Shown piece after piece: positions 1 through 64,000 of a DNA stretch of 64,000 nucleotides (positions are counted from its first letter, which is position 1; each line of letters opens with the position of its first letter). Position numbers and translations under genes: made by a program. Source of the DNA: an uncultured Bacteroidota bacterium (lineage in GTDB: Bacteria; Bacteroidota; Bacteroidia; JABEUT01); NCBI GenBank assembly GCA_903901055.1, contig CAIUPO010000103.1, forward strand, positions 1,705 to 65,704, given 5' to 3'. The notes under the pieces were generated by a model, which was given only the letters and a program-made list of their open reading frames with translations, made no database searches and had not been told where the DNA came from.

Positions 1-114
1 CATGGTTTACTCTGGGCTGTTCAGGATATATTCACTTTTGAAAATTTAATTATCGCAATTGTATTAGCCTTAATTGGTTATTTGGTTATCGAACTATTGA
101 GAAGAAGATTGTAA
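1..114 (+). CDS. 3' end of a membrane protein truncated by the window edge
   Basis: Frame 1 open to TAA at 112-114: HGLLWAVQDIFTFENLIIAIVLALIGYLVIELLRRRL, a hydrophobic helix with a basic tail. Confidence 0.6.
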   Translation, partial: HGLLWAVQDIFTFENLIIAIVLALIGYLVIELLRRRL

Positions 115-135
115 AGATTCCACCAAGGAAATTTC

Positions 136-180
136 ATACCCTACCAAAATGATAATACCCTACCATTTTGGTAGGGTATT
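136..180. promoter_or_regulatory. Three ATACCCTACCA half-sites forming a perfect palindrome; candidate sigma-54 activator (bEBP) site and/or terminator
   Basis: AATACCCTACCA-TTT-TGGTAGGGTATT at 154-180 plus a direct copy ATACCCTACCAAAAT at 136-150, about 95-135 bp upstream of a sigma-54 box. Confidence 0.55.
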
Positions 181-272
181 TTGTTTGCTGAATATTGTTC
201 AGATAAATCAAGTTGATTATAATATATAGATTATCAGCGTATTGATTTCATTCCGCACATTATGTAAGAGTT

Positions 273-288
273 TGGCACGAAGGTTGCA
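273..288 (+). promoter_or_regulatory. sigma-54 (-24/-12) promoter
   Basis: TGGCACGAAGGTTGCA matches TGGCAC-N5-TTGCA exactly; lies upstream of the kdpF cluster. Confidence 0.85.
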
Positions 289-430
289 TATATAATGCCA
301 AACAGAAAAAATTAAGAACACAGTATTAACCAAAAGTAATTGATTTTAGTGATAAAAGTCATAAGGATGTATGAGGAAGTGCTTGGCATTATGAACATAG
401 CAACCTCACCTTTGTTAAATGATAATAAAC

Positions 431-538
431 GTGAAAAAGGAAGAATTAATAATCAAAGGACTGACAATAGCAGTATGGCTTATTGCTTTTTCAATTGTAT
501 ACCTGGTTTACTTGAAATATAAAGTGATTTTACATTAA
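431..538 (+). CDS. Small single-TM protein (35 aa; alternative ATG at 419)
   Basis: Not in the ORF track; MKKEELIIKGLTIAVWLIAFSIVYLVYLKYKVILH, charged N-terminus, TM helix, basic C-terminus. Confidence 0.6.
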   Translation: MKKEELIIKGLTIAVWLIAFSIVYLVYLKYKVILH

Positions 539-553
539 TTAATTATAAATACA

Positions 554-637
554 ATGATGATACCAATTCTTTTTCTCGGCTGCCTTGTTGGCATGTGGCT
601 ACTCTTCAAATCAATTGACTTTTTTGAAAAAATATAA
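554..637 (+). CDS. Small membrane peptide upstream of kdpF (27 aa)
   Basis: MMIPILFLGCLVGMWLLFKSIDFFEKI; AT-rich initiation context; ends 3 bp before kdpF. Confidence 0.7.
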   Translation: MMIPILFLGCLVGMWLLFKSIDFFEKI

Positions 638-640
638 GTT

Positions 641-718
641 ATGGTTGCACTATTCATATTATGCATAGCAGTTTTCTGCTACTTGGTTTATGTACTCATT
701 AAACCTGAAAAATTTTAA
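641..718 (+). CDS. kdpF: K+-transporting ATPase subunit F
   Basis: MVALFILCIAVFCYLVYVLIKPEKF with the KdpF signature YLxYxLxxPExF; directly before a kdpA start. Confidence 0.9.
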   Translation: MVALFILCIAVFCYLVYVLIKPEKF

Positions 719-721
719 ACG

Positions 722-793
722 ATGAACACAGAATATCTTGGAATAATTGTTACTTACGGCATTACCGTGCTGCTTGCAATTCCTTTGGGCTAA
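722..793 (+). pseudogene. kdpA: Truncated kdpA (first 23 codons only)
   Basis: MNTEYLGIIVTYGITVLLAIPLG-stop matches the Bacteroidota KdpA N-terminus; no continuation in any frame and a convergent gene ends 165 bp later. Confidence 0.8.
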
Positions 794-958
794 AGAAGAT
801 TGGGGTTACAAGCATTTCTAAGGTATCTCTACATGATAATTATTTCGACTTCTCTTTTCCCTTCAAAATCTCTTTATGTTTTTAAGTAAGCCTTGTTTTT
901 CATCCCAATATTTCCACTTCCTGGCAAAAGCAGTTCAAATGCCTTTATCGGCTCTTTA

Positions 959-3900
959 CTAATACACCACCAACTTCTTCACCACTTTAGTGTTCTCTCC
1001 CTGAATATTCAAAAGATAAACTCCGGAACCAAATCCTGTCAAATTCAAATTGGTGTTGTAAGTTCCCGAAATATGCATCTTCTGATTTAACACAGTCTGT
1101 CCAATAATATTATCGACTGATAGTGAATAATTCCCTTCAGGTAAATTGCACGTTATACCAATAGCTCCATTCGAAGGATTAGGGTAAATTGTTACGTATT
1201 CGTTATTTGAAACTACAGCTGTATTTGTTGATACAACAGGCAAAGAACCAACACTGGAACAGCCACTGCTATTGGTTATAACAACTGAATAAGTACCTAT
1301 AGGAAGACTTGGAGATTGGGTATAGATGCTTGAATTAGCTCCGGGTATCATCAAGCTATTAAAATACCATTGGTAAGAACTCATGCTATTGGGAGTGCAT
1401 GTAAGGGTATTTGTTGTTTGTGTAATAACCGGTGTTGCAGGGTCTGCATTTACGGTAATGTATCCTGCAACTGTTGAGGTATTATTTCCATGAGTATTGG
1501 TGGCTGTGAGTGAAACAGGAAAAACTCCTGAGGATAAATATCCTATTGTAGGGTTCTGCACGGTAGATGATGAAGGGCTTCCTCCGGTGAAAGTCCAACT
1601 CCATTGGTTAGGCTGGTTGGTAGAAAGGTCGGTAAACTGTACAGTATCTCCAACACAGAATGTGGTCGGGAATCCGCTAAAGTTAGCCACAGGGGCAGCA
1701 GTAGGGGATGTGTATGTAGCCGATTGCCATGTGCCTCTTCCGAATGTAGCAGCAAGAAGATTGCCTGATTTTTTCGAGATTTTTAAATCCTGAACAACAG
1801 TATTAGGCAGATTATTGCTGTAATCTACCCAAGTATTAATAATAGTATCGTGATAATATATTCCCTGATCGGTTCCAACGTAAATTCCATCGGCCGAATT
1901 TGGTTGATAAACAATGCAGTTAACAGGAAGATTAGGTAATCCCGCTGACATGTTAGTCCATGTTGCGCCTGCATCCTTAGTTTCATAAACTTTATCATTA
2001 GCAGAATAGCCTGAGAATGTTACCCACGCCCTATATGGGTGATTTGGTGAAATCGCAATTGCATACATGCCTGCATTATTAGTAGGTAAAGTTCCCGTAA
2101 TATTTGTCCAGGTTGTTCCACCGTTTGAAGTATAGTAAATAAGGCTGTCCGTGCAAGCATATATCCAACTGTTATATAGATTTTGGCCGTCCGCAATTGC
2201 AGTTATTTGGTAGCTGGAGCTAGCCCATGAACTAATTTTTGAAAAATTCTTTGCCTGATTAGTTGATTTCCAGATATTGGAAAATCCTGCATAAATTGTG
2301 TTTGGGGTTTTGGTATCCTCTACCCATGGGGTTATCCAGGGGCCGTTATCACTGATTCCATTTCCGCCATTACCCCAGGTGTTCCCACCATTGGTAGAGT
2401 AGTAAAGGGTTCCGTAAGGGTAGGAGGCATACATGTTATTGTCGTTGGTATAATCAATAAAACATTGTGTTCCGTCGCCACCAACGGTCTGAGACCAGGT
2501 AACACCATTTGTAAGTTCAGTACCATTATCCTGCCAGCCTGTCAGCCACAAATTTGTGGTAAGTGAAGATGGCCCTACACCATATTGTTGCGCTATCTCC
2601 AGATTGTTGCTCATATCTGTCCAACTGGTTCCGGTATTGGCAGATAGAAATACACCTCCATCACATGCTGCCCAAATGGTTGTGCTGCTTCCGTTAGCAA
2701 AGGTTAAATGGTGAACATCAGCATGAACATAGTTGCTGCCATTACTTGTCCAGTCTGATTTATTGCTCCAGTTTGCACCTCCATTGGTCGATTCCCAGAT
2801 ATCAACACCCCCGATAAAAAGTGTAGTTGCATTTGAAGGAGAAACAGCAATCGTCAAGTCATACCAGCCTTGTCCTCCCGCACCACTTCCATTGGAGTTC
2901 CAGCCTAAAATATCTGGAGAAGTGGACTTGGTGGTAAATGTTTTTCCGGTATCAGTTGATTGGTATAAACCTACGAAACCTCCGCTGGCACTGTCTGCTG
3001 CAAGTATGTATACGTAAGCAGGGTTTGCAGGAGACACACCGATTTCCATTCTGGCATAAATCATAGCAGAAGGTAAACCTGAGGTTATTTGTGTAAAAGA
3101 TGCACCTGAGTTGGAGGAACGATAAAATTGACCATCCAGTGTCGATACATAAACAACTTTGTAATTGCCAGGTTCGTATTGTATGTCATAAGCCTGAACG
3201 CCGGGAAGCACATTCGTCCAATAGCTACCGCTATTGGTAGAAAGAAAGACACCGGCAGTAGTTGCGCAAAAAAGAACATTGGTATCAACAGGGTTTAATA
3301 ACAATTCATTGAAGGTAGAAATAGAAGGTCCAGTCATTGAAATATTGTAGTAAAGTCCGGAAGGCTGCCATGTTGTTCCACCATCAAACGACTTTAAAAC
3401 TCCAACTGTTGTTGGGGTGTAGGTGGCATACGCAGCATCTCCATCTCCCGTGGCCATGTACATAATGTTTGTCTTTAAAGGATTAATGGCAATATCATTC
3501 ACTGCCAAATCAATTAACTTATCGGTATTGGTCGACCAACTTGTACCTCCGTTAGTTGACTTCCATAATCCACCTGAAGGTGTACATGCATAAACAATAT
3601 TTGCATTGTTCGGGTCGAAACGGATGTGAGCAACACGTCCGTCACCGCCGCCGCCACTCGGCACACTTGTATTTCCAACATAAGTCCAGTTTGCTGCTGT
3701 TGTAGTTTGGTGCGTTGTTTTAGATTTACCTCTATCTCCTAAAAATGAATTGTATTCTTTTTCCATAACAACCGGATCAGGTCTGTTGCCGGAAGGGAAG
3801 GTTCGTTTTGTGTAGAAATATTCCCAACGTTTGAATTGCATAAGGGCTTCATCAGCACCGGTTTCTTTTGCTTCGTGTTTTCTTGATCTTAATTCCTTTA

Positions 3901-4069
3901 AATGCTTTTTACCCCCGGGTTGTTTTAAATACCATGCATAAAATGCTTTCTGAACATCATGCACATTCACTTTCGGGTCCTTCATCATACTTACCCACTT
4001 TTGGGCATTGGTATTGAAGAGTGAAAAAGTAAATAATAAAATCAACAGGGAGGAAAGTAGTTTTTTCAT
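959..4069 (-). CDS. T9SS-secreted VPS10/BNR (Asp-box) beta-propeller protein with PKD domain
   Basis: Signal peptide from MKKLLSS at 4069, many S-x-[DN]-x-G-x-T-W boxes, PKD WSWTFTGG, C-terminal IYPNPS...KKLVVY. Confidence 0.88.
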   Translation of the reverse strand: MKKLLSSLLILLFTFSLFNTNAQKWVSMMKDPKVNVHDVQKAFYAWYLKQPGGKKHLKELRSRKHEAKETGADEALMQFKRWEYFYTKRTFPSGNRPDPVVMEKEYNSFLGDRGKSKTTHQTTTAANWTYVGNTSVPSGGGGDGRVAHIRFDPNNANIVYACTPSGGLWKSTNGGTSWSTNTDKLIDLAVNDIAINPLKTNIMYMATGDGDAAYATYTPTTVGVLKSFDGGTTWQPSGLYYNISMTGPSISTFNELLLNPVDTNVLFCATTAGVFLSTNSGSYWTNVLPGVQAYDIQYEPGNYKVVYVSTLDGQFYRSSNSGASFTQITSGLPSAMIYARMEIGVSPANPAYVYILAADSASGGFVGLYQSTDTGKTFTTKSTSPDILGWNSNGSGAGGQGWYDLTIAVSPSNATTLFIGGVDIWESTNGGANWSNKSDWTSNGSNYVHADVHHLTFANGSSTTIWAACDGGVFLSANTGTSWTDMSNNLEIAQQYGVGPSSLTTNLWLTGWQDNGTELTNGVTWSQTVGGDGTQCFIDYTNDNNMYASYPYGTLYYSTNGGNTWGNGGNGISDNGPWITPWVEDTKTPNTIYAGFSNIWKSTNQAKNFSKISSWASSSYQITAIADGQNLYNSWIYACTDSLIYYTSNGGTTWTNITGTLPTNNAGMYAIAISPNHPYRAWVTFSGYSANDKVYETKDAGATWTNMSAGLPNLPVNCIVYQPNSADGIYVGTDQGIYYHDTIINTWVDYSNNLPNTVVQDLKISKKSGNLLAATFGRGTWQSATYTSPTAAPVANFSGFPTTFCVGDTVQFTDLSTNQPNQWSWTFTGGSPSSSTVQNPTIGYLSSGVFPVSLTATNTHGNNTSTVAGYITVNADPATPVITQTTNTLTCTPNSMSSYQWYFNSLMIPGANSSIYTQSPSLPIGTYSVVITNSSGCSSVGSLPVVSTNTAVVSNNEYVTIYPNPSNGAIGITCNLPEGNYSLSVDNIIGQTVLNQKMHISGTYNTNLNLTGFGSGVYLLNIQGENTKVVKKLVVY

Positions 4070-4158
4070 GATAAGGTATGTAAAAAGAGGTATGTTTATT
4101 TTATAGTACAAGTTTAGGAATTTTTCCGCAAACAGACTTGATTATATGTCATAAAAAC

Positions 4159-4191
4159 AAAAAGTCCCTAGGATTACTCCCGGGACTTTTT
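4159..4191 (-). terminator. Intrinsic (likely bidirectional) terminator
   Basis: AAAAAGTCCC...GGGACTTTTT stem just downstream of the 4210-4569 gene. Confidence 0.65.
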
Positions 4192-4209
4192 AAAAAGGTA
4201 ACAAATAAA

Positions 4210-4569
4210 TTACATTCCCTTATTAGCAGCGGCTGCTTTTTTAGGAGAAGCTTTCTTAGTGCCGGCTTTCTTGGTTGTAGATTTAGTTGCTGGTTTTGCA
4301 GCGTCACCCGGGGTAGTAGTTTTATTTTCTTTGTAACGTTTATCCGGTGTGCCGTCTTTTTTCATGTGCTTGGTAGCAGGCTTTGTCTGGGTGCTCGATG
4401 CAGCAGCAGGAGCTGTGGTTGCTTCCTTTTTAGCACTGGTTTTTTTTGTGGTTTTCTTGGCGGTTGCAGGTTTAGTACCTGTGGCAGCAGCTTTGTCCTG
4501 AGCGTTAACAACTCCTAAGCCAAGGCATGCTACTAATAGCCCGGCAATAGTTACTTTTAATTTGTTCAT
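4210..4569 (-). CDS. Exported Lys/Ala/Thr-rich small protein with KKDGTPDKRY motif
   Basis: Signal peptide, low-complexity basic body, KKDGTPDKRYKENK motif; TATCTTCG promoter-like box upstream. Confidence 0.8.
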   Translation of the reverse strand: MNKLKVTIAGLLVACLGLGVVNAQDKAAATGTKPATAKKTTKKTSAKKEATTAPAAASSTQTKPATKHMKKDGTPDKRYKENKTTTPGDAAKPATKSTTKKAGTKKASPKKAAAANKGM

Positions 4570-4745
4570 GATAATGGGTTTTTGTTAGGCAGCGAAGATA
4601 AATAAAAATGTTAGATTTTGAATGCTAAATGTTTAATAAATACTATTAATAAAACTTAACATTGAGCAGTCCGTCTTCAAAAATTAGATAACCATGTCTT
4701 ACACTTTAATATCTTTGCGCCTCCTTAAAATGGAGATTTTACATA

Positions 4746-6653
4746 ATGGGCTCTGACAAAAACACATACATAGGTTTATTTTTAATAGCAGCAGTGCTTA
4801 TGGGTTGGATGTGGTGGTCACGCCCTTCAGAAAAGGAATTAGCCCGCCAAAAAGCTGTAAACGACTCCATTGCAATGGTTCACCAAAAGCAACAGGAGAA
4901 GGCTAAGATGGATGCCTCTGCCGTTAAAGCCGTAACAAAAGATACGGCAGCCTCTGCACACGATACAGCCAATCACTCAGGCGATTCATTAGCAGAAGTA
5001 CACAAGCAACAATCAAGCTTAGGGATTTTCTATTCTTCTGTAAAAGGTACTTCAAGTACGTCTACCATTGAAAATGAATTATTAAAGGCAAACATAAGCA
5101 CCAAAGGTGGAAAAATTGAATCGGTTGAACTTAAAAGTTTTAAAACCAGTGCTGGCGGCCCATTAATATTGTTTACCCACGATTCTAATAATTTTGGGTT
5201 AACATTAAATGCTTATTCCGGTTCTATTTCTACCGACTCATTATATTTTAGTGTAGTTGGCGGTGGGCCTGTTACAACAAAAGATTCAACAATATTAACA
5301 ATGCAGTTGAATACCGGCAATCCGAATAAATATATCCAATATATATATTCAATTAAGCCCGGAACTTATTTGATGCAATGCAGTATCCGTGTTGTTGGTA
5401 TGCAGGATGTGCTTGCTTCCAACACTCAGGATATAAGACTCGACTGGAGCATGCATACACCTTCTCAGGAAGCCAGTATTCCAAATCAGCAGCGGGCATC
5501 TACCGTTTATTTTAAGGTTTACCAGGATGAGGTTGACCATTTAAATACAATGAAGGATGAAAAAAAGATTTTGCCTTCAGCAATCCAATGGGTATCATTT
5601 AAACAACAATTCTTTTCTTCGATTTTAATAGCGAATACCAAATTCGGGACACCTGTGGTAGACGTTGCAAATAGCAGGAATCCAAAATTAGTTAAGAATT
5701 ACGCTGCCGAGGTTTACATCCCTTATAACCGCACACAGGATGAATCTTTCGGGATGCAGTTCTACTTCGGTCCTAACAACTACAAGTTGCTTAAAAAGTA
5801 TTCTTCCGGTAACGACCTTGATTTGAATGGACAAATTAGTCTTGGATGGGGAGTTTTTGGTTGGGTAAATAGGTTTCTGGTTATCCCTGTTTTCGATTTC
5901 CTGAACGGATTTAATATGAATTATGGTTTGGTAATTCTCATTCTTACATTAGTTATTAAAGCAATTCTTTTCCCTATTGCATTCAAAACCTATAAGTCAT
6001 CAGCTAAGATGAGGGTTTTGAAACCTGAAATTGATGAGATTGGTAAAAAATTCCCGAAGACAGAAGATGCTATGAAAAAGCAACAAGCTGTTATGGCATT
6101 GTACAAAAAGGCAGGTGTAAATCCAATGGCAGGTTGTTTGCCTATGCTTTTGCAGCTACCTATATTATATGCATTGATTAGTTTCTTCCCTGCTTCAATA
6201 GAACTCCGCCAGCAACATTTTTTATGGGCACATGACCTGTCTACTTATGATTCCATCTATAATTTCGGGTTTAATGTTCCGTTTTATGGCGACCATATAA
6301 GTCTTTTTGCATTGTTAATGACCTTGTCTCAGTATCTGTACTTATCTGCTAACCAGCAGTTAATGGGAACCGGCGGTACCGACCAAATGGCTAAAACAAT
6401 GAAATGGATGATGTACCTTACCCCGGTAATGATTCTTGGATTCCTGAATTCATACTCGGCAGGACTTAGTTACTACTACTTTCTCGCAAATCTTATTACT
6501 TTTGGGCAAACTTTTCTGGCACGTAGATTCATTAATGAGAAAGAATTACATCGTAAGATGCAGGAAAACAAGGCAAAACCCGTTAAGGTTTCAAAATTCC
6601 AGAAGAAACTGGACGACATGGTGAAACAACAACAAGCCCTTAAAAAAAGATAA
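4746..6653 (+). CDS. yidC: Membrane protein insertase YidC
   Basis: N-terminal TM, periplasmic domain, GVNPMAGCLPMLLQLP and LWAHDLS motifs. Confidence 0.97.
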   Translation: MGSDKNTYIGLFLIAAVLMGWMWWSRPSEKELARQKAVNDSIAMVHQKQQEKAKMDASAVKAVTKDTAASAHDTANHSGDSLAEVHKQQSSLGIFYSSVKGTSSTSTIENELLKANISTKGGKIESVELKSFKTSAGGPLILFTHDSNNFGLTLNAYSGSISTDSLYFSVVGGGPVTTKDSTILTMQLNTGNPNKYIQYIYSIKPGTYLMQCSIRVVGMQDVLASNTQDIRLDWSMHTPSQEASIPNQQRASTVYFKVYQDEVDHLNTMKDEKKILPSAIQWVSFKQQFFSSILIANTKFGTPVVDVANSRNPKLVKNYAAEVYIPYNRTQDESFGMQFYFGPNNYKLLKKYSSGNDLDLNGQISLGWGVFGWVNRFLVIPVFDFLNGFNMNYGLVILILTLVIKAILFPIAFKTYKSSAKMRVLKPEIDEIGKKFPKTEDAMKKQQAVMALYKKAGVNPMAGCLPMLLQLPILYALISFFPASIELRQQHFLWAHDLSTYDSIYNFGFNVPFYGDHISLFALLMTLSQYLYLSANQQLMGTGGTDQMAKTMKWMMYLTPVMILGFLNSYSAGLSYYYFLANLITFGQTFLARRFINEKELHRKMQENKAKPVKVSKFQKKLDDMVKQQQALKKR

Positions 6654-6684
6654 CAAAACGTATACAACCTAAAATATCCTTGAA

Positions 6685-7809
6685 GTGAAAATAGCAATTC
6701 CAAAAGAGACTAAAATCAAAGAAAACAGGGTATCTGTTACACCCGACACCATCAAAGATTTAATAAAGAAAGGATTTTCCTGCACCATTGAGAAAGGGGC
6801 TGGAGAAAATTCTTATTTTAAAGATGATGTGTACACTGCTGCCGGTGCTACTGTTGCAGGCAGCCGTAAAGAATTATTTTCAAATGCCGATATTATATTG
6901 GCGGTGAATCCTCCGTCTGCTGATGATATTGCAGCCATGAAAAAAGAAGCAATTCTGATTTCATTTATGTATGCAGCAACTCACCCTGATTTGGTGAAGG
7001 CTTGTGTAGGCGCAGGTATTACAGCTTTTTCAGTAGATGCAATTCCACGTATTTCAAGGGCTCAGAAGATGGATGCCCTTAGCTCACAAGCCAACCTTGC
7101 CGGTTATAAATCGGTAATACTGGCGGCTGATAACTTAGGAAAGATATTCCCAATGTTAATGACTGCGGCAGGAACTATTAAGCCGGCTAAAGTTGTAATT
7201 ATGGGTGCCGGTGTTGCAGGATTGCAGGCTATTGCTACGGCAAAGCGTTTAGGTGCAATTGTAGAAGTATCTGATATTCGTCCGGAAACCAAAGAACAGG
7301 TAATGTCGCTCGGTGGTAAGTTCATCGAATTAAAAGGCGATGATACAGTAAAAATGGAAGGCGGATATGTAACCAAAGTATCTGATGAGTTTTTGAAAAA
7401 ACAACAAGAGTTAGTTGGCAAACACGTTGCCGATGCTGACATTGTAATTACCACTGCTCTTATCCCCGGTAGAAAAGCCCCGGTGCTTATTACCGAAGAT
7501 ATGATAAAGAGTATGCGAAATGGTTCGGTAATTGTAGATATGGCTGTTGAACAAGGCGGAAACGTAGTGGGTAGCAAAATGAATGAAAACGTGGTTTCAC
7601 CAAATGGTGTAAAAATCATCGGGGAATCTAACCTTCCTGCTTTATTGCCATTAAATGCCAGCGATTTATATGCGAAAAATATTTCTACTTTCCTTTACCA
7701 CCTTGCAACCAACGAAGGCTTCAAATGGGAGATGGAAGAAGAAATTACCAAGGGCTCTCTTATTGTTCATAAGGGAGTTGCAGTTCATCCAAGTGTAAAA
7801 CAATCTTAA
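6685..7809 (+). CDS. pntA: NAD(P) transhydrogenase alpha subunit part 1 (dI)
   Basis: ENRVSVTP, DALSSQANLAGY, GAGVAGLQAIATAKRLGA, TTALIPG. Confidence 0.96.
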   Translation: MKIAIPKETKIKENRVSVTPDTIKDLIKKGFSCTIEKGAGENSYFKDDVYTAAGATVAGSRKELFSNADIILAVNPPSADDIAAMKKEAILISFMYAATHPDLVKACVGAGITAFSVDAIPRISRAQKMDALSSQANLAGYKSVILAADNLGKIFPMLMTAAGTIKPAKVVIMGAGVAGLQAIATAKRLGAIVEVSDIRPETKEQVMSLGGKFIELKGDDTVKMEGGYVTKVSDEFLKKQQELVGKHVADADIVITTALIPGRKAPVLITEDMIKSMRNGSVIVDMAVEQGGNVVGSKMNENVVSPNGVKIIGESNLPALLPLNASDLYAKNISTFLYHLATNEGFKWEMEEEITKGSLIVHKGVAVHPSVKQS

Positions 7810-7822
7810 TTTTTAAATAATC

Positions 7823-8140
7823 ATGCAAGAAACATTGTCATTTATTGGCTCACACATGCAAATGTGGTACATACTCATCCTGATGATATTCGTTGGTGTG
7901 GAAGTAATTAATAGCGTACCATCCGTATTGCACACTCCACTTATGTCAGGTGCAAATGCAATCCACGGGGTTGTTATCATTGGTGCAATTATTGTATTAT
8001 TGAATGCTGACCCTGAAAACTACGTGGAACTTATCCTCGGATTTGTTGCCGTAATATTGGGTACACTAAACGTTGTTGGTGGATTTGTGGTTACCGACCG
8101 TATGTTAGAAATGTTTAAGAAGAAACCTGCTAAAAAATAA
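7823..8140 (+). CDS. pntA: NAD(P) transhydrogenase alpha subunit part 2 (membrane part)
   Basis: LHTPLMSGANAIHG and NVVGGFVVTDRMLEMF. Confidence 0.95.
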   Translation: MQETLSFIGSHMQMWYILILMIFVGVEVINSVPSVLHTPLMSGANAIHGVVIIGAIIVLLNADPENYVELILGFVAVILGTLNVVGGFVVTDRMLEMFKKKPAKK

Positions 8141-8151
8141 TAAAACTTACT

Positions 8152-9552
8152 ATGGGAATCTGGAGTCAAACTATAATACTTGATTTAATTTATCTTATTG
8201 GATCTGTTACCTTCATTCTTGGATTGAAGATGATGGGCAAACCCGATACTGCACGCAGAGGAAATACGTATGCTGCTTTTGGAATGACATTAGCTATTCT
8301 TGGCACTATTTTTCTCCATACAGGTGAGATAAAACCTATTATTTACATCATGCTTTTCGGAGCATTTGCAGTAGGTGGAATTATTGGCTGGATGGTTGCG
8401 AAAAAGGTAAAAATGACCGCTATGCCTCAGCTTGTTTCGCTCTTCAACGGTATGGGTGGAGCTTGCGCAGCTTTAATTTCAATTATGGAATTCCATGTTC
8501 ATGCAGGTGACCCGAAAACTATTATGATGGTAATGGCCGGACTAATTATCGGAAGTATTTCCTTCTCCGGTTCTATGATTGCCTTTGCAAAACTGAATGG
8601 TAACCTGAATAAGAATCCTCGTATCCCGTTCTATAATATCATTAATGCCGTAATTCTTTTAATAACAGTTGGAGTAGGGGTGTACATAACTGTTGGTAAT
8701 ATAACCGACTTTATGTGGCCTTGTATTGATTTGGCATTGGCTTTATTCTATGGTATTATGTTTGTTTTGCCAATTGGTGGTGCAGATATGCCGGTTGTTA
8801 TTTCATTGTTAAACTCATTTACCGGTCTTGCTGCGGCATCCGGAGGTTTCCTTTACCACAACAAGGTTATGTTGACAGGCGGTATTCTTGTAGGTTCTGC
8901 CGGTACCATCTTAACCATTGCAATGTGTAAAGGTATGAACCGTACTTTATTCAGTGTTGTATTTGGAGCATTTGGTGAAGGCAGCGCGGCTGCTGCCGGC
9001 AGTGCAAGCCCAACAGGTGGAACAGTAAAAGATATATCCATTGCCGACTGTGCTGTATTAATGAACTACTCCAAAAAAGTAGTAATTGTTCCAGGTTATG
9101 GTTTAGCTGTTGCGCAAGCCCAGCACGTAATGCATGAATTGGAAGCACTGCTTGAAGAAAGGGGAGTTGATGTAAAGTATGCTATTCACCCGGTTGCAGG
9201 ACGTATGCCCGGCCACATGAACGTTTTGATGGCAGAAAGTAATGTTGACTATTCCAAACTTTGCGAAATGGAAGACATCAACCCTGAATTTGATACAACC
9301 GATGTAGTCTTTATTGTTGGTGCGAACGATGTGGTGAACCCTGCAGCTAAAAATAACCCTGCCAGCCCTATTTACGGTATGCCTATTTTGGAAGTTGAAA
9401 GAGCCAAGAACATCATTGTAAATAAACGTAGTATGGCTGCCGGTTATGCCGGTATCGACAACGAACTTTTCTATAATCCTAAAACCAGCATGTTATTCGG
9501 TGATGCCAAAAAGGTAGTTACTGAATTAGTTGCTGAGTTAAAGACGATGTAA
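8152..9552 (+). CDS. pntB: NAD(P) transhydrogenase beta subunit
   Basis: IGGADMPVVISLLNS, VPGYGLAVAQAQ, HPVAGRMPGHMNV, GANDVVNPAA. Confidence 0.97.
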   Translation: MGIWSQTIILDLIYLIGSVTFILGLKMMGKPDTARRGNTYAAFGMTLAILGTIFLHTGEIKPIIYIMLFGAFAVGGIIGWMVAKKVKMTAMPQLVSLFNGMGGACAALISIMEFHVHAGDPKTIMMVMAGLIIGSISFSGSMIAFAKLNGNLNKNPRIPFYNIINAVILLITVGVGVYITVGNITDFMWPCIDLALALFYGIMFVLPIGGADMPVVISLLNSFTGLAAASGGFLYHNKVMLTGGILVGSAGTILTIAMCKGMNRTLFSVVFGAFGEGSAAAAGSASPTGGTVKDISIADCAVLMNYSKKVVIVPGYGLAVAQAQHVMHELEALLEERGVDVKYAIHPVAGRMPGHMNVLMAESNVDYSKLCEMEDINPEFDTTDVVFIVGANDVVNPAAKNNPASPIYGMPILEVERAKNIIVNKRSMAAGYAGIDNELFYNPKTSMLFGDAKKVVTELVAELKTM

Positions 9553-9774
9553 ATATTTAAACGGGATGAATTATTAGTGTTGAATGAAAATTCAATGCTC
9601 AACGATTCTTACTTTTTATTACTCTTGTTTTCATTAAGATAGTTCGGTTCATAACTCGTAATTTATCCTAATGAACTTTAATTTAAAGTTTTTCTAATTT
9701 TGAATCGTCTTAAGGCAAATATGAAAGTTGAAGCGGCTAAATAGATTATTCATTAAAGAACCAGTCAACCTAAA

Positions 9775-11148
9775 TTGAAACACTTCTCAGTAAACGGATA
9801 TACAACCTTTTTAAGTTTAGGTTTTGTAATACTTTTAATCCCCGGTAAAGTACTTGCAGGTGATAGCTTGAAGCATAATACGGTATTGTCGTTAGATAGT
9901 GCCATTAGTATGGGTTTGCAGCATAGCCGCATGGTTCAATATTCCAGCGCAAGAGTGAATGAAAGCAAATCCTCTTTAAAGGATTTAAACAGCCGTATTT
10001 ATCCCGATTTGGATGTTTTTGCCGGATACTCGCGCCTTAGCGATGTGCCAACCCAGTATTTTCATTTCCCTGGCTCATCCGAACCAATTCCGTCTACCAC
10101 TTTATTCCCGGTTATACTCAACAACTATTCTTTGGGCGCTTCCTTGAATGAAAGTATTTTCAATGGATTCCAATGGAAATATGCCGTGCAAACTATGGAG
10201 CTTAATGAGAAAAGCACTGAGTTTAGCCTTGAGAGCCAGAAAAGCACTATTTCAATAAGCATAATTGTCGGGTATATTAACTTGTTCAAGTTACAGAGAG
10301 CCCATGATGCAGTTATTGAAAACATCAAACAAATTTCTGCACACGTGGATGAAGTGGGCGACTTTGTGAAACATGGACTTGCAACCCAAAACGATTTATT
10401 ACGTACTCAATTACAACTCTCCAATGCACAACTTTCTGAATTGGATTTAAAAAACCAGATAGCAACCGTTAATTTCAATTTGGATATCATGCTCGGATTG
10501 GGCGAGAATACTGCCATTGCAGTTGACAGCAATTCTATTTTGGATAATAAATCGGTGCAGCCGCTTCCATATTATTTGCAAAACTATGCCCAAAACCGCA
10601 ACGATATGAAAGCTGCCGATATGCAGCAAAAGGCCGCTGAGGCTAATATTAACGAAACCCGCAGTGGAATTTATCCTAAACTTACTGTTGGGGCAGATTA
10701 TAACTACTTACGCCCTAACCCACGCATTATTCCTCCTCTCGACCAGTTTCAGCCTACCTGGGATATCGGGTTTAGAATCTCATATAGCCTCACCGGCTGG
10801 TTTGAGAATAAAAATAAAGCAGATGTAAGCCGTGCTAAGCTGGCGGAAGCAAAAGCCCAATACGATGACCTTTCGGATAATGCGAAAATGGACATTAACC
10901 GCGATTACCTGCAATATAAAGAATCATTGGAAAAGATTGCCCTTGCTCAGAAATCCATTGAACAGGCTATGGAGAACTATAAAAGTATAAAGTCAAAATA
11001 TGACAACCACATTGCCCTGCTAACCGATTTGCTCGATGCAGACACATTCCTTTTTAATGCAAAAATTAACCTCATATCATCTAAAGCTGATGCTACTCTC
11101 GCATACTATTCTATGTTAAAGTCTGCCGGAGTATTCACTACAAAATAA
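9775..11148 (+). CDS. TolC-family outer membrane efflux protein
   Basis: Signal peptide, two OEP-like repeats, adjacent to a membrane fusion protein. Confidence 0.88.
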   Translation: MKHFSVNGYTTFLSLGFVILLIPGKVLAGDSLKHNTVLSLDSAISMGLQHSRMVQYSSARVNESKSSLKDLNSRIYPDLDVFAGYSRLSDVPTQYFHFPGSSEPIPSTTLFPVILNNYSLGASLNESIFNGFQWKYAVQTMELNEKSTEFSLESQKSTISISIIVGYINLFKLQRAHDAVIENIKQISAHVDEVGDFVKHGLATQNDLLRTQLQLSNAQLSELDLKNQIATVNFNLDIMLGLGENTAIAVDSNSILDNKSVQPLPYYLQNYAQNRNDMKAADMQQKAAEANINETRSGIYPKLTVGADYNYLRPNPRIIPPLDQFQPTWDIGFRISYSLTGWFENKNKADVSRAKLAEAKAQYDDLSDNAKMDINRDYLQYKESLEKIALAQKSIEQAMENYKSIKSKYDNHIALLTDLLDADTFLFNAKINLISSKADATLAYYSMLKSAGVFTTK

Positions 11149-11157
11149 TCGCTACCC

Positions 11158-12198
11158 ATGAGCACTGAAAAAGACGGTAAAAAAAGAAAAAAAACAACCA
11201 CTATTATTCTTGGAGTAATCTTGCTCGCAGGAATTGTATTTGGTTTAAGAGAATATTTCAAATTCAAGAATATAGAAAGTACCGACGATGCTCAACTCTC
11301 GAGCAATATTGACCCGGTTGTAGCAAGGATTTCCGATTATGTTACTGCCATTGATTTTAAAGATAACGAACATGTAAACAAGGGGCAGGTTTTAATTCAA
11401 CTGGATGACAAGGACCTTGTAATTAAGCAGCAGCAGGCGGAAGCCAATCTGAATGATGCTATGGCAAAAGCAGATGTCTCAAAAGCGAATGCGGCTTCGG
11501 TTGAATCGTTGCTGGCAACCGGAAAAGATGAAATCAATTCAGCTAAAATTAACTATGGTAAGGCGCGAAGGGATTTTGAACGGTACCAAAGTTTGTATAA
11601 AGATGGTTCTGTAACTCAGGAGCAATTTGATCAATTCCGAACGAAAATGGAGAGCGATTCCAATCAGGTTGATATTGCTTCAAAAAAATATGAGTCTGCG
11701 CAAAAGCAATACGAACTGTCCCTTGCTGATCTTGCTTCGGCACAAGCCGCTGTTAACGTTAAGCAGGCGGATTTGAATTTTGCAAAACTGCAATTGTCTT
11801 ATGCAACAATTACTGCACCTTCAAGTGGAATTGCATCAAAACGTTCAATCCAAATTGGGCAATTGGTAGGTGCAGGTTCTTCCTTGCTGGCAATTGTTGA
11901 GGACAGTGTTTGGGTAGAAGCTAATTTTAAAGAGACCCAGTTAAGTGGAATTAAAGCAGGCCAGGATGCTGATGTAACTATTGATGCATTAAACGGACAA
12001 ATTATTAAGGGTAAAGTAAGTTCATTTGCAGGAGCTACCGGAGCATTATTTTCCTTGCTTCCTCCTGATAATGCAACCGGAAACTTTGTTAAAGTAGTAC
12101 AACGTATTCCTATTAAAGTAGTACTCGATACCAAAGACCCAGCATACAAATTGCTCCGCCCGGGGCTAAGCGTTGAGGTTGGTATTACTGTCCCGTAA
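11158..12198 (+). CDS. HlyD/EmrA-family membrane fusion protein
   Basis: STDDAQ, WVEANFKETQL, FSLLPPDNATGNFVKVVQRIP (EmrA-type signature). Confidence 0.93.
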   Translation: MSTEKDGKKRKKTTTIILGVILLAGIVFGLREYFKFKNIESTDDAQLSSNIDPVVARISDYVTAIDFKDNEHVNKGQVLIQLDDKDLVIKQQQAEANLNDAMAKADVSKANAASVESLLATGKDEINSAKINYGKARRDFERYQSLYKDGSVTQEQFDQFRTKMESDSNQVDIASKKYESAQKQYELSLADLASAQAAVNVKQADLNFAKLQLSYATITAPSSGIASKRSIQIGQLVGAGSSLLAIVEDSVWVEANFKETQLSGIKAGQDADVTIDALNGQIIKGKVSSFAGATGALFSLLPPDNATGNFVKVVQRIPIKVVLDTKDPAYKLLRPGLSVEVGITVP

Positions 12199-12204
12199 TT
12201 ATTC

Positions 12205-13257
12205 TCACCAGGAATAATAAATACTCATATTTCCATAAATATAGCTGTACACGTTTTTCAGTACAGGGGTTGAATAAGTTTGTGTCCATGAAGCAGCCCA
12301 ATGCTTGTAGGTTATTACAGGGCCATACTCGGCAATTCCAACAAAATTTTCTATCTCCTGTTTGGGTTTTTCAACATATACGGTCTCCTTTGATTGCCCA
12401 CTTACAATAATAGTTTTAACCATCGGCTGAGGACTGAACATTCCACCTTGTATCATTGCGCTGTAACGTACATATTGGCCTGCCGCTTTTAGCATAATAT
12501 ATAACTGAATCTTATTATAACATTTGTCGGTATAAGAATTTGAGAAGTGGCCCATGAACCCATTAAAGTAAGGGTTCATCTTGCCAATATAAATTGATGT
12601 TCCCAATTCTATTGCATCAAACATAGTTCCTGCAGAAATCTGAGCCCTGCCTATAGCTTGAAACCCCTTATTGCTTACAATTTCTTTTTCAATGGTAAAA
12701 TTAATATTTGCTAAAACAGCATTCCGGTATTGATTGCCCCATCCGTTTGGTATTGCAGTGTCTTGCAAAACGGTATGCAGCCAATGCTGCGCTGTTCCTG
12801 CAAAAGATGAGGGGCCCATAATTCCCAAAACGAGTTCCGTCTGCAAATCGTATTTCTTTTTAGGATTATAAGAATACAATGAATGCTTAGCAAAATCAGC
12901 ACCTGCATACGAATAGTCGTTGTAAACGTAATACGAGGTTGTGAGGTAATCGGGTGTGTACATCATTTGCATTAACCCCAAACTATAGGTGTTTATGCTG
13001 CTGTCACCTGCTTTTGGCAATATCTTATCTAAAAAGAAACCGGGTTTGTGATTCAGGTTGTAAAATAAATTCAATTGTTCACCACTTGTGTAAGCTTTGT
13101 CTGTTCCCATTCCTATGTCGTTGAAATAATCGTCATCTTCATACGCCCGAAGCATATATACTGTTGAATGATTGCTTTCATTCTGACCGAAAAGTTGGAA
13201 AGCACAAAGAACCAAAATTAGAAAGGGAAATAACTTTTTTATTCCTTGGGTTAACAT
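12205..13257 (-). CDS. Lipid A 3-O-deacylase LpxR-family (DUF2219) outer membrane protein
   Basis: EDDD...TDKAYTSG, QMMYTP, GIMGPSSFAG..Q..H, GWGNQ, terminal aromatic residue. Confidence 0.82.
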   Translation of the reverse strand: MLTQGIKKLFPFLILVLCAFQLFGQNESNHSTVYMLRAYEDDDYFNDIGMGTDKAYTSGEQLNLFYNLNHKPGFFLDKILPKAGDSSINTYSLGLMQMMYTPDYLTTSYYVYNDYSYAGADFAKHSLYSYNPKKKYDLQTELVLGIMGPSSFAGTAQHWLHTVLQDTAIPNGWGNQYRNAVLANINFTIEKEIVSNKGFQAIGRAQISAGTMFDAIELGTSIYIGKMNPYFNGFMGHFSNSYTDKCYNKIQLYIMLKAAGQYVRYSAMIQGGMFSPQPMVKTIIVSGQSKETVYVEKPKQEIENFVGIAEYGPVITYKHWAASWTQTYSTPVLKNVYSYIYGNMSIYYSW

Positions 13258-13269
13258 ACTTTCTGTTCG

Positions 13270-13866
13270 TTATTCCTCCCTGTTTTCTAAGCGTTCATCA
13301 ACTGTTGAGGAACTTTCTTTTTTGTTGCTTTTCCTGCTAATCCAATTAGAGAGCCACCTGTTAAAGGTCAATAACAACGCCCCTAATAGTATCCTGCCAA
13401 AATTGAAGATAGTCATACTTAAACTTACACTGCTCCAAATCTTTTCTAATGATAACCCTGTTGTTTTATCAGATGAATAGATAGTATCTTTAAGCCTGGA
13501 GTAATAAATAAAGTCGGAAAACAAATCCGGAATAGAATAGATAAGTATTGTTACTCCTGTAACAATAAAGGCTATTTGCAAAATAGCAACTCCTTCTACG
13601 TTTATATTAACGGTCTCCTGGTCGAAGTTTTTATCAAGTTTAAGTTTGTTAATTATCCAACCGGTTTTGAATAGCGATGCCCAAATAATCAAAGAATAGG
13701 AAGCAAAAACAATTGTTATAGCCAAAATATAAACCACCATCGACGAGCCATGTGTAGTTGATATTGGGAATTTGGTTATCCATGAAGGAATAATATTAAT
13801 CAGGTTATAAATCATGGCAATGCCAAAGATTCTAAGGATAATGGTGAATAGGGTGCGTGGCGTCAT
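13270..13866 (-). CDS. Hypothetical 4-TM membrane protein
   Basis: 198-aa ORF with four hydrophobic segments; TATGTTTG promoter box upstream. Confidence 0.75.
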   Translation of the reverse strand: MTPRTLFTIILRIFGIAMIYNLINIIPSWITKFPISTTHGSSMVVYILAITIVFASYSLIIWASLFKTGWIINKLKLDKNFDQETVNINVEGVAILQIAFIVTGVTILIYSIPDLFSDFIYYSRLKDTIYSSDKTTGLSLEKIWSSVSLSMTIFNFGRILLGALLLTFNRWLSNWISRKSNKKESSSTVDERLENREE

Positions 13867-13974
13867 TCGGTAAGTTTATCGTAGAACAAACATAATAAAA
13901 ATAAAAGCACGTAAATTCTTCTGCCCTTGCAGTATAATTTTGCTATTAATTATTGTAATAATTAATATCGCTAT

Positions 13975-14345
13975 AAAAAGACACTAATTAGATCCCACTA
14001 ATAAGTGTCTTTTTTTATTGCTAGCAATGCTATTTTCATTTTTTACTTTTGGTTTTGAATAGCACTGTTCATAAATAATTGCCTGTCGGGCTCCGGCCTT
14101 TTTACAAAAACACTTTTTGGTGTAGTATATTTGCATTAGAAAATAATGCTTTTATGCTCAATCAAAAACTGATTTTTGAATTTTACGGCCTCGATTTTCA
14201 TTGCAGATTATTGCTATTTACAATAAAATTATTTGCAACGCGCTCATTTTCAGTGCCTGTTAAAAACAGGTTTTATTGTTTTTCATTGCAAATACATTGC
14301 TTTTTCATTGCTTTTCCATTGCTAATTCATTGCTTTTTTATGCCG
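13975..14345. repeat. Non-coding element copy A (hairpin, promoter box, palindrome, 11-bp phased repeats)
   Basis: Hairpin 13979-14010 matches 47078-47109 at 28/32 nt; TATATTTG at 14126-14133; CCTGTTAAAAACAGG at 14256-14270; CATTGC at 14284/14295/14306/14317/14328. Confidence 0.75.
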
Positions 14346-14485
14346 ATTTTTAGCAATATAAAATCAGGGTAGATTGGATAATTATAAACCGAACAACGTG
14401 ATTTCGATTCCTAATTATTAATTATTCGTGTTTCGTTTATTTTTTTATTTGAACTCATTAGGGCTTCGCCCTTCCTAATTCCTGA

Positions 14486-15331
14486 TTAAGTCTTGTGAAA
14501 CAAGACGAGTTCCTCCACCGGTTCCAGTACAAACTTCCCTGTTTTAATTCCTTTGTTTTTACAAAGCTCATTCAGAATTTCCTTGTAGTAATAGGCTACC
14601 GAGCCTACAAAATGCACAGTTGTGTTTTTATAATCGGCATAGCGGCAAACATGTTTTACTAAAAATAAATCCAAACATTCTTTCAATAAATTTTGAATAA
14701 ATGGGTGTGTAATATGTTTGGCTGCAAACATGCTGAAGGTCCCTAAAAATTTATTAAAGTTTGGCTCCAGGTAAACCTTTTTATCAATAGCGGCGCGGTC
14801 CATCTGGTAGGTATTCGTGAAGTCGGTTCGTAAGTCTTCCGGCATTTCTTTATTTAAAAAGGCTGCAACAATACTCTTTCCAATATGGCCTCCGCTGCCT
14901 TCATCCCCCAGTATAAACCCCAATCCGCCTATGGTTTGGGTGGTATTAGTCCCATCATAATAACAGGAGTTAGAGCCCGTGCCAAGTATGCAAACAATCC
15001 CTTTTTCATGGCCGCAACAGGCACGGGCTGCACCAAGAATATCGTGCTCCACACTAACAGTTGCATTCGTAAAACATGCTGAAAGTGCCGTTTTCACTTC
15101 CTCACATTTTGAGGGTACTGAACATCCGGCACCATAAAAATAGATTGCATCAATAGCTTCTGCTTTGCAAGGCAAATGAGCTATTAGGTCATTATTCAAA
15201 ACCGCTTTTAGTTGCTCAATTGTTTTATAATATGGGTTCAGCCCTTCAGTGTGAAATGGGAATGCTAATCCATTATCATTTACCAATCTCCATCCTGTTT
15301 TAGATGAGCCGCTATCTGCAATAAGCACCAT
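14486..15331 (-). CDS. N-acetylglucosamine kinase-like BadF/BadG/BcrA/BcrD ATPase
   Basis: LIADSGSSKT, FYGAGC, ILGTGSNSC, LGDEGSG. Confidence 0.9.
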   Translation of the reverse strand: MVLIADSGSSKTGWRLVNDNGLAFPFHTEGLNPYYKTIEQLKAVLNNDLIAHLPCKAEAIDAIYFYGAGCSVPSKCEEVKTALSACFTNATVSVEHDILGAARACCGHEKGIVCILGTGSNSCYYDGTNTTQTIGGLGFILGDEGSGGHIGKSIVAAFLNKEMPEDLRTDFTNTYQMDRAAIDKKVYLEPNFNKFLGTFSMFAAKHITHPFIQNLLKECLDLFLVKHVCRYADYKNTTVHFVGSVAYYYKEILNELCKNKGIKTGKFVLEPVEELVLFHKT

Positions 15332-15387
15332 GAGTTAATATTGTGTTAATAGAATTAAATTAATTTTACCGCAATCAGATTACAAAA

Positions 15388-17043
15388 ATGATAAAAAGAC
15401 TTTTACCTGCGCTTGTTCTCATTACTATTCTTTATTCATGCAATAATGAACAGAAGGAAAATAAAAACGAGCATCGTCCCAAACTTGTTATAGGAATTGT
15501 TGTTGATCAGATGCGCTACGATTACTTATACAAATACAGTAAAAAGTGGGGTAAGGGTGGTTTCAGACGCTTAATGAAGGAAGGATTTTCGTTTGATGAT
15601 GCCCAATATAATTATGTGCCAACCTACACAGGGCCGGGGCATACAGCCATTTATACAGGTGCTACACCTTGCATGAGTGGTATTGTTGCCAATGATTGGT
15701 ATGACCGTAAATTAGGGAAAATGGTATACTGTGTTCAGGATGATACGGTGGCTACTGTTGGGAGTTTTTCAAGTGCAGGTCAAATGTCACCCAGGCGTGA
15801 ATTAGTGAGCACTGTGGGAGATATGCTTAAGTTAAGTGATGAAGGGAAATCAAAGGTGATTGGTATTTCTCAAAAAGACCGTGCTGCTATACTTCCTGCA
15901 GGGCATAGGGCTGATGCGGCTTACTGGCTCGATGACAGCACCGGGAACTTTATTACCAGCACCTATTACATGAAATTTTTACCCCAATGGGTTATGAAGT
16001 TTAATCAGGAAGGAAGAGTTAAAAAATATTTAAGCGCCCCTTGGTATCCCCTATACCTGCCAAAGAACTACACTGAAAGTATGGGTGATGATAACGCGTA
16101 TGAAAAGCCTTACAAGACAGAAAGCGCTCCCTTATTTCCCCACAATTTGCCTGTGTTAATGGATAAGAATGGGGGCTGTGGCTTAATAAAAGCAACCCCG
16201 TTTGGAGATGACCTTACCAAAGATTTTGCCATTGAAACCATAAGGAGTGAAAACCTTGGAAAGGGAGATGAAACCGACATGCTCACCATTAGTTTCTCCT
16301 CTACTGATTACGTCGGGCACCAATTCGGAACAGAGTCTATGGAACTGGAAGATACCTATATCCGCTTAGATAAAGACCTTGAAGAGTTATTTAATTTTCT
16401 TGATTCCTACATTGGAAAAAAGAATGTGTTAGTATTTCTTACTGCCGACCACGGTGCAGCAATTAATGCTCAATACCTCATGGATAAAGGTGTTCCTGCC
16501 GGATACCTTGACGAAAAAGCCCTGTTTGCAAAAGAGAATGAATTTCTCAATTCAAAATACCATGGCGATGTAGCGCTTGAATTTGCGAACCAGCAATTCT
16601 ATATTGATTTTATTACTCCATCTATTGTTGAACAAACCCATTTACCAATTAATAAAGATTCTGTAGAAGACGAAATAGCCAATATTGCTGCCCAATGGCC
16701 AGGCGTGGAGCGCGCCATTCCTGCTTATAAATTAGGTGCAATAAATAGGGATTTCATCAATACCAAAATTTTGAACGGTTATAAAGCAAGCCGCTCCGGT
16801 GATGTGATTATTAACCTTTTGCCCAACTGGCTCAGTTATGCCAAAACAGGCACCACACACGGTGCCCCGTATGATTATGATGCCCATGTTCCTTTGATTT
16901 TCTGGGGAGGAAATATCCAACATGGTGCATCACCAAAAGAGGAAGCTATTACCAATATTGCCCCAACTGTATGTTGGCTCTTGCATATTTCAAACCCGGA
17001 TGGGTGCATGGGGCATGTGATGGGGGAGGTTGGGAAAAGATAA
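15388..17043 (+). CDS. pafA: Alkaline phosphatase PafA-type lipoprotein
   Basis: Lipobox YSC, GIVVDQMRYDYL, PTYTGPGH (Thr nucleophile), TDYVGHQFG, LTADHG, THG. Confidence 0.9.
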   Translation: MIKRLLPALVLITILYSCNNEQKENKNEHRPKLVIGIVVDQMRYDYLYKYSKKWGKGGFRRLMKEGFSFDDAQYNYVPTYTGPGHTAIYTGATPCMSGIVANDWYDRKLGKMVYCVQDDTVATVGSFSSAGQMSPRRELVSTVGDMLKLSDEGKSKVIGISQKDRAAILPAGHRADAAYWLDDSTGNFITSTYYMKFLPQWVMKFNQEGRVKKYLSAPWYPLYLPKNYTESMGDDNAYEKPYKTESAPLFPHNLPVLMDKNGGCGLIKATPFGDDLTKDFAIETIRSENLGKGDETDMLTISFSSTDYVGHQFGTESMELEDTYIRLDKDLEELFNFLDSYIGKKNVLVFLTADHGAAINAQYLMDKGVPAGYLDEKALFAKENEFLNSKYHGDVALEFANQQFYIDFITPSIVEQTHLPINKDSVEDEIANIAAQWPGVERAIPAYKLGAINRDFINTKILNGYKASRSGDVIINLLPNWLSYAKTGTTHGAPYDYDAHVPLIFWGGNIQHGASPKEEAITNIAPTVCWLLHISNPDGCMGHVMGEVGKR

Positions 17044-17063
17044 TTTTGAATGTTGAATAAAAT

Positions 17064-17642
17064 TCAATATTCAAGATCCTTGCCAATTTTAAAATATTTT
17101 AAACTATCAGTGGAAATCTTGCCTTTTATAATCGGGTAAAGCAGACCCTTTTTGTAGTCAACAAAATATTTATTCGCTATTGAACTATCTGTAATGCTTG
17201 ATACATTTCTCTCAAATATTAGGGTATCATGTTGTAAAATATATTGTCCTCCATAAGTACATCCATATTCAACCAGTCCAACAAATATTTCAAACTTGCC
17301 ATTATCTTTAAGCGATATACTTAATCTTGCATGGGTGTTATTTTTTGCGAAAAGAGAAGTTTTATGCGTAAATATTGAACCCCAGTTGATAAAAAACGTA
17401 AAAAGGAGCATTAAAATACCGGTGATAACTAAAGGAATGTAGTTAAATTTTTCTCCATTTTTTTTTAATCTAAATAAAGAAAGACCCAAAAATGCGGCAA
17501 AGGGAATAAATAAAAAAAATGACATCAGAAGTTCCGGGAATCCACCACAGTCATCCTCTCCAGCATGGAAATTTAGTTTGATAAGTAGTCCTCCAATTAT
17601 GATAAGGGGAATAGAGGAATAAAATTTTCTCAGGGACTTCAC
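17064..17642 (-). CDS. Hypothetical membrane protein (3 N-terminal TMs)
   Basis: 192-aa ORF, hydrophobic N-half and soluble C-half. Confidence 0.7.
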   Translation of the reverse strand: MKSLRKFYSSIPLIIIGGLLIKLNFHAGEDDCGGFPELLMSFFLFIPFAAFLGLSLFRLKKNGEKFNYIPLVITGILMLLFTFFINWGSIFTHKTSLFAKNNTHARLSISLKDNGKFEIFVGLVEYGCTYGGQYILQHDTLIFERNVSSITDSSIANKYFVDYKKGLLYPIIKGKISTDSLKYFKIGKDLEY

Positions 17643-17738
17643 ATCAAATGATTGGATTCAAACAAAGATATTCATTTCCGCAAATTGATGACCGACCAAT
17701 AGCAATTTCCCTTTTACCCACCTAACAACTCTTTTGCT

Positions 17739-18368
17739 TTACTTTTTCTTGCTTTTTCCAAGGCTTCGTTTACTAAGTAAGTTCTTTGCCTCTTCATTCG
17801 AAAATGGATTCATTTCCGATACGGCAATTACTTTTTTAACCGAAGATTTTTTTGTGGTTTTTTTCTTTGCTACAGGTAATTCCCTGGTTCCGAAAAGTTC
17901 TTCCGGAAATGGCTCTCTTTCGAAATGTTGCTCCAATTGTACGAAAGTTTTATTCAATTTGTTTAGTGACCCGGCCTTATTTCCGGAAAGGTTATTAATA
18001 CTTGCCTGCTCTGCCAACGCCTGAAATATGGTCTGGCGAATCCACCACACAGCATAAGAAATGAACCTGAATCCTTTTATAGGGACATATCTTTCGGCAG
18101 CCTTCATAAGCCCTAAATTTCCTTCAGTAATCAAGTCAATTATGCTGAGGCCCTGGTTGTAATATTCCTTTGCAACAGATACCACAAACTTCAGGTTAGC
18201 CTTTGTTAGTTTTTCAAGTGCTTTTTTATCTCCCTTCTGAATTTTTTTTGCAAGAATTATTTCTTCACCTTCACTTATAGATTTTTCGTGATAAATATCT
18301 TTTAAGTACTTTTCTAAAGAAGAAGTAGCTTTACTAATAGCAGGTTTTTGGGTTTTCTGTTGTTTCAT
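17739..18368 (-). CDS. RpoD/SigA-type sigma-70 paralog lacking region 4
   Basis: Region 1.2 SLEKYLKDI, region 2 ANLKFVVSVAK...EGNLGLMKAAE...FISYAVWWIRQ, degenerate region 3; ends in a Lys-rich tail with no HTH. Confidence 0.85.
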   Translation of the reverse strand: MKQQKTQKPAISKATSSLEKYLKDIYHEKSISEGEEIILAKKIQKGDKKALEKLTKANLKFVVSVAKEYYNQGLSIIDLITEGNLGLMKAAERYVPIKGFRFISYAVWWIRQTIFQALAEQASINNLSGNKAGSLNKLNKTFVQLEQHFEREPFPEELFGTRELPVAKKKTTKKSSVKKVIAVSEMNPFSNEEAKNLLSKRSLGKSKKK

Positions 18369-18630
18369 TTAATTTTCAATCAAGATTTATACGAAGATAA
18401 ATAAAATTCATTGCCATTCACACTTACTTGCTACAGCACAATAAAATCATGTTATAGTAAAAGCATGAGATATTCCATTAACACACTTTAACATCCCATC
18501 TTAACCCTTTACTATAGCCCCCAAACAGCTATTAAACAGGTGAGTGTAGGAACTACGAACAATTTCCACCTGAAAATGGGGTTATTTGTTCTATATTTGC
18601 GCAGATAACCAAAGCTCGCAACTACCTTAA

Positions 18631-20571
18631 ATGGGAGAGAATAAATTCCTCGATAAAATAGAATATCCTGCCGACCTCAGAAAACTGAAGTATGAGGATT
18701 TGCCAACTGTTTGCGCTGAACTGCGCCAATTCATTATTGACCTTGTATCGGAAAAAGGTGGTCACTTCGGCGGAAGCCTTGGTGTTGTAGAGCTTACCGT
18801 TGCATTGCATTATATATTCAACACTCCTTACGACCAACTGGTGTGGGACACTGGGCATCAGGCTTATGGGCATAAAATTCTCACAGGAAGAAGAAAAGTA
18901 TTTCATACAAACCGCCTCTATAAAGGCATTAGCGGATTTCCAAACCGCCACGAAAGCGAATATGATTCATTTGGTGTAGGGCATACCTCAACATCCATTT
19001 CGGCTGGTTTAGGAATGGCGGTTGCATCCAAATACAAAAAAGAATTTGACCGAAAACATATAGCAGTTATTGGCGACGGAGCCATGACTGCCGGACTTGC
19101 ATTTGAAGGATTGAACAATGCCGGAACATCAAAGGCTGACATTTTAGTAGTGTTGAATGACAACTGTATGTCAATTGATCCGAACGTAGGCGCATTGCGC
19201 GAGTATCTAACCAACATGACTACTTCCCCGACCTACAATAAAGTAAAGGATGAAGTGTGGCGTTTGTTGGGTAAAGTGAGCAAATTCGGGCCTAACGCAC
19301 AAGACATAGTTGCCAAAATTGAAAATGCCGTTAAAACCTCTCTGCTTAATCAGAGTAACCTTTTTGAGTCTTTGCATTTCCGCTATTTCGGGCCTGTTGA
19401 CGGGCATGATGTGGTGCACATGGCAAAGGTTTTAAATGACCTTAAGAAAATCCCCGGACCTAAAATATTACACGTTCTCACCTTAAAGGGGAAGGGCTAC
19501 AAATTTTCGGAAGAAGGCGACCAGACCTTTTGGCACTCTCCCGGAACGTTTAACAAAGATACTGGAGAAGTTATTAAATCTTCCTCCACCAAGCCTCAGC
19601 CGCCCAAATACCAGGATGTTTTCGGACATACCCTTGTTGAGTTAGCTGAGAAAAATGACAAAATAATGGGAATTACTCCCGCCATGCCTACCGGTTCATC
19701 GCTGAACATAATGATGAAGGCCATGCCCGACAGGGCTTTTGATGTGGGTATTGCCGAACAACATGCAGTAACATTCTCCGCAGGCCTTGCTACAAGAGGA
19801 TTGGTACCATATTGCAACATATACTCTTCTTTCATGCAGCGGGCTTACGACCAAGTTATACATGACGTAGCGATACAAAATCTGAAAGTTGTTTTTTGTT
19901 TAGATAGGGGAGGGATTGCGGGCTCTGACGGGCCTACCCATCATGGTAATTATGATTTAGCCTATTTCCGTTGCATCCCGAATATGATTGTGTCGGCACC
20001 CATGAATGAGATAGAACTTAGAAACCTGATGTACACTGCCCAATTAGATAAAGTCACAAGTCCTTTTTCTATCCGCTATCCCCGTGGAAATGGAGTCATT
20101 ATTGATTGGAAGCAACCATTTACCGAGATTCAGGTTGGTAAAGGCAGGAAAATAAAAGACGGAACTGATTTAGCTATACTCACAATCGGCCACCCCGGCA
20201 ATTTTGCGTTAGATGCTTGTAAAACTCTCGAAAACGAAGGTATTAATGCAGCACATTACGATATGCGTTTTGTGAAACCCATCGATGAGGAAATGTTGCA
20301 CGAAGTATTTAAAAATTTTAGTAAAATAATTACCGTTGAAGATGCCTGCCTTATGGGTGGTATGGGTAGCGCGGTGCTGGAATTTATGGCAGACAACAAT
20401 TATGCCGCAACGGTTGTAAGGCTTGGTATCCCTGATAGAGTTATTGAGCATGGTACCCAACAGGAATTGTATAAAGAATGCGGATATAGTACCGATGATA
20501 TTTTAACAGCAGCAAGAAACTTTACCGATAAAAAGAAGAAAAGCCATAAGGCTTTATTTATTACATTATGA
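18631..20571 (+). CDS. dxs: 1-deoxy-D-xylulose-5-phosphate synthase
   Basis: GGHFGGSLG, WDTGHQAY, GDGAMTAG, DVGIAEQHAV, DGPTHHG. Confidence 0.98.
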   Translation: MGENKFLDKIEYPADLRKLKYEDLPTVCAELRQFIIDLVSEKGGHFGGSLGVVELTVALHYIFNTPYDQLVWDTGHQAYGHKILTGRRKVFHTNRLYKGISGFPNRHESEYDSFGVGHTSTSISAGLGMAVASKYKKEFDRKHIAVIGDGAMTAGLAFEGLNNAGTSKADILVVLNDNCMSIDPNVGALREYLTNMTTSPTYNKVKDEVWRLLGKVSKFGPNAQDIVAKIENAVKTSLLNQSNLFESLHFRYFGPVDGHDVVHMAKVLNDLKKIPGPKILHVLTLKGKGYKFSEEGDQTFWHSPGTFNKDTGEVIKSSSTKPQPPKYQDVFGHTLVELAEKNDKIMGITPAMPTGSSLNIMMKAMPDRAFDVGIAEQHAVTFSAGLATRGLVPYCNIYSSFMQRAYDQVIHDVAIQNLKVVFCLDRGGIAGSDGPTHHGNYDLAYFRCIPNMIVSAPMNEIELRNLMYTAQLDKVTSPFSIRYPRGNGVIIDWKQPFTEIQVGKGRKIKDGTDLAILTIGHPGNFALDACKTLENEGINAAHYDMRFVKPIDEEMLHEVFKNFSKIITVEDACLMGGMGSAVLEFMADNNYAATVVRLGIPDRVIEHGTQQELYKECGYSTDDILTAARNFTDKKKKSHKALFITL

Positions 20572-20642
20572 GTTACCTCATAGGTAAAATAATCAGAGCC
20601 TTAATTGCTGTCATTTATAATAAAAATAAATCCAAATAAGCT

Positions 20643-21860
20643 ATGAATTTAAACTTACGACTTATGACTTGCGACTTACGACTCTTGCTCCTGTGTTTAG
20701 GATTCGGTTCGATGTCTGCAATTGCTCAAAACACTACCAATCCCGACATCCCACTCACAAACAAAGCAGGAAGCAAATATCAATTCACAATAATAAAAGA
20801 TAATGGTGCATTGAGTGTTAAAGATCAGAACCGCTCTGGGACCTGCTGGTGTTTCTCAACACAGTCTTTTTTAGAATCTGAATTGCTGAGGATGGGCAAA
20901 GGTAATATCCAATTATCAGAAATGTTTGTAGTGCACAATATGTATCTTCAAAAAGCAAAGAACTATGTGCGTTACCAAGGCCATGCCCAGTTTGGTGAAG
21001 GCGGAGAACCTCACGATGTTATTAATGCAGTCCGTGAATTTGGACTTGTGCCTGCAAGTGCTTATGTAGGTTTGCCGGACGATCAAGTAAAAGATGGACA
21101 ACTAAAACCTGTGATGGGTGAAATGGATGCAGTACTTAAAGATATATTAGATGAGGTAAATAAACTGCATGATGGAAAACTCAATTCAAATTGGTTTAAT
21201 GCATATCAGGGTGCATTGGATGGATATATGGGAGCTCCGCCAACCAATTTCACCTATGAAGGTAAAAGCTACACCCCTCAAACTTTTGCAAAATCGTTGG
21301 GAATAAACCCGGACGATTATGTAGAGATATCTTCTTTTACCCATCATCCGTTCTACTCTAAATTTATTTTAGAAGTGCCAGACAATTGGGCGAACTCAGA
21401 GGTTTATAATGTTCCCTTGGATGAGATGTATCAAATAGCAAATAATGCAATTCAGACCGGATATACAGTAGAGTGGGGCGCTGATGTTAGTGAACCGGGA
21501 TGCTCACCAAAGGCCAACAGCCTAGCTATTGTGCCTCAAATGGAATTGGGAAACATGACTGCATCTGACAAGGATTCCATGTTTTTAAAACCTATTCCTC
21601 AAAAAGAAATTACACAAGAACTGCGCCAGCAAGCATTTGATAACCTAAGCACCACTGATGATCATGGTATGCAAATAACAGGCTTGGCTAAAGACCAAAT
21701 GGGAAACCCATTTTTTATCGTTAAAAACTCTTGGGGAACTACAAATTATTGCAAAGGATATTTTTATGTTTCTGCACAGTATTTCGAATATAAAACAACC
21801 AGTATAATGGTAAATAAAAATGCTATTCCTGCTAACATCAGAAAGAAATTGGGGTTGTAA
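20643..21860 (+). CDS. Exported C1-family cysteine aminopeptidase (PepC-like)
   Basis: QNRSGTCW (catalytic Cys), DDHGM (His), VKNSWG (Asn). Confidence 0.92.
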   Translation: MNLNLRLMTCDLRLLLLCLGFGSMSAIAQNTTNPDIPLTNKAGSKYQFTIIKDNGALSVKDQNRSGTCWCFSTQSFLESELLRMGKGNIQLSEMFVVHNMYLQKAKNYVRYQGHAQFGEGGEPHDVINAVREFGLVPASAYVGLPDDQVKDGQLKPVMGEMDAVLKDILDEVNKLHDGKLNSNWFNAYQGALDGYMGAPPTNFTYEGKSYTPQTFAKSLGINPDDYVEISSFTHHPFYSKFILEVPDNWANSEVYNVPLDEMYQIANNAIQTGYTVEWGADVSEPGCSPKANSLAIVPQMELGNMTASDKDSMFLKPIPQKEITQELRQQAFDNLSTTDDHGMQITGLAKDQMGNPFFIVKNSWGTTNYCKGYFYVSAQYFEYKTTSIMVNKNAIPANIRKKLGL

Positions 21861-21885
21861 ACAAAATCAATAAACTTAATAAAAG

Positions 21886-21918
21886 AAAAGGGTTGCAATT
21901 TGCAGCCCTTTTTTCTTT
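21886..21918 (+). terminator. Intrinsic terminator
   Basis: AAAAGGGTTGCA-ATT-TGCAGCCCTTTT followed by a T-run. Confidence 0.8.
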
Positions 21919-21953
21919 TATATTTGATTCATATTTAGCCTGAAACCACTAGC

Positions 21954-23267
21954 ATGAAACTAAAACTATTTATTTGCTTATCACTCTTAGGTCTTAGTTC
22001 TTCGCTCTTCGCTCAATCCTGGCATCTTCTCCCTTCCTCTCCCGCCCAAACCTTCCGCCACGATGATTTGTATTTTATAAATGCTGATACCGGTTGGGTT
22101 GTAAACGTAAGCGGTCAGGTATGGACTACCAAAGATGGTGGCAATTCATGGACTCAATTAATAAATCAACCATCCTCATTTCGGTGTGTAGGCTTTTTTG
22201 ATGCAATGCATGGATGCATTGGTAATCTGGGTCCCGGCAATTGGGCACCAACGAATGACACTAATCCAATTTACAAAACATCAGACGGAGGAAATACACT
22301 GCAACTTCCTCTAATTGTCGGGCCTAAGCCAAAAGGTATTTGTGGATTGTCAGTAGTGAATGATACAATCATAATGGCAACTGGCAGATTTGACGGGCCT
22401 CCCTATTTTATGAAAAGTACCAATCAAGGAAACACTTTCTACTCCCGCAAAATGGATACCCTTGCCGGAATGTTGATTGACACCTATTTTATGACACCTG
22501 ATTCCGGGTTTGTAGTAGGTGGCACTGATTCTATTGAAGGACTTTCTTATTCCGTTATTTTATTTACATCAGATGGTGGCAAAAACTGGACAAAAAAAAT
22601 TACGGGCACTAAACAAGGAAACCATTGCTGGAAAATCAGCCATCCCTCCAAAAATGTTTTTTATGTTTCAGTAGAAGAATTATATAGTAATAATACCTTA
22701 CGCTTTTTTAAATCGAGCGACCGTGGAAATACCTGGAGCGAGGAAGTAATTTCAAATGTGCCTTATGGATGGAGCCAGGGAATTGGTTTCAGAAATGATT
22801 CGGTTGGCTGGGTAGGTGGTAATTCGTATGCCTTACATACGCGAGATAGCGGCAAAACATGGGATACGGTTAGCCCATCGAATGTGTTGGTTAATTTAAA
22901 CAGGGTTCGCTTTTTAAGTGACACATTGGCCTACGCCGTCGGACAACGAGTTTACAAATATAATGGTCTACCAACCTCTATCAATAATAGTATAAAAGAC
23001 CTTAGTGGTTATTCTTTATCTCAAAATGTACCAAATCCGTTTACAAATTCTACTGTTATTACTTTCACAATTCCTCAATCACAACTGGTACATATCGAGA
23101 TTTTTGATAATGGCGGCAGAAGAATACAAACCCTTGTTAATTCGTTAACTCCACCGGGAACTTACCATGTAGAGTTTACCATTCCCCAACCGCGCAACTT
23201 TTCCTTTATTTGTGCTATGTCGGCTGGCCCTTTTGCCAAAACAATAAAGATGATATCTATTAAATAA
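21954..23267 (+). CDS. YCF48-like BNR-repeat beta-propeller with T9SS C-terminal domain
   Basis: TKDGGNSW, SDGGKNW, SDRGNTW boxes; LSQNVPNPF CTD. Confidence 0.85.
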   Translation: MKLKLFICLSLLGLSSSLFAQSWHLLPSSPAQTFRHDDLYFINADTGWVVNVSGQVWTTKDGGNSWTQLINQPSSFRCVGFFDAMHGCIGNLGPGNWAPTNDTNPIYKTSDGGNTLQLPLIVGPKPKGICGLSVVNDTIIMATGRFDGPPYFMKSTNQGNTFYSRKMDTLAGMLIDTYFMTPDSGFVVGGTDSIEGLSYSVILFTSDGGKNWTKKITGTKQGNHCWKISHPSKNVFYVSVEELYSNNTLRFFKSSDRGNTWSEEVISNVPYGWSQGIGFRNDSVGWVGGNSYALHTRDSGKTWDTVSPSNVLVNLNRVRFLSDTLAYAVGQRVYKYNGLPTSINNSIKDLSGYSLSQNVPNPFTNSTVITFTIPQSQLVHIEIFDNGGRRIQTLVNSLTPPGTYHVEFTIPQPRNFSFICAMSAGPFAKTIKMISIK

Positions 23268-23273
23268 GCGTTT

Positions 23274-24113
23274 CTAAAACCTTATTTCAAAACCTAAACC
23301 CACGCTAATTGCCTGGTAAAAAACCATAGGGCTTACCTCCGTTTGATGATTTAAATTGGTTAGTGTAAGAGAAGTTCCTTTACCTGCATTATTTTGATAG
23401 ACTGACAAATTATAAGAAGCCGGGACATTTGAATATGTAAGGGGGCAACCCTGATAATGCAAATTAATAAAGAACTGTAACCGGTTATTCAGTGAATAGT
23501 AAAGCCCTTCATCAACCCTGAACGAAAATGAATATGCATATATTTTAGGCGTATCCCAGGTTTCAATAGTATCAATACTGTTGCCGTTTTTATCAGGTGC
23601 ACCCTGCAAATGATTTCCAACCACTTCAACTTCCGGAATACTGCAGCCCATGATGCCCAGCAATACACGTGATTTTAAAAATATATTACCGCTTTTGCTT
23701 ATTGGTAAGTCATAATATCCGCCAATCATTATTGATTGTTCCACCAATTGTCCGCTTTTTAATACTTCAGCGTTTTGGTATAACCCCGGATGGTTATTTA
23801 TCAGTTCCGAAACACCTGAACTTGAAGGGTCAATTGCAAAAAGGCCTTCGGATAAAGTAACCATTCCCCCATATTTAGAATTGATTTTATAACCTAATGA
23901 CAACTCAAAAGATGATGCAGTGCTAACAACTGAGTTACAGGGGTAGTTGATATTTATATTCGAAAAACTTCCGGTTGGGAATGAGCCAGAAAGTTCAAAT
24001 CCAACCGAAAATTTATTTTTATCGGAAGAAAAACGGCTTACGTCTTGGGAAAAAGTAGTTTCGGCTATTAAAATGGCTAAAACACTGAGAAGTAATGGAA
24101 TTAAACGTTTCAT
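23274..24113 (-). CDS. Outer-membrane beta-barrel protein
   Basis: Signal peptide MKRLIPLL from 24113; alternating beta-strands; C-terminal GLGFEIRF. Confidence 0.75.
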   Translation of the reverse strand: MKRLIPLLLSVLAILIAETTFSQDVSRFSSDKNKFSVGFELSGSFPTGSFSNININYPCNSVVSTASSFELSLGYKINSKYGGMVTLSEGLFAIDPSSSGVSELINNHPGLYQNAEVLKSGQLVEQSIMIGGYYDLPISKSGNIFLKSRVLLGIMGCSIPEVEVVGNHLQGAPDKNGNSIDTIETWDTPKIYAYSFSFRVDEGLYYSLNNRLQFFINLHYQGCPLTYSNVPASYNLSVYQNNAGKGTSLTLTNLNHQTEVSPMVFYQAISVGLGFEIRF

Positions 24114-24287
24114 TTTATAAAGCGGGCAAAGGTAAAAAAAAATAAAAAATAATTTTTTTCTGAAATAATGTGTTTTGAATTGGATATGAGCATTAAATGA
24201 CAAACGTGAATATTTTTTTTAGTTAAGTCATGTTAAAATATGATGTAAGTATACTAATATTATGTAAATATGTACTAATATTGCGAC

Positions 24288-25157
24288 ATGACAAAACTAA
24301 TAGAAACCAAAGTAACCGAACAGCTTCCTCAACTTAAGTCTTTACTTAAGGATGTGAAGCCTTATCTGAAGCCCAGGATAAGAATGTTATTAGCGCTTAA
24401 AAAAGAGCGCAGGGCCACGAGAATTAATATAGCCAAAGCTTCCGGAGCCAGCTACAGTTCCATTTTAAAGTGGAGCGAATTGTATGACAAGGGCGGACTT
24501 AAAGCCCTTATGCAATTGCAGGACAAAGGCCACCGCAGGTTTTTATGGCCGGATCAGATTCGCAAAGATCTTGAGTCAAGACTCAAGAGCGGCGAACCTA
24601 CCAGCTATAAAGAATTGCACAAGTGGTTGCAGAAAAAACATGGTTTGAAGGTTAGTCTTCCTACCTTGTATAAGTATGCGCGCAAAGATTTCGGCGAAGA
24701 AATCCGCGAATTGAGGTTGAATCAACTTCCTCAAATCAAAGAATCACTTGCTGAATTGAAAGAAGCCTACAAACTTGCTTTACCACGAATCAAGCCCAGG
24801 ATTCAAATCCTGATCATGGTAAAAGAAAGGAAAATCAACGGTATTGGCGACATTACCCGCGAAACAGGAAGTTCTTTCATGCGTATTATGAACTGCCTTG
24901 AATTATACAAGAAAGGTGGTTTAGCACGTGTACGTCAAAGCCAGGCAGGACCATTCCGTACGATTATCAATGAAGAAACGCACAATGCAATTAAGAAGCG
25001 TCTTCAAAGCAAACCGAACGAAAAGCTGTCTGACTTGCACCGTTGGCTGCAAAAGAATTATTTACCAAAACTTCAGTATGTTACCTTACACTCACACTTA
25101 AGGAAACATTTCCCTGGTAAATCAAGAGCCGGCAAAAGCAAGAAGAGGTTTCACTAA
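24288..25157 (+). CDS. DNA-binding protein made of two tandem IS630-type winged-HTH modules, no DDE domain
   Basis: Internal duplication (KPRIRML..LYDKGGL..LHKWLQK..TLYKY vs KPRIQIL..LYKKGGL..LHRWLQK..TLHSH) resembling IS630 ORF-A. Confidence 0.75.
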   Translation: MTKLIETKVTEQLPQLKSLLKDVKPYLKPRIRMLLALKKERRATRINIAKASGASYSSILKWSELYDKGGLKALMQLQDKGHRRFLWPDQIRKDLESRLKSGEPTSYKELHKWLQKKHGLKVSLPTLYKYARKDFGEEIRELRLNQLPQIKESLAELKEAYKLALPRIKPRIQILIMVKERKINGIGDITRETGSSFMRIMNCLELYKKGGLARVRQSQAGPFRTIINEETHNAIKKRLQSKPNEKLSDLHRWLQKNYLPKLQYVTLHSHLRKHFPGKSRAGKSKKRFH

Positions 25158-25184
25158 CTCTCGGAAATTTTTAACCCTTTAACC

Positions 25185-25220
25185 ATTAGTCCCGTATCGC
25201 CTACGGGACTAATTTGTTTT
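25185..25220 (+). terminator. Intrinsic terminator
   Basis: ATTAGTCCCGTA-TCGCC-TACGGGACTAAT followed by TTGTTTT. Confidence 0.8.
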
Positions 25221-25327
25221 ATGCAATCTACCAATCATTTTAGTAGTATTTTGATGGTGGGGAGTTTTCCCTCTCCAAAAATGAGGGGGCAGACCAGTCC
25301 CGACCGAAGCGTCGGTAGTGAAGTCTA

Positions 25328-25816
25328 CTATTTTATTGCCCCGCTCAATATCCCCAGCCCAACCTTACACAAGGCTCTGGCATGGCCTCTCAACTTTTTT
25401 GCAGCTCTTGGATATTTTTTGCACCAATCGGCAAAACCATCTTTGGATGAACCACCTCTTGATGAGCTACCTCTTGATGAGCTACCTCTTGCAGGTGCAT
25501 TGCCGTAATGGTAATTATGTTGACTCACATCGTATCCGCTTTGCTGAGTAGTTGTCTCTTGTTGTTGATTAGAACCAGCAAGTGCATCATTGATTTTTTT
25601 CTTGAATTGCTTTCTGTCCGAACAGTCAACATTTAATAATGCAGCAGCATCTATTGAATTACTTGCCGCCCAATTACCAAGTGCAGTTGCAGCCTCCTGA
25701 TGCCTTTTGGCCCAGATGCCCATTTTTATTTTTGGGGAACAACCATAAAAAGCTAAGAGTAAAGAACTAAGAGCTAAGAATAAAAACAATTTACAGTGAA
25801 CGCGATTTTTTAACAT
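25328..25816 (-). CDS. Hypothetical lipoprotein with RGSSS low-complexity linker
   Basis: Lipobox FYGC; 15-bp tandem repeats encoding RGSSSRGSSSRGGSS. Confidence 0.7.
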   Translation of the reverse strand: MLKNRVHCKLFLFLALSSLLLAFYGCSPKIKMGIWAKRHQEAATALGNWAASNSIDAAALLNVDCSDRKQFKKKINDALAGSNQQQETTTQQSGYDVSQHNYHYGNAPARGSSSRGSSSRGGSSKDGFADWCKKYPRAAKKLRGHARALCKVGLGILSGAIK

Positions 25817-25887
25817 GCGGCGAAGATAGGGAAAGAAGATAAATCTCCCTTCCGATAAATTTTAAAACAAAAAAGATTTGTACGCTA

Positions 25888-26370
25888 CTATTTTACCACA
25901 ATAGTAATCATCGCATGCCAGTCATCTCCATACGACATGTGTGAACCGTCGGCAAATTGCAAAGTAAGTGTATGCGAGCCCGGGCTCAATGAAAGGGTGT
26001 CAACCGTTTGTCCTTTTCCAAAATGTAGGTGGGTTTCATCTTTTGGCACCATTTGGCCTTTTACTACATAATTGCCATCAATAATTAAATGGTGGTGTCC
26101 TGTTTTTATATCCATTGTGCCCATTGGTGCAACAGTCTTTCCTTTTACACCCATTTGAACAACAAATGGTGATTTTACGGTATCCCAGTTTTTCAGGTTT
26201 ACAAAATATACGCCGCTGTCCTTAGGTTCATTAGGATTGGTTGATGTTGTTTGTGTAGTAGAAGTGTTCGTAGTGGTTGTTGTAGTAGTGGTAGATTTTG
26301 TATCAGTTGGTTGGTTGCAAGCTACAACTGCTGCAAGCAATGCGATTGGTAATAATAAAATAGGTTTCAT
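25888..26370 (-). CDS. DUF4399-family lipoprotein
   Basis: Lipobox VAC, Thr-rich linker, GHHHLIID, HLHFGKGQT, LTLQFADGSH. Confidence 0.9.
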   Translation of the reverse strand: MKPILLLPIALLAAVVACNQPTDTKSTTTTTTTTNTSTTQTTSTNPNEPKDSGVYFVNLKNWDTVKSPFVVQMGVKGKTVAPMGTMDIKTGHHHLIIDGNYVVKGQMVPKDETHLHFGKGQTVDTLSLSPGSHTLTLQFADGSHMSYGDDWHAMITIVVK

Positions 26371-26618
26371 AGATGGAGTGTGTTTTGGTTTGAGTGTAAA
26401 GATAGATTATTTCCATATATAAATTTTCACGATTTTTTATGAAAATAGCTTTTCGAAATCTAACATTTCTTTATCGATTGAAGCTATCAACAAGCCCACT
26501 ATCGCGAGATATTCGTATTGAAATAGCATAGGCTTCAATATTGTAACATGTGTTGATTTCAAATTTTACAGGTAAATAGCATGCAAATAAGAAAATTATT
26601 AAGGATGGATCCTAAATA

Positions 26619-26882
26619 TTATTTATCCCCTTTCTTGTTATATGACCTGGTTAAAAAATATGGAACCTGAATATTTTGATTGCCAACATAATCACACGGT
26701 ATAGGTTGACCACTAATCCCTATAATATTAACATTTACAGTATCATATCCCTTTGTAGTCCTATTTAAAGGTAGATTATTTGCTTCCGCCTTAGGAATAA
26801 TTGAAGCATTCTGAATTACTAGAGCAACTAAAGCAACAGCAATAATTGTAAGCACTGTTTTTGTGTAAAAATCTGTTTTCAT
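26619..26882 (-). CDS. Small membrane-anchored hypothetical protein
   Basis: MKTDFYTKTVLTIIAVAL N-terminal TM. Confidence 0.7.
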   Translation of the reverse strand: MKTDFYTKTVLTIIAVALVALVIQNASIIPKAEANNLPLNRTTKGYDTVNVNIIGISGQPIPCDYVGNQNIQVPYFLTRSYNKKGDK

Positions 26883-26975
26883 AGTTTTTAATTTTTTATA
26901 CAAAAGTAAAAACTATTTCGACTTTAAAGTAACTGTTAGGCATCGATTACTTAAACTTTAAATCCTTTTGAGATT

Positions 26976-27797
26976 TTAATTTTTACAATATTTTAGTATT
27001 TTTTTAATTGCATTTTCAAGTAAATCCATAAATTCGGGTTGTAATTTAACCACTGGAAGTTTTTTAGTATAAGTTTTTAAAGGATCTTTACCTTTATTCG
27101 GATAGCGTGCAGCTTCACAATGATGAGAAGTTATGAAAGCGCAAACAAAAATAACAGTGTGGATTTTTTGTATTTGGAATAGTTCTTCAAAGTATTTAAT
27201 TAAATATTCACACAGCAACTTGACTTGGTCATCATCTTTCATTACTTCATAAATTTCATCTTTCCCCTTTATCTTTCCAAGTTTCCCGAACCCGTCTGCG
27301 TATTCAAGCATTTTGCTTTTGAAGCTATCTTTAAACTCCTGAGGCATTTTAAATTTGGAATCATTTATTTCATAAAGAGTGTAAAGAATGTCGTTTAAAG
27401 TAATTAAAGGAATATTAATTATTTCCTCATTATAGCGTTTATCAAAAAGGGTTTGAATATCGTTTAGTTTCTGATAATAACCATTAATATCTAAGTCTTT
27501 AAATGGAGTAATAGTATTCAGCATCGGGTTTTTTGTATACGCATAAATCAATTCTTCCACTTCTAATTTCTTTTGCCTAACAGCGTTTCTTTGAACTTTT
27601 GCAGATTGATGGCTTACTTTTTTTAAACCATCCTCTCCAATAAGTTGATCAAGTAAACCAAAAGCCTTATTAGCTTTTTCTGCTGCTTGTTGAAAAGAAA
27701 AAAATGATTGTGAGTAAAATCTTTTATTATAAAGATAGTTAGAGGCTTTAATATCGCTTTTGGCAATTCTAAGTAAATTCTCGGCGAACTTATTCAT
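26976..27797 (-). CDS. HEPN-domain protein with a large helical insertion
   Basis: N-terminal AKSDIKAS..LY...FQQAAEKANKA and C-terminal ARYP motif. Confidence 0.75.
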   Translation of the reverse strand: MNKFAENLLRIAKSDIKASNYLYNKRFYSQSFFSFQQAAEKANKAFGLLDQLIGEDGLKKVSHQSAKVQRNAVRQKKLEVEELIYAYTKNPMLNTITPFKDLDINGYYQKLNDIQTLFDKRYNEEIINIPLITLNDILYTLYEINDSKFKMPQEFKDSFKSKMLEYADGFGKLGKIKGKDEIYEVMKDDDQVKLLCEYLIKYFEELFQIQKIHTVIFVCAFITSHHCEAARYPNKGKDPLKTYTKKLPVVKLQPEFMDLLENAIKKILKYCKN

Positions 27798-27965
27798 GTT
27801 TTTAAGTTACTTCAATATTACAAACTTTGGTCAACTATAAAGTTGGAATCTTTTAAGGTTTCTATCCCTTCTTTTTCAAAACTTATTCACAATCCGAAAT
27901 AGTTGTTTCGGAAATAGCATATATTTGCAGCGAATTTCAAAAAAAGAGGCTAAAAATACCTCAAA

Positions 27966-29066
27966 ATGAACCTAAAAGTGATTGATTTTAAGCTTATTTC
28001 AAGTTTCAAGAAACTCCTGTTTGTAGTTGCCCTTCTTTTTGCGGTACCTGCTATGGTTTCGGCAGAACCCTCCGACGCTAAAGCTGAGGCGGGCAAAGAA
28101 GGCAAATCTTTCAATGCAGGAGATATGATTTTAGAGCACGTAAGCGATGCTCATAGCTGGCATGTTGCAGGCGATGTTTCCATTCCGCTTCCTATCATAT
28201 TGTATTCTTCCAATCATGGTTTTGCAATGTTCTGTTCCAATAAGTTAGAGAACGGAGCCATATATAATGGATACAAAATGAATGGCGAACACATAGTGGT
28301 TGCTAATTCAGATGGTTCAACCAATACTGCTGATACTGCAAAACTCTGGGATTTCTCTATTACCAAAACTGCTGCAAGCATTATGTTATCGGGAATTCTT
28401 TTGTTACTCATTATGACAGCAGTTTCAAGAGGGTATAGCAAAAGAGGCCTTGGAGCACCCAAAGGGATTCAATCATTCTTCGAACCAATTATCGTTTTCG
28501 TTCGCGATGATTTAGCCATCCCAAGTATTGGCAAAAAGAATTACGAAAAATTCATGCCTTTCTTATTGACATTGTTCTTCTTTATATTACTGATGAATAT
28601 TCTTGGACTCGTTCCTTTCTTTCCGGGTGGTGCAAACGTAACAGGTAATATTGCTATTACTACCACTCTTGCATGCTTCACATTTATAGTAATGATGGCC
28701 AACTCAGGAAAAACCTATTGGGGTCATACTTTATGGATGCCAGGTGTTCCTGCATGGGTGAAGATATCTATCCTCGGGCCTATTGAAACACTAGGTATTA
28801 TTTTAAAGCCCTTCACACTCCTTATCCGGATATTTGCCAATATGCTGGCGGGTCACATTGTAGCCCTTTCATTTTTTGCGCTCATCTTTATCTTCGGTGG
28901 TTTATGGGGGCATTTTGCAGGATATTTAACTTCTGTTTTTTCAGTTGCGTTCTCAGCGGGTATGCTTTTGCTTGACGTTCTTGTGTCACTCATTCAAGCT
29001 TACGTATTCACGCTTTTATCTGCAATTTATTTCGGAATGGCAACGGAAGAAGCGGAGCATCACTAA
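27966..29066 (+). CDS. atpB: ATP synthase F0 subunit a
   Basis: HVSDAHSWH, NVTGNIA, LLIRIFANMLAGH, IQAYVFTLLS. Confidence 0.97.
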   Translation: MNLKVIDFKLISSFKKLLFVVALLFAVPAMVSAEPSDAKAEAGKEGKSFNAGDMILEHVSDAHSWHVAGDVSIPLPIILYSSNHGFAMFCSNKLENGAIYNGYKMNGEHIVVANSDGSTNTADTAKLWDFSITKTAASIMLSGILLLLIMTAVSRGYSKRGLGAPKGIQSFFEPIIVFVRDDLAIPSIGKKNYEKFMPFLLTLFFFILLMNILGLVPFFPGGANVTGNIAITTTLACFTFIVMMANSGKTYWGHTLWMPGVPAWVKISILGPIETLGIILKPFTLLIRIFANMLAGHIVALSFFALIFIFGGLWGHFAGYLTSVFSVAFSAGMLLLDVLVSLIQAYVFTLLSAIYFGMATEEAEHH

Positions 29067-29092
29067 ATCATGGATTCTTTAACTCTAAATAA

Positions 29093-29368
<276 letters not shown>

Positions 29369-29378
29369 TTGCTATTTG

Positions 29379-29415
29379 AACTCCGGAGACCAACGGTTGG
29401 TTGTTCTCCGGGGTT
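29379..29415 (+). promoter_or_regulatory. Strong intercistronic hairpin between atpE and atpF
   Basis: AACTCCGGAGA..CAAC-GGTTG-GTTG..TCTCCGGGGTT. Confidence 0.6.
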
Positions 29416-29440
29416 TATTTAATTAAGAATCAATAGGATT

Positions 29441-29468
29441 ATAACTCATAACTTATAACTCATAACTC
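29441..29468. repeat. Heptamer tandem repeat (ATAACTY)x4
   Basis: ATAACTC ATAACTT ATAACTC ATAACTC just upstream of the atpF ATG. Confidence 0.8.
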
Positions 29469-29471
29469 GAA

Positions 29472-29966
29472 ATGGATCTTATAGTACCTTCAATCGGACT
29501 CATATTTTGGATGACACTTACCTTCCTGGTGGTGTTTTTCCTCCTGAAGAAGATGGCATGGAAGCCAATCCTTAAATCCTTAAAGGACAGGGAACAATCA
29601 ATTCAAACAGCCCTTGATTCCGCTGAAAAAGCGAAAGAAGAAATGAAAGCGCTTCAGGCCAGCAACGAAGCTATTTTGATGGAAGCACGCAACGAACGTG
29701 ATAAACTTTTAAAAGAAGCCCGCGAAACCAAAGACAGTATTATAGGTGAAGCCAAAGCTAAGGCGCAAATTGAAGCAGATAAGATTATGCAAAGCACCCG
29801 AGATGCAATACAAAGTGAGAAGGTAGCTGCAATGGATGAAATTAAAACCCAGGTTGCAAGGCTTTCAATTGAAATTGCAGAAAAGATTATTCGTACCGAA
29901 TTATCTTCGGATGAAAAACAGAAAGCCCTTGTGAATACAATGATTGACGAAGTTAACCTTAACTAA
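29472..29966 (+). CDS. atpF: ATP synthase F0 subunit b
   Basis: GLIFW TM, AWKPIL, coiled coil; operon position. Confidence 0.96.
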   Translation: MDLIVPSIGLIFWMTLTFLVVFFLLKKMAWKPILKSLKDREQSIQTALDSAEKAKEEMKALQASNEAILMEARNERDKLLKEARETKDSIIGEAKAKAQIEADKIMQSTRDAIQSEKVAAMDEIKTQVARLSIEIAEKIIRTELSSDEKQKALVNTMIDEVNLN

Positions 29967-29974
29967 GAAACAGG

Positions 29975-30526
29975 ATGGCCAACTCAGCAATAGCATTCCG
30001 TTACGCAAAATCGCTCTTTGAACTTGCAGGTGAGCAAAGCAAGGAGGAAGCGGTATATGGCGATATGACCAAGCTGTTGAAGCTATGCCAGAAAGTAAAT
30101 GACTTCAGGCTATTATTACAAAGCCCTCTTATTAAAACGGACAAGAAAATAAGCACCTTAAGGACTTTATTGAAAGGAGAGGTATCGGAAGTTACCGATA
30201 AGTTTTTGGTTCTGATGGCTAAAAACAAAAGGGAGTCTTATTTAGATAAGATTGCTGAGGAATACATTGCACTTTATAAAGTTAAAATGAATGTAACAGT
30301 TGTTACAATCACTTCAGCGATTCAGATAGACGAACCTACCCGTAAAAAGCTGATAAAGATTCTTACCAATCACCTTAAAGCCACCATTGAATTACACGAA
30401 AAAATCGATCCGAAAATTATTGGCGGGTTTGTTCTTACTGTAGGAAACCGTCAGGCTGATATGAGTGTCCTTAAGCAGCTAAAGAGTTTAAACAAAAATT
30501 TTAATCAAACGCATATACTCAATTAA
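29975..30526 (+). CDS. atpH: ATP synthase F1 delta
   Basis: RYAKSL, DPKIIGGFVL. Confidence 0.95.
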   Translation: MANSAIAFRYAKSLFELAGEQSKEEAVYGDMTKLLKLCQKVNDFRLLLQSPLIKTDKKISTLRTLLKGEVSEVTDKFLVLMAKNKRESYLDKIAEEYIALYKVKMNVTVVTITSAIQIDEPTRKKLIKILTNHLKATIELHEKIDPKIIGGFVLTVGNRQADMSVLKQLKSLNKNFNQTHILN

Positions 30527-30539
30527 TTTATAAATAGTT

Positions 30540-32120
30540 ATGGCTGAAATAAAACCTGCAGAAGTTTCTGCAATCTTACGCGAACAGTTATCAGGATTCA
30601 AGACCGAAAAGGAACTTGAAGAAGTAGGAACTGTCCTTCAAATTGGTGACGGTATTGCCCGTGTTTTCGGATTGGATTCTTGCCAGGCGGGTGAGCTTGT
30701 CGAATTCGAAAACGGATTGAAAGGCGTAGCATTGAACCTAGAAGAAGATAACGTAGGTTTGGTATTACTTGGTAACTCAGGAGATATTAAGGAAGGCGCT
30801 ACTGTAAAACGTACCGGAAAGATTGCTTCAATTAAAGCCGGCGAAGGTTTACTTGGCCGTGTTGTTGATGGTATGGGTAATCCGATTGATGGAAAAGGCC
30901 CAATCACAGGCGAATTGTATGATATGCCTATGGAACGTAAAGCTCCGGGTGTTATTTACCGTCAGCCGGTTAATGAACCACTTCAAACAGGTATCAAGTC
31001 AATTGATGCGATGATTCCAATTGGCCGCGGACAACGTGAGTTAATTATCGGTGATCGTCAGACTGGTAAAACGGCAATTGCAATTGATACTATTATCAAT
31101 CAGAAAGAATTTTACGAAAAAGGACAACCTGTTTATTGTATCTATGTGGCTATCGGTCAGAAAAGTTCTACCGTAGCTAACGTTCTTCGTACATTAGATG
31201 AACAGGGAGCTTTGCCATATACTATTATTGTTTGCGCCAGTGCTGCCGATCCTGCTCCAATGCAGTTTTTTGCTCCGCTATCAGGTGCCGCTATGGGCGA
31301 GTTCTTCCGTGATACAGGCCGCGCTGCTCTGATTATTTATGATGATCTTTCAAAACAAGCCGTGGCTTACCGTGAGGTATCATTGCTTCTCCGTCGCCCT
31401 CCGGGACGTGAGGCATATCCGGGTGACGTGTTCTATTTACACTCCCGTTTACTTGAACGTGCGGCTAAAATCAATGCGGATCAATCAGTTGCAAGCAATA
31501 TGAATGACCTTCCTCCAAGTATCAAGCATTTGGTAAAAGGCGGAGGTTCTTTAACTGCATTGCCAATTATCGAAACCCAGGCAGGTGACGTATCAGCATA
31601 TATCCCTACAAACGTTATCTCTATTACTGACGGACAGATATTCTTAGAAAGTAACCTCTTTAATGCGGGTGTACGTCCTGCTATTAACGTAGGTATCTCT
31701 GTATCGCGTGTAGGTGGTAATGCTCAGATTAAGTCCATGAAAAAGGTGGCTGGTACATTGAAGCTTGACCAAGCTCAATATCGTGAGTTAGAAGCGTTCT
31801 CCAAATTCGGTTCTGATTTGGATGCCGCTACCAAATATGTATTGGAAAAAGGTTCTCGTAACGTGGAAATCCTGAAACAAGCACAGTATTCCCCAATGGC
31901 GGTTGAAAAGCAGGTTGCTATTATCTACTGCGGAACAAAAGGGTTGTTGAGAGATGTTCCATTGGATAAGGTAAGAGAATTTGAAACAGAATATTTAGGC
32001 ATTTTGGAAGCTCAGCATAAGAATGTTTTATCTGAATTAAAAGCAGGTAAACTGCCTGATGATGTGGTTGCCACATTGGAAAAAATTGCATCTGATTTAG
32101 CTAAGAAATACAAGAAATAG
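30540..32120 (+). CDS. atpA: ATP synthase F1 alpha
   Basis: [31 protein letters not shown]. Confidence 0.99.
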
Positions 32121-32126
32121 AAAGTC

Positions 32127-33023
32127 ATGCCAAACTTAAAAGAGGTACGCATACGTATAGCATCAGTAATCTCTACACAACAGATTACCAGCGCCATGAA
32201 AATGGTGTCGGCAGCTAAGTTGCGCAGGGCACAAGATGCTATTATTCTAATGCGCCCTTTCGAGGCCAAGCTGAAAGAAATATTAGATAATCTTATTGAC
32301 TCTGCCGGGTCAAGTGCCGGAGTTTATGCAGAGAACCGTCTTCCTGAGAAGGTTATTATTGCAGTAATTACTTCCAATCGTGGGTTATGCGGTGGCTTTA
32401 ACGCAAACGTTATTAAAGGTGTAAACCAACTTATCAGGGAAAAGTACCCCGAGCAGATGGCTAAGGGAAATGTTAGTTTTGCTTGTGTTGGTAAAAAAGG
32501 CAGCGACTATTTCAAAAAAGCGAATGCCAAAATATTTTCCTCACGCAATGAGATTTGGGACAAGTTAACCTACGATAACGCAGCTGAATTTGCCAGCGAG
32601 ATATTGAAACTTTATGCCGAAGGCAAGGTTGATAGGGTAGAGGTGGTTTATAACCGTTTTAAGAATGCAGCTACTCAGATATTGACCGTTGACCAACTTC
32701 TTCCATTTAATATTGAGTCTTCTAAAAATAAGTCCAAAAAGGAATCTATTAAAGGCATTAAGCCTGATTATATTTTTGAACCAGACCAGGAGCAGATCAT
32801 TCAGGATTTAATTCCGTATGCACTTAAAGTAAGGTTTTTCCGTTCATTACTTGACTCGTATGCAGCCGAACACGGAGCTCGTATGACTGCTATGCACAAA
32901 GCAACCGATAATGCCTCTGAATTAATTAAGAGCCTCAAGTTATCATACAATAAAGCCCGTCAGGCTGCTATTACCAAGGAAATCCTTGAAATTGTTGCCG
33001 GAGCGGAAGCAATTAATAACTAA
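32127..33023 (+). CDS. atpG: ATP synthase F1 gamma
   Basis: QITSAMKMVSAAKL, RGLCGGFN, RQAAITKEILEI. Confidence 0.98.
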   Translation: MPNLKEVRIRIASVISTQQITSAMKMVSAAKLRRAQDAIILMRPFEAKLKEILDNLIDSAGSSAGVYAENRLPEKVIIAVITSNRGLCGGFNANVIKGVNQLIREKYPEQMAKGNVSFACVGKKGSDYFKKANAKIFSSRNEIWDKLTYDNAAEFASEILKLYAEGKVDRVEVVYNRFKNAATQILTVDQLLPFNIESSKNKSKKESIKGIKPDYIFEPDQEQIIQDLIPYALKVRFFRSLLDSYAAEHGARMTAMHKATDNASELIKSLKLSYNKARQAAITKEILEIVAGAEAINN

Positions 33024-33028
33024 TAGAT

Positions 33029-33328
33029 ATGAAAGAAGTTAATGCTCAGGAGTTAAAACAGATGATAGACTCTAAAGAGGACTTTCAGCTTATTGATGTT
33101 CGCGAGCCTTGGGAAGTTGAGGAAACAAGCATTGGCGGATTAAATATTCCTTTAGCAACTGTACTTACAAGGGCTGATGAAATTTCAAAAGATAAAAAAA
33201 CAGTTATCCATTGTAAAGGTGGAGTCCGTTCGGCTACTGCCATTCAGGCTTTGGAGCAAAAACTGGGTTATACCAACCTTTATAACCTGAAAGGCGGCAT
33301 TATGGCTTACCTCAGCGAGGTAAAGTAG
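33029..33328 (+). CDS. Single-domain rhodanese-like protein
   Basis: LIDVREPWE, HCKGGVRS, NLKGGI. Confidence 0.92.
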   Translation: MKEVNAQELKQMIDSKEDFQLIDVREPWEVEETSIGGLNIPLATVLTRADEISKDKKTVIHCKGGVRSATAIQALEQKLGYTNLYNLKGGIMAYLSEVK

Positions 33329-33334
33329 TTTTTT

Positions 33335-33823
33335 ATGAAACTCCCATTCTCTTTAGTTGGGTTAATAATTAGTATCTTATTTGTGTCATGCCTGTTTCCC
33401 AAAAAGGAAACTGATATGCAAAAACTCGCTCATAAATGGGTTGCGAGAAAAGCTTACGTCAATGTGCCTAACATGAGCGATATGACAGATTCAATAAAAT
33501 ATATTGTTGTTACAAAAATTAAAGAAGCGGAGGCTTCTTATATAGGCCAGACATATAATCTGAGAGCTGACAGTACTTTTACAGCTAACGGAAAAGTAAC
33601 GAATGTTTCGGGTAAATGGTGCTATAGGCCGGGAGAAATAATATTTGCCGGTAAAGATAACTCAAGTTGTTTGTGGAGTTTCCCTTCTAAGAATATCCGA
33701 ATTGGCATGGATAGCGCGATTGATGTGAAAATTACCCTTGACCTGCAAGTCACATTTGTTGAGTTATACATGAAGCCAGCACCTGGAGAAAAGCTGAATA
33801 TTGACTATTTCGGAGTTAACTAA
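33335..33823 (+). CDS. Hypothetical lipocalin-like lipoprotein
   Basis: Lipobox VSC; L..KW, DSTF and GKW motifs; similar to the next gene. Confidence 0.7.
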   Translation: MKLPFSLVGLIISILFVSCLFPKKETDMQKLAHKWVARKAYVNVPNMSDMTDSIKYIVVTKIKEAEASYIGQTYNLRADSTFTANGKVTNVSGKWCYRPGEIIFAGKDNSSCLWSFPSKNIRIGMDSAIDVKITLDLQVTFVELYMKPAPGEKLNIDYFGVN

Positions 33824-33880
33824 ACTTTGCTTCTCTTTTCATTTATATGTTTTACATACCTTTACTTCTTTAAAATCCTA

Positions 33881-34336
33881 ATGAGGAAAGTTCTTCTGGG
33901 CTTTGTGTTGATTACTTTACTTGCTGCCTGCAAACGCAGTAATAAAGAAAAACTCACCAATAAGTGGGTGGTTATTTATGCCTACATAACAGCACCCGAA
34001 TTGCGTGATGTGAAGGATTGGGATAAAGATAGCCTTGCTTTAGTAGTAAGGAAAATTGAACGTGATTACAAAGGGCAAGTAATAGATATCCGTAATGATG
34101 GCTCATTCACATCCAATGGAAATCTTAAAAATATTGCGGGTACATGGCAAGAGAAATCAGGGATGGTTGTATTCACTACCAATGATAAAAAAGAATATTG
34201 GGATTTCATCGGAGGGGTGGTACACATAAACCACGATAGTACCCTAATGACCTTAGTTAGATTACCTGGAGATAGCGCCTGTATTCAGCTAAACATGAAA
34301 GTTGCGCACGGGCAACCTGTGAAGACTGACGAATAA
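33881..34336 (+). CDS. Hypothetical lipocalin-like lipoprotein (paralog of the preceding gene)
   Basis: MRKVLL..LAAC lipobox; LTNKW, DGSF and GTW motifs. Confidence 0.7.
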   Translation: MRKVLLGFVLITLLAACKRSNKEKLTNKWVVIYAYITAPELRDVKDWDKDSLALVVRKIERDYKGQVIDIRNDGSFTSNGNLKNIAGTWQEKSGMVVFTTNDKKEYWDFIGGVVHINHDSTLMTLVRLPGDSACIQLNMKVAHGQPVKTDE

Positions 34337-34348
34337 GAAAAAGAATGC

Positions 34349-34702
34349 TTAAATAAATACCGGGGCAGCCGATTTTTCCTGCTTCTGGTTGAAACGCGGA
34401 AGAGAGCCGAATGTATTCTTGAAATCCTTTATTAATTCCTTCTGGCGTTGCTTGGCTTTTTCTTTCGTATAAATTTCAAAACGGTATCCATATAAGCCAA
34501 CTATCGAAGTTCCGAAAATAGAAACATGTTTGTTTTTCCCTCCATCAGGGCTGTGGGCAAGCAAGCCTGAGCGGATATTACCTTCACCAATATACAGAAT
34601 GGCTCCGGTTTCAATATCTCCTATTTCATAAACTCCATATTTATCGGGTTCTGAAGACGCGTTTTTTCGGGTGTAATTTGACCACCTTTTATGTATAGAC
34701 AT
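34349..34702 (-). CDS. Stand-alone GIY-YIG-like domain protein
   Basis: GVYEI...ILYIGEG, C-terminal P.FN; TATATTTG box at 34727-34734 (minus) supports ATG 34702. Confidence 0.7.
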   Translation of the reverse strand: MSIHKRWSNYTRKNASSEPDKYGVYEIGDIETGAILYIGEGNIRSGLLAHSPDGGKNKHVSIFGTSIVGLYGYRFEIYTKEKAKQRQKELIKDFKNTFGSLPRFNQKQEKSAAPVFI

Positions 34703-34837
34703 ATAACTTTTAATCGGGTATGAATACAAATATAATTATTTTTTCAACAATCTGATGTTTAAATCGGAAAATTTGTGTTAAATTATCTGTTAACTGGATT
34801 CATTTACCGTTAACAATTAAGCATTTACAATTACTAA

Positions 34838-36613
34838 TTAAGCCCTCAACTTTTCTTCTTTCTGAAACTGAATTTCGTAGAGTTTACGGTAAAAACCATC
34901 TTTCTGCAAAAGTTCCTGGTGCGAGCCTGATTCTACCACTATCCCATGATCGAGCACTAATATTTTATCAGCCCTCTGAATGGTTGCAAGCCTGTGGGCA
35001 ATGATAATAGATGTACGATGCTCTGTTAGTTTTTCAATAGCAGTTTGAATTAATCTTTCTGTTTCTGTGTCAATAGAGGACGTGGCTTCATCCAACACAA
35101 GTATAGCCGGGTTTTGCACATAAGCACGGATGAAGGAAACCAATTGTCTTTGCCCTGCTGAAAGCATATTGCCCCGTTCCCTTACATTGTATTCATACTT
35201 ACCTGGGAGGCTTTCAATAAAGGCTTCTGCGCCTATTGCTCTTGCTGCATCCTGAATTTGCTGAACGGTTATCTCTTTATTAAATAAAGCAATATTGTTA
35301 GTTATTGTATCTGAAAATAAAAATACATCTTGCAACACAATAGCAATATTTTTACGTAGCGATTCAACGGAATAATCCCGAATTTCCTCATCATCCAGCA
35401 TTATCGAGCCCTTCTGGAATTCGTAAAACCGCCCTAAAATATTAATGATGGACGATTTGCCGGCGCCTGTAGCACCAACAATGGCAAGTGTTTTGCCAGG
35501 TTCAATATCAAAGTTTACTCCTTTCAGAACCCAATCATCATTATTATATGCAAAGTAAACATCCTCAAACTTTATTTTGCCTTTCAGTTTCTCAGGTTTA
35601 AGAGTGCCTTTGTCCTCAATATTGTCCACGGTATCCAACAGGGTAAAAATACGTTCTGAGCTAACCACACCCATTTGCAGGGTGTTGAATTTGTCGGAAA
35701 GCTGACGTATAGGCCCAAACAGGAGGTTAATGTAAAGCACATATTGGGTAATTGTTCCTGAACTTATTGTGCCTGTTAGCATCCCCTTGGTACACCACCA
35801 CACTATTATTGCAATAGAAATAGATGATAGTATTTCAACCACCGGAAAAAATATTGAATAGTACCAGATAGAACGGATATTCGCCATTTTGTGGCTGTTA
35901 TTAATCTGCCTGAATTTTTCCAGTTCGGTTTCTTCACGGTTAAAAACTTGCACAATACTCATCCCGGTAATATGTTCCTGCACAAATGCATTTAGCCTTG
36001 CAACCTGCACCCTTACGTCCTGGAAAGAGGCGCGTGTGGCCCGTTGGAAAAGGTATGTAGCAAAAATGAGTACCGGAAAAACACTAAGGCTTAGGAGGGC
36101 GAGCGCCCAATTCTGCCAAATCATTACAACAATAACAACCAATACCGTTAAGGCTTGATTTATTATAACTACCAACCCGTCTGAAAATACTTCCGCAATG
36201 GTTTCAATGTCGGAATTAACTCGGGTAACTAGTGTCCCGACCGGTGTGCGGTCAAAGAACTGAAGTTTCATACTAAGTATATGTGTATAAAGTTTTATTC
36301 GCATATCTTTAATAATATTTTGCCCTAAAAGGCTTGCCAGGTAAGTATTTCCAAATTGAAAAACACTGCGGATAACAAGCAACCCGAAAAGCAACAGGCA
36401 CATATTAAAAAGGAAGGAAAACCCGGCCGCCATGCCCATGTGGGCCGCAGTATCTTGAATATATTTGATAAAAGTAGGGGTAAGGGGAGCAATTCCGGCA
36501 AGCAATACACTTAAAATAAGGGTAATCCATGCGGTGCTCTGATAAGGCCGCAGGTATTCAATTACCCTTTTGAATGCTTTAAAATCAAATGCTTTTCCGC
36601 TAACATCACTCAT
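34838..36613 (-). CDS. ABC exporter, fused TMD-NBD (MdlB/MsbA-like)
   Basis: GATGAGKS, LSAGQRQ, LDEATS; 6-TM N-half. Confidence 0.95.
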   Translation of the reverse strand: MSDVSGKAFDFKAFKRVIEYLRPYQSTAWITLILSVLLAGIAPLTPTFIKYIQDTAAHMGMAAGFSFLFNMCLLLFGLLVIRSVFQFGNTYLASLLGQNIIKDMRIKLYTHILSMKLQFFDRTPVGTLVTRVNSDIETIAEVFSDGLVVIINQALTVLVVIVVMIWQNWALALLSLSVFPVLIFATYLFQRATRASFQDVRVQVARLNAFVQEHITGMSIVQVFNREETELEKFRQINNSHKMANIRSIWYYSIFFPVVEILSSISIAIIVWWCTKGMLTGTISSGTITQYVLYINLLFGPIRQLSDKFNTLQMGVVSSERIFTLLDTVDNIEDKGTLKPEKLKGKIKFEDVYFAYNNDDWVLKGVNFDIEPGKTLAIVGATGAGKSSIINILGRFYEFQKGSIMLDDEEIRDYSVESLRKNIAIVLQDVFLFSDTITNNIALFNKEITVQQIQDAARAIGAEAFIESLPGKYEYNVRERGNMLSAGQRQLVSFIRAYVQNPAILVLDEATSSIDTETERLIQTAIEKLTEHRTSIIIAHRLATIQRADKILVLDHGIVVESGSHQELLQKDGFYRKLYEIQFQKEEKLRA

Positions 36614-36751
36614 ATAATCCCTTGCATACTTTTGTATTATTGCAAAGGTAAGTAAAATCGTTTATTTGTCATATTGAACCAAGTGGAACATCTCTTGAAC
36701 AAAGCGTTTCTTAGCAATAAGTTAGAATGACGAATAAGAAAAAAGTTTCCT

Positions 36752-37624
36752 TTAGGAATTTAGCGTCTTTAGAATTTCCTTCATATCAGCCACCTTATCC
36801 GGTTGGTCAAGGTTGGTATATGAGGTAATCAGATTGCGAACAAGCCTCTTAATTATTTCAACATTAGAGCAAGGAAGGTAAAATGATTTCTGTGGGTCAA
36901 TAGCAAGCTGGTTAAGGAAAATATCTATTTCCCTGCGGCTGAATATTGCGCCCTTGCTAAATGGATTTATGTAAAATAAAATATTGTCCTCCTTGTTTTC
37001 CGATGAAAATACAAGTTCATCAATATATACCATTACAAAATGCTGTGGTAGGTTAACACCATACACTGAAAGGCCAAGTTTGCGACAAAGCGTAAGGTAT
37101 ATAATGGCCAATGAAAGCGGATTTCCCTTTTTAGATTCAAGTACTTTATTAAGATATGAATTTTCGGGGGCCGTATAGTTTTCGGTATTTCCGAGGTAGC
37201 GGTGTACATCAAAGAATATATGGTTGATAACCCTAACCTTTTCAAGGGCAGTAAGCTGGTCATTCATTTCGAGCCATACATCTTGGTATAACTGGCGTAA
37301 GGACTCATTTATCTTGGTTTCATCTAATTCCGGATATTGATAACGTGCCACCAGCAACGCGCCTTCCAGCAGGTCTGTGGTTTTGCCGTCCTTCCAGTCT
37401 CTTATTGCATCAAGGGTTTTATCGAATTGTATACGGTGAATGATATTTTCAATACGGGTTTGGAGTAAAATATCAACCGAACTTTCCCATGCATCCTCCA
37501 ATACAGGAATGGCTTGTTCTCCCAAATCAAGAATTTTACCTTTTATAGTGCTGAAAATCCTTTCGTCCGGATCATCTAGCAAATTAATAAGGGCATTTAC
37601 TTCTTTCTTGTTTAAATCAGCCAT
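36752..37624 (-). CDS. Transglutaminase-like (SirB1/Transglut_core2) protein
   Basis: LLDDPD N-terminus, NSYLNKVLESKKGNPLSL, GVNLPQHF, FYINPF. Confidence 0.88.
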   Translation of the reverse strand: MADLNKKEVNALINLLDDPDERIFSTIKGKILDLGEQAIPVLEDAWESSVDILLQTRIENIIHRIQFDKTLDAIRDWKDGKTTDLLEGALLVARYQYPELDETKINESLRQLYQDVWLEMNDQLTALEKVRVINHIFFDVHRYLGNTENYTAPENSYLNKVLESKKGNPLSLAIIYLTLCRKLGLSVYGVNLPQHFVMVYIDELVFSSENKEDNILFYINPFSKGAIFSRREIDIFLNQLAIDPQKSFYLPCSNVEIIKRLVRNLITSYTNLDQPDKVADMKEILKTLNS

Positions 37625-37682
37625 ATTGGTATTTTATTTCTACGTTTTTAATTCTTACGCAAAAACTTTAAATAAGTTATGA

Positions 37683-38690
37683 TTAATGTTTAAACTTGAG
37701 TGAAGGATAGTTCGTTATAAGGGAATCCACATCTCCTGTACCTAAATTTTTCTTTAAATTTAATACGTGCCTTGAGGTATACAACCCTATTCCGTTTTTA
37801 ACATCGGTAAAGGAAGGTACATCCTGGTTAATGCCAAGTGAAGGCTGGCTTAATTGTACATACGTATAAAGGTCGTCAGAGCCTGTTGTGAAAATAACAC
37901 TCATATAATCCACGTGCCTTGTTACACCAAGTTTAGGCTGTATTTCCGACTGAATAAGAGAATATAATCCCTGAACCGTAAAAGCGTAGTCAAGCGAAAT
38001 TCCACCTGCAAGGGAGGATGAAACCACAGGGGCAAATACCCAATCGAGATAATAACGGGTAGTGTCGTTGGTTGAGTTTACCTCATAATAATTGAAACGG
38101 ATAGTCATTTGGTAAATACGACCGTTAACTGAACTGTTCCAAACTATGGTAGTTGGGGCTTGTGGATCGAAGGAAATATTGAGCGTTGTTGCTACGGCAA
38201 AATTATACGGGCTTGTAAAATCAAGGTCAGGCAGAAGTAAAGTACTTCCTGAAATCCGCTTGCCTGTTTTCGTGTTCTTGATAACTATGTTATAATAATC
38301 ACTCGGGTTTAACTTTTTGCCACCTGCAGTGGTATAATACAACAATTGCTTTGTAGGGAATGTCCCTGCCGGCAAAGGAATAGTAGTAATAGTATCAAGG
38401 GTGAATGAGTTCACTATTTTGCCTGAAGTGGCATCGGAGTCTTGCAGAACAGCAGAAATATTCGCTACCGGATAGTAGATAGAATCATAATTAGCTGCCA
38501 TGGTGTATGCATTACCTGCGCCTTCAAACGCTTTATTAATGCGGAAATAGTGGATAGAATCGCCCTGATCCATTAAGCCATAAACCACGGTTACATCTTT
38601 ATAGGGAGCCAATATTTTTATATCGTTGCTGCAGGAAGCGAATAACAGGGCTGATAATGCTATTATTCCGGTAAGTCTTTTAACGTTCAT
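37683..38690 (-). CDS. DUF4249-like lipoprotein (copy 1)
   Basis: Lipobox ASC, VVYGLMD, DVKNGIGLY. Confidence 0.75.
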   Translation of the reverse strand: MNVKRLTGIIALSALLFASCSNDIKILAPYKDVTVVYGLMDQGDSIHYFRINKAFEGAGNAYTMAANYDSIYYPVANISAVLQDSDATSGKIVNSFTLDTITTIPLPAGTFPTKQLLYYTTAGGKKLNPSDYYNIVIKNTKTGKRISGSTLLLPDLDFTSPYNFAVATTLNISFDPQAPTTIVWNSSVNGRIYQMTIRFNYYEVNSTNDTTRYYLDWVFAPVVSSSLAGGISLDYAFTVQGLYSLIQSEIQPKLGVTRHVDYMSVIFTTGSDDLYTYVQLSQPSLGINQDVPSFTDVKNGIGLYTSRHVLNLKKNLGTGDVDSLITNYPSLKFKH

Positions 38691-38813
38691 TAAATTGTTT
38701 TTTTTAGCTAACAGCTCAAGGCAAATACCCCTCAGCTATTTCGCAAATATAGGAAATCATTTCATGCAAAAAATCAAGGATTAACCGAATTATTGACAAG
38801 CCTTTGCCAATAA

Positions 38814-39833
38814 TTAAAATCCAAGGGTAATAAACCTTGGTTCGGTGCTAAGTGAATCAACCACTCCGTTGTCAACTTGCTTCAGGATTGTTTCAATATG
38901 GCGGGCAGTATAAAGCCCTACACCGTTTTTTACATCGCTGAACGAAGGAATATCCTGGTTAATCCCTAGTGGGGGCTGGCTTAGCTGAACGTAGGTATTC
39001 AGGTCATCGGAACCGGTTGTGAAAATAACAGATACGGAAACAGGGGTACGCGATACACCTTGCTTATGAGGTAAACTTGCTATTACGGCAAGCAGGCCTT
39101 GTGCATTAAACGAATACGATAACGTCAGCCCACCTCCCAGTGTTGATGAGGTAATAGGTGCAAAAATCCAATCGATATAGTCTATGGTTACATTGCTTTG
39201 GTAAACTTCCCTATAAAAAAATCGGATTGCCATTTGATATATCCGGGCTCCCGGTGAGGTTTGCCAGGCAATGCGAGATGGGCGGCTGGTATCGCTCGAA
39301 ATAGGAAATGATTTGGAAAATGTGAACCCTGAGGGGGAGGTAAAGTCTACATCGGGCATCAGGCTGGCAGAACCCGTAACTCTCTTACCTGTCTTGGTAT
39401 TTATAATTACAAGGTTATAGTAGTCATTCGGGTTTAGTGGTTTTTTGTGAGACTGGGTGTAATACAACAGTTGCTTCGGATTTGAAAAGACACCAGGCCC
39501 AAGCGGAATGGCGGTTGTAGTATCAAGATTAAAAGTATCGACTACACTGCTCGAAATTGCGCTGGAGTCTTGTATATATGCGTGAATATTACCAACGGGG
39601 TAGTAGATAGAATCGTAAACTGCGGCCATGGTGTAGGCATTACCAAGCCCTTCAAAGGCTTTATTAATACGGAAATAATGCACTGAATCGCTTTGGTCCA
39701 TTAAGCCATACACAACCGTAATGTCTTTATACGGAGCAAGGATTTTAACATCGTTACTACAGGAATTTGACCCCAAAGCAAGCATGAAAATTGAAAAACC
39801 ACAAATTAAAAATTTAAGACTGCCCGGTTTCAT
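38814..39833 (-). CDS. DUF4249-like lipoprotein (copy 2)
   Basis: Lipobox NSC; extensive identity to 37683-38690. Confidence 0.75.
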   Translation of the reverse strand: MKPGSLKFLICGFSIFMLALGSNSCSNDVKILAPYKDITVVYGLMDQSDSVHYFRINKAFEGLGNAYTMAAVYDSIYYPVGNIHAYIQDSSAISSSVVDTFNLDTTTAIPLGPGVFSNPKQLLYYTQSHKKPLNPNDYYNLVIINTKTGKRVTGSASLMPDVDFTSPSGFTFSKSFPISSDTSRPSRIAWQTSPGARIYQMAIRFFYREVYQSNVTIDYIDWIFAPITSSTLGGGLTLSYSFNAQGLLAVIASLPHKQGVSRTPVSVSVIFTTGSDDLNTYVQLSQPPLGINQDIPSFSDVKNGVGLYTARHIETILKQVDNGVVDSLSTEPRFITLGF

Positions 39834-39881
39834 TTTTTGTAACTAAAACAAATATATGCATTATACATATATATTTACGAA

Positions 39882-40406
39882 ATGAAAAGGCTATTCATCC
39901 TTTTTTTGATTTTGTTTTCGGTTTGCTCAATCCGGGCCCAAAACCTCAATTTTAAAGATACAAACAGCCTCAAGTCTTTATTGTGCAGCCATGCATGGAT
40001 AAGATATGCGGTTAGTGAAGATTCCACTATTTCCGACAGGATAATGGACAGCATTACGTTTTATCCCAATCACACATTCTTTCAATCTGCAAGGCCAAGC
40101 GATGATAGGGACTTAGACTGGATTGTACCCAAACGTGTAATCCGGGGTATGTGGGGTTTTAGTGGAACAGCAAAAGCATCACTGAAAGATTTAGAAACAG
40201 ATTGTGTAAATGTAAGTATGGTAGAATCAAATAAAGCCAGCAGCATAACATTGCAGTGGAGGCTGGCTTTGGTCGATGGAAAAAGAATAAGGAGCAGTAA
40301 GTTTACAAGGGCAGGTAATGTTTTAGGGCAACCTTTTATTGTTTACTCATTTATTCAAAGAGGCATTGAATGGGATATTGAACATATTTGGCGGGTTCCG
40401 AAGTGA
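39882..40406 (+). CDS. Hypothetical exported protein
   Basis: 174-aa ORF with signal peptide. Confidence 0.7.
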   Translation: MKRLFILFLILFSVCSIRAQNLNFKDTNSLKSLLCSHAWIRYAVSEDSTISDRIMDSITFYPNHTFFQSARPSDDRDLDWIVPKRVIRGMWGFSGTAKASLKDLETDCVNVSMVESNKASSITLQWRLALVDGKRIRSSKFTRAGNVLGQPFIVYSFIQRGIEWDIEHIWRVPK

Positions 40407-40485
40407 AAAAAGCCAAACTTCTTTACAATTAGCCTTGAAGGCGAAATAAACTATCACCACTCTAACAGAATGGATTCCGTAATTC

Positions 40486-42537
40486 TTAATTCGCCGAGAT
40501 GGTGTCAATATCTTCCTGTGCAATCAATCCCTTTTTTACAAGGGCTTTCATCCTTTGCAGGTAATCATTGTAAAGGGCATCCTGGTTAAAGTTTTTTGCA
40601 AAACGGGTCAGGTCTCTGAGGGAAATTTTCGCTTCTTGTTCCAGCGATGATACATCCACATATCCGCCTGCATTAACCGTTGCTTTACCGGTATTTGCCT
40701 TGCTCAACTTAATTAATTGTTCTTCGTAAGATTTAAATAGTTTTTTCGAAATGGAGTTAGCTTTGGCCGCTCCACCTGCCCTGTAATAGGCATGCGTAAT
40801 AAATTTTACCTGGTAATCGTAAGGGCAATTTTTTTCAGGTATCGAATCCATACAAAGATTAAGCACCTTTAGGGCAGAATCATTTTTGCTTTCATCAATC
40901 AGTTGGCTGGCCAATTTCCATGCACAGGCCCTAAGACTGCCTGCCATACGGGTTTCCGATTCGCATATATGCTTGCCCGAACTTATTCCTCCCCATTTAA
41001 ATTTATGCATATACAGGTCGTAGGAATCAGCGCTTGAAATGATGGGGTTAAAAAATGGTTGGGATGATTCGTTTTTAACAGGAACTAATTCATAAACGAG
41101 CCCATTCTGTTTCATATAATTATTTAATCCGAGGTATTGGTCTTCGTTTCCGTTTGTGAAGCAGAGGGGCCTTTTCCAGTCATTGGCAAGTAATACGTCA
41201 AGCAGCATTAAATTACCTTTCAATAGATAAGTTCCGTTAAACTTCCAGTTGATTTCATCCGTTAAATCTTTATTTTCATCAGTAGATAATATTTTACTCT
41301 TCAGCACATTTTCTTTGTTTACCGATAACTTAAATTTATTGGTTGGTAAATAATTTACAAATGCAGTACTCTTGGTTCCTGATTTGTCTGCCGTAACTTC
41401 CAGCATATTCGCGGTATCTGAACTTGTCATAAAATCCATTACTGATTTTAAATCGCTGTAAAGATTATCGCTAAAATGCCCGCTTGGGTTGTTGTAATAA
41501 AAAAGGTAATCCCGCACCCCATCCTTATACTGTTCCGGAGTCATTGTTAATGGTAAAGCCTGAGCTCCCAGAAAAGGCCTCCTAACCCGGTTAGCGTATC
41601 GTGCCACGTTTATCAATTCATTATTTACAATCAGCACATCGGTACGGTATTTATACTTAGCCTGAACGTATAGCAATGGGTATGTATCGTTGTCTCCATA
41701 AGTAACAAGCATTGCATTCGAATCGCAGGATTTTAGATAGTTTTTCGCCATCGCTATCATGAAATCGTCGAAAATATTATCCGGTAATTCTTTCTTTGCC
41801 TCATCATCATTCTGGTAAACAAGCATATCCAGGTATCCAACTGTATATTCATCTGCAAGTTTTAATCCAATATCACCCACCATAGTCACATAGTCAGGGT
41901 TCATTTTTTTAACCTCTTTAAATGTTTCAATTGCAAGGTTGTGATACTTTCTGTATTTAGCAAGCTGTTCGGGTGAAAGTGCATCAGGCCCATCTTTCAG
42001 GGTGAAAAGAAATCGCTTATCCGACATGCCTGAGTTATTGTTGAGCATATTGTCGGCAAAATAGGAGTAGGAGCGTCCCAATGCATATTCAATAGAATCG
42101 GGCAAGTTTTTCTGATCGCCATATTCCTGTATAATATCCCAATCGAAGGCTGGGTAATTGTAATAGGGAAATAAATTAAAATAATAGTTCTTGAAATCCT
42201 GCCTGAATGTAGCCAGGTTTTCTTTGTTTTCGCCTTCAAAGCGGATGGGGTCAAAGTTTATTTTCTGGAATGATTTGGTTCTCCTAGACCAGAACAGTTC
42301 GTCTTTTGCAAAGGAATCGTAACTTTCATTCAGTTGTACAACATGCCACCCGTCAGGCTTTTTCTGGAATTGCAGGTATTGCAACGAGGGTAAATTTTTG
42401 ACGGAATACGTTTCGAAAAACTTGGTGTAAACTATATCCGCTTTGGGATAGACAAGATAGGCATTCTGAGCGTGGCAAAATGTAACGGAAAGTAAAAACA
42501 CAATAAAAGGAAGCAGTTTAAAACCTTTGTTCTTCAT
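40486..42537 (-). CDS. Exported protein containing the C-terminal soluble half of DUF2723/TMEM260-like proteins
   Basis: AKNYLKSC..NAMLVTYGDNDTYPL.YVQ...RTDV, NDWKRPL, GLVYEL; only a signal peptide, no polytopic TM region. Confidence 0.72.
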   Translation of the reverse strand: MKNKGFKLLPFIVFLLSVTFCHAQNAYLVYPKADIVYTKFFETYSVKNLPSLQYLQFQKKPDGWHVVQLNESYDSFAKDELFWSRRTKSFQKINFDPIRFEGENKENLATFRQDFKNYYFNLFPYYNYPAFDWDIIQEYGDQKNLPDSIEYALGRSYSYFADNMLNNNSGMSDKRFLFTLKDGPDALSPEQLAKYRKYHNLAIETFKEVKKMNPDYVTMVGDIGLKLADEYTVGYLDMLVYQNDDEAKKELPDNIFDDFMIAMAKNYLKSCDSNAMLVTYGDNDTYPLLYVQAKYKYRTDVLIVNNELINVARYANRVRRPFLGAQALPLTMTPEQYKDGVRDYLFYYNNPSGHFSDNLYSDLKSVMDFMTSSDTANMLEVTADKSGTKSTAFVNYLPTNKFKLSVNKENVLKSKILSTDENKDLTDEINWKFNGTYLLKGNLMLLDVLLANDWKRPLCFTNGNEDQYLGLNNYMKQNGLVYELVPVKNESSQPFFNPIISSADSYDLYMHKFKWGGISSGKHICESETRMAGSLRACAWKLASQLIDESKNDSALKVLNLCMDSIPEKNCPYDYQVKFITHAYYRAGGAAKANSISKKLFKSYEEQLIKLSKANTGKATVNAGGYVDVSSLEQEAKISLRDLTRFAKNFNQDALYNDYLQRMKALVKKGLIAQEDIDTISAN

Positions 42538-42727
42538 GTAATGGTAGGCTGATTGTGGGTCGGTAAATGTACAAATGTAATTGTTCAGGCAAGGCGTAAA
42601 CTCTTTTTCACTGTGTTTAGATTATTTTTCCCTTACGAGATTTTAACTCTATATGCAATTTTTTTTTAGTTTTGTCATTACCAAAACGTGCCAATTTAAA
42701 ATTACCAAATCTGTAAACAAACTTTAC

Positions 42728-45700
42728 ATGAATTTATTTACCAAACTATCTGTTAGTTTTTCCCTTTTAATTTTTAGTTCTTCATTAATTAATGCACAGA
42801 AAGCAACCAAATTTGAGTTTGGCCAGCGTAACGCATTTGTAGAAAATAAAGGGCAGTTCAAAACCCCTGCGGAGCAGACTGGCAATATCTTGTACGCCTT
42901 TGAGGAAGGAGGCACAAGAATATATTTCACACCTAAAGGAGTGATTTATTCATTCACAAAAGTTACCATTAAAAATAAGTCAAAAAAAGAGGAAAACTCT
43001 GTTGGTGAAGATGAAGAAGAAAAGAAAGCTATAAGCACCCAATCGGATGTTGTTTCGATGGAATGGGAAGGCTGCAATAGTAATTGCAATATAGTTGCAG
43101 AAAATAAATTGCCTGACTATTTCAATTATGGCACAAAAAATAATGGTGCTTATAATGGAATATCAAATGTGAACGGTTATGAAAAAATAACCTATAAAAA
43201 CCTTTATCCGGGAATAGATGTGGAGTATGTAATTAATCCTAAAGGTGGAGTGGAATATTCACTAACAGTGCAGCCCGGTGCCAATATCATGTCGGTTAAA
43301 ATGAAATATGCAGGGAAAATCCCTATGTTAGATAAGAAAGGGAATGTGCATATTTCAACTTTGTTTGGCGATATAATAGACCATAAACCAACTAAATGTT
43401 TGAATGGCGAGAATTCAACTTCTCATTCCTTCTTTAGATTAACAGCGAATAATACAGTTTCATTTGGTGTAAGTAATTATCATCCGGAACAAATTTTAGT
43501 TATTGACCCATGGACAATCACCCCATCCTTCCCAAACAGCAACAGGGTTTGGAATTGCCAGACCGATGCAGCAGGCAATGTATATCTATATGGTGGTGAT
43601 ATGCCGCTTTTATTATGCAAATACAATTCAGGAGGCACTCTTCAATGGACCTACACAACAACTTGGGATTCCACTTCCTATTGGTTAGGTACATTAATTA
43701 CCGACAGAACAGGGGTGTCTTACATAACTGCAGGTTCAAACGGCGAAATTTCAAAAATTAGTACTGGTGGAGGCCTTGTGTGGCACAACAATCCGAATGG
43801 TTTTTTTGGCCCGCTTTATGAATACTGGCACATGGCTTTCAACTGCGACCAGACACAATTAGTTGTCGGTGGTATGTATGGGGCTAGCCCTTTCAATATT
43901 GCAGGATACCAAGGGGCTATTTTCAATATAAATCTTACAAATGGCACAATTGCTAATCAGATTGCAGTAGGATACAATTTTGGATTACTAAATATTAATG
44001 AGGTTCGCGCCATGTGTTCTGCACCAAATGGTAATTATTATTTCTTAACACTTGATTCCATTGGTTCTACTCAATCTGCATTAACATCTGTAAATTATAA
44101 AATACCAAACAATTATAATTTCTCTTATGGCAGCCCAACTTATTCAATTGTAGGTAATTTAGGCATGAACGCTATGCGCGCCACAACAAGTTTTATTTAT
44201 ACTCAGAATGGCACAAATATTGATAAAAGAGACATTAATACCGGTAATATTTTAACAACCGCAGCAATCCCGGGAGGAACCTCTTCCAGTTTTCTGGGTG
44301 CGTATGCACCGGGCAACTCCGGCCTTGATATAGACAGTTGCGGAAACGTATATGTGGGTTCTACTAACCAGGTTATTGAATATGATGCAAACCTTAACCA
44401 GATTACGACAGTAACAACACCTTCTGCCGTGTATGATGTTGCCGTAAATAATAATGGAAACGTAATTGCATGTGGCAACGGATTTGCAATGTCAATTAAT
44501 TTCTCGGCATGTAAACCACCTGCTCCTATTTGCAAAACAGGTTGCACACCTCCCGGCCTCATTGGTATTCCAACGAATATTAAATGCTTCGGAAGTTCAA
44601 CAGGTAGCGCCACTGTAACCCCATCAGGAGGAAACCCACCATATACTTATAGTTGGTCTCCAAACGTAAGCACCACAGGTAATGCCTCGGGCTTAAGTGC
44701 GGGTTCTTATACCTGTACTGTTACCGATAATACCGGATGTTCTTCCATAAGTTTAATTGCTGTTACACAGCCAGCAGTTATTACAGCTACCGTTACACCT
44801 ACGGCTACTTCCTGCGGAGGCAATACAGGTTCTGCATCTGCCAGCGCAGCCGGTGGAACAGGCGCTTACACTTATTCATGGTCACCAAGCGGAGGTTCAA
44901 CAAATAATGCTACCGGATTAAGTGCGGGGACTTATACCCTAACAATCACAGATGCAAATTCATGTAGTTTTTCTGTATCAACCAATGTAATTAGTTCAGG
45001 CGGACCTACTGCAACACCAACTCAAAGCAATATTAAATGCGGAGGAAATAACACGGGTTCTGCTACCGCGAATGTTACCGGAGGCACAGCACCCTATACT
45101 TATGCCTGGAGCCCCAGTGGAGGAAGCAGTGCAACTGCTTCAAACCTGAGTGCAGGAACCTACACATGTATTGTAACAGATAACAAAGGATGTATCAGTT
45201 CATTTATTATAACAATAACTACACCGGCTGCGTTAACGCTAAGTTACAAGAGCGATACTATCTGCCGCGGAGATACAGTTGCTTTTACAGCCAATGTTTC
45301 CGGCGGAACAAACCCTTATGCTTATGCATGGGCACCTGCTACTGGGTTAAGCTGCAATAACTGCCCTTCGCCAATGGCATCTCCAACTGCAACTACTTGT
45401 TATAATGTTACGCTTACCGATTCTAACGGATGCAGCGCCACGGCTCATGTTTGCATGAAAGTAAATCAACTGCCGAATGTTACACTTATTAAGCAATCCG
45501 CCGATACAATATGCAACAGCTCCGGAGCAATCCTATTGTTTGGTTCACCCGGTGGTGGCGTGTTTGGTGGTAAAGGTGTAACCGGAACATTTTTCTATCC
45601 CGATTCTGTTCCTGTTAACCAGTATGATGTTTTCTTTTACAAATATACCGATGGCAACGGATGTTCTAAAATTGCAAAAGACAGTGTTTATGTTGTGCTC

Positions 45701-45976
45701 TGCGAAGGCATTGATAACATTACTGGCAACAACGGAATAATTACCATTTACCCTAACCCGAATAATGGGCAGTTTATAATTCAGTCGTCAGTTATCAGTA
45801 ATCAGTTGTCGGTCGAGATTTATGACGTACTCGGACAGGTAGTATCTAAAAAACAATTGAAAGCAAAATCTACCCTTATTGACTTGGGAACTGTAGCTAA
45901 TGGGGTTTATTTCTATCGTGTATTAAAGGCAAGCGGCAATGTGTTAGGAGCCGGAAAAATAGTCATTCAGAAATAG
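42728..45976 (+). CDS. Large T9SS-secreted protein (N-terminal FVENKGQ domain, beta-propeller, SprB-type repeats, CTD)
   Basis: FVENKGQ, YKNLYPGID, LVIDPW, repeated GGTxPYTYxWSP..GLSAGTY, IYPNPNNG CTD. Confidence 0.88.
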   Translation: MNLFTKLSVSFSLLIFSSSLINAQKATKFEFGQRNAFVENKGQFKTPAEQTGNILYAFEEGGTRIYFTPKGVIYSFTKVTIKNKSKKEENSVGEDEEEKKAISTQSDVVSMEWEGCNSNCNIVAENKLPDYFNYGTKNNGAYNGISNVNGYEKITYKNLYPGIDVEYVINPKGGVEYSLTVQPGANIMSVKMKYAGKIPMLDKKGNVHISTLFGDIIDHKPTKCLNGENSTSHSFFRLTANNTVSFGVSNYHPEQILVIDPWTITPSFPNSNRVWNCQTDAAGNVYLYGGDMPLLLCKYNSGGTLQWTYTTTWDSTSYWLGTLITDRTGVSYITAGSNGEISKISTGGGLVWHNNPNGFFGPLYEYWHMAFNCDQTQLVVGGMYGASPFNIAGYQGAIFNINLTNGTIANQIAVGYNFGLLNINEVRAMCSAPNGNYYFLTLDSIGSTQSALTSVNYKIPNNYNFSYGSPTYSIVGNLGMNAMRATTSFIYTQNGTNIDKRDINTGNILTTAAIPGGTSSSFLGAYAPGNSGLDIDSCGNVYVGSTNQVIEYDANLNQITTVTTPSAVYDVAVNNNGNVIACGNGFAMSINFSACKPPAPICKTGCTPPGLIGIPTNIKCFGSSTGSATVTPSGGNPPYTYSWSPNVSTTGNASGLSAGSYTCTVTDNTGCSSISLIAVTQPAVITATVTPTATSCGGNTGSASASAAGGTGAYTYSWSPSGGSTNNATGLSAGTYTLTITDANSCSFSVSTNVISSGGPTATPTQSNIKCGGNNTGSATANVTGGTAPYTYAWSPSGGSSATASNLSAGTYTCIVTDNKGCISSFIITITTPAALTLSYKSDTICRGDTVAFTANVSGGTNPYAYAWAPATGLSCNNCPSPMASPTATTCYNVTLTDSNGCSATAHVCMKVNQLPNVTLIKQSADTICNSSGAILLFGSPGGGVFGGKGVTGTFFYPDSVPVNQYDVFFYKYTDGNGCSKIAKDSVYVVLCEGIDNITGNNGIITIYPNPNNGQFIIQSSVISNQLSVEIYDVLGQVVSKKQLKAKSTLIDLGTVANGVYFYRVLKASGNVLGAGKIVIQK

Positions 45977-45994
45977 TAATTAAGCTTTACTATG

Positions 45995-46022
45995 AAAAAG
46001 GAGGGTAATTCCCTCCTTTTTT
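45995..46022 (+). terminator. Intrinsic terminator
   Basis: AAAAAGGAGGG-TAATT-CCCTCCTTTTTT. Confidence 0.85.
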
Positions 46023-46107
46023 GTTTTGTGCATTAACCTCCTTTTAGGAGAGAGTAGGGTGAGGTCGTTTTGCATTGCAAACGAAATATTTCCCTAAATT
46101 TGGATTA

Positions 46108-47079
46108 ATGAAAATGAAGTGTCTTTTATTGTTTTTACTTTGCACAACTACCTTCAGCATAATAGCAACAAGCCAGCAAGCCTTGCCCGATAGCGGCTTC
46201 ACTAATAAAGCAGAAGCCACAAATAAAAAAGTGAACGGAGTAAAAGAGGGGAAGTGGGTGGAGTATTACAGGGAATACGATAACCTTAACGGTGCAGGGT
46301 TAAAGCTAAAGAAACTACAGTTTATCCATACCAAGCATTATCATTTGCTTGTTTACAAAGCCGGCAAGCAGGAGGGAATTGACAGGCAATATGATGATGG
46401 GAAATTATTTTGTATTACCCCATATAAAAATGGAAAAATAGATGGGGTTGAAAAATGTTATAACGATGATGGGACCGTTTGGATGGAGGCTACTTATACA
46501 AACGATACATTAAACGGAGTAATGAAACATAATACTATTGATGGACAATTGCGGGATGAGGGTTACTATGACATGGATAGATTAATAAGTGAAAAGTCAT
46601 ATTATCCAAATGGAAGATTGAGTGGTGAAGGCAAATATACAGGTGTAAATTGGGTATTTAAAAACTACGATGATAGCGGAAAGTTGACAAGCACAATGGT
46701 TGAAACCGAAATCGATAGCATTCATTACATAGAGAAGAATTTTTATGAAAATGGCCAATTGCATTTTGAAGCATTATATACCAATGGTGAACAAAATGAA
46801 GTGGAGAAAACATATTACCGGAATGGAAAATTAGAATCGGAGAATACTTATGTAAATGGCTATTCGAATGGGCCGCAAAAGGATTATTACGAAAATGGAG
46901 TGTTATGGAAGGATTTTAATGAGGTGGATAATGAAATTGATGGAGTATATTCGGAATACTATAAGGACGGAAAACTCGCTATTCAATGTATTTATAAGCA
47001 TGGAAAATTGAAGCAGATAAAATATTTCGATGATAAAACAGGAATGCCTTTTGATAAAAACGGGAATGAAATAAAATAG
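46108..47079 (+). CDS. Exported MORN-variant repeat protein (YwqK-like)
   Basis: Repeated YYxNGxL...Y.NG...G units; signal peptide. Confidence 0.85.
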   Translation: MKMKCLLLFLLCTTTFSIIATSQQALPDSGFTNKAEATNKKVNGVKEGKWVEYYREYDNLNGAGLKLKKLQFIHTKHYHLLVYKAGKQEGIDRQYDDGKLFCITPYKNGKIDGVEKCYNDDGTVWMEATYTNDTLNGVMKHNTIDGQLRDEGYYDMDRLISEKSYYPNGRLSGEGKYTGVNWVFKNYDDSGKLTSTMVETEIDSIHYIEKNFYENGQLHFEALYTNGEQNEVEKTYYRNGKLESENTYVNGYSNGPQKDYYENGVLWKDFNEVDNEIDGVYSEYYKDGKLAIQCIYKHGKLKQIKYFDDKTGMPFDKNGNEIK

Positions 47080-47470
47080 ACACTAATTAGGTCCCACTAA
47101 GTAGAGTCTTTTTGCTCACTGTTATACCTGTTAATTTGATTTTTCCCTGAAAGGAATTTCATTCTGAATTCTTCATTTTTCATTCTCCATTCATTCCAAG
47201 TCATTGACTTCTGAAAAAACAACATTTGATGCATTATCTTTGAATAGAAATAAACCGCAAAATGACTTCAGCTACTGAAAATATTTATACCAAAAATGAA
47301 AAAGTATATACATTTTTTAGTTATGAAATTCTGTTTCCGCCTGTTAATAACAGGAAATTCAGAAAAAATATTATTGAATATCAGGCAATTAACTTTTTGC
47401 ATGTTTGGCTTTTACCCTGTTAATTTCCCTGATAGGCCTCTGTTACAGCTCCTGTTCCGCCCTGTTATTT
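47078..47470. repeat. Non-coding element copy B
   Basis: Hairpin AGACACTAATTAGGTCCCACTAAGTAGAGTCT; TATCTTTG at 47235-47242; CCTGTTAATAACAGG at 47340-47354; five ~11-bp-spaced CTGTT/CTGAT motifs at 47415-47470. Confidence 0.72.
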
Positions 47471-47529
47471 GGCCAATTTAAATTTATAACGAAAATAAAA
47501 ATGAGTATATTAATAAATAAAACAAATTC

Positions 47530-47659
47530 GTCATTCCGAGGATCTGCTAAGCAACTCCGAAGGGTTCATGAACTCCCCTATAAATATGAATAGTGAATAA
47601 TCTCATAAAATTCGGACATCCTTTTGGGGCAAGATTGCTTGGCAAAGCCTCGCAATGAC
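47530..47659. repeat. Palindromic intergenic element (GTCATT.CGAGG ... CCTCGCAATGAC)
   Basis: Terminal inverted arms GTCATTCCGAGG/CCTCGCAATGAC and inner AAGCAA/TTGCTT; a more degenerate GTCAT...ATGAC element is at 36668-36731. Confidence 0.6.
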
Positions 47660-47704
47660 AGGAAACTAAAGGTCATAGCTTATATCTTACATCTTATAGC
47701 TGAA

Positions 47705-49792
47705 TTACAGCGTCTCTTTCAGCCAGCGGTAAAACTCGTGCTGCCAAACCATACCATCCTGAGGGCGAAGCACCCAGTGGCCTTCATCATCAAAATATAG
47801 GAAACGGGCCTTGATACCTTTCAAACGGGCTGCCTGATAAGCTTCCATACCTTGTTCAACCGGTACGCGGAAGTCCTGCTGGCCATGTATCACAAGGATA
47901 GGTGTGGTCCATTTATCCACATAATTTTTCGGGTTGAACTTTTGGTAATCTACCGGAGTCGGGTTGTTCCAGTAAGCACCGCCATGTTCCCAGTTGTTGA
48001 ACCAAACTTCTTCAGTAGTTCCATACATGCTTTCAAGGTCAAATACGCCATCATGCGCAATAAATGTTTTGAATCGGCCATTATGAATACCTGCTAAAAA
48101 GTAAATGGAATATCCTCCGTAACTGGCTCCCACAGCACCTCTGCGATTCACATCCACAAAAGGCAGTTTTGATATAGAGTCAATAGCGCAAAGGTAATCT
48201 TGCATTACAAGTCCGCCCCAGTCGCGGCTTATAGCTTCATTCCAGGCAGTACCAAAACCCGGCATCCCGCGCCTGCAAGGTGCTACAATAACATATCCGT
48301 TGGCAGCCATCAACTGGAAATTCCAGCGGAACGAATAAAACTGCGAAACCATTGACTGTGGCCCTCCCTGGCAGTAGAGTAGGGTAGGGTATTTTTTAGT
48401 TGCATCAAAATCCGGTGGGTAAATAACCCAAACGAGTTCTTGCTTATTGTCAACCGTATTAACCCAGCGCCTCTCAATTTTACCTGTGTGTATATTGTCG
48501 TAAGCGGCTTTATTAGTAAATGTAAGTTGGGTATATTCGCCTTCAGGTGGGTCTTTGTCAAACTTTTTCGGGTTGCCATAATGATGATAGTCTACATTAA
48601 CTTTATAAATTTCAGCAGCATGATTCATATCGGTTCTGGTAACCAACATATAGTTGCCCGATAAGCCAAGCATGGCAGTTACATCATGGTCGCCACTTGT
48701 AAGTGACCGGATTGTTTTATTTGATTTCGCAGAAAGCTCACCCGGAAAGGTCAATTCAAAAAGTTCATCAGTTCCCTTGCTGGGTGCAATAAAATACAAT
48801 GTTGAGTTATCTTTGCCCCATTTAATCGAGGAGACGGATTCATCCCAAAAACTTGTCAAATCGTATTTGGTTTTGGTTTTAAAGTCATATAGCATAAGGC
48901 GGTTTTTGTCTGCCTCATAACCGTCACGAGCCATACTTAACCAGGCCAGCCTGCTTCCATCACCCGAAAACACAGGATAGGTATCATACCCCGGATTATC
49001 CTGCGTAAAGTCAGTTGTTGTGCCTGAAGCAAGGTCATACATGTATAAATCAGTATTCGTGCTAATGGCGTATTCTTTACCTGTTTTCTTCTTGGTAACA
49101 TAAACGATAGTTTTGCTATCAGGGCTCCAAACCACGTCTTCAGCGCCCCCTTCCGGTTGCTGAGGACAATAGTAAGGTTCAGCTTTCATAATATCAATAG
49201 CCTTGGTCATATCAATTTTGCCAGTAGTATAAGGTGCATAAAATACATGCCCATAAGTTCCATCTTCCCAAAAATCCCAGTGGCGGTACATCAGGTCATT
49301 ATAAATTTTGGCATGGGCTTTAGGCAGGTTAGGGTAGAGGTCTTCCTTCATCTCGTCTATCTTTACATTCTTTGTAAAAAGCACCCATTTCCCATCCGGC
49401 GAATATTTAACATTGTCAATTCCATCATTGTCATTGGTTAGTTGCACCGCAGCACTTCCATCGGCATTTGCTTCAAACCAATTACCTTTATAACAATACC
49501 CCATTTTCCCGGCAGGAGAAAACTGAACATTGTTTTCTGCTCCTTTAGTAGTAGTGATTTGTTTAGGCTCGCCACCCGCGATCGCAATAGAATAAAGGTT
49601 TTCTTCTCCTTTATTCGAGTCTACATTGTAGTATGTAATTCCATAAATAACCGATTTACCATCAGGCGTAACTGTTTCACCGTTTACTCTTCCAAGTTTC
49701 CAGAGCAGTTCCGGGGTCATTACGTTCTGGGCCGCAACAAAAGTTGAAAGTGGCAGGCTTAAAAATAAAAGTGAAATGGCATTTTTCTTCAT
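47705..49792 (-). CDS. S9-family peptidase (dipeptidyl-peptidase 5-like)
   Basis: Signal peptide from 49792; QGGPQ, GASYGG nucleophile, DFRV, EGHW. Confidence 0.93.
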   Translation of the reverse strand: MKKNAISLLFLSLPLSTFVAAQNVMTPELLWKLGRVNGETVTPDGKSVIYGITYYNVDSNKGEENLYSIAIAGGEPKQITTTKGAENNVQFSPAGKMGYCYKGNWFEANADGSAAVQLTNDNDGIDNVKYSPDGKWVLFTKNVKIDEMKEDLYPNLPKAHAKIYNDLMYRHWDFWEDGTYGHVFYAPYTTGKIDMTKAIDIMKAEPYYCPQQPEGGAEDVVWSPDSKTIVYVTKKKTGKEYAISTNTDLYMYDLASGTTTDFTQDNPGYDTYPVFSGDGSRLAWLSMARDGYEADKNRLMLYDFKTKTKYDLTSFWDESVSSIKWGKDNSTLYFIAPSKGTDELFELTFPGELSAKSNKTIRSLTSGDHDVTAMLGLSGNYMLVTRTDMNHAAEIYKVNVDYHHYGNPKKFDKDPPEGEYTQLTFTNKAAYDNIHTGKIERRWVNTVDNKQELVWVIYPPDFDATKKYPTLLYCQGGPQSMVSQFYSFRWNFQLMAANGYVIVAPCRRGMPGFGTAWNEAISRDWGGLVMQDYLCAIDSISKLPFVDVNRRGAVGASYGGYSIYFLAGIHNGRFKTFIAHDGVFDLESMYGTTEEVWFNNWEHGGAYWNNPTPVDYQKFNPKNYVDKWTTPILVIHGQQDFRVPVEQGMEAYQAARLKGIKARFLYFDDEGHWVLRPQDGMVWQHEFYRWLKETL

Positions 49793-49930
49793 AGCTATTT
49801 TATTAAGGTGGCTAAGATATAGAAATGTTGATTCGTATCGGGTGATTTTAACTATCGTTAATTTGAAGTGCCTCTTCCCTGCAATTCTAAAGGGTTTCAC
49901 TTCCCTCAACTTTTCATACTTTTGCCAGCT

Positions 49931-51274
49931 ATGTTAAAAGTCTTTAACGAAAATATTTTAAAGCTGGTAAAAGACCATCCGGGTAAAAAATATTTGCTTG
50001 CTGTAAGTGGCGGGCTTGATTCTGTTGTAATGGCTGAGTTGTTTTTTCTGGCGGGGTTTGATTTCAGTATTGCCCATTGCAATTTTCAATTAAGGGGTAA
50101 AGAATCGGATGGAGATGAGAGGCATGTCAAGAAACTTGCAACTGATTATAAAGTACCATTCTATTCAATTAAGTTTGATACTGAAAAATACTGTGCAGAT
50201 AATAAAGTATCAGTGCAAATGGGGGCAAGGCAATTACGCTATAATTGGCTTGAGGAAATAAGAAAACAATATAAGCTTGATTATCTTGTAACGGCTCATC
50301 ATGCAGATGACGCCATTGAAACGTTTTTCATTAATCTTTTAAGAGGAACGGGAATTGCCGGGCTACATGGCATTAATGCAATACATGGAAATTTAATTCG
50401 TCCAATGCTTATCTTTTCAAGAAAGAATATTGAATTATTTGCCAAGGAAAATAAATTAGAATGGAGGGAAGATAGCAGTAATGAAACAGATAAATATGAG
50501 CGCAATAAAATCCGGCATCATTTAATTCCGGCACTTGAAAAAATAGAGCCTCAAGCAAAAAATGCAATGAGCCATACTATGGATATGCTAAGGCTTACCG
50601 AAGAAATATATAAGGATGCAATAACTGGCAAGGCATCGCAATATGTTAAAGAAGATACGAATAAAACCACCATTCAATTTGGGTTGTTCAAGAATTTGAA
50701 ACTTGCCCCTCTTTATCTGTTCGAGCTATTAAAGGGCGTCGGATTTAATTATAGTCAATGTGAACAAATAGTGGAAAGTTCAAAAGGCCAGCCAGGGAAA
50801 ATGTTTTTATCTGAAACGCACAAATTAGTTATTGATAGAGGGAAATTAATTGTTGAAAAGCGAGCTGAATCAGGAGGAATTAAGGAAATGGTTGTGACTG
50901 AAAAACTGGAAGAACTTTTGACAAAAGAAACGCACTATTCTTTTAGGATTCGCAAAAGGACTACTCATTTCTTAATTCCACAGGAGGCAACCATTGCAAC
51001 CATTGATTATGATAAATTAACATTTCCGTTAAAAATCCGTAAATGGCAAAAGGGCGACAAATTTTATCCGCTTGGAATGAAGAAGCCTAAAAAGGTAAGC
51101 GATTTCCTGATTAACAGCAAGATTCCATTACCTGATAAAGAGCGTGTGTATGTGCTTCAATCGGATAATGATATAGTTTGGGTTATAGGCTATCGACTGG
51201 ATGAAAGATATAAAGTTACAAAGGCAACAAAAAAATTATATCTTTGTAATTCACAAAAAGCAATCACCCTATGA
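49931..51274 (+). CDS. tilS: tRNA(Ile)-lysidine synthetase
   Basis: AVSGGLDS PP-loop, AHCNF, TAHHADD, EDSSN, RNKIR, TilS_C domain. Confidence 0.96.
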   Translation: MLKVFNENILKLVKDHPGKKYLLAVSGGLDSVVMAELFFLAGFDFSIAHCNFQLRGKESDGDERHVKKLATDYKVPFYSIKFDTEKYCADNKVSVQMGARQLRYNWLEEIRKQYKLDYLVTAHHADDAIETFFINLLRGTGIAGLHGINAIHGNLIRPMLIFSRKNIELFAKENKLEWREDSSNETDKYERNKIRHHLIPALEKIEPQAKNAMSHTMDMLRLTEEIYKDAITGKASQYVKEDTNKTTIQFGLFKNLKLAPLYLFELLKGVGFNYSQCEQIVESSKGQPGKMFLSETHKLVIDRGKLIVEKRAESGGIKEMVVTEKLEELLTKETHYSFRIRKRTTHFLIPQEATIATIDYDKLTFPLKIRKWQKGDKFYPLGMKKPKKVSDFLINSKIPLPDKERVYVLQSDNDIVWVIGYRLDERYKVTKATKKLYLCNSQKAITL

Positions 51275-51558
51275 ATGCAATCCACAATCCGCTTTTGGTT
51301 GATAAGGAAATAATAGGCAACCTACATTTTCCGAACGAAGAAATTCTTCATTCATCAGAGTTAAAACTAAGAAGGGAGTATGAACTTGAACGAGCTGCTT
51401 CTTTAGGAAACGACAAAGTAAAAATTAAAATATTATTTGAAGATGCTGAAGGATTGAAGCAGGTTGAAACAACTGTTTGGGCAGTTACCAAGGACAGGGT
51501 TGTTCTTAAACACGGGGCTACCATTCCTATAAAACGAATACACGAAATCAAGATTTAA
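51271..51558 (+). CDS. Conserved hypothetical protein
   Basis: ATGA overlap with tilS; A.SLGN...KI.FED..G...VETTVWA pattern. Confidence 0.8.
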   Translation: MNAIHNPLLVDKEIIGNLHFPNEEILHSSELKLRREYELERAASLGNDKVKIKILFEDAEGLKQVETTVWAVTKDRVVLKHGATIPIKRIHEIKI

Positions 51559-51561
51559 TTT

Positions 51562-52023
51562 ATGCACCTTCTATTGAAGAGAAGTTTAACAGGTTTTTTT
51601 TTATTTTTTTCAATTCTAGCCAGTGCACAGAATATTGACCCACTGAAATGGTGGAGCGTTTCACATAAACAAATCAACGACAGTGAATATTCAATAGTTA
51701 TTCATTGTGAAATTCCTAAATTGTGGCATACATTTTCACAATACACTGACAGCAATGCAGAGACTCCGATGGCTTTTACATATAATGCCTCATCTGATTA
51801 CAGTTTAGTTGGTAAAACAATAGAGGACCCTTGCATCTCGGAATATGATTCTGTATTTAAATGTACCGTTAAATACTTCACCAAGCCCGTTAATTTTACT
51901 CAAAAAATCGTCGTTCACAATCACAAAAAATTTATCCTGCAAGGGAATGTTTATTTTCAATCCTGTAACAATGGCCAGTGCCTGCGTCCGCAGGAGTATG
52001 ATTTTTCCGTTAATATTCCTTAA
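51562..52023 (+). CDS. Stand-alone DsbD N-terminal (Ig-like) domain protein
   Basis: Signal peptide, FQSCNNGQCL; close duplicate of the N-domain of the next gene. Confidence 0.85.
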   Translation: MHLLLKRSLTGFFLFFSILASAQNIDPLKWWSVSHKQINDSEYSIVIHCEIPKLWHTFSQYTDSNAETPMAFTYNASSDYSLVGKTIEDPCISEYDSVFKCTVKYFTKPVNFTQKIVVHNHKKFILQGNVYFQSCNNGQCLRPQEYDFSVNIP

Positions 52024-52049
52024 TAAAAAATAGTATTTTTAGACCTTCA

Positions 52050-54062
52050 ATGAAAAGAATTTTATCGGCCCTGCTTTTATTTCTTGCATTTTCTGCAAGT
52101 TCACAGATTATTGATCCTACCAAATGGTGGAGTGTTTCTCAAAAACAAATCAATGATAGTGAATATGTAATTACAATGCATTGCGATCTTCCGAAAGGGT
52201 GGGATACCTATTCTCAGCATTCCGACAGCAATGCGGAAACCCCAATGGCATTTACATATACCGCTTCACCTGAATACAGGTTGGAAGGAAAAACCCAAGA
52301 TGATTCTTGCGTTACAAAATATGATTCTACATACAAAACTATTATTAAATATTTTATAAAACCGGCCAACTTCACACAAAAAATTGTTGTTCATAGCCCC
52401 AAAGGTTTCATATTTAAAGGAAGTGTATTTTTTCAAGCATGTAATAATATAGGGCAGTGCCTCAGGCCAGTATCTTATGACTTTTCAATATCCATTCCGC
52501 CAACTGTGCCAACTGAAAAGAGTTCAGGTTATTGGTGGCTTTGGCTGCAATGTTTTGGGTGGGGTTTTGTTGCTCTTCTTACCCCTTGTGTTTTCCCCAT
52601 GATACCTCTCACAGTTAGTTTTTTCACAAAGCGGGCTTCGTCACATAGTAAAAAAGTATCTGCAGGGCCATATTTATATGCATTAAGCATCATTTTAATT
52701 TATGTAGTTTTTGGTGCGATAATAAATGCTATTTTCGGTTCTAAAGCACTTTATTTTATTGCCAGCAACGGATGGGTAAACCTCATATTCTTTATTATCT
52801 TTTTAATTTTTGGTTTTTCTTTTCTTGGAGCGTTTGAAATAACACTTCCCAGTTCATGGGTAAATAAAACTGATAAAGTTTCCGAACGTGGCGGAATTAT
52901 TGGTATTTTCTTTATGGCACTTACATTGTGCATTGTATCATTTTCCTGCACCGGCCCAATTTTAGGTTCATTACTTGTGGGCGCATCCCAAAGCGGAGGG
53001 ACTTGGAGCCTCCTTGTAGGTATGTTTGGATTTTCAGTGGCAATGGCATTGCCATTTGCTTTGTTCGCTGCGGTTCCGGCATTGCTTGCTAAATTACCTA
53101 AATCAGGTGGCTGGCTTAATAGTGTAAAGGTGGTATTAGGATTACTGGAAATAGCCTTCTCGTTTAAATTTTTATCGAATGCTGATTTGACGGGCCTGCA
53201 TATCAAGTTCCTTCATATTCATCTGAATGGTCCAATTGGAATACTTCCCCGCAATATATTTATAGCTATCTGGATAGTGCTATTTGCCATAACAGGTTTT
53301 TATCTATTGGGGAAATTAAAATTTCATCATGATTCCGATTTAAAACACATTAGCGTTTTTCGTTTAATTCTTGCAGTTTTTGCATTCATGATTTCACTTT
53401 ACCTTGTGCCCGGGTTGTTTGGCGCTCCGCTTAAACTTCTTAGTGGATTGCCACCGCCGCAGTCATCATATGACAATGAAGGTTGGGGATTATCTTCAGC
53501 GTCTTCATCCTCTGGACAAAATGGTAAGGCCGATACTGCAAAAAAAGTAGTTGCAAAAACTTCAGGCACTCATGGTTGCCCACCACACATTAATTGTATA
53601 CATGACTATGATGAAGCCGTTGCTACTGCTAAGCAACTTAATAAACCTATAATGATTGACTTTACTGGGAATACTTGCCCTAATTGCCGAAGGATGGAGG
53701 AAAAGGTATGGTCGGACCCCTCTATTTATACTATTATGAATAATGATTATGTGCTAGTCTCTTTATATTGTGATGACCAAAATGAATTGCCCGATAACCA
53801 AAAAAGTATTTCCAAATTTGATGGCTCAAAAATTGAGACTTTGGGGGATAGATGGTCTGATATGGAAGTGAATCTTTACAAAGGTAGCATTCAACCTTTG
53901 TATGTGCTAATTGATGCCGATGGTAATATTTTAACTCCCCAAAGAGGATATAACGCCGATATACAACAATATAAACAATTCCTTGAAGACGGCTTAAGGG
54001 CTTTTAAAACAAAATCATCTGGTGCTTCTTTTAAGTCAGATTCAAAAATAAGTCTAAAGTAA
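52050..54062 (+). CDS. dsbD: Protein-disulfide reductase DsbD
   Basis: N-domain C-x5-C, TPCVFPMIP, SFSCTGP, LPKSGGWL, thioredoxin DFTGNTCPNCR. Confidence 0.93.
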   Translation: MKRILSALLLFLAFSASSQIIDPTKWWSVSQKQINDSEYVITMHCDLPKGWDTYSQHSDSNAETPMAFTYTASPEYRLEGKTQDDSCVTKYDSTYKTIIKYFIKPANFTQKIVVHSPKGFIFKGSVFFQACNNIGQCLRPVSYDFSISIPPTVPTEKSSGYWWLWLQCFGWGFVALLTPCVFPMIPLTVSFFTKRASSHSKKVSAGPYLYALSIILIYVVFGAIINAIFGSKALYFIASNGWVNLIFFIIFLIFGFSFLGAFEITLPSSWVNKTDKVSERGGIIGIFFMALTLCIVSFSCTGPILGSLLVGASQSGGTWSLLVGMFGFSVAMALPFALFAAVPALLAKLPKSGGWLNSVKVVLGLLEIAFSFKFLSNADLTGLHIKFLHIHLNGPIGILPRNIFIAIWIVLFAITGFYLLGKLKFHHDSDLKHISVFRLILAVFAFMISLYLVPGLFGAPLKLLSGLPPPQSSYDNEGWGLSSASSSSGQNGKADTAKKVVAKTSGTHGCPPHINCIHDYDEAVATAKQLNKPIMIDFTGNTCPNCRRMEEKVWSDPSIYTIMNNDYVLVSLYCDDQNELPDNQKSISKFDGSKIETLGDRWSDMEVNLYKGSIQPLYVLIDADGNILTPQRGYNADIQQYKQFLEDGLRAFKTKSSGASFKSDSKISLK

Positions 54063-54063
54063 G

Positions 54064-55614
54064 GTGCAGTTAAGGCAGGCAATCCGTAATCTGTGGGAAG
54101 AAAAGCCCCTTGTGCTTATTATGTTTGCTGCTATATTTTTCCGTCTTATAGCTGTTGTTTTTTCAAAAGGATTTGCTTTTCATGATGATGAGTTTTTAGT
54201 GCTCGATCCTGCCGGCTCATGGGTTGATGGCTTCGATTATAATGCCTGGCTTGGTGGTCGACCATCGATGAATAATGCACCTGAGGGGCCAAGTTTATTT
54301 TTCCCCGGACTTCATTATTTGGTTCTGAAATACCTAAAGTGGCGCGGTGTTATGGATCCGCAATACCGCATGTACATTTTGCGGAGTTTGTTAGCTCTTT
54401 GGTCGCTTATAATAGTTAGGGTTGGATATAAAATTGCCAATTTTTATAGCGGTAAAAAAGTTGCAAAGCAAGTTGGATTACTGCTCGCTGTACTCTGGTT
54501 TATGCCCATGCTAAGCGTGCGCGATCTTGTAGAAATGTTTTGTATCCCGCCCTTGTTGTTAGCAACATGGATGACCATTAATCCTAAACGTAAGGATAGG
54601 TTAATAACCTATATGTGGGTGGGTGTCCTTTGTGGAATTGCCTTTAATACACGCTTTCAGACTGCGATGTTTACCGGCGGACTGGGCCTTGTGCTAATGT
54701 TCCGGAAAAACTGGAAACACTTTTTTATGTTTGGGTTTTTCTTTGTGGCAACGTTTGTGGCTTTTCAGGGCGGGGTAGATATGTATATATGGGGGAGGCC
54801 CTTTGCAGAGTTCAGGGCATATATAGAGTATAATATTAATAATAACCGTGGCTATCCATTCGGACCCTGGTATAATTACTTTTTAGTTATCGGCGGAATA
54901 TTGATTCCACCCATAAGCCTATTCCTCATGTTCGGCTTTTTCAAGTCGTGGAAAAAATACACTGTTTTGTTTCTTCCAGCTTTTTGTTTTTTCGCATTCC
55001 ACTCAATTTTTCCAAACAAACAGGAAAGGTTTATCCTGCCTATTGTTCCTTTTGTAATTATTCTTGGCTGCATTGGCTGGAATGAGTTTGTAACTTCATC
55101 TAAGTTTTGGCAAAAGCACCCCAGTGTTTTAAAAGGTTTCTGGGTGTTTTTCTGGATAGTTAACTGCATGGCATTACCCATTGTTTCTACTATGTATAGT
55201 AAAAAGACACGTGTAGAAAGCATGTATTACCTTTACGGGAAAAAGGATTTAAAGAATTTTATGGTGGAAGAAAGTAACCGTGGAAGTGTTACCCAGTCGC
55301 CTATGTTCTATACCGGAAGATGGAATTTCAGTCCGCGTGAAATAACAAATGAACATTCACTTAAACAAGATTATTTAGACATCCTGCATGTTCCTGATAC
55401 AATGATACACCCGAATTACGTCTTCTTTTTTGGTAAAGAACAAATTGAAGAAAGAATTGCTGCTTTTCAAAAAATGTATCCTCATTCATCCTATCAAACA
55501 ACCATTGAACCAAGTTTCGTAGATCTAGTAGTTTGGAAACTGAACCCTATCAACCGCAACGAAACGGTGTACATTTATAAGTTTGATGACAAAGTGGTGA
55601 ATTTGCCGAATTAA
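54064..55614 (+). CDS. GT-C fold membrane glycosyltransferase (Alg9/PIG-B/PMT-like)
   Basis: HDDE in the first loop, multiple TMs, FPNKQERFILP. Confidence 0.82.
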   Translation: MQLRQAIRNLWEEKPLVLIMFAAIFFRLIAVVFSKGFAFHDDEFLVLDPAGSWVDGFDYNAWLGGRPSMNNAPEGPSLFFPGLHYLVLKYLKWRGVMDPQYRMYILRSLLALWSLIIVRVGYKIANFYSGKKVAKQVGLLLAVLWFMPMLSVRDLVEMFCIPPLLLATWMTINPKRKDRLITYMWVGVLCGIAFNTRFQTAMFTGGLGLVLMFRKNWKHFFMFGFFFVATFVAFQGGVDMYIWGRPFAEFRAYIEYNINNNRGYPFGPWYNYFLVIGGILIPPISLFLMFGFFKSWKKYTVLFLPAFCFFAFHSIFPNKQERFILPIVPFVIILGCIGWNEFVTSSKFWQKHPSVLKGFWVFFWIVNCMALPIVSTMYSKKTRVESMYYLYGKKDLKNFMVEESNRGSVTQSPMFYTGRWNFSPREITNEHSLKQDYLDILHVPDTMIHPNYVFFFGKEQIEERIAAFQKMYPHSSYQTTIEPSFVDLVVWKLNPINRNETVYIYKFDDKVVNLPN

Positions 55615-55661
55615 AACAGCAAATGCAAAAGTTTATTTTCTAATCCTTTTATTGCAAAGTT

Positions 55662-56942
55662 TCAATCCAACGCCAGCACATTCTTCCGGAAGAAACGGAA
55701 AGAGAGCAAAATGAAACAGGCTCCAATAAGCAGAAGTATGCCAAGCCTCATAAGTAGTATTCCGCTTAACGGTAGTTGCCTCCATAGCACATCATAAAAC
55801 CCTTGTACCGACCAGTAATTTAAAGTAAAGCAACTAATATTCTGCATCCATGATGGCATAATAAATGTGGGAACCATACTGCCACCCAGTACCGACATGG
55901 AAAGAATAATTAGAGTACTAAGGCCTTGTAATTGAGACCTTGATTTAGCTATGGTTGCAAGAAATACGCCAAAACCGGAACATGCAAAAGCGGTTGCCAG
56001 AATAACTAATGCAAGTGGCAAAATTTTATCATGTACTTTTAATCCGAAGACAAAGCTTGTAAAAGTGAACATAATTGTAAGTTGAACACAGGCTACCAAA
56101 ATGGATGCAAACATTTTACCCAACATTATTTGTGAAGGATGAATAGGGGAGTAGAGTAACCTTTTTAATGTTCCCTGCTCCTTTTCATCAAGAAGGCTGC
56201 CGCCCATACCTGTTAAGGAAAAAAGCAACATCATAACCGCAGTACCGGCTACTGCATGCACCAACCCGGGGCTTGTAAGTTCGGCACTTACCACTGATTC
56301 TGTTTCCAGTTTCATGGTCTCATTCATATTGCCCATGCCTCCTCCACCGCCTCCGGAACTTTTGCCGGAGCTCTTTTTTGAAGTGTCGGATTCAGCGTCA
56401 CCAAAATTCTCTTTTATTTTTGAAAATACAAACTTAAATGTGCTGCTATCCATACCCGGGAATTGGGCACCAATGGAGTTTGTAATCATTTTCTCACCAG
56501 CCATTTTAACCACCTTCCCTCTGTATAGTCCTTGTGCAAGCAACTGTTGAAGCATTCCCATTTCCATAGATTCAGCCGCATCATATTCAAGTTTCCAATG
56601 GAATTTTTTCGATGCTTTTACTGAATCTGAAAACCCCTTTGGGATATCAAATATCGCGGCTCTTTTACCTGTTTTAACAAGATTTATTCCGCTGTCATAT
56701 TTACAGAGGATTACATTTAATAGTTTAACTGAGTCAAGGTCAGTAACCGTTTGTTGTGACAACACTGAGTTATCTTCATCACTCACTAATAAAGGAATTT
56801 TATCAATAGTGCCTTTTCCATTACCGCCGCCAAAGGCAAAAGCGAATACGGTAATCAATGGAATAGGCAAAAGAAAAGTGAGTATCATTGCCCTCCTGTC
56901 CTTCAGGAAACTTTTTAGTTCCTTTCTTAGTATTTTAAACAT
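55662..56942 (-). CDS. ABC-2 type transporter permease
   Basis: EKEQGTLKRL, LGGSMVP, one N-terminal TM plus a C-terminal TM bundle. Confidence 0.92.
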   Translation of the reverse strand: MFKILRKELKSFLKDRRAMILTFLLPIPLITVFAFAFGGGNGKGTIDKIPLLVSDEDNSVLSQQTVTDLDSVKLLNVILCKYDSGINLVKTGKRAAIFDIPKGFSDSVKASKKFHWKLEYDAAESMEMGMLQQLLAQGLYRGKVVKMAGEKMITNSIGAQFPGMDSSTFKFVFSKIKENFGDAESDTSKKSSGKSSGGGGGGMGNMNETMKLETESVVSAELTSPGLVHAVAGTAVMMLLFSLTGMGGSLLDEKEQGTLKRLLYSPIHPSQIMLGKMFASILVACVQLTIMFTFTSFVFGLKVHDKILPLALVILATAFACSGFGVFLATIAKSRSQLQGLSTLIILSMSVLGGSMVPTFIMPSWMQNISCFTLNYWSVQGFYDVLWRQLPLSGILLMRLGILLLIGACFILLSFRFFRKNVLALD

Positions 56943-57862
56943 TAGTCTCTGAGTTGTTTTCCGGTCATTTTTAGAAACACATTTTCAAGGTTTGCTTTTT
57001 GAATATCGATATGATGAATTTCATATCCGGCTTCTGAGCAGCTAACCACGCATCTTGTAAGGTCTTTTTTAGAATCTCCCGTTTGAATATAAATAGTGTG
57101 GTCGGTAACTTTAACTTCCAAATTTAGTTTTGTTGTAATAGCTAATTCATTAGGTGTTTGAGTACAATGCATAACTATTACATCTTGTATTTCGCTTTGT
57201 GTTTTAAGTTCTTCCAACGTGCCTTGGGCAACAATAACACCGCAGTCAATAATTCCAATTCGGTCGCAAAGCCTTTCAGCTTCCTCCATATAGTGGGTTG
57301 TATAAATTATGGTCATTCCATCTTTGTTAAGATGTTCAATCAATTCAAAAATCATATTGCGGCTTTGCGGATCAACACCTACTGTCGGTTCATCCAACAA
57401 TAATATTTTGGGTGAGTGGAGTAGGGCACATGCCAGATTAATCCTGCGTTTCATACCTCCTGAATAACTTTTTACTTTTTCATCTTTCCGGTCCGATAAG
57501 CCCACCAGTTTAAGAAGTTCCTCTGCCTTTTTATGAAGAGCGTCTGCTGAAATGGAATGTAATCCTCCCCAGAATAACATGTTCTCCCATGCCGTAAAAT
57601 TCGAGTAGAGTGCAATTTCCTGCGGTACTACACCCAATATTTTTTTTACTTGTTCAATGTTTTTTTTGGCATCAAGCCCATTAATATTTATTTCTCCTGA
57701 ATCGGGAGGGAATAAGGTGCTAAGCATATTGATGGTAGTACTTTTTCCTGCACCATTCGGGCCCAATAGTCCGTAGCATTCTCCATCTTTAATTGAAAAA
57801 CTCAAGCCATTAACCGCGTGGTTATTCCCGTAGCTTTTATGAATATCTTTTACGTCAATCAT
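56942..57862 (-). CDS. ABC transporter ATP-binding protein
   Basis: GPNGAGKS, YSGGMKRR, LDEPTVGVDPQSR. Confidence 0.95.
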   Translation of the reverse strand: MIDVKDIHKSYGNNHAVNGLSFSIKDGECYGLLGPNGAGKSTTINMLSTLFPPDSGEININGLDAKKNIEQVKKILGVVPQEIALYSNFTAWENMLFWGGLHSISADALHKKAEELLKLVGLSDRKDEKVKSYSGGMKRRINLACALLHSPKILLLDEPTVGVDPQSRNMIFELIEHLNKDGMTIIYTTHYMEEAERLCDRIGIIDCGVIVAQGTLEELKTQSEIQDVIVMHCTQTPNELAITTKLNLEVKVTDHTIYIQTGDSKKDLTRCVVSCSEAGYEIHHIDIQKANLENVFLKMTGKQLRD

Positions 57863-57864
57863 GA

Positions 57865-58581
57865 TTATTCAAAAATAACATTTTCTTCTTTAATTGTTAT
57901 ATCACCTTTTATCCGCAGAAAAACGTTTGTAAGTGTTACCACATCACTACAGCAATAACGGACTATTTTTTCCAATTCCTTTTTCTCCCAATAATAATTG
58001 CCAACCATGCTACCATCCATATCCTGTTTTGGGCTTGGAAGTCCCATTATGTAAGCCAAAAGATTTAAGGATGTAAATGCTTTATAGTCTCCGAATTTCC
58101 ATAACTCCAGGGTATCTATCAATTGCACTTCCCAGGGCTTCTTTCCCGCATTATCAAGCAGAGCCGGTATTTTAAGCCTGTTTATAATCATTCTGCGGGC
58201 AATATAAGGATAGTCAAACTCTTTGCCATTGTGGGCGCATAACTGAACTGGGCGGTTAAATGGTTTATGGTTTTCGATGAATTGAGAAAATTCTTTTAAT
58301 AAAAGAATTTCATCGTCTCCGGCAAAGCTTCGGATATGCAGCTCATCCTTTTTTATAAATCCGGTTACAATACAAATTATTTTTCCAAACTCGGCATAAA
58401 GCCCGCCCCTGCCAAACGAGTCTGGTATAGTTTCATTTTCTTTCAGAATCCGTTGCTTGACCATTTTTTCCTCCCACAAATGTTTGAGTGGATCCGGAAC
58501 ATCATTGAAATTGGCGTATTGAGGAACTGTTTCAATATCGAGGAAAACAATATTTTCCTTTTCCATAGGAGTCAATTGCAT
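57865..58581 (-). CDS. PolB-like 3'-5' exonuclease (DEDD)
   Basis: FLDIETVP, AHNGKEFD, YCCSDV. Confidence 0.92.
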   Translation of the reverse strand: MQLTPMEKENIVFLDIETVPQYANFNDVPDPLKHLWEEKMVKQRILKENETIPDSFGRGGLYAEFGKIICIVTGFIKKDELHIRSFAGDDEILLLKEFSQFIENHKPFNRPVQLCAHNGKEFDYPYIARRMIINRLKIPALLDNAGKKPWEVQLIDTLELWKFGDYKAFTSLNLLAYIMGLPSPKQDMDGSMVGNYYWEKKELEKIVRYCCSDVVTLTNVFLRIKGDITIKEENVIFE

Positions 58582-58647
58582 AAATCTAATTTTGAATGTG
58601 AAGATATAATTAATTCATCATTCAAAATTCATCATTCAAAATTTCTT

Positions 58648-59553
58648 CTAATGGTGTAAGTTTTTACGTTTGATTATTCCACCCGAAGTTTCCCTTATTA
58701 TGCTTACGTAAACAAAGGCTTTCGGGTCGATGGAATGAATAACATTTTTTAATCTTCTAACTTCAAGGCGGGTAGCTATTGTGAAAATAATATCGCAATC
58801 ATAACTTTGATGAAAACTGTCGGGTAAGAACCCGCGCTCTCCTTTATAAACAGTAATACCCCTTCTCATTTCATTCACAAGTTTATGTTTTATTTCTTCA
58901 CTTTTACTTGAGATGATAGTAACGCCTGTATATGCCTCCCAACCCTCAATAACATAGTCGATGGTTCGGGTTGCGGTGAAATAGGTAAGCATGGAATAGA
59001 GCGAAGTTTCAATACCAAATTTGAAGGCAGCTATGGTAAATATGATAGCATTTATTCCCATGATTATTTCAGTGATAGTAAAACTGGTTTTTTTCCAAGT
59101 ATACAAAGCAAGGATTTCCATACCATCGAAAGCACATCCGGCCCGCATACAGAGCCCAATTCCAAGCCCAAGGAAGAAGCCTCCGAAAATAGCGATTAAC
59201 AGTTTATCATGTGAGATGATAGGGTAGTGAATGAATAACAGACAAACGGATAATAGGATTATACAAATCAGGCTTTTTACTGCAAACTTCAGGTTGATGG
59301 TATAAATACCAATAATAAGTAGTGGAATATTAGCAAGAATGATAACAGATGCAAGGTTAATGTGGTACAGGTCATGAATTAAAAGAGAAATACCTGTTAC
59401 CCCGCCATCGAAAAAGTCATTGGGAACAAGAAACCCTTCCAAGCCGAAACCAATAACAATAACCCCGATAATCATCATAACAAAATCCTCGAATTGAAAA
59501 GGAAAACTAATGGCCCTTTTTTTTCTGGATTGTGTTATAACGTGTTCCGTCAT
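58648..59553 (-). CDS. YitT-family membrane protein with C-terminal DUF2179 (PII-like) domain
   Basis: DGGVTGISLL, DGMEILA, RGITVYKGERG, IDPKAF; 4-bp overlap with the HD gene. Confidence 0.92.
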   Translation of the reverse strand: MTEHVITQSRKKRAISFPFQFEDFVMMIIGVIVIGFGLEGFLVPNDFFDGGVTGISLLIHDLYHINLASVIILANIPLLIIGIYTINLKFAVKSLICIILLSVCLLFIHYPIISHDKLLIAIFGGFFLGLGIGLCMRAGCAFDGMEILALYTWKKTSFTITEIIMGINAIIFTIAAFKFGIETSLYSMLTYFTATRTIDYVIEGWEAYTGVTIISSKSEEIKHKLVNEMRRGITVYKGERGFLPDSFHQSYDCDIIFTIATRLEVRRLKNVIHSIDPKAFVYVSIIRETSGGIIKRKNLHH

Positions 59554-60125
59554 AATGATTTTTTCAGCAATTCAAGATTTTCAATCTTTTTTTGCCCCCT
59601 GCTCCTTATTGCAGCATCGGTATAATAATTATGCGTTTCTAAAAATTTTACCTGGAGTTTATTCCAGTTAGTATCATCGGCAAGCCTGCCGAGTGAAAGG
59701 AGTTCTTGCCTTAGATCTTCAGCCCGGGGAAAGAAGCGGTCAGTTCCAAGATAATCCAGATCAGCATCTACAATTATTTTTTGAAGATGATCTTCAGGAG
59801 ACCAGGGCAGTCGGGTTGCCATAATTAATTTACAAACAACCTCTATTTGCCGGGGTGTGAATCCGTAATCAGGGAGGTATTTCATTACTATTTCGCACGA
59901 CATCATCTCATGCTCGGTATCGCTGAAAGTCCAACCGGAATCGTGGTAAAGGGCTGCTATTTGCAAAAGTGTAAGCTCCTCTTCTGTAATATTCTCTTCT
60001 TTACCCAAACGCGTGGCTGCTTCATATACTTCTTTAGTATGCGCCAGGTTGTGGTAAGTCAGTATATCTGGTAATTCATTTTCCAGTTTATGTAAAATGA
60101 ATTGGGATGCTCCTTCAAAATTCAT
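59550..60125 (-). CDS. HD-domain metal-dependent phosphohydrolase
   Basis: YHNLAHT, ALYHDSG, HE, DADLDYLG. Confidence 0.9.
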   Translation of the reverse strand: MNFEGASQFILHKLENELPDILTYHNLAHTKEVYEAATRLGKEENITEEELTLLQIAALYHDSGWTFSDTEHEMMSCEIVMKYLPDYGFTPRQIEVVCKLIMATRLPWSPEDHLQKIIVDADLDYLGTDRFFPRAEDLRQELLSLGRLADDTNWNKLQVKFLETHNYYTDAAIRSRGQKKIENLELLKKSL

Positions 60126-60158
60126 CGCGCAAAAATATATTTATTTTTATCATATAAG

Positions 60159-62258
60159 TTACGATTGAATCATATTTTCAACAAAGTACATGTCAATTTC
60201 TCCTTTATTCTTAGCTTGGACCTTACCCCGGTAGGTGCATTTGAACGTATCTTTAATGTATTCATAAGTGGCTCCGGATATATTTACTTTCCCCGCTTCC
60301 CCGCTAGATTCCATGCGGGAAGCAATATTTACTGTATCGCCCCAAATATCGTAAGCAAACTTTTTTATACCTACAATTCCTGCCACCACATGGCCGGTAT
60401 GCAAGCCTATTCGTATATCAAAAAAAGGTTTTTGGTCTTTTTGTCTTCTTGCCTTCTCTTCATCCATAAATGCAGCAATATCCATTGCTGCTCTCACTGT
60501 ATCTATTGGGTTGGTTGAATTAGCTACCGGCAATCCACCTGCTGCCATATAGCCATCTCCAATAGTTTTTATTTTTTCGACCCCGTATTTTGCCATAATC
60601 CGGTCGAATGCACTGTAGCAATAATGCATTTCGCTAACCAAATCTTCTGCACTCATCGTCTCGCTTGCCCGGGTAAAATTTTTAAAGTCAGTAAATAATA
60701 CGGTTACCATATCGAAACTTCGTGTTTTTGCCCCACCGGTTCTTTTTAGCTCTTCGGCCGTTTCAGCAGGTAGAATGTTTAAAAGTAAATCATCACTGTG
60801 TTTCTTTTCCCGTCGGATTTTATTTCGCTGAACAAATACAAATATCAGGAAGAAAACTACAATAGCAAAGCCACCTAAGGTATAATTCCGCAAACGCCTT
60901 TGATTGCGTATTTCATTCTCCTTAACGGCATCTTTTTTTACCTGGTCTGCTTTTATTGAATCTTGCCGTTTATCCGAAAGAAATGTCATTTCCATTTGAG
61001 TTAAAACTGAACTATGAGATAAAAGATAATTCGAGTCTTTCCAATGTTCAAACTTTACATGATAATCGTAGGCTGCAGCAAAATTCTTGAGTAAAGCATT
61101 TATTTCAGCCAAATTACTGTAAGCATCCTGAATGTCTTCCTTGCTATTCACATGCTGAGCCAGCAATAGCCCCTTATTTTCATAATTCAAAGCCTCCTGC
61201 AAACTGCCAGTTTGTTTATCAACTTCACCAAGCGATATGCATGTCTTCGCAATACCGGCAGTGTCTTTTAGTTCTTCAAATAAATTTAAGGCCTTTAGGT
61301 AATTAGTTGTTGCATCCGAAAGTTTATCCTGTTTTTTATAAACATCTCCAATACTTGCATTTTCCAATGCACTGCCACTTTTATCGCCAATTGCTTCCAT
61401 TTTTTTTAATGCTGTTTCGTGGAATATTAGCGCTTCGGAATAGTTGCCTTGTTTAAAATAAGTATTTGCAATATTCACATAGGCATACCGGTTTTGAAGT
61501 TTATCACTACCTGGTTCTTCGCTCATCTCAAGGGCCTTTCGATAATACAACATAGCATCGGAATAGATTTCCTGAACATAATAGATTTCGCCAATGCAAT
61601 TATATAACCATGGCATGCCATGTGCATCTTTAATTTCCTCTTTAATTTTTAATGATTTGAAATAGTATTTTAATGCTTCCGGGTAATCCTTCATAATTTC
61701 ATATCCGGCACCTAACCGACTATAGATATCACTGATGTCTTTTTTATCCCCTGCTTCTTCATAAAATGATAATGCTTTTTTCAGCACAACCATACGTTTA
61801 TCATTATTCCCTTGTTGCCTATATACCGATCCCATATTGCAATAGACATCTGCAACGCCAATTTTATCACCTATTTCTTGCCTTATGTCTGCTGCCTTTT
61901 GATAATATTCAAGTGCATTTTGATAATTATTCCTATGCAAACAAACGGTTCCCATTTCTTTACATCCATTTGCTATTCCTCTTTTATAGCCAATTTTTTC
62001 TGATAGTGTAAGGCACTTTTGGGCATATCGAATAGCTGAGTCATAATTAAAATCACGATAAGCTATTTCAATAGAATAATAGATATCGGCTTCTGCTGAA
62101 TCTGCCAATACAGTTGTTTTACTTCCTGATGTTTTTTTGTGGATCTCTAGTTTTTGTAATTTGTTTTCGAGAGAATCAACGAGACGGCGGTCCTGTGCCT
62201 TCAGAATGAAAAATGAAGAATGAAAAATGAAGAATAAAAAGACGAGAATTTTTCTCAA
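60159..62258 (-). CDS. Membrane-bound class III adenylate cyclase with periplasmic TPR sensor
   Basis: Signal peptide, multiple TPRs, one TM, LLLNILP, VLFTDFKNFT, KIKTIGDGY, YDIWGDTVNIASRMES (Lys/Asp = ATP specificity). Confidence 0.93.
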   Translation of the reverse strand: MRKILVFLFFIFHSSFFILKAQDRRLVDSLENKLQKLEIHKKTSGSKTTVLADSAEADIYYSIEIAYRDFNYDSAIRYAQKCLTLSEKIGYKRGIANGCKEMGTVCLHRNNYQNALEYYQKAADIRQEIGDKIGVADVYCNMGSVYRQQGNNDKRMVVLKKALSFYEEAGDKKDISDIYSRLGAGYEIMKDYPEALKYYFKSLKIKEEIKDAHGMPWLYNCIGEIYYVQEIYSDAMLYYRKALEMSEEPGSDKLQNRYAYVNIANTYFKQGNYSEALIFHETALKKMEAIGDKSGSALENASIGDVYKKQDKLSDATTNYLKALNLFEELKDTAGIAKTCISLGEVDKQTGSLQEALNYENKGLLLAQHVNSKEDIQDAYSNLAEINALLKNFAAAYDYHVKFEHWKDSNYLLSHSSVLTQMEMTFLSDKRQDSIKADQVKKDAVKENEIRNQRRLRNYTLGGFAIVVFFLIFVFVQRNKIRREKKHSDDLLLNILPAETAEELKRTGGAKTRSFDMVTVLFTDFKNFTRASETMSAEDLVSEMHYCYSAFDRIMAKYGVEKIKTIGDGYMAAGGLPVANSTNPIDTVRAAMDIAAFMDEEKARRQKDQKPFFDIRIGLHTGHVVAGIVGIKKFAYDIWGDTVNIASRMESSGEAGKVNISGATYEYIKDTFKCTYRGKVQAKNKGEIDMYFVENMIQS

Positions 62259-62382
62259 TGGGGTAAGCTAAATACAGGTTGTAAAAGTAAAAATAAGTAA
62301 TTATTTCAAATAATTGCCTTGATCAGTGAGTGCATGCATGTTAAAAAAATGTTGCCTTTCTTCAATCAGAGACTAATTTTTA

Positions 62383-62390
62383 TATATTTG
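62383..62390 (+). promoter_or_regulatory. Bacteroidota -7 promoter box for the micro-ORF
   Basis: TATATTTG (TAnnTTTG) 25 bp upstream of ATG 62416; no other plus-strand gene nearby. Confidence 0.7.
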
Positions 62391-62415
62391 TCCTAAATTA
62401 ATAAACTAAATTACA

Positions 62416-62472
62416 ATGAAAAAGTTTAAAAACTCTGCCCCTCCTCCTCTGGAACCACCGAAGAGAGGCTAA
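62416..62472 (+). CDS. 18-aa proline-rich micropeptide MKKFKNSAPPPLEPPKRG
   Basis: Not in the ORF track; A-rich leader AATAAACTAAATTACA-ATG, upstream -7 box and downstream terminator. Confidence 0.7.
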   Translation: MKKFKNSAPPPLEPPKRG

Positions 62473-62495
62473 CTGAATGTTAGGTCTTAAAGATT

Positions 62496-62528
62496 AAGCA
62501 GTGTCTCTCGTTAAGACATTGCTTTTTT
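62496..62528 (+). terminator. Intrinsic terminator after the micropeptide
   Basis: AAGCAGTGTCT-CTCGTTA-AGACATTGCTT plus T-run; abuts the oxygenase stop codon. Confidence 0.8.
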
Positions 62529-63159
62529 ATTTTTTCCCCTTTGCAGGCTTATTTTTCAGGATGGACTCCTTCAGTATCCATCCATTTATTGTAAACCTAC
62601 CATCCTTAAATTTTTTAGATGGACATGAAACCTTCAGCACTTCATGTGTATGTGTAGGGTTGAAAAAAACGATTGTATTATTAACCGGCTTAATTAAAAG
62701 GTCGCCCCCTTCAGGAAAAAGTAATTCACCCCCACTGAATTTTTTAACCGGTGAGTTAAAATAGTAAACAAATGTTATCATTCTTTCCTCGGTGGCTGGG
62801 GTGCTTTTATCTTTATGCAACTTAAAAAGTTCCCCATCATTATGGCTTGTAAGTTGATAATCGATATCATGGATTTTAAAGGGCTCTATTTTTAAGCATT
62901 GGCATATTTCGTTGAAATGTTTTTTGATGAATTTTTCAAGATGGGGCACAAAATCAATAAAATCCTTCTTGTACAATACTTGCGACTTTCTCCAGTCATG
63001 ATAAATTTCATAAGAAGAATAATTCGCGCCACCGGTAAATTTAAACAGTTTTTCTTTAGAAAGAATGTTCCTTAATAAAGCCTTGTTTGTTTCATTTTTT
63101 AGTACATCAGCATATTGAATAACAACTTTAATGTCTTTATTCTTTTTCCACATTCCCAT
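62527..63159 (-). CDS. 2OG-Fe(II) oxygenase, prolyl-4-hydroxylase-like
   Basis: QLTSHNDG..FKLHKD (HxD), FVYYF, FSGGEL, HEV (distal His), RFTINGW (2OG Arg); TATTTTTG box at 63175-63182 (minus) favours ATG 63159 over TTG 63177. Confidence 0.88.
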   Translation of the reverse strand: MGMWKKNKDIKVVIQYADVLKNETNKALLRNILSKEKLFKFTGGANYSSYEIYHDWRKSQVLYKKDFIDFVPHLEKFIKKHFNEICQCLKIEPFKIHDIDYQLTSHNDGELFKLHKDKSTPATEERMITFVYYFNSPVKKFSGGELLFPEGGDLLIKPVNNTIVFFNPTHTHEVLKVSCPSKKFKDGRFTINGWILKESILKNKPAKGKK

Positions 63160-63203
63160 ACTTACTTTTTTTGACAAAAATAATAAAAATGACTACCCGA
63201 GTT

Positions 63204-64000
63204 TTAAGCCGATATATTCGATGAAGTAGCTTTAAGAACATTTTTTAGAACAGCTTTTTCATTTTCCCAGCATAATATTTTTTTAGCATTTGCTTCATTC
63301 TCTTTCCATTCAAGCCACCTTGTTTTATCAGCGAGCATGTAATTTATTTTACTAGCTATTTCCACCGGGTTGTGAGATTCAATACAAATACCAACATTAT
63401 ATTCTTCAACTATTCTCTTCACTTCAACCAATGGTGAGGCTAAAACGGGTACTTCCGCCTGAATGTAATCAAAGAGTTTATTGGGCAAGCTGTAGCGGTA
63501 ATTAATATTGGTGTCTTTATCAATACTAAGGCCAATATCCGCGTGAATGGTGTATTGCATTAATTCTTCAAAAGGGAGTTTAGGAAGAAATTTTACTTTA
63601 TCATTCAGCTTTAATTCAGTTGATAATTGCTTCAGGCTATTTATTGCATCACCTCCTCCAATAATTAAAAGCAAGCAATTATCGAGGAGTGCCATAGCCT
63701 GTATTGCTTCTTCAACTCCCCGGTTTATATTAATCCCGGCCCCCTGTAAAAGTATAATGTTTTTATCTTCCGAAATTCCTATTGATTCCCGTGAAACCTT
63801 GATAGGTATTGCTTTTTGAAGTGGCAAATTTCTCATTACTTTAACATCGGTGCCAAACTCATCCTTATATAATTTGGCTATCGAATCATTTACGGTGAAC
63901 ATATATTTTAGCTTAGGAATAATCATTTTTTCAAGCCTTTTCCAAAGGTTTCTTTTGAAATGGTTTTCCATTAATTCAGGTACACCTGTGAAGTATTCAT
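63204..64000 (-). CDS. GT4-family glycosyltransferase (5' end outside the window)
   Basis: EYFTGVPEL, RGVEE, SLPNKLFDYIQAEVPV. Confidence 0.9.
   Translation of the reverse strand, partial: EYFTGVPELMENHFKRNLWKRLEKMIIPKLKYMFTVNDSIAKLYKDEFGTDVKVMRNLPLQKAIPIKVSRESIGISEDKNIILLQGAGININRGVEEAIQAMALLDNCLLLIIGGGDAINSLKQLSTELKLNDKVKFLPKLPFEELMQYTIHADIGLSIDKDTNINYRYSLPNKLFDYIQAEVPVLASPLVEVKRIVEEYNVGICIESHNPVEIASKINYMLADKTRWLEWKENEANAKKILCWENEKAVLKNVLKATSSNISA

What the first reader, a model, noticed from the sequence alone, without database searches (positions are those of the whole stretch)
62383..63182. Candidate new system: stand-alone proline-rich micropeptide paired tail-to-tail with a prolyl-hydroxylase-type oxygenase
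Seen: a complete ~130-nt transcription unit missing from the ORF track, made of a TATATTTG box, an A-rich leader, MKKFKNSAPPPLEPPKRG (5 Pro in 7 residues) and an 11-bp-stem terminator. It converges on a 2OG-Fe(II) oxygenase with intact HxD...H and RFTINGW motifs and its own TATTTTTG box; the oxygenase stop codon lies in the terminator's T-run. Established: this fold class includes PHD/EGLN and bacterial prolyl-4-hydroxylases acting on Pro in peptides and needing O2, 2OG and Fe. Inference: a minimal RiPP-like precursor/modifier pair making a hydroxyproline peptide, perhaps an O2/Fe-dependent signal for the adjacent TPR cyclase or a Pro-rich ribosome-active peptide. Caveats: the peptide has no signal sequence, no exporter or protease is adjacent, and the pairing rests on adjacency only.
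Basis: partly seen in the sequence, partly recalled or inferred. Interest (0 to 1): 0.85.

Follow-up and report, generated by a model that had tools for sequence, protein, structure and literature searches.

The report
Proline-rich micro-ORF beside prolyl hydroxylase
An 18-codon proline-rich open reading frame lies next to a prolyl-hydroxylase-type enzyme gene, and related enzymes elsewhere often have proline-rich peptide or protein genes as neighbours, so the pair is a plausible but unproven enzyme and substrate.

Summary

The oxygenase model matches protein prolyl hydroxylases best (PhyA, PPHD, PHD2).

The pairing cannot be checked by conservation. Oxygenase, spacer and cyclase form a ~3 kb strain-specific insertion between GT4 and an HD gene. 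The peptide core is in 0 of 17 same-genus genomes, and no RNA run was listed.

The enzyme's clade does sit beside genes for Pro-rich polypeptides:
- 22 of 160 homolog loci have an 'EPPDGG' repeat protein directly upstream, 11 of them with a PF11397 GlcNAc-transferase.
- Two metagenome contigs (L099, L110) have stand-alone Pro-rich micro-ORFs of 43 and 37-52 aa just upstream.
- The closest genome homolog has a 171-aa ORF with a Pro-rich tail.

In this genome only 3 of 2549 intergenic ATG sORFs are as Pro-rich, and there is a single PF13640 gene.

Against the pairing: the orientation is convergent, the peptide is very short and has no repeats, and the T-run is made of the oxygenase's own stop and Lys codons.

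Verdict: partly supported. I give about 0.4 to a real substrate micropeptide.

The parts
62383..62390 (+). TATATTTG, a Bacteroidota-type -7 promoter box (TAnnTTTG), 25 nt upstream of the sORF ATG
   Evidence: Read. The motif is 4-fold denser in gene-facing than in 3'-end-facing orientation in this genome (2.97 against 0.73 per kb). The flank context of this box scores 6.66 bits, the 91st percentile of held-out gene-facing boxes.
62416..62472 (+). 18-codon sORF MKKFKNSAPPPLEPPKRG plus stop; candidate Pro-rich micropeptide
   Evidence: Read. One of 3 among 2549 intergenic ATG sORFs with at least 5 Pro in 7. One population variant, 62450 T>C (Leu12 to Pro), in one low-depth contig. Peptide core found in 0 of 17 same-genus genomes.
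62496..62535 (+). 11-pair hairpin (62496-62524) followed by a T-run (62525-62535). It is terminator-like on the + strand and lies 2 nt after the oxygenase stop on the - strand.
   Evidence: scan; fold; z-score -2.38 for 62397-62535. Strong terminators found only on the strand opposite the flanking genes occur in 6 of 836 tandem spacers. The T-run equals the stop codon plus two Lys codons of the oxygenase.
62527..63153 (-). PHD/P4H-type 2OG-Fe(II) oxygenase, 208 aa from ATG 63153 (216 aa if from TTG 63177)
   Evidence: PF13640 at 55.2 bits. Invariant H113, D115, H170, R186. AlphaFold2 model with pLDDT 88.1. Best Foldseek matches are 6t8m (PhyA), 4iw3/4j25 (PPHD) and PHD2, E about 1e-12, TM 0.62-0.69. 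It is the only PF13640 gene in the genome.
63175..63182 (-). TATTTTTG box upstream of the oxygenase start (its own promoter-like site)
   Evidence: Read.
60159..62258 (-). TPR-repeat adenylate/guanylate cyclase, transcribed divergently from the sORF. It is one of at least 11 paralogs in the genome.
   Evidence: Pfam Guanylate_cyc 1.7e-51 plus TPR families. 11 matches in G000; best relative in the genus is 46% identical.
60150..63203 (.). Strain-specific insertion of about 3 kb (oxygenase + 268-nt spacer with the sORF + cyclase) between the GT4 glycosyltransferase stop (63204) and the conserved promoter of the HD-domain gene (start 60125)
   Evidence: In 4 same-genus genomes (G010, G008, G004, G002) the order is MoxR, GT4, HD with nothing between. 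Junction sequences compared.

Best explanation
The minus-strand gene encodes a peptidyl-prolyl hydroxylase of the PHD/EGLN-PhyA-PPHD type. It belongs to a bacterial clade whose members are repeatedly encoded next to the Pro-rich polypeptide they presumably hydroxylate. In this genome the enzyme arrived on a roughly 3 kb strain-specific insertion and has its own promoter. The only Pro-rich coding feature near it is the 18-codon sORF.

My most likely single reading is as follows. The sORF is transcribed from its own TAnnTTTG promoter as an RNA of about 130-140 nt that ends at the hairpin. It is translated into an 18-residue peptide. The neighbouring enzyme hydroxylates one or more prolines of APPPLEPP, using O2, 2-oxoglutarate and Fe(II).

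Shown: the sequence features, the enzyme's family and fold, and the clade's association with Pro-rich neighbours.
Inferred: transcription, translation, the enzyme-substrate relation and any downstream role. This locus has no leader peptide, recognition domain, protease or exporter. If the pair is real, it would be a leaderless, probably cytoplasmic pair, not a classical RiPP cluster.
For: (1) Enzyme type.
- PF13640.
- Invariant metal and 2OG ligands.
- Confident model whose best structural matches are all protein prolyl hydroxylases.

(2) Clade context.
- In a tree of 69 rows the window enzyme falls in a 45-row clade (SH-aLRT 99).
- 22 of the 45 rows have an EPPDGG-repeat protein directly upstream on the same strand.
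- L099 has a stand-alone 43-aa ORF of PEPTPR-type repeats ending 16 nt before the oxygenase ATG. A TATCTTTG box lies about 20 nt before that ORF's start.
- L110 has a stand-alone Pro-rich ORF of 37-52 aa ending 39 nt before the oxygenase ORF.
- L009/G011, the closest genome homolog, has a 171-aa ORF with a PPLPPPPPPS tail 226 nt upstream.
- With a looser criterion (at least 5 Pro in 12), small Pro-rich ORFs in low-GC loci of the clade are 3.6 times denser near the gene than far from it (6 in 26.5 kb against 4 in 63.3 kb). Low-GC loci outside the clade show no enrichment (12 in 100.8 kb against 63 in 399.6 kb).

(3) Rarity.
- 3 of 2549 intergenic ATG sORFs in this genome reach 5 Pro in 7.
- There is one PF13640 gene.
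- By spacer length, the chance that one of the three lies in this 268-nt spacer is about 0.003. That is my arithmetic from those calls and ignores look-elsewhere effects.

(4) Transcription-unit features. The promoter-context score is high and a same-strand terminator lies about 105 nt downstream.
Against: - No conservation of this sORF: 0 of 17 same-genus genomes have the peptide core. The spacer has no significant similarity in 40 relatives or in 160 homolog loci. The whole insertion is strain-specific, so this test had little power.
- Orientation: the sORF is convergent and downstream, whereas every relative's Pro-rich gene is upstream and co-directional.
- The peptide has a single Pro cluster and no repeats, unlike those of L099, L110 and the EPPDGG proteins.
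- The strict scan (at least 5 Pro in 7, 70 aa or less, within 600 bp) found 1 of 160 loci, with no enrichment: 0.0056 per kb near against 0.0146 per kb far.
- The box motif alone is at chance frequency in this orientation.
- 26 of 1192 such regions carry a box plus an ATG sORF.
- Hairpins of 10 pairs or more without a T-run are common after genes (109 of 138). Here the T-run is built from the oxygenase stop and two Lys codons, so the hairpin may simply belong to the oxygenase gene.
- Within the 22-row sister group only 3 loci have a Pro-rich neighbour. 11 sit in lasso-peptide clusters instead.
- The thresholds were chosen after seeing the peptide.
Confidence: 0.4

Rival explanations
1. The ORF is fortuitous. 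The spacer holds the hairpin that ends or stabilises the oxygenase mRNA and the AT-rich promoter region of the cyclase. The TAnnTTTG box and the 18 codons are chance features, and the hydroxylase acts on an unknown protein encoded elsewhere, as PPHD acts on EF-Tu.
For: - The box is at chance frequency in this orientation: 170 observed against about 150 shuffled, and 28 of 199 similar-sized regions have one.
- 26 of 1192 regions have a box plus sORF.
- Hairpins of 10 pairs or more occur 138 times in 836 tandem spacers, mostly without a T-run.
- The T-run here is coding sequence (KK-stop), and close homologs also have Lys-rich tails.
- The sORF is not conserved.
- Many clade members have no Pro-rich neighbour.
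Against: - It needs a roughly 0.3% coincidence: one of only three equally Pro-rich sORFs in the genome lying beside the only P4H-type gene.
- The promoter context is in the top 2.4% of orphan boxes.
- Strong terminators found only on the strand opposite the flanking genes occur in just 6 of 836 tandem spacers.
- Pro-rich micro-ORFs recur beside relatives.
Confidence: 0.3
2. A small non-coding RNA. The promoter and terminator are real, but the product is a structured sRNA of about 130-140 nt. Its C/U-rich stretch (CCUCCUCCUC) is a pairing or structural element that happens to read as Pro codons. It could regulate the divergently transcribed cyclase, the convergent oxygenase or distant targets.
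For: - Promoter context and terminator.
- Predicted fold with three or four hairpins, z-score -2.38 (5 of 200 shuffles fold as well).
- The C-rich stretch pairs with GAAGAGAGG in the minimum-energy fold.
- The sORF start is 158 nt from the cyclase start on the opposite strand, a head-to-head layout.
Against: - No Rfam family: the best hits have E of 2.8 or worse and are far below the gathering scores.
- No homolog in 40 relatives, so there is no covariation to test.
- Most of the folding energy comes from the terminator itself.
- It does not explain why the Pro frame is open and starts with ATG at a typical distance from the box, nor the adjacency to a P4H.
Confidence: 0.2
3. The sORF is translated, but its job is regulatory or unrelated to the enzyme. 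One possibility is a PPP-containing stalling peptide, sensitive to EF-P or proline supply, that controls read-through of the hairpin into antisense transcription of the oxygenase.
For: A PPP motif followed 24 nt later by a hairpin, and the convergent layout. That polyproline stalls ribosomes is general knowledge I recalled, not something tested here.
Against: There is no downstream + strand gene, no alternative anti-terminator structure was seen in the fold, and there is no conservation.
Confidence: 0.07

Closest known systems
Skp1 prolyl hydroxylase PhyA with GlcNAc-transferase Gnt1 (Dictyostelium, Toxoplasma)
   Same: PhyA (6t8m) is the best structural match of the window enzyme. In 11 related bacterial loci the homolog sits with a PF11397 'GlcNAc' transferase, the Pfam family named after Gnt1, and a Pro-rich protein. 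That suggests a hydroxylate-then-glycosylate pathway.
   Different: The window genome has no PF11397 gene (best tblastn E 0.96) and no EPPDGG protein (only low-complexity matches). The candidate substrate here is an 18-residue peptide, not a folded protein. Sequence identity to PhyA is about 21%.
Pseudomonas PPHD (prolyl hydroxylase acting on EF-Tu) and animal PHD2/EGLN acting on HIF-alpha
   Same: Same fold and ligand set, single-domain enzymes of about 200 aa, Foldseek E about 1e-12. By recalled knowledge, PHDs accept peptides of about 19 residues in vitro.
   Different: Their substrates are encoded elsewhere and carry a single target proline in a loop. No neighbour-encoded Pro-rich substrate is known for them (recalled, not searched beyond).
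RiPP tailoring hydroxylases, here seen in lasso-peptide gene clusters
   Same: A sister clade of 11 loci (Mucilaginibacter type) places this oxygenase family beside Transglut_core3 and Asn_synthase genes (L021) and a PqqD gene (L105). Those three are the lasso B2, C and B1 parts. So the family does act as a modifier of ribosomal peptides.
   Different: The window has no RRE/PqqD, protease, cyclase or exporter. The peptide has no recognisable leader.
Plant and animal secreted hydroxyproline peptides made by P4Hs (CLE/PSY-type peptides, conotoxins); recalled, with PMC11253845 seen only in a search listing
   Same: A small ribosomal peptide with prolines hydroxylated by a 2OG P4H.
   Different: Those precursors have signal peptides and are processed in the secretory pathway. 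The enzymes are not encoded next to the peptides.

Membership tests
PHD/P4H-type 2OG-Fe(II) oxygenase (PF13640) | Profile match above the curated cut-off | tested here: met
   55.2 bits against a cut-off of 27, residues 108-201.
PHD/P4H-type 2OG-Fe(II) oxygenase (PF13640) | HxD...H iron triad and a basic residue binding 2OG | tested here: met
   H113, D115, H170 and R186 are invariant in 24 sequences.
PHD/P4H-type 2OG-Fe(II) oxygenase (PF13640) | Double-stranded beta-helix fold closest to protein prolyl hydroxylases | tested here: met
   Model pLDDT 88.1, pTM 0.85. Of the listed top matches all but one (9blq PolD, rank 43) are PhyA, PPHD, PHD2 or a Trichoplax PHD.
PHD/P4H-type 2OG-Fe(II) oxygenase (PF13640) | Hydroxylation of peptidyl proline | not testable with these tools
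   Needs an enzyme assay.
RiPP precursor and modifying-enzyme pair | Precursor gene adjacent to the enzyme gene | tested here: met
   The sORF stop lies 54 nt from the oxygenase stop; the two genes converge.
RiPP precursor and modifying-enzyme pair | The pairing recurs in relatives | tested here: inconclusive
   This sORF was found nowhere else. Analogous Pro-rich micro-ORFs lie upstream of two clade members (L099, L110). The strict scan found 1 of 160 loci.
RiPP precursor and modifying-enzyme pair | Leader/core organisation with a recognition element, protease or exporter | tested here: not met
   The enzyme has a single domain. Its neighbours are GT4, MoxR, a TPR cyclase and an HD protein. 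The peptide has 7 residues before the Pro cluster.
RiPP precursor and modifying-enzyme pair | The precursor is expressed and modified | not testable with these tools
   No RNA data could be obtained; see Tried and rejected.
Bacteroidota small transcription unit (promoter plus intrinsic terminator) | TAnnTTTG -7 box in a promoter-like context | tested here: met
Bacteroidota small transcription unit (promoter plus intrinsic terminator) | Same-strand hairpin followed by a T-run | tested here: met
   Caveat: the T-run is the neighbouring gene's coding sequence.
Described sRNA family (Rfam 15) | Covariance-model match at the gathering score | tested here: not met
   Six matches, all with E of 2.8 or worse and below the gathering scores.
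EPPDGG protein / GlcNAc-T / P4H-JmjC cluster (seen in relatives) | EPPDGG-repeat protein and a PF11397 gene next to the oxygenase, which is often fused to Cupin_8 | tested here: not met
   The window enzyme has a single domain. The genome has no true homolog of the EPPDGG protein or of the PF11397 gene. Its Cupin_8 paralogs lie on another contig with no Pro-rich sORFs nearby.

The most novel reading that the evidence does not exclude
The window sORF, together with the operonic micro-ORFs of L099 and L110, defines a new class of leaderless bacterial hydroxyproline micropeptides of 18-50 residues. Each would be made by a dedicated PHD-type prolyl hydroxylase encoded beside it. The larger EPPDGG-protein / GlcNAc-transferase / P4H-JmjC clusters would be the protein-sized, glycosylated version of the same system, and possibly a prokaryotic relative of the eukaryotic Skp1 hydroxyproline-glycosylation pathway.
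Probability: 0.25. Interest if true: 0.8.

Novelty: new variant of a known kind. Interest (0 to 1): 0.55.

Why it matters
Bacterial PHD-type prolyl hydroxylases have very few known substrates; EF-Tu is the one I recall. A clade whose substrates are encoded next door would give directly testable enzyme-substrate pairs. These range from 18-43-residue Pro-rich peptides to repeat proteins that come with a Gnt1-type GlcNAc-transferase and a JmjC domain. It would also add hydroxyproline peptides to the bacterial range of modified ribosomal peptides, and it bears on the origin of the O2-sensing Skp1 pathway of protists. For the window itself the value is smaller. It is the weakest example, unconserved and in an atypical orientation, but it is the one that drew attention to the pattern.

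Tried and rejected
- RNA evidence: the look-up of sequencing runs listed 4 DNA runs of lake-water metagenomes from one study. Two may be the source of the assembly. No RNA holder was listed.
- Reads: laying the contigs of those runs gave one variant (62450 T>C, depth 2.9) and nothing on expression. Run X3 had no contig over 62394-62555.
- Rfam at E up to 10: only chance-level matches.
- A blastn-level search of 62260-62560 in 40 relatives gave only short AT-rich matches of 33-60 nt.
- tblastx and blastn of the spacer against all fetched loci: best E 0.05 to 0.65.
- I first thought the upstream GT4 glycosyltransferase might work with the oxygenase. I rejected this because MoxR-GT4-HD is the ancestral order in 4 relatives and the oxygenase is inserted after GT4.
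- I checked whether the sORF is a remnant of an EPPDGG gene. There is no similarity and the strand is wrong.
- The first tree was flawed: 14 high-GC rows were read in the wrong frame by my crude ORF caller. I replaced it, which is the quick method because the careful search did not finish.
- The fragment downstream of the oxygenase in L099 is not detectably a Cupin_8 N-terminus.
- Viral contigs hold only homologs of 39% identity or less.
- The homolog of G011's Pro-tail protein in this genome (C22) lacks the Pro tail.
- I did not send complex prediction, because the peptide is shorter than the 30 residues the tool asks for.
- Literature searches gave no listing of a bacterial P4H paired with a Pro-rich micro-ORF or of the EPPDGG cluster. 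I saw only listings and abstract starts, plus three passages of PMC2938197, which does not mention them.
Full report
**What is in the sequence.**
- On the + strand a TATATTTG box (62383-62390) is followed 25 nt later by ATG 62416.
- The frame runs 18 codons (MKKFKNSAPPPLEPPKRG) to TAA 62470-62472. An in-frame stop three codons upstream fixes the start.
- An 11-pair hairpin (62496-62524, one G-T pair, loop of 7) is followed by TTTTATTTTT.
- On the minus strand a 208-aa ORF (62527-63153, or 216 aa from TTG 63177) ends inside that T-run and has its own TATTTTTG box (63175-63182).
- Further along the minus strand lies a 699-aa TPR plus adenylate/guanylate cyclase gene (60159-62258). The sORF is therefore tail-to-tail with the oxygenase and head-to-head with the cyclase.

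**The enzyme.**
- It matches PF13640 at 55.2 bits against a cut-off of 27.
- An alignment of 24 homologs keeps H113, D115, H170, R186, G191 and W192 invariant.
- An AlphaFold2 model built on that alignment is confident (pLDDT 88.1, pTM 0.85).
- Its best Foldseek matches in the PDB are protein prolyl hydroxylases: Dictyostelium PhyA (6t8m), Pseudomonas PPHD with and without EF-Tu (4iw3, 4j25) and many PHD2 entries, at E about 1e-12 and TM 0.62-0.69.
- Sequence-only matches to the PDB are weak (E 0.06 and 0.2) but hit the same two proteins.
- Sources name the homologs 'SM-20-related' or 'Tpa1-like proline 4-hydroxylase'.
- It is the only PF13640 gene in the 3.8-Mb, 94%-complete assembly.
- Calling it a prolyl-hydroxylase-type oxygenase is well founded. 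Its activity is inferred.

**Genomic setting.**
- The organism is an uncultured low-GC (38.8%) Bacteroidia-like MAG from lake water. The basis is the record title of its nearest genome relative, the run descriptions and the GC value.
- Upstream of the oxygenase on the same strand lie a GT4 glycosyltransferase and a MoxR ATPase.
- In four same-genus genomes the order is MoxR, GT4, HD-domain gene with nothing between. The HD promoter sequence resumes in the window right after the cyclase stop.
- Oxygenase, the 268-nt spacer and the cyclase are therefore a strain-specific insertion of about 3 kb. The link to GT4 is incidental.
- The cyclase is one of 11 paralogs in this genome. Its best relative in the genus is 46% identical.
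- The oxygenase occurs in 1 of 17 other genomes of the genus (G011, 68% identity), at an unrelated locus.

**Is the small unit more than chance?** I used crude gene calls for this (greedy ORFs of 90 aa or more).
- TAnnTTTG occurs at 2.97 per kb in spacers read towards a gene start, but at 0.73 per kb read towards a gene's 3' end. The second figure is 170 boxes against about 150 after shuffling.
- A box in this orientation is thus unremarkable by itself: 28 of 199 spacers of 200-350 nt have one.
- 26 of 1192 such spacers also have an ATG sORF of 10-60 codons starting 10-50 nt after the box.
- The flanks of this box fit the genome's promoter profile (aaatTT..TAnnTTTG followed by an A-rich stretch) at 6.66 bits. 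That is the 91st percentile of held-out gene-facing boxes and the 97.6th percentile of the 170 orphan boxes.
- Canonical hairpin-plus-T-run terminators are rare in this genome. 45 of 836 tandem spacers have one on the gene strand, 17 on the opposite strand, and 6 have a strong one (stem of 10 or more) on the opposite strand only, this one included.
- That argues for a real + strand RNA end. However, hairpins of 10 pairs or more without any T-run are common (109 of 138).
- Here the T-run is the reverse complement of the oxygenase's last two Lys codons and its stop codon, and homologs also end in Lys-rich tails. The hairpin may simply belong to the oxygenase gene.
- The 139-nt RNA folds somewhat better than shuffles (z -2.38), mostly because of the terminator.
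- I put a real + strand transcript at roughly 0.6-0.7.

**Is the proline content meaningful?**
- Of 2549 intergenic ATG sORFs of 10-60 codons in this genome, 3 reach 5 Pro in 7 residues and 8 reach 4 or more.
- By length, the chance that one of the three lies in the spacer next to the genome's only P4H-type gene is about 0.003.
- The threshold was set after the fact, and a reader scanning 64 kb has many possible enzyme-peptide stories. I discount this by roughly ten-fold. It remains a notable coincidence.

**Conservation tests.**
- A degenerate pattern for PPPLEPPK found only the window itself among 18 genomes of the genus, which are all the genomes held for the order.
- The spacer has no significant DNA or translated similarity in 40 relatives or in the homolog loci.
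- The locus of the closest genome homolog (G011) has an integrase fragment downstream and no comparable sORF.
- The whole insertion is unique to this genome, and the contigs of the closest homologs (P0002-P0005) could not be fetched. These negatives therefore have little power.
- Among the four DNA runs that hold the locus, one low-depth contig carries 62450 T>C. This changes Leu12 to Pro and keeps the frame open. It is uninformative.

- I collected 160 homolog loci: 80 from species genomes and 80 from metagenomes, at 34-69% identity.
- With the strict criterion (ORF of 70 aa or less, at least 5 Pro in 7, within 600 bp) only L110 qualified. The rate was 0.0056 per kb near the gene against 0.0146 per kb far from it. 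Read literally, the test fails.
- Looking at ORFs of any length changed the picture. 22 of 160 loci have, directly upstream on the same strand, a 180-300-aa protein with conserved N- and C-terminal parts and a central run of EPPDGG(P/T)PEPG(V/T)PP repeats.
- 11 of those loci also have a PF11397 'GlcNAc' transferase one gene further upstream. This was checked by Pfam for two of them, at E about 1e-56.
- In 15 of the 22 the oxygenase is a 486-567-aa fusion of PF13640 with a Cupin_8/JmjC domain, checked by Pfam for two.
- The repeat protein has at least 163 relatives. Every one that a source names is called hypothetical, and none has a Pfam domain.

**Tree and sister group.**
- In a tree of 69 rows these 22 loci form one group (SH-aLRT 94). 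Its sister group of 22 rows (SH-aLRT 88) contains the window enzyme. Together they form a 45-row clade with support 99 (quick method).
- Within the sister group, 11 Mucilaginibacter-type loci form one clade. In it L021 places the oxygenase between Transglut_core3 and Asn_synthase genes, and L105 has a PqqD gene next to it. Those are the three signature parts of lasso-peptide clusters.
- G011 has Cupin_8, then a 171-aa ORF ending in a Pro-rich tail, then the oxygenase.
- L108 has Cupin_8 directly upstream.
- L099 has a stand-alone 43-codon ORF made of a short N-terminus followed by PEPTPR-type repeats (four PEPTPR, one PEPTPK). It has a TATCTTTG box about 20 nt before its ATG and ends 16 nt before the oxygenase ATG.
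- L110 has a closed ORF of 52 codons from TTG, or 37 from ATG, with PQPTPPP repeats. It ends 39 nt before the oxygenase ORF.
- With a looser criterion (at least 5 Pro in 12, ORFs of 12-100 aa, within 700 nt), low-GC loci of the clade have 6 hits in 26.5 kb near the gene against 4 in 63.3 kb far from it. Low-GC loci outside the clade have 12 in 100.8 kb against 63 in 399.6 kb. Only L099 and L110 among the six are convincing.

**Reading.**
- The clade clearly acts on ribosomal polypeptides encoded next door, and for a large part of it these are Pro-rich. This fits the fold.
- That raises the prior that the window enzyme also has a neighbour-encoded Pro-rich substrate, and the sORF is the only candidate.
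- Against this stand the convergent orientation, the very small size, the single Pro cluster, the lack of any conserved counterpart, and the fact that most of the immediate sister group has no Pro-rich neighbour.
- I give about 0.4 to a translated micropeptide that is the enzyme's substrate, 0.3 to a fortuitous ORF, 0.2 to a non-coding RNA and under 0.1 to other translated roles.
- Nothing supports a link from the peptide to the cyclase's TPR domain. From the sequence that domain lies behind a signal-peptide-like N-terminus and before a membrane segment, so it probably faces outward. This is my reading, not a prediction tool's.

**Novelty.**
- The enzyme family and RiPP-type tailoring are known kinds.
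- A PHD-type prolyl hydroxylase paired with a stand-alone Pro-rich micro-ORF did not appear in four literature searches. Nor did the EPPDGG / GlcNAc-transferase / P4H-JmjC cluster.
- For those searches I saw listings and abstract starts only, plus three passages of PMC2938197.
- I rate the finding a new variant of a known kind, with the family-level pattern more interesting than the window's own example.

Noticed in passing
L011:2362-4564, L028:2226-5527, L013:1608-5584, L015:837-5560 and 18 further loci: A conserved three-gene cluster in Acidobacteriota, Nitrospirota, Chitinophagaceae, Pseudomonadota and Actinomycetota. It comprises a PF11397 (Gnt1-type) GlcNAc-transferase, an unannotated 180-300-aa protein with EPPDGGPPEPGVPP repeats, and a P4H-type oxygenase usually fused to a Cupin_8/JmjC domain. 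It looks like a bacterial hydroxyproline-glycosylation system.
   Followed up: partly
L099:289-420 and L110:24-182: Stand-alone micro-ORFs of 43 and 37-52 codons, made almost entirely of PEPTPR or PQPTPPP repeats, lie directly upstream of oxygenases from the window enzyme's sister group and are co-directional with them. L099 has a TAnnTTTG box before the micro-ORF.
   Followed up: partly
L021:3106-7121, L105:189-1144, L043:2105-5794: In Mucilaginibacter-type loci the same oxygenase family sits inside lasso-peptide clusters. L021 has Transglut_core3, a 63-aa candidate precursor and Asn_synthase. L105 has PqqD. L043 has HPr-kinase-like, sulfotransferase-like and GT2 genes.
   Followed up: partly
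window 60150-63203: Oxygenase, spacer and TPR cyclase form a strain-specific insertion of about 3 kb into the otherwise conserved MoxR-GT4-HD gene order. No flanking repeats were looked for.
   Followed up: partly
L002:1-1265 (G011): The closest genome homolog of the oxygenase is preceded by a Cupin_8/JmjC gene and a 171-aa ORF. The N-terminal part of that ORF has a 28%-identical tail-less homolog in this genome (C22:6516-6914). Its C-terminus is a Pro-rich tail. An integrase fragment lies downstream.
   Followed up: partly
window 62203-62241: A stretch of about 35 nt at the 5' end of the cyclase gene (coding its hydrophobic N-terminus) is shared, with 2-5 mismatches, by many other contigs in all four runs and breaks the Logan assemblies there. 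It probably reflects the many cyclase paralogs.
   Followed up: no
window 62450: The only population variant seen over 61800-63400 is T>C in one contig of depth 2.9. It changes Leu12 of the sORF to Pro, giving PPPP.
   Followed up: no
L169:2965-3090 (contig C103, beyond the window end): Two more TATATTTG boxes, one with the same TATATTTGTCC extension as the sORF box, lie in the divergent spacer between MoxR and a 1156-aa PKD/CHU_C (type IX secretion) protein gene.
   Followed up: no
whole genome G000: Canonical hairpin-plus-T-run terminators follow only about 5% of tandem gene pairs (45 of 836). Long hairpins without a T-run are three to four times more common. Termination in this organism may mostly not use U-tracts.
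   Followed up: partly
L144:3438-3686: In a high-GC metagenome contig outside the clade, an 82-aa ORF with a PPPGPPPPPPGPPPPP tail converges on the oxygenase 52 nt downstream. This is the same tail-to-tail layout as in the window. It may be chance at 59% GC.
   Followed up: no
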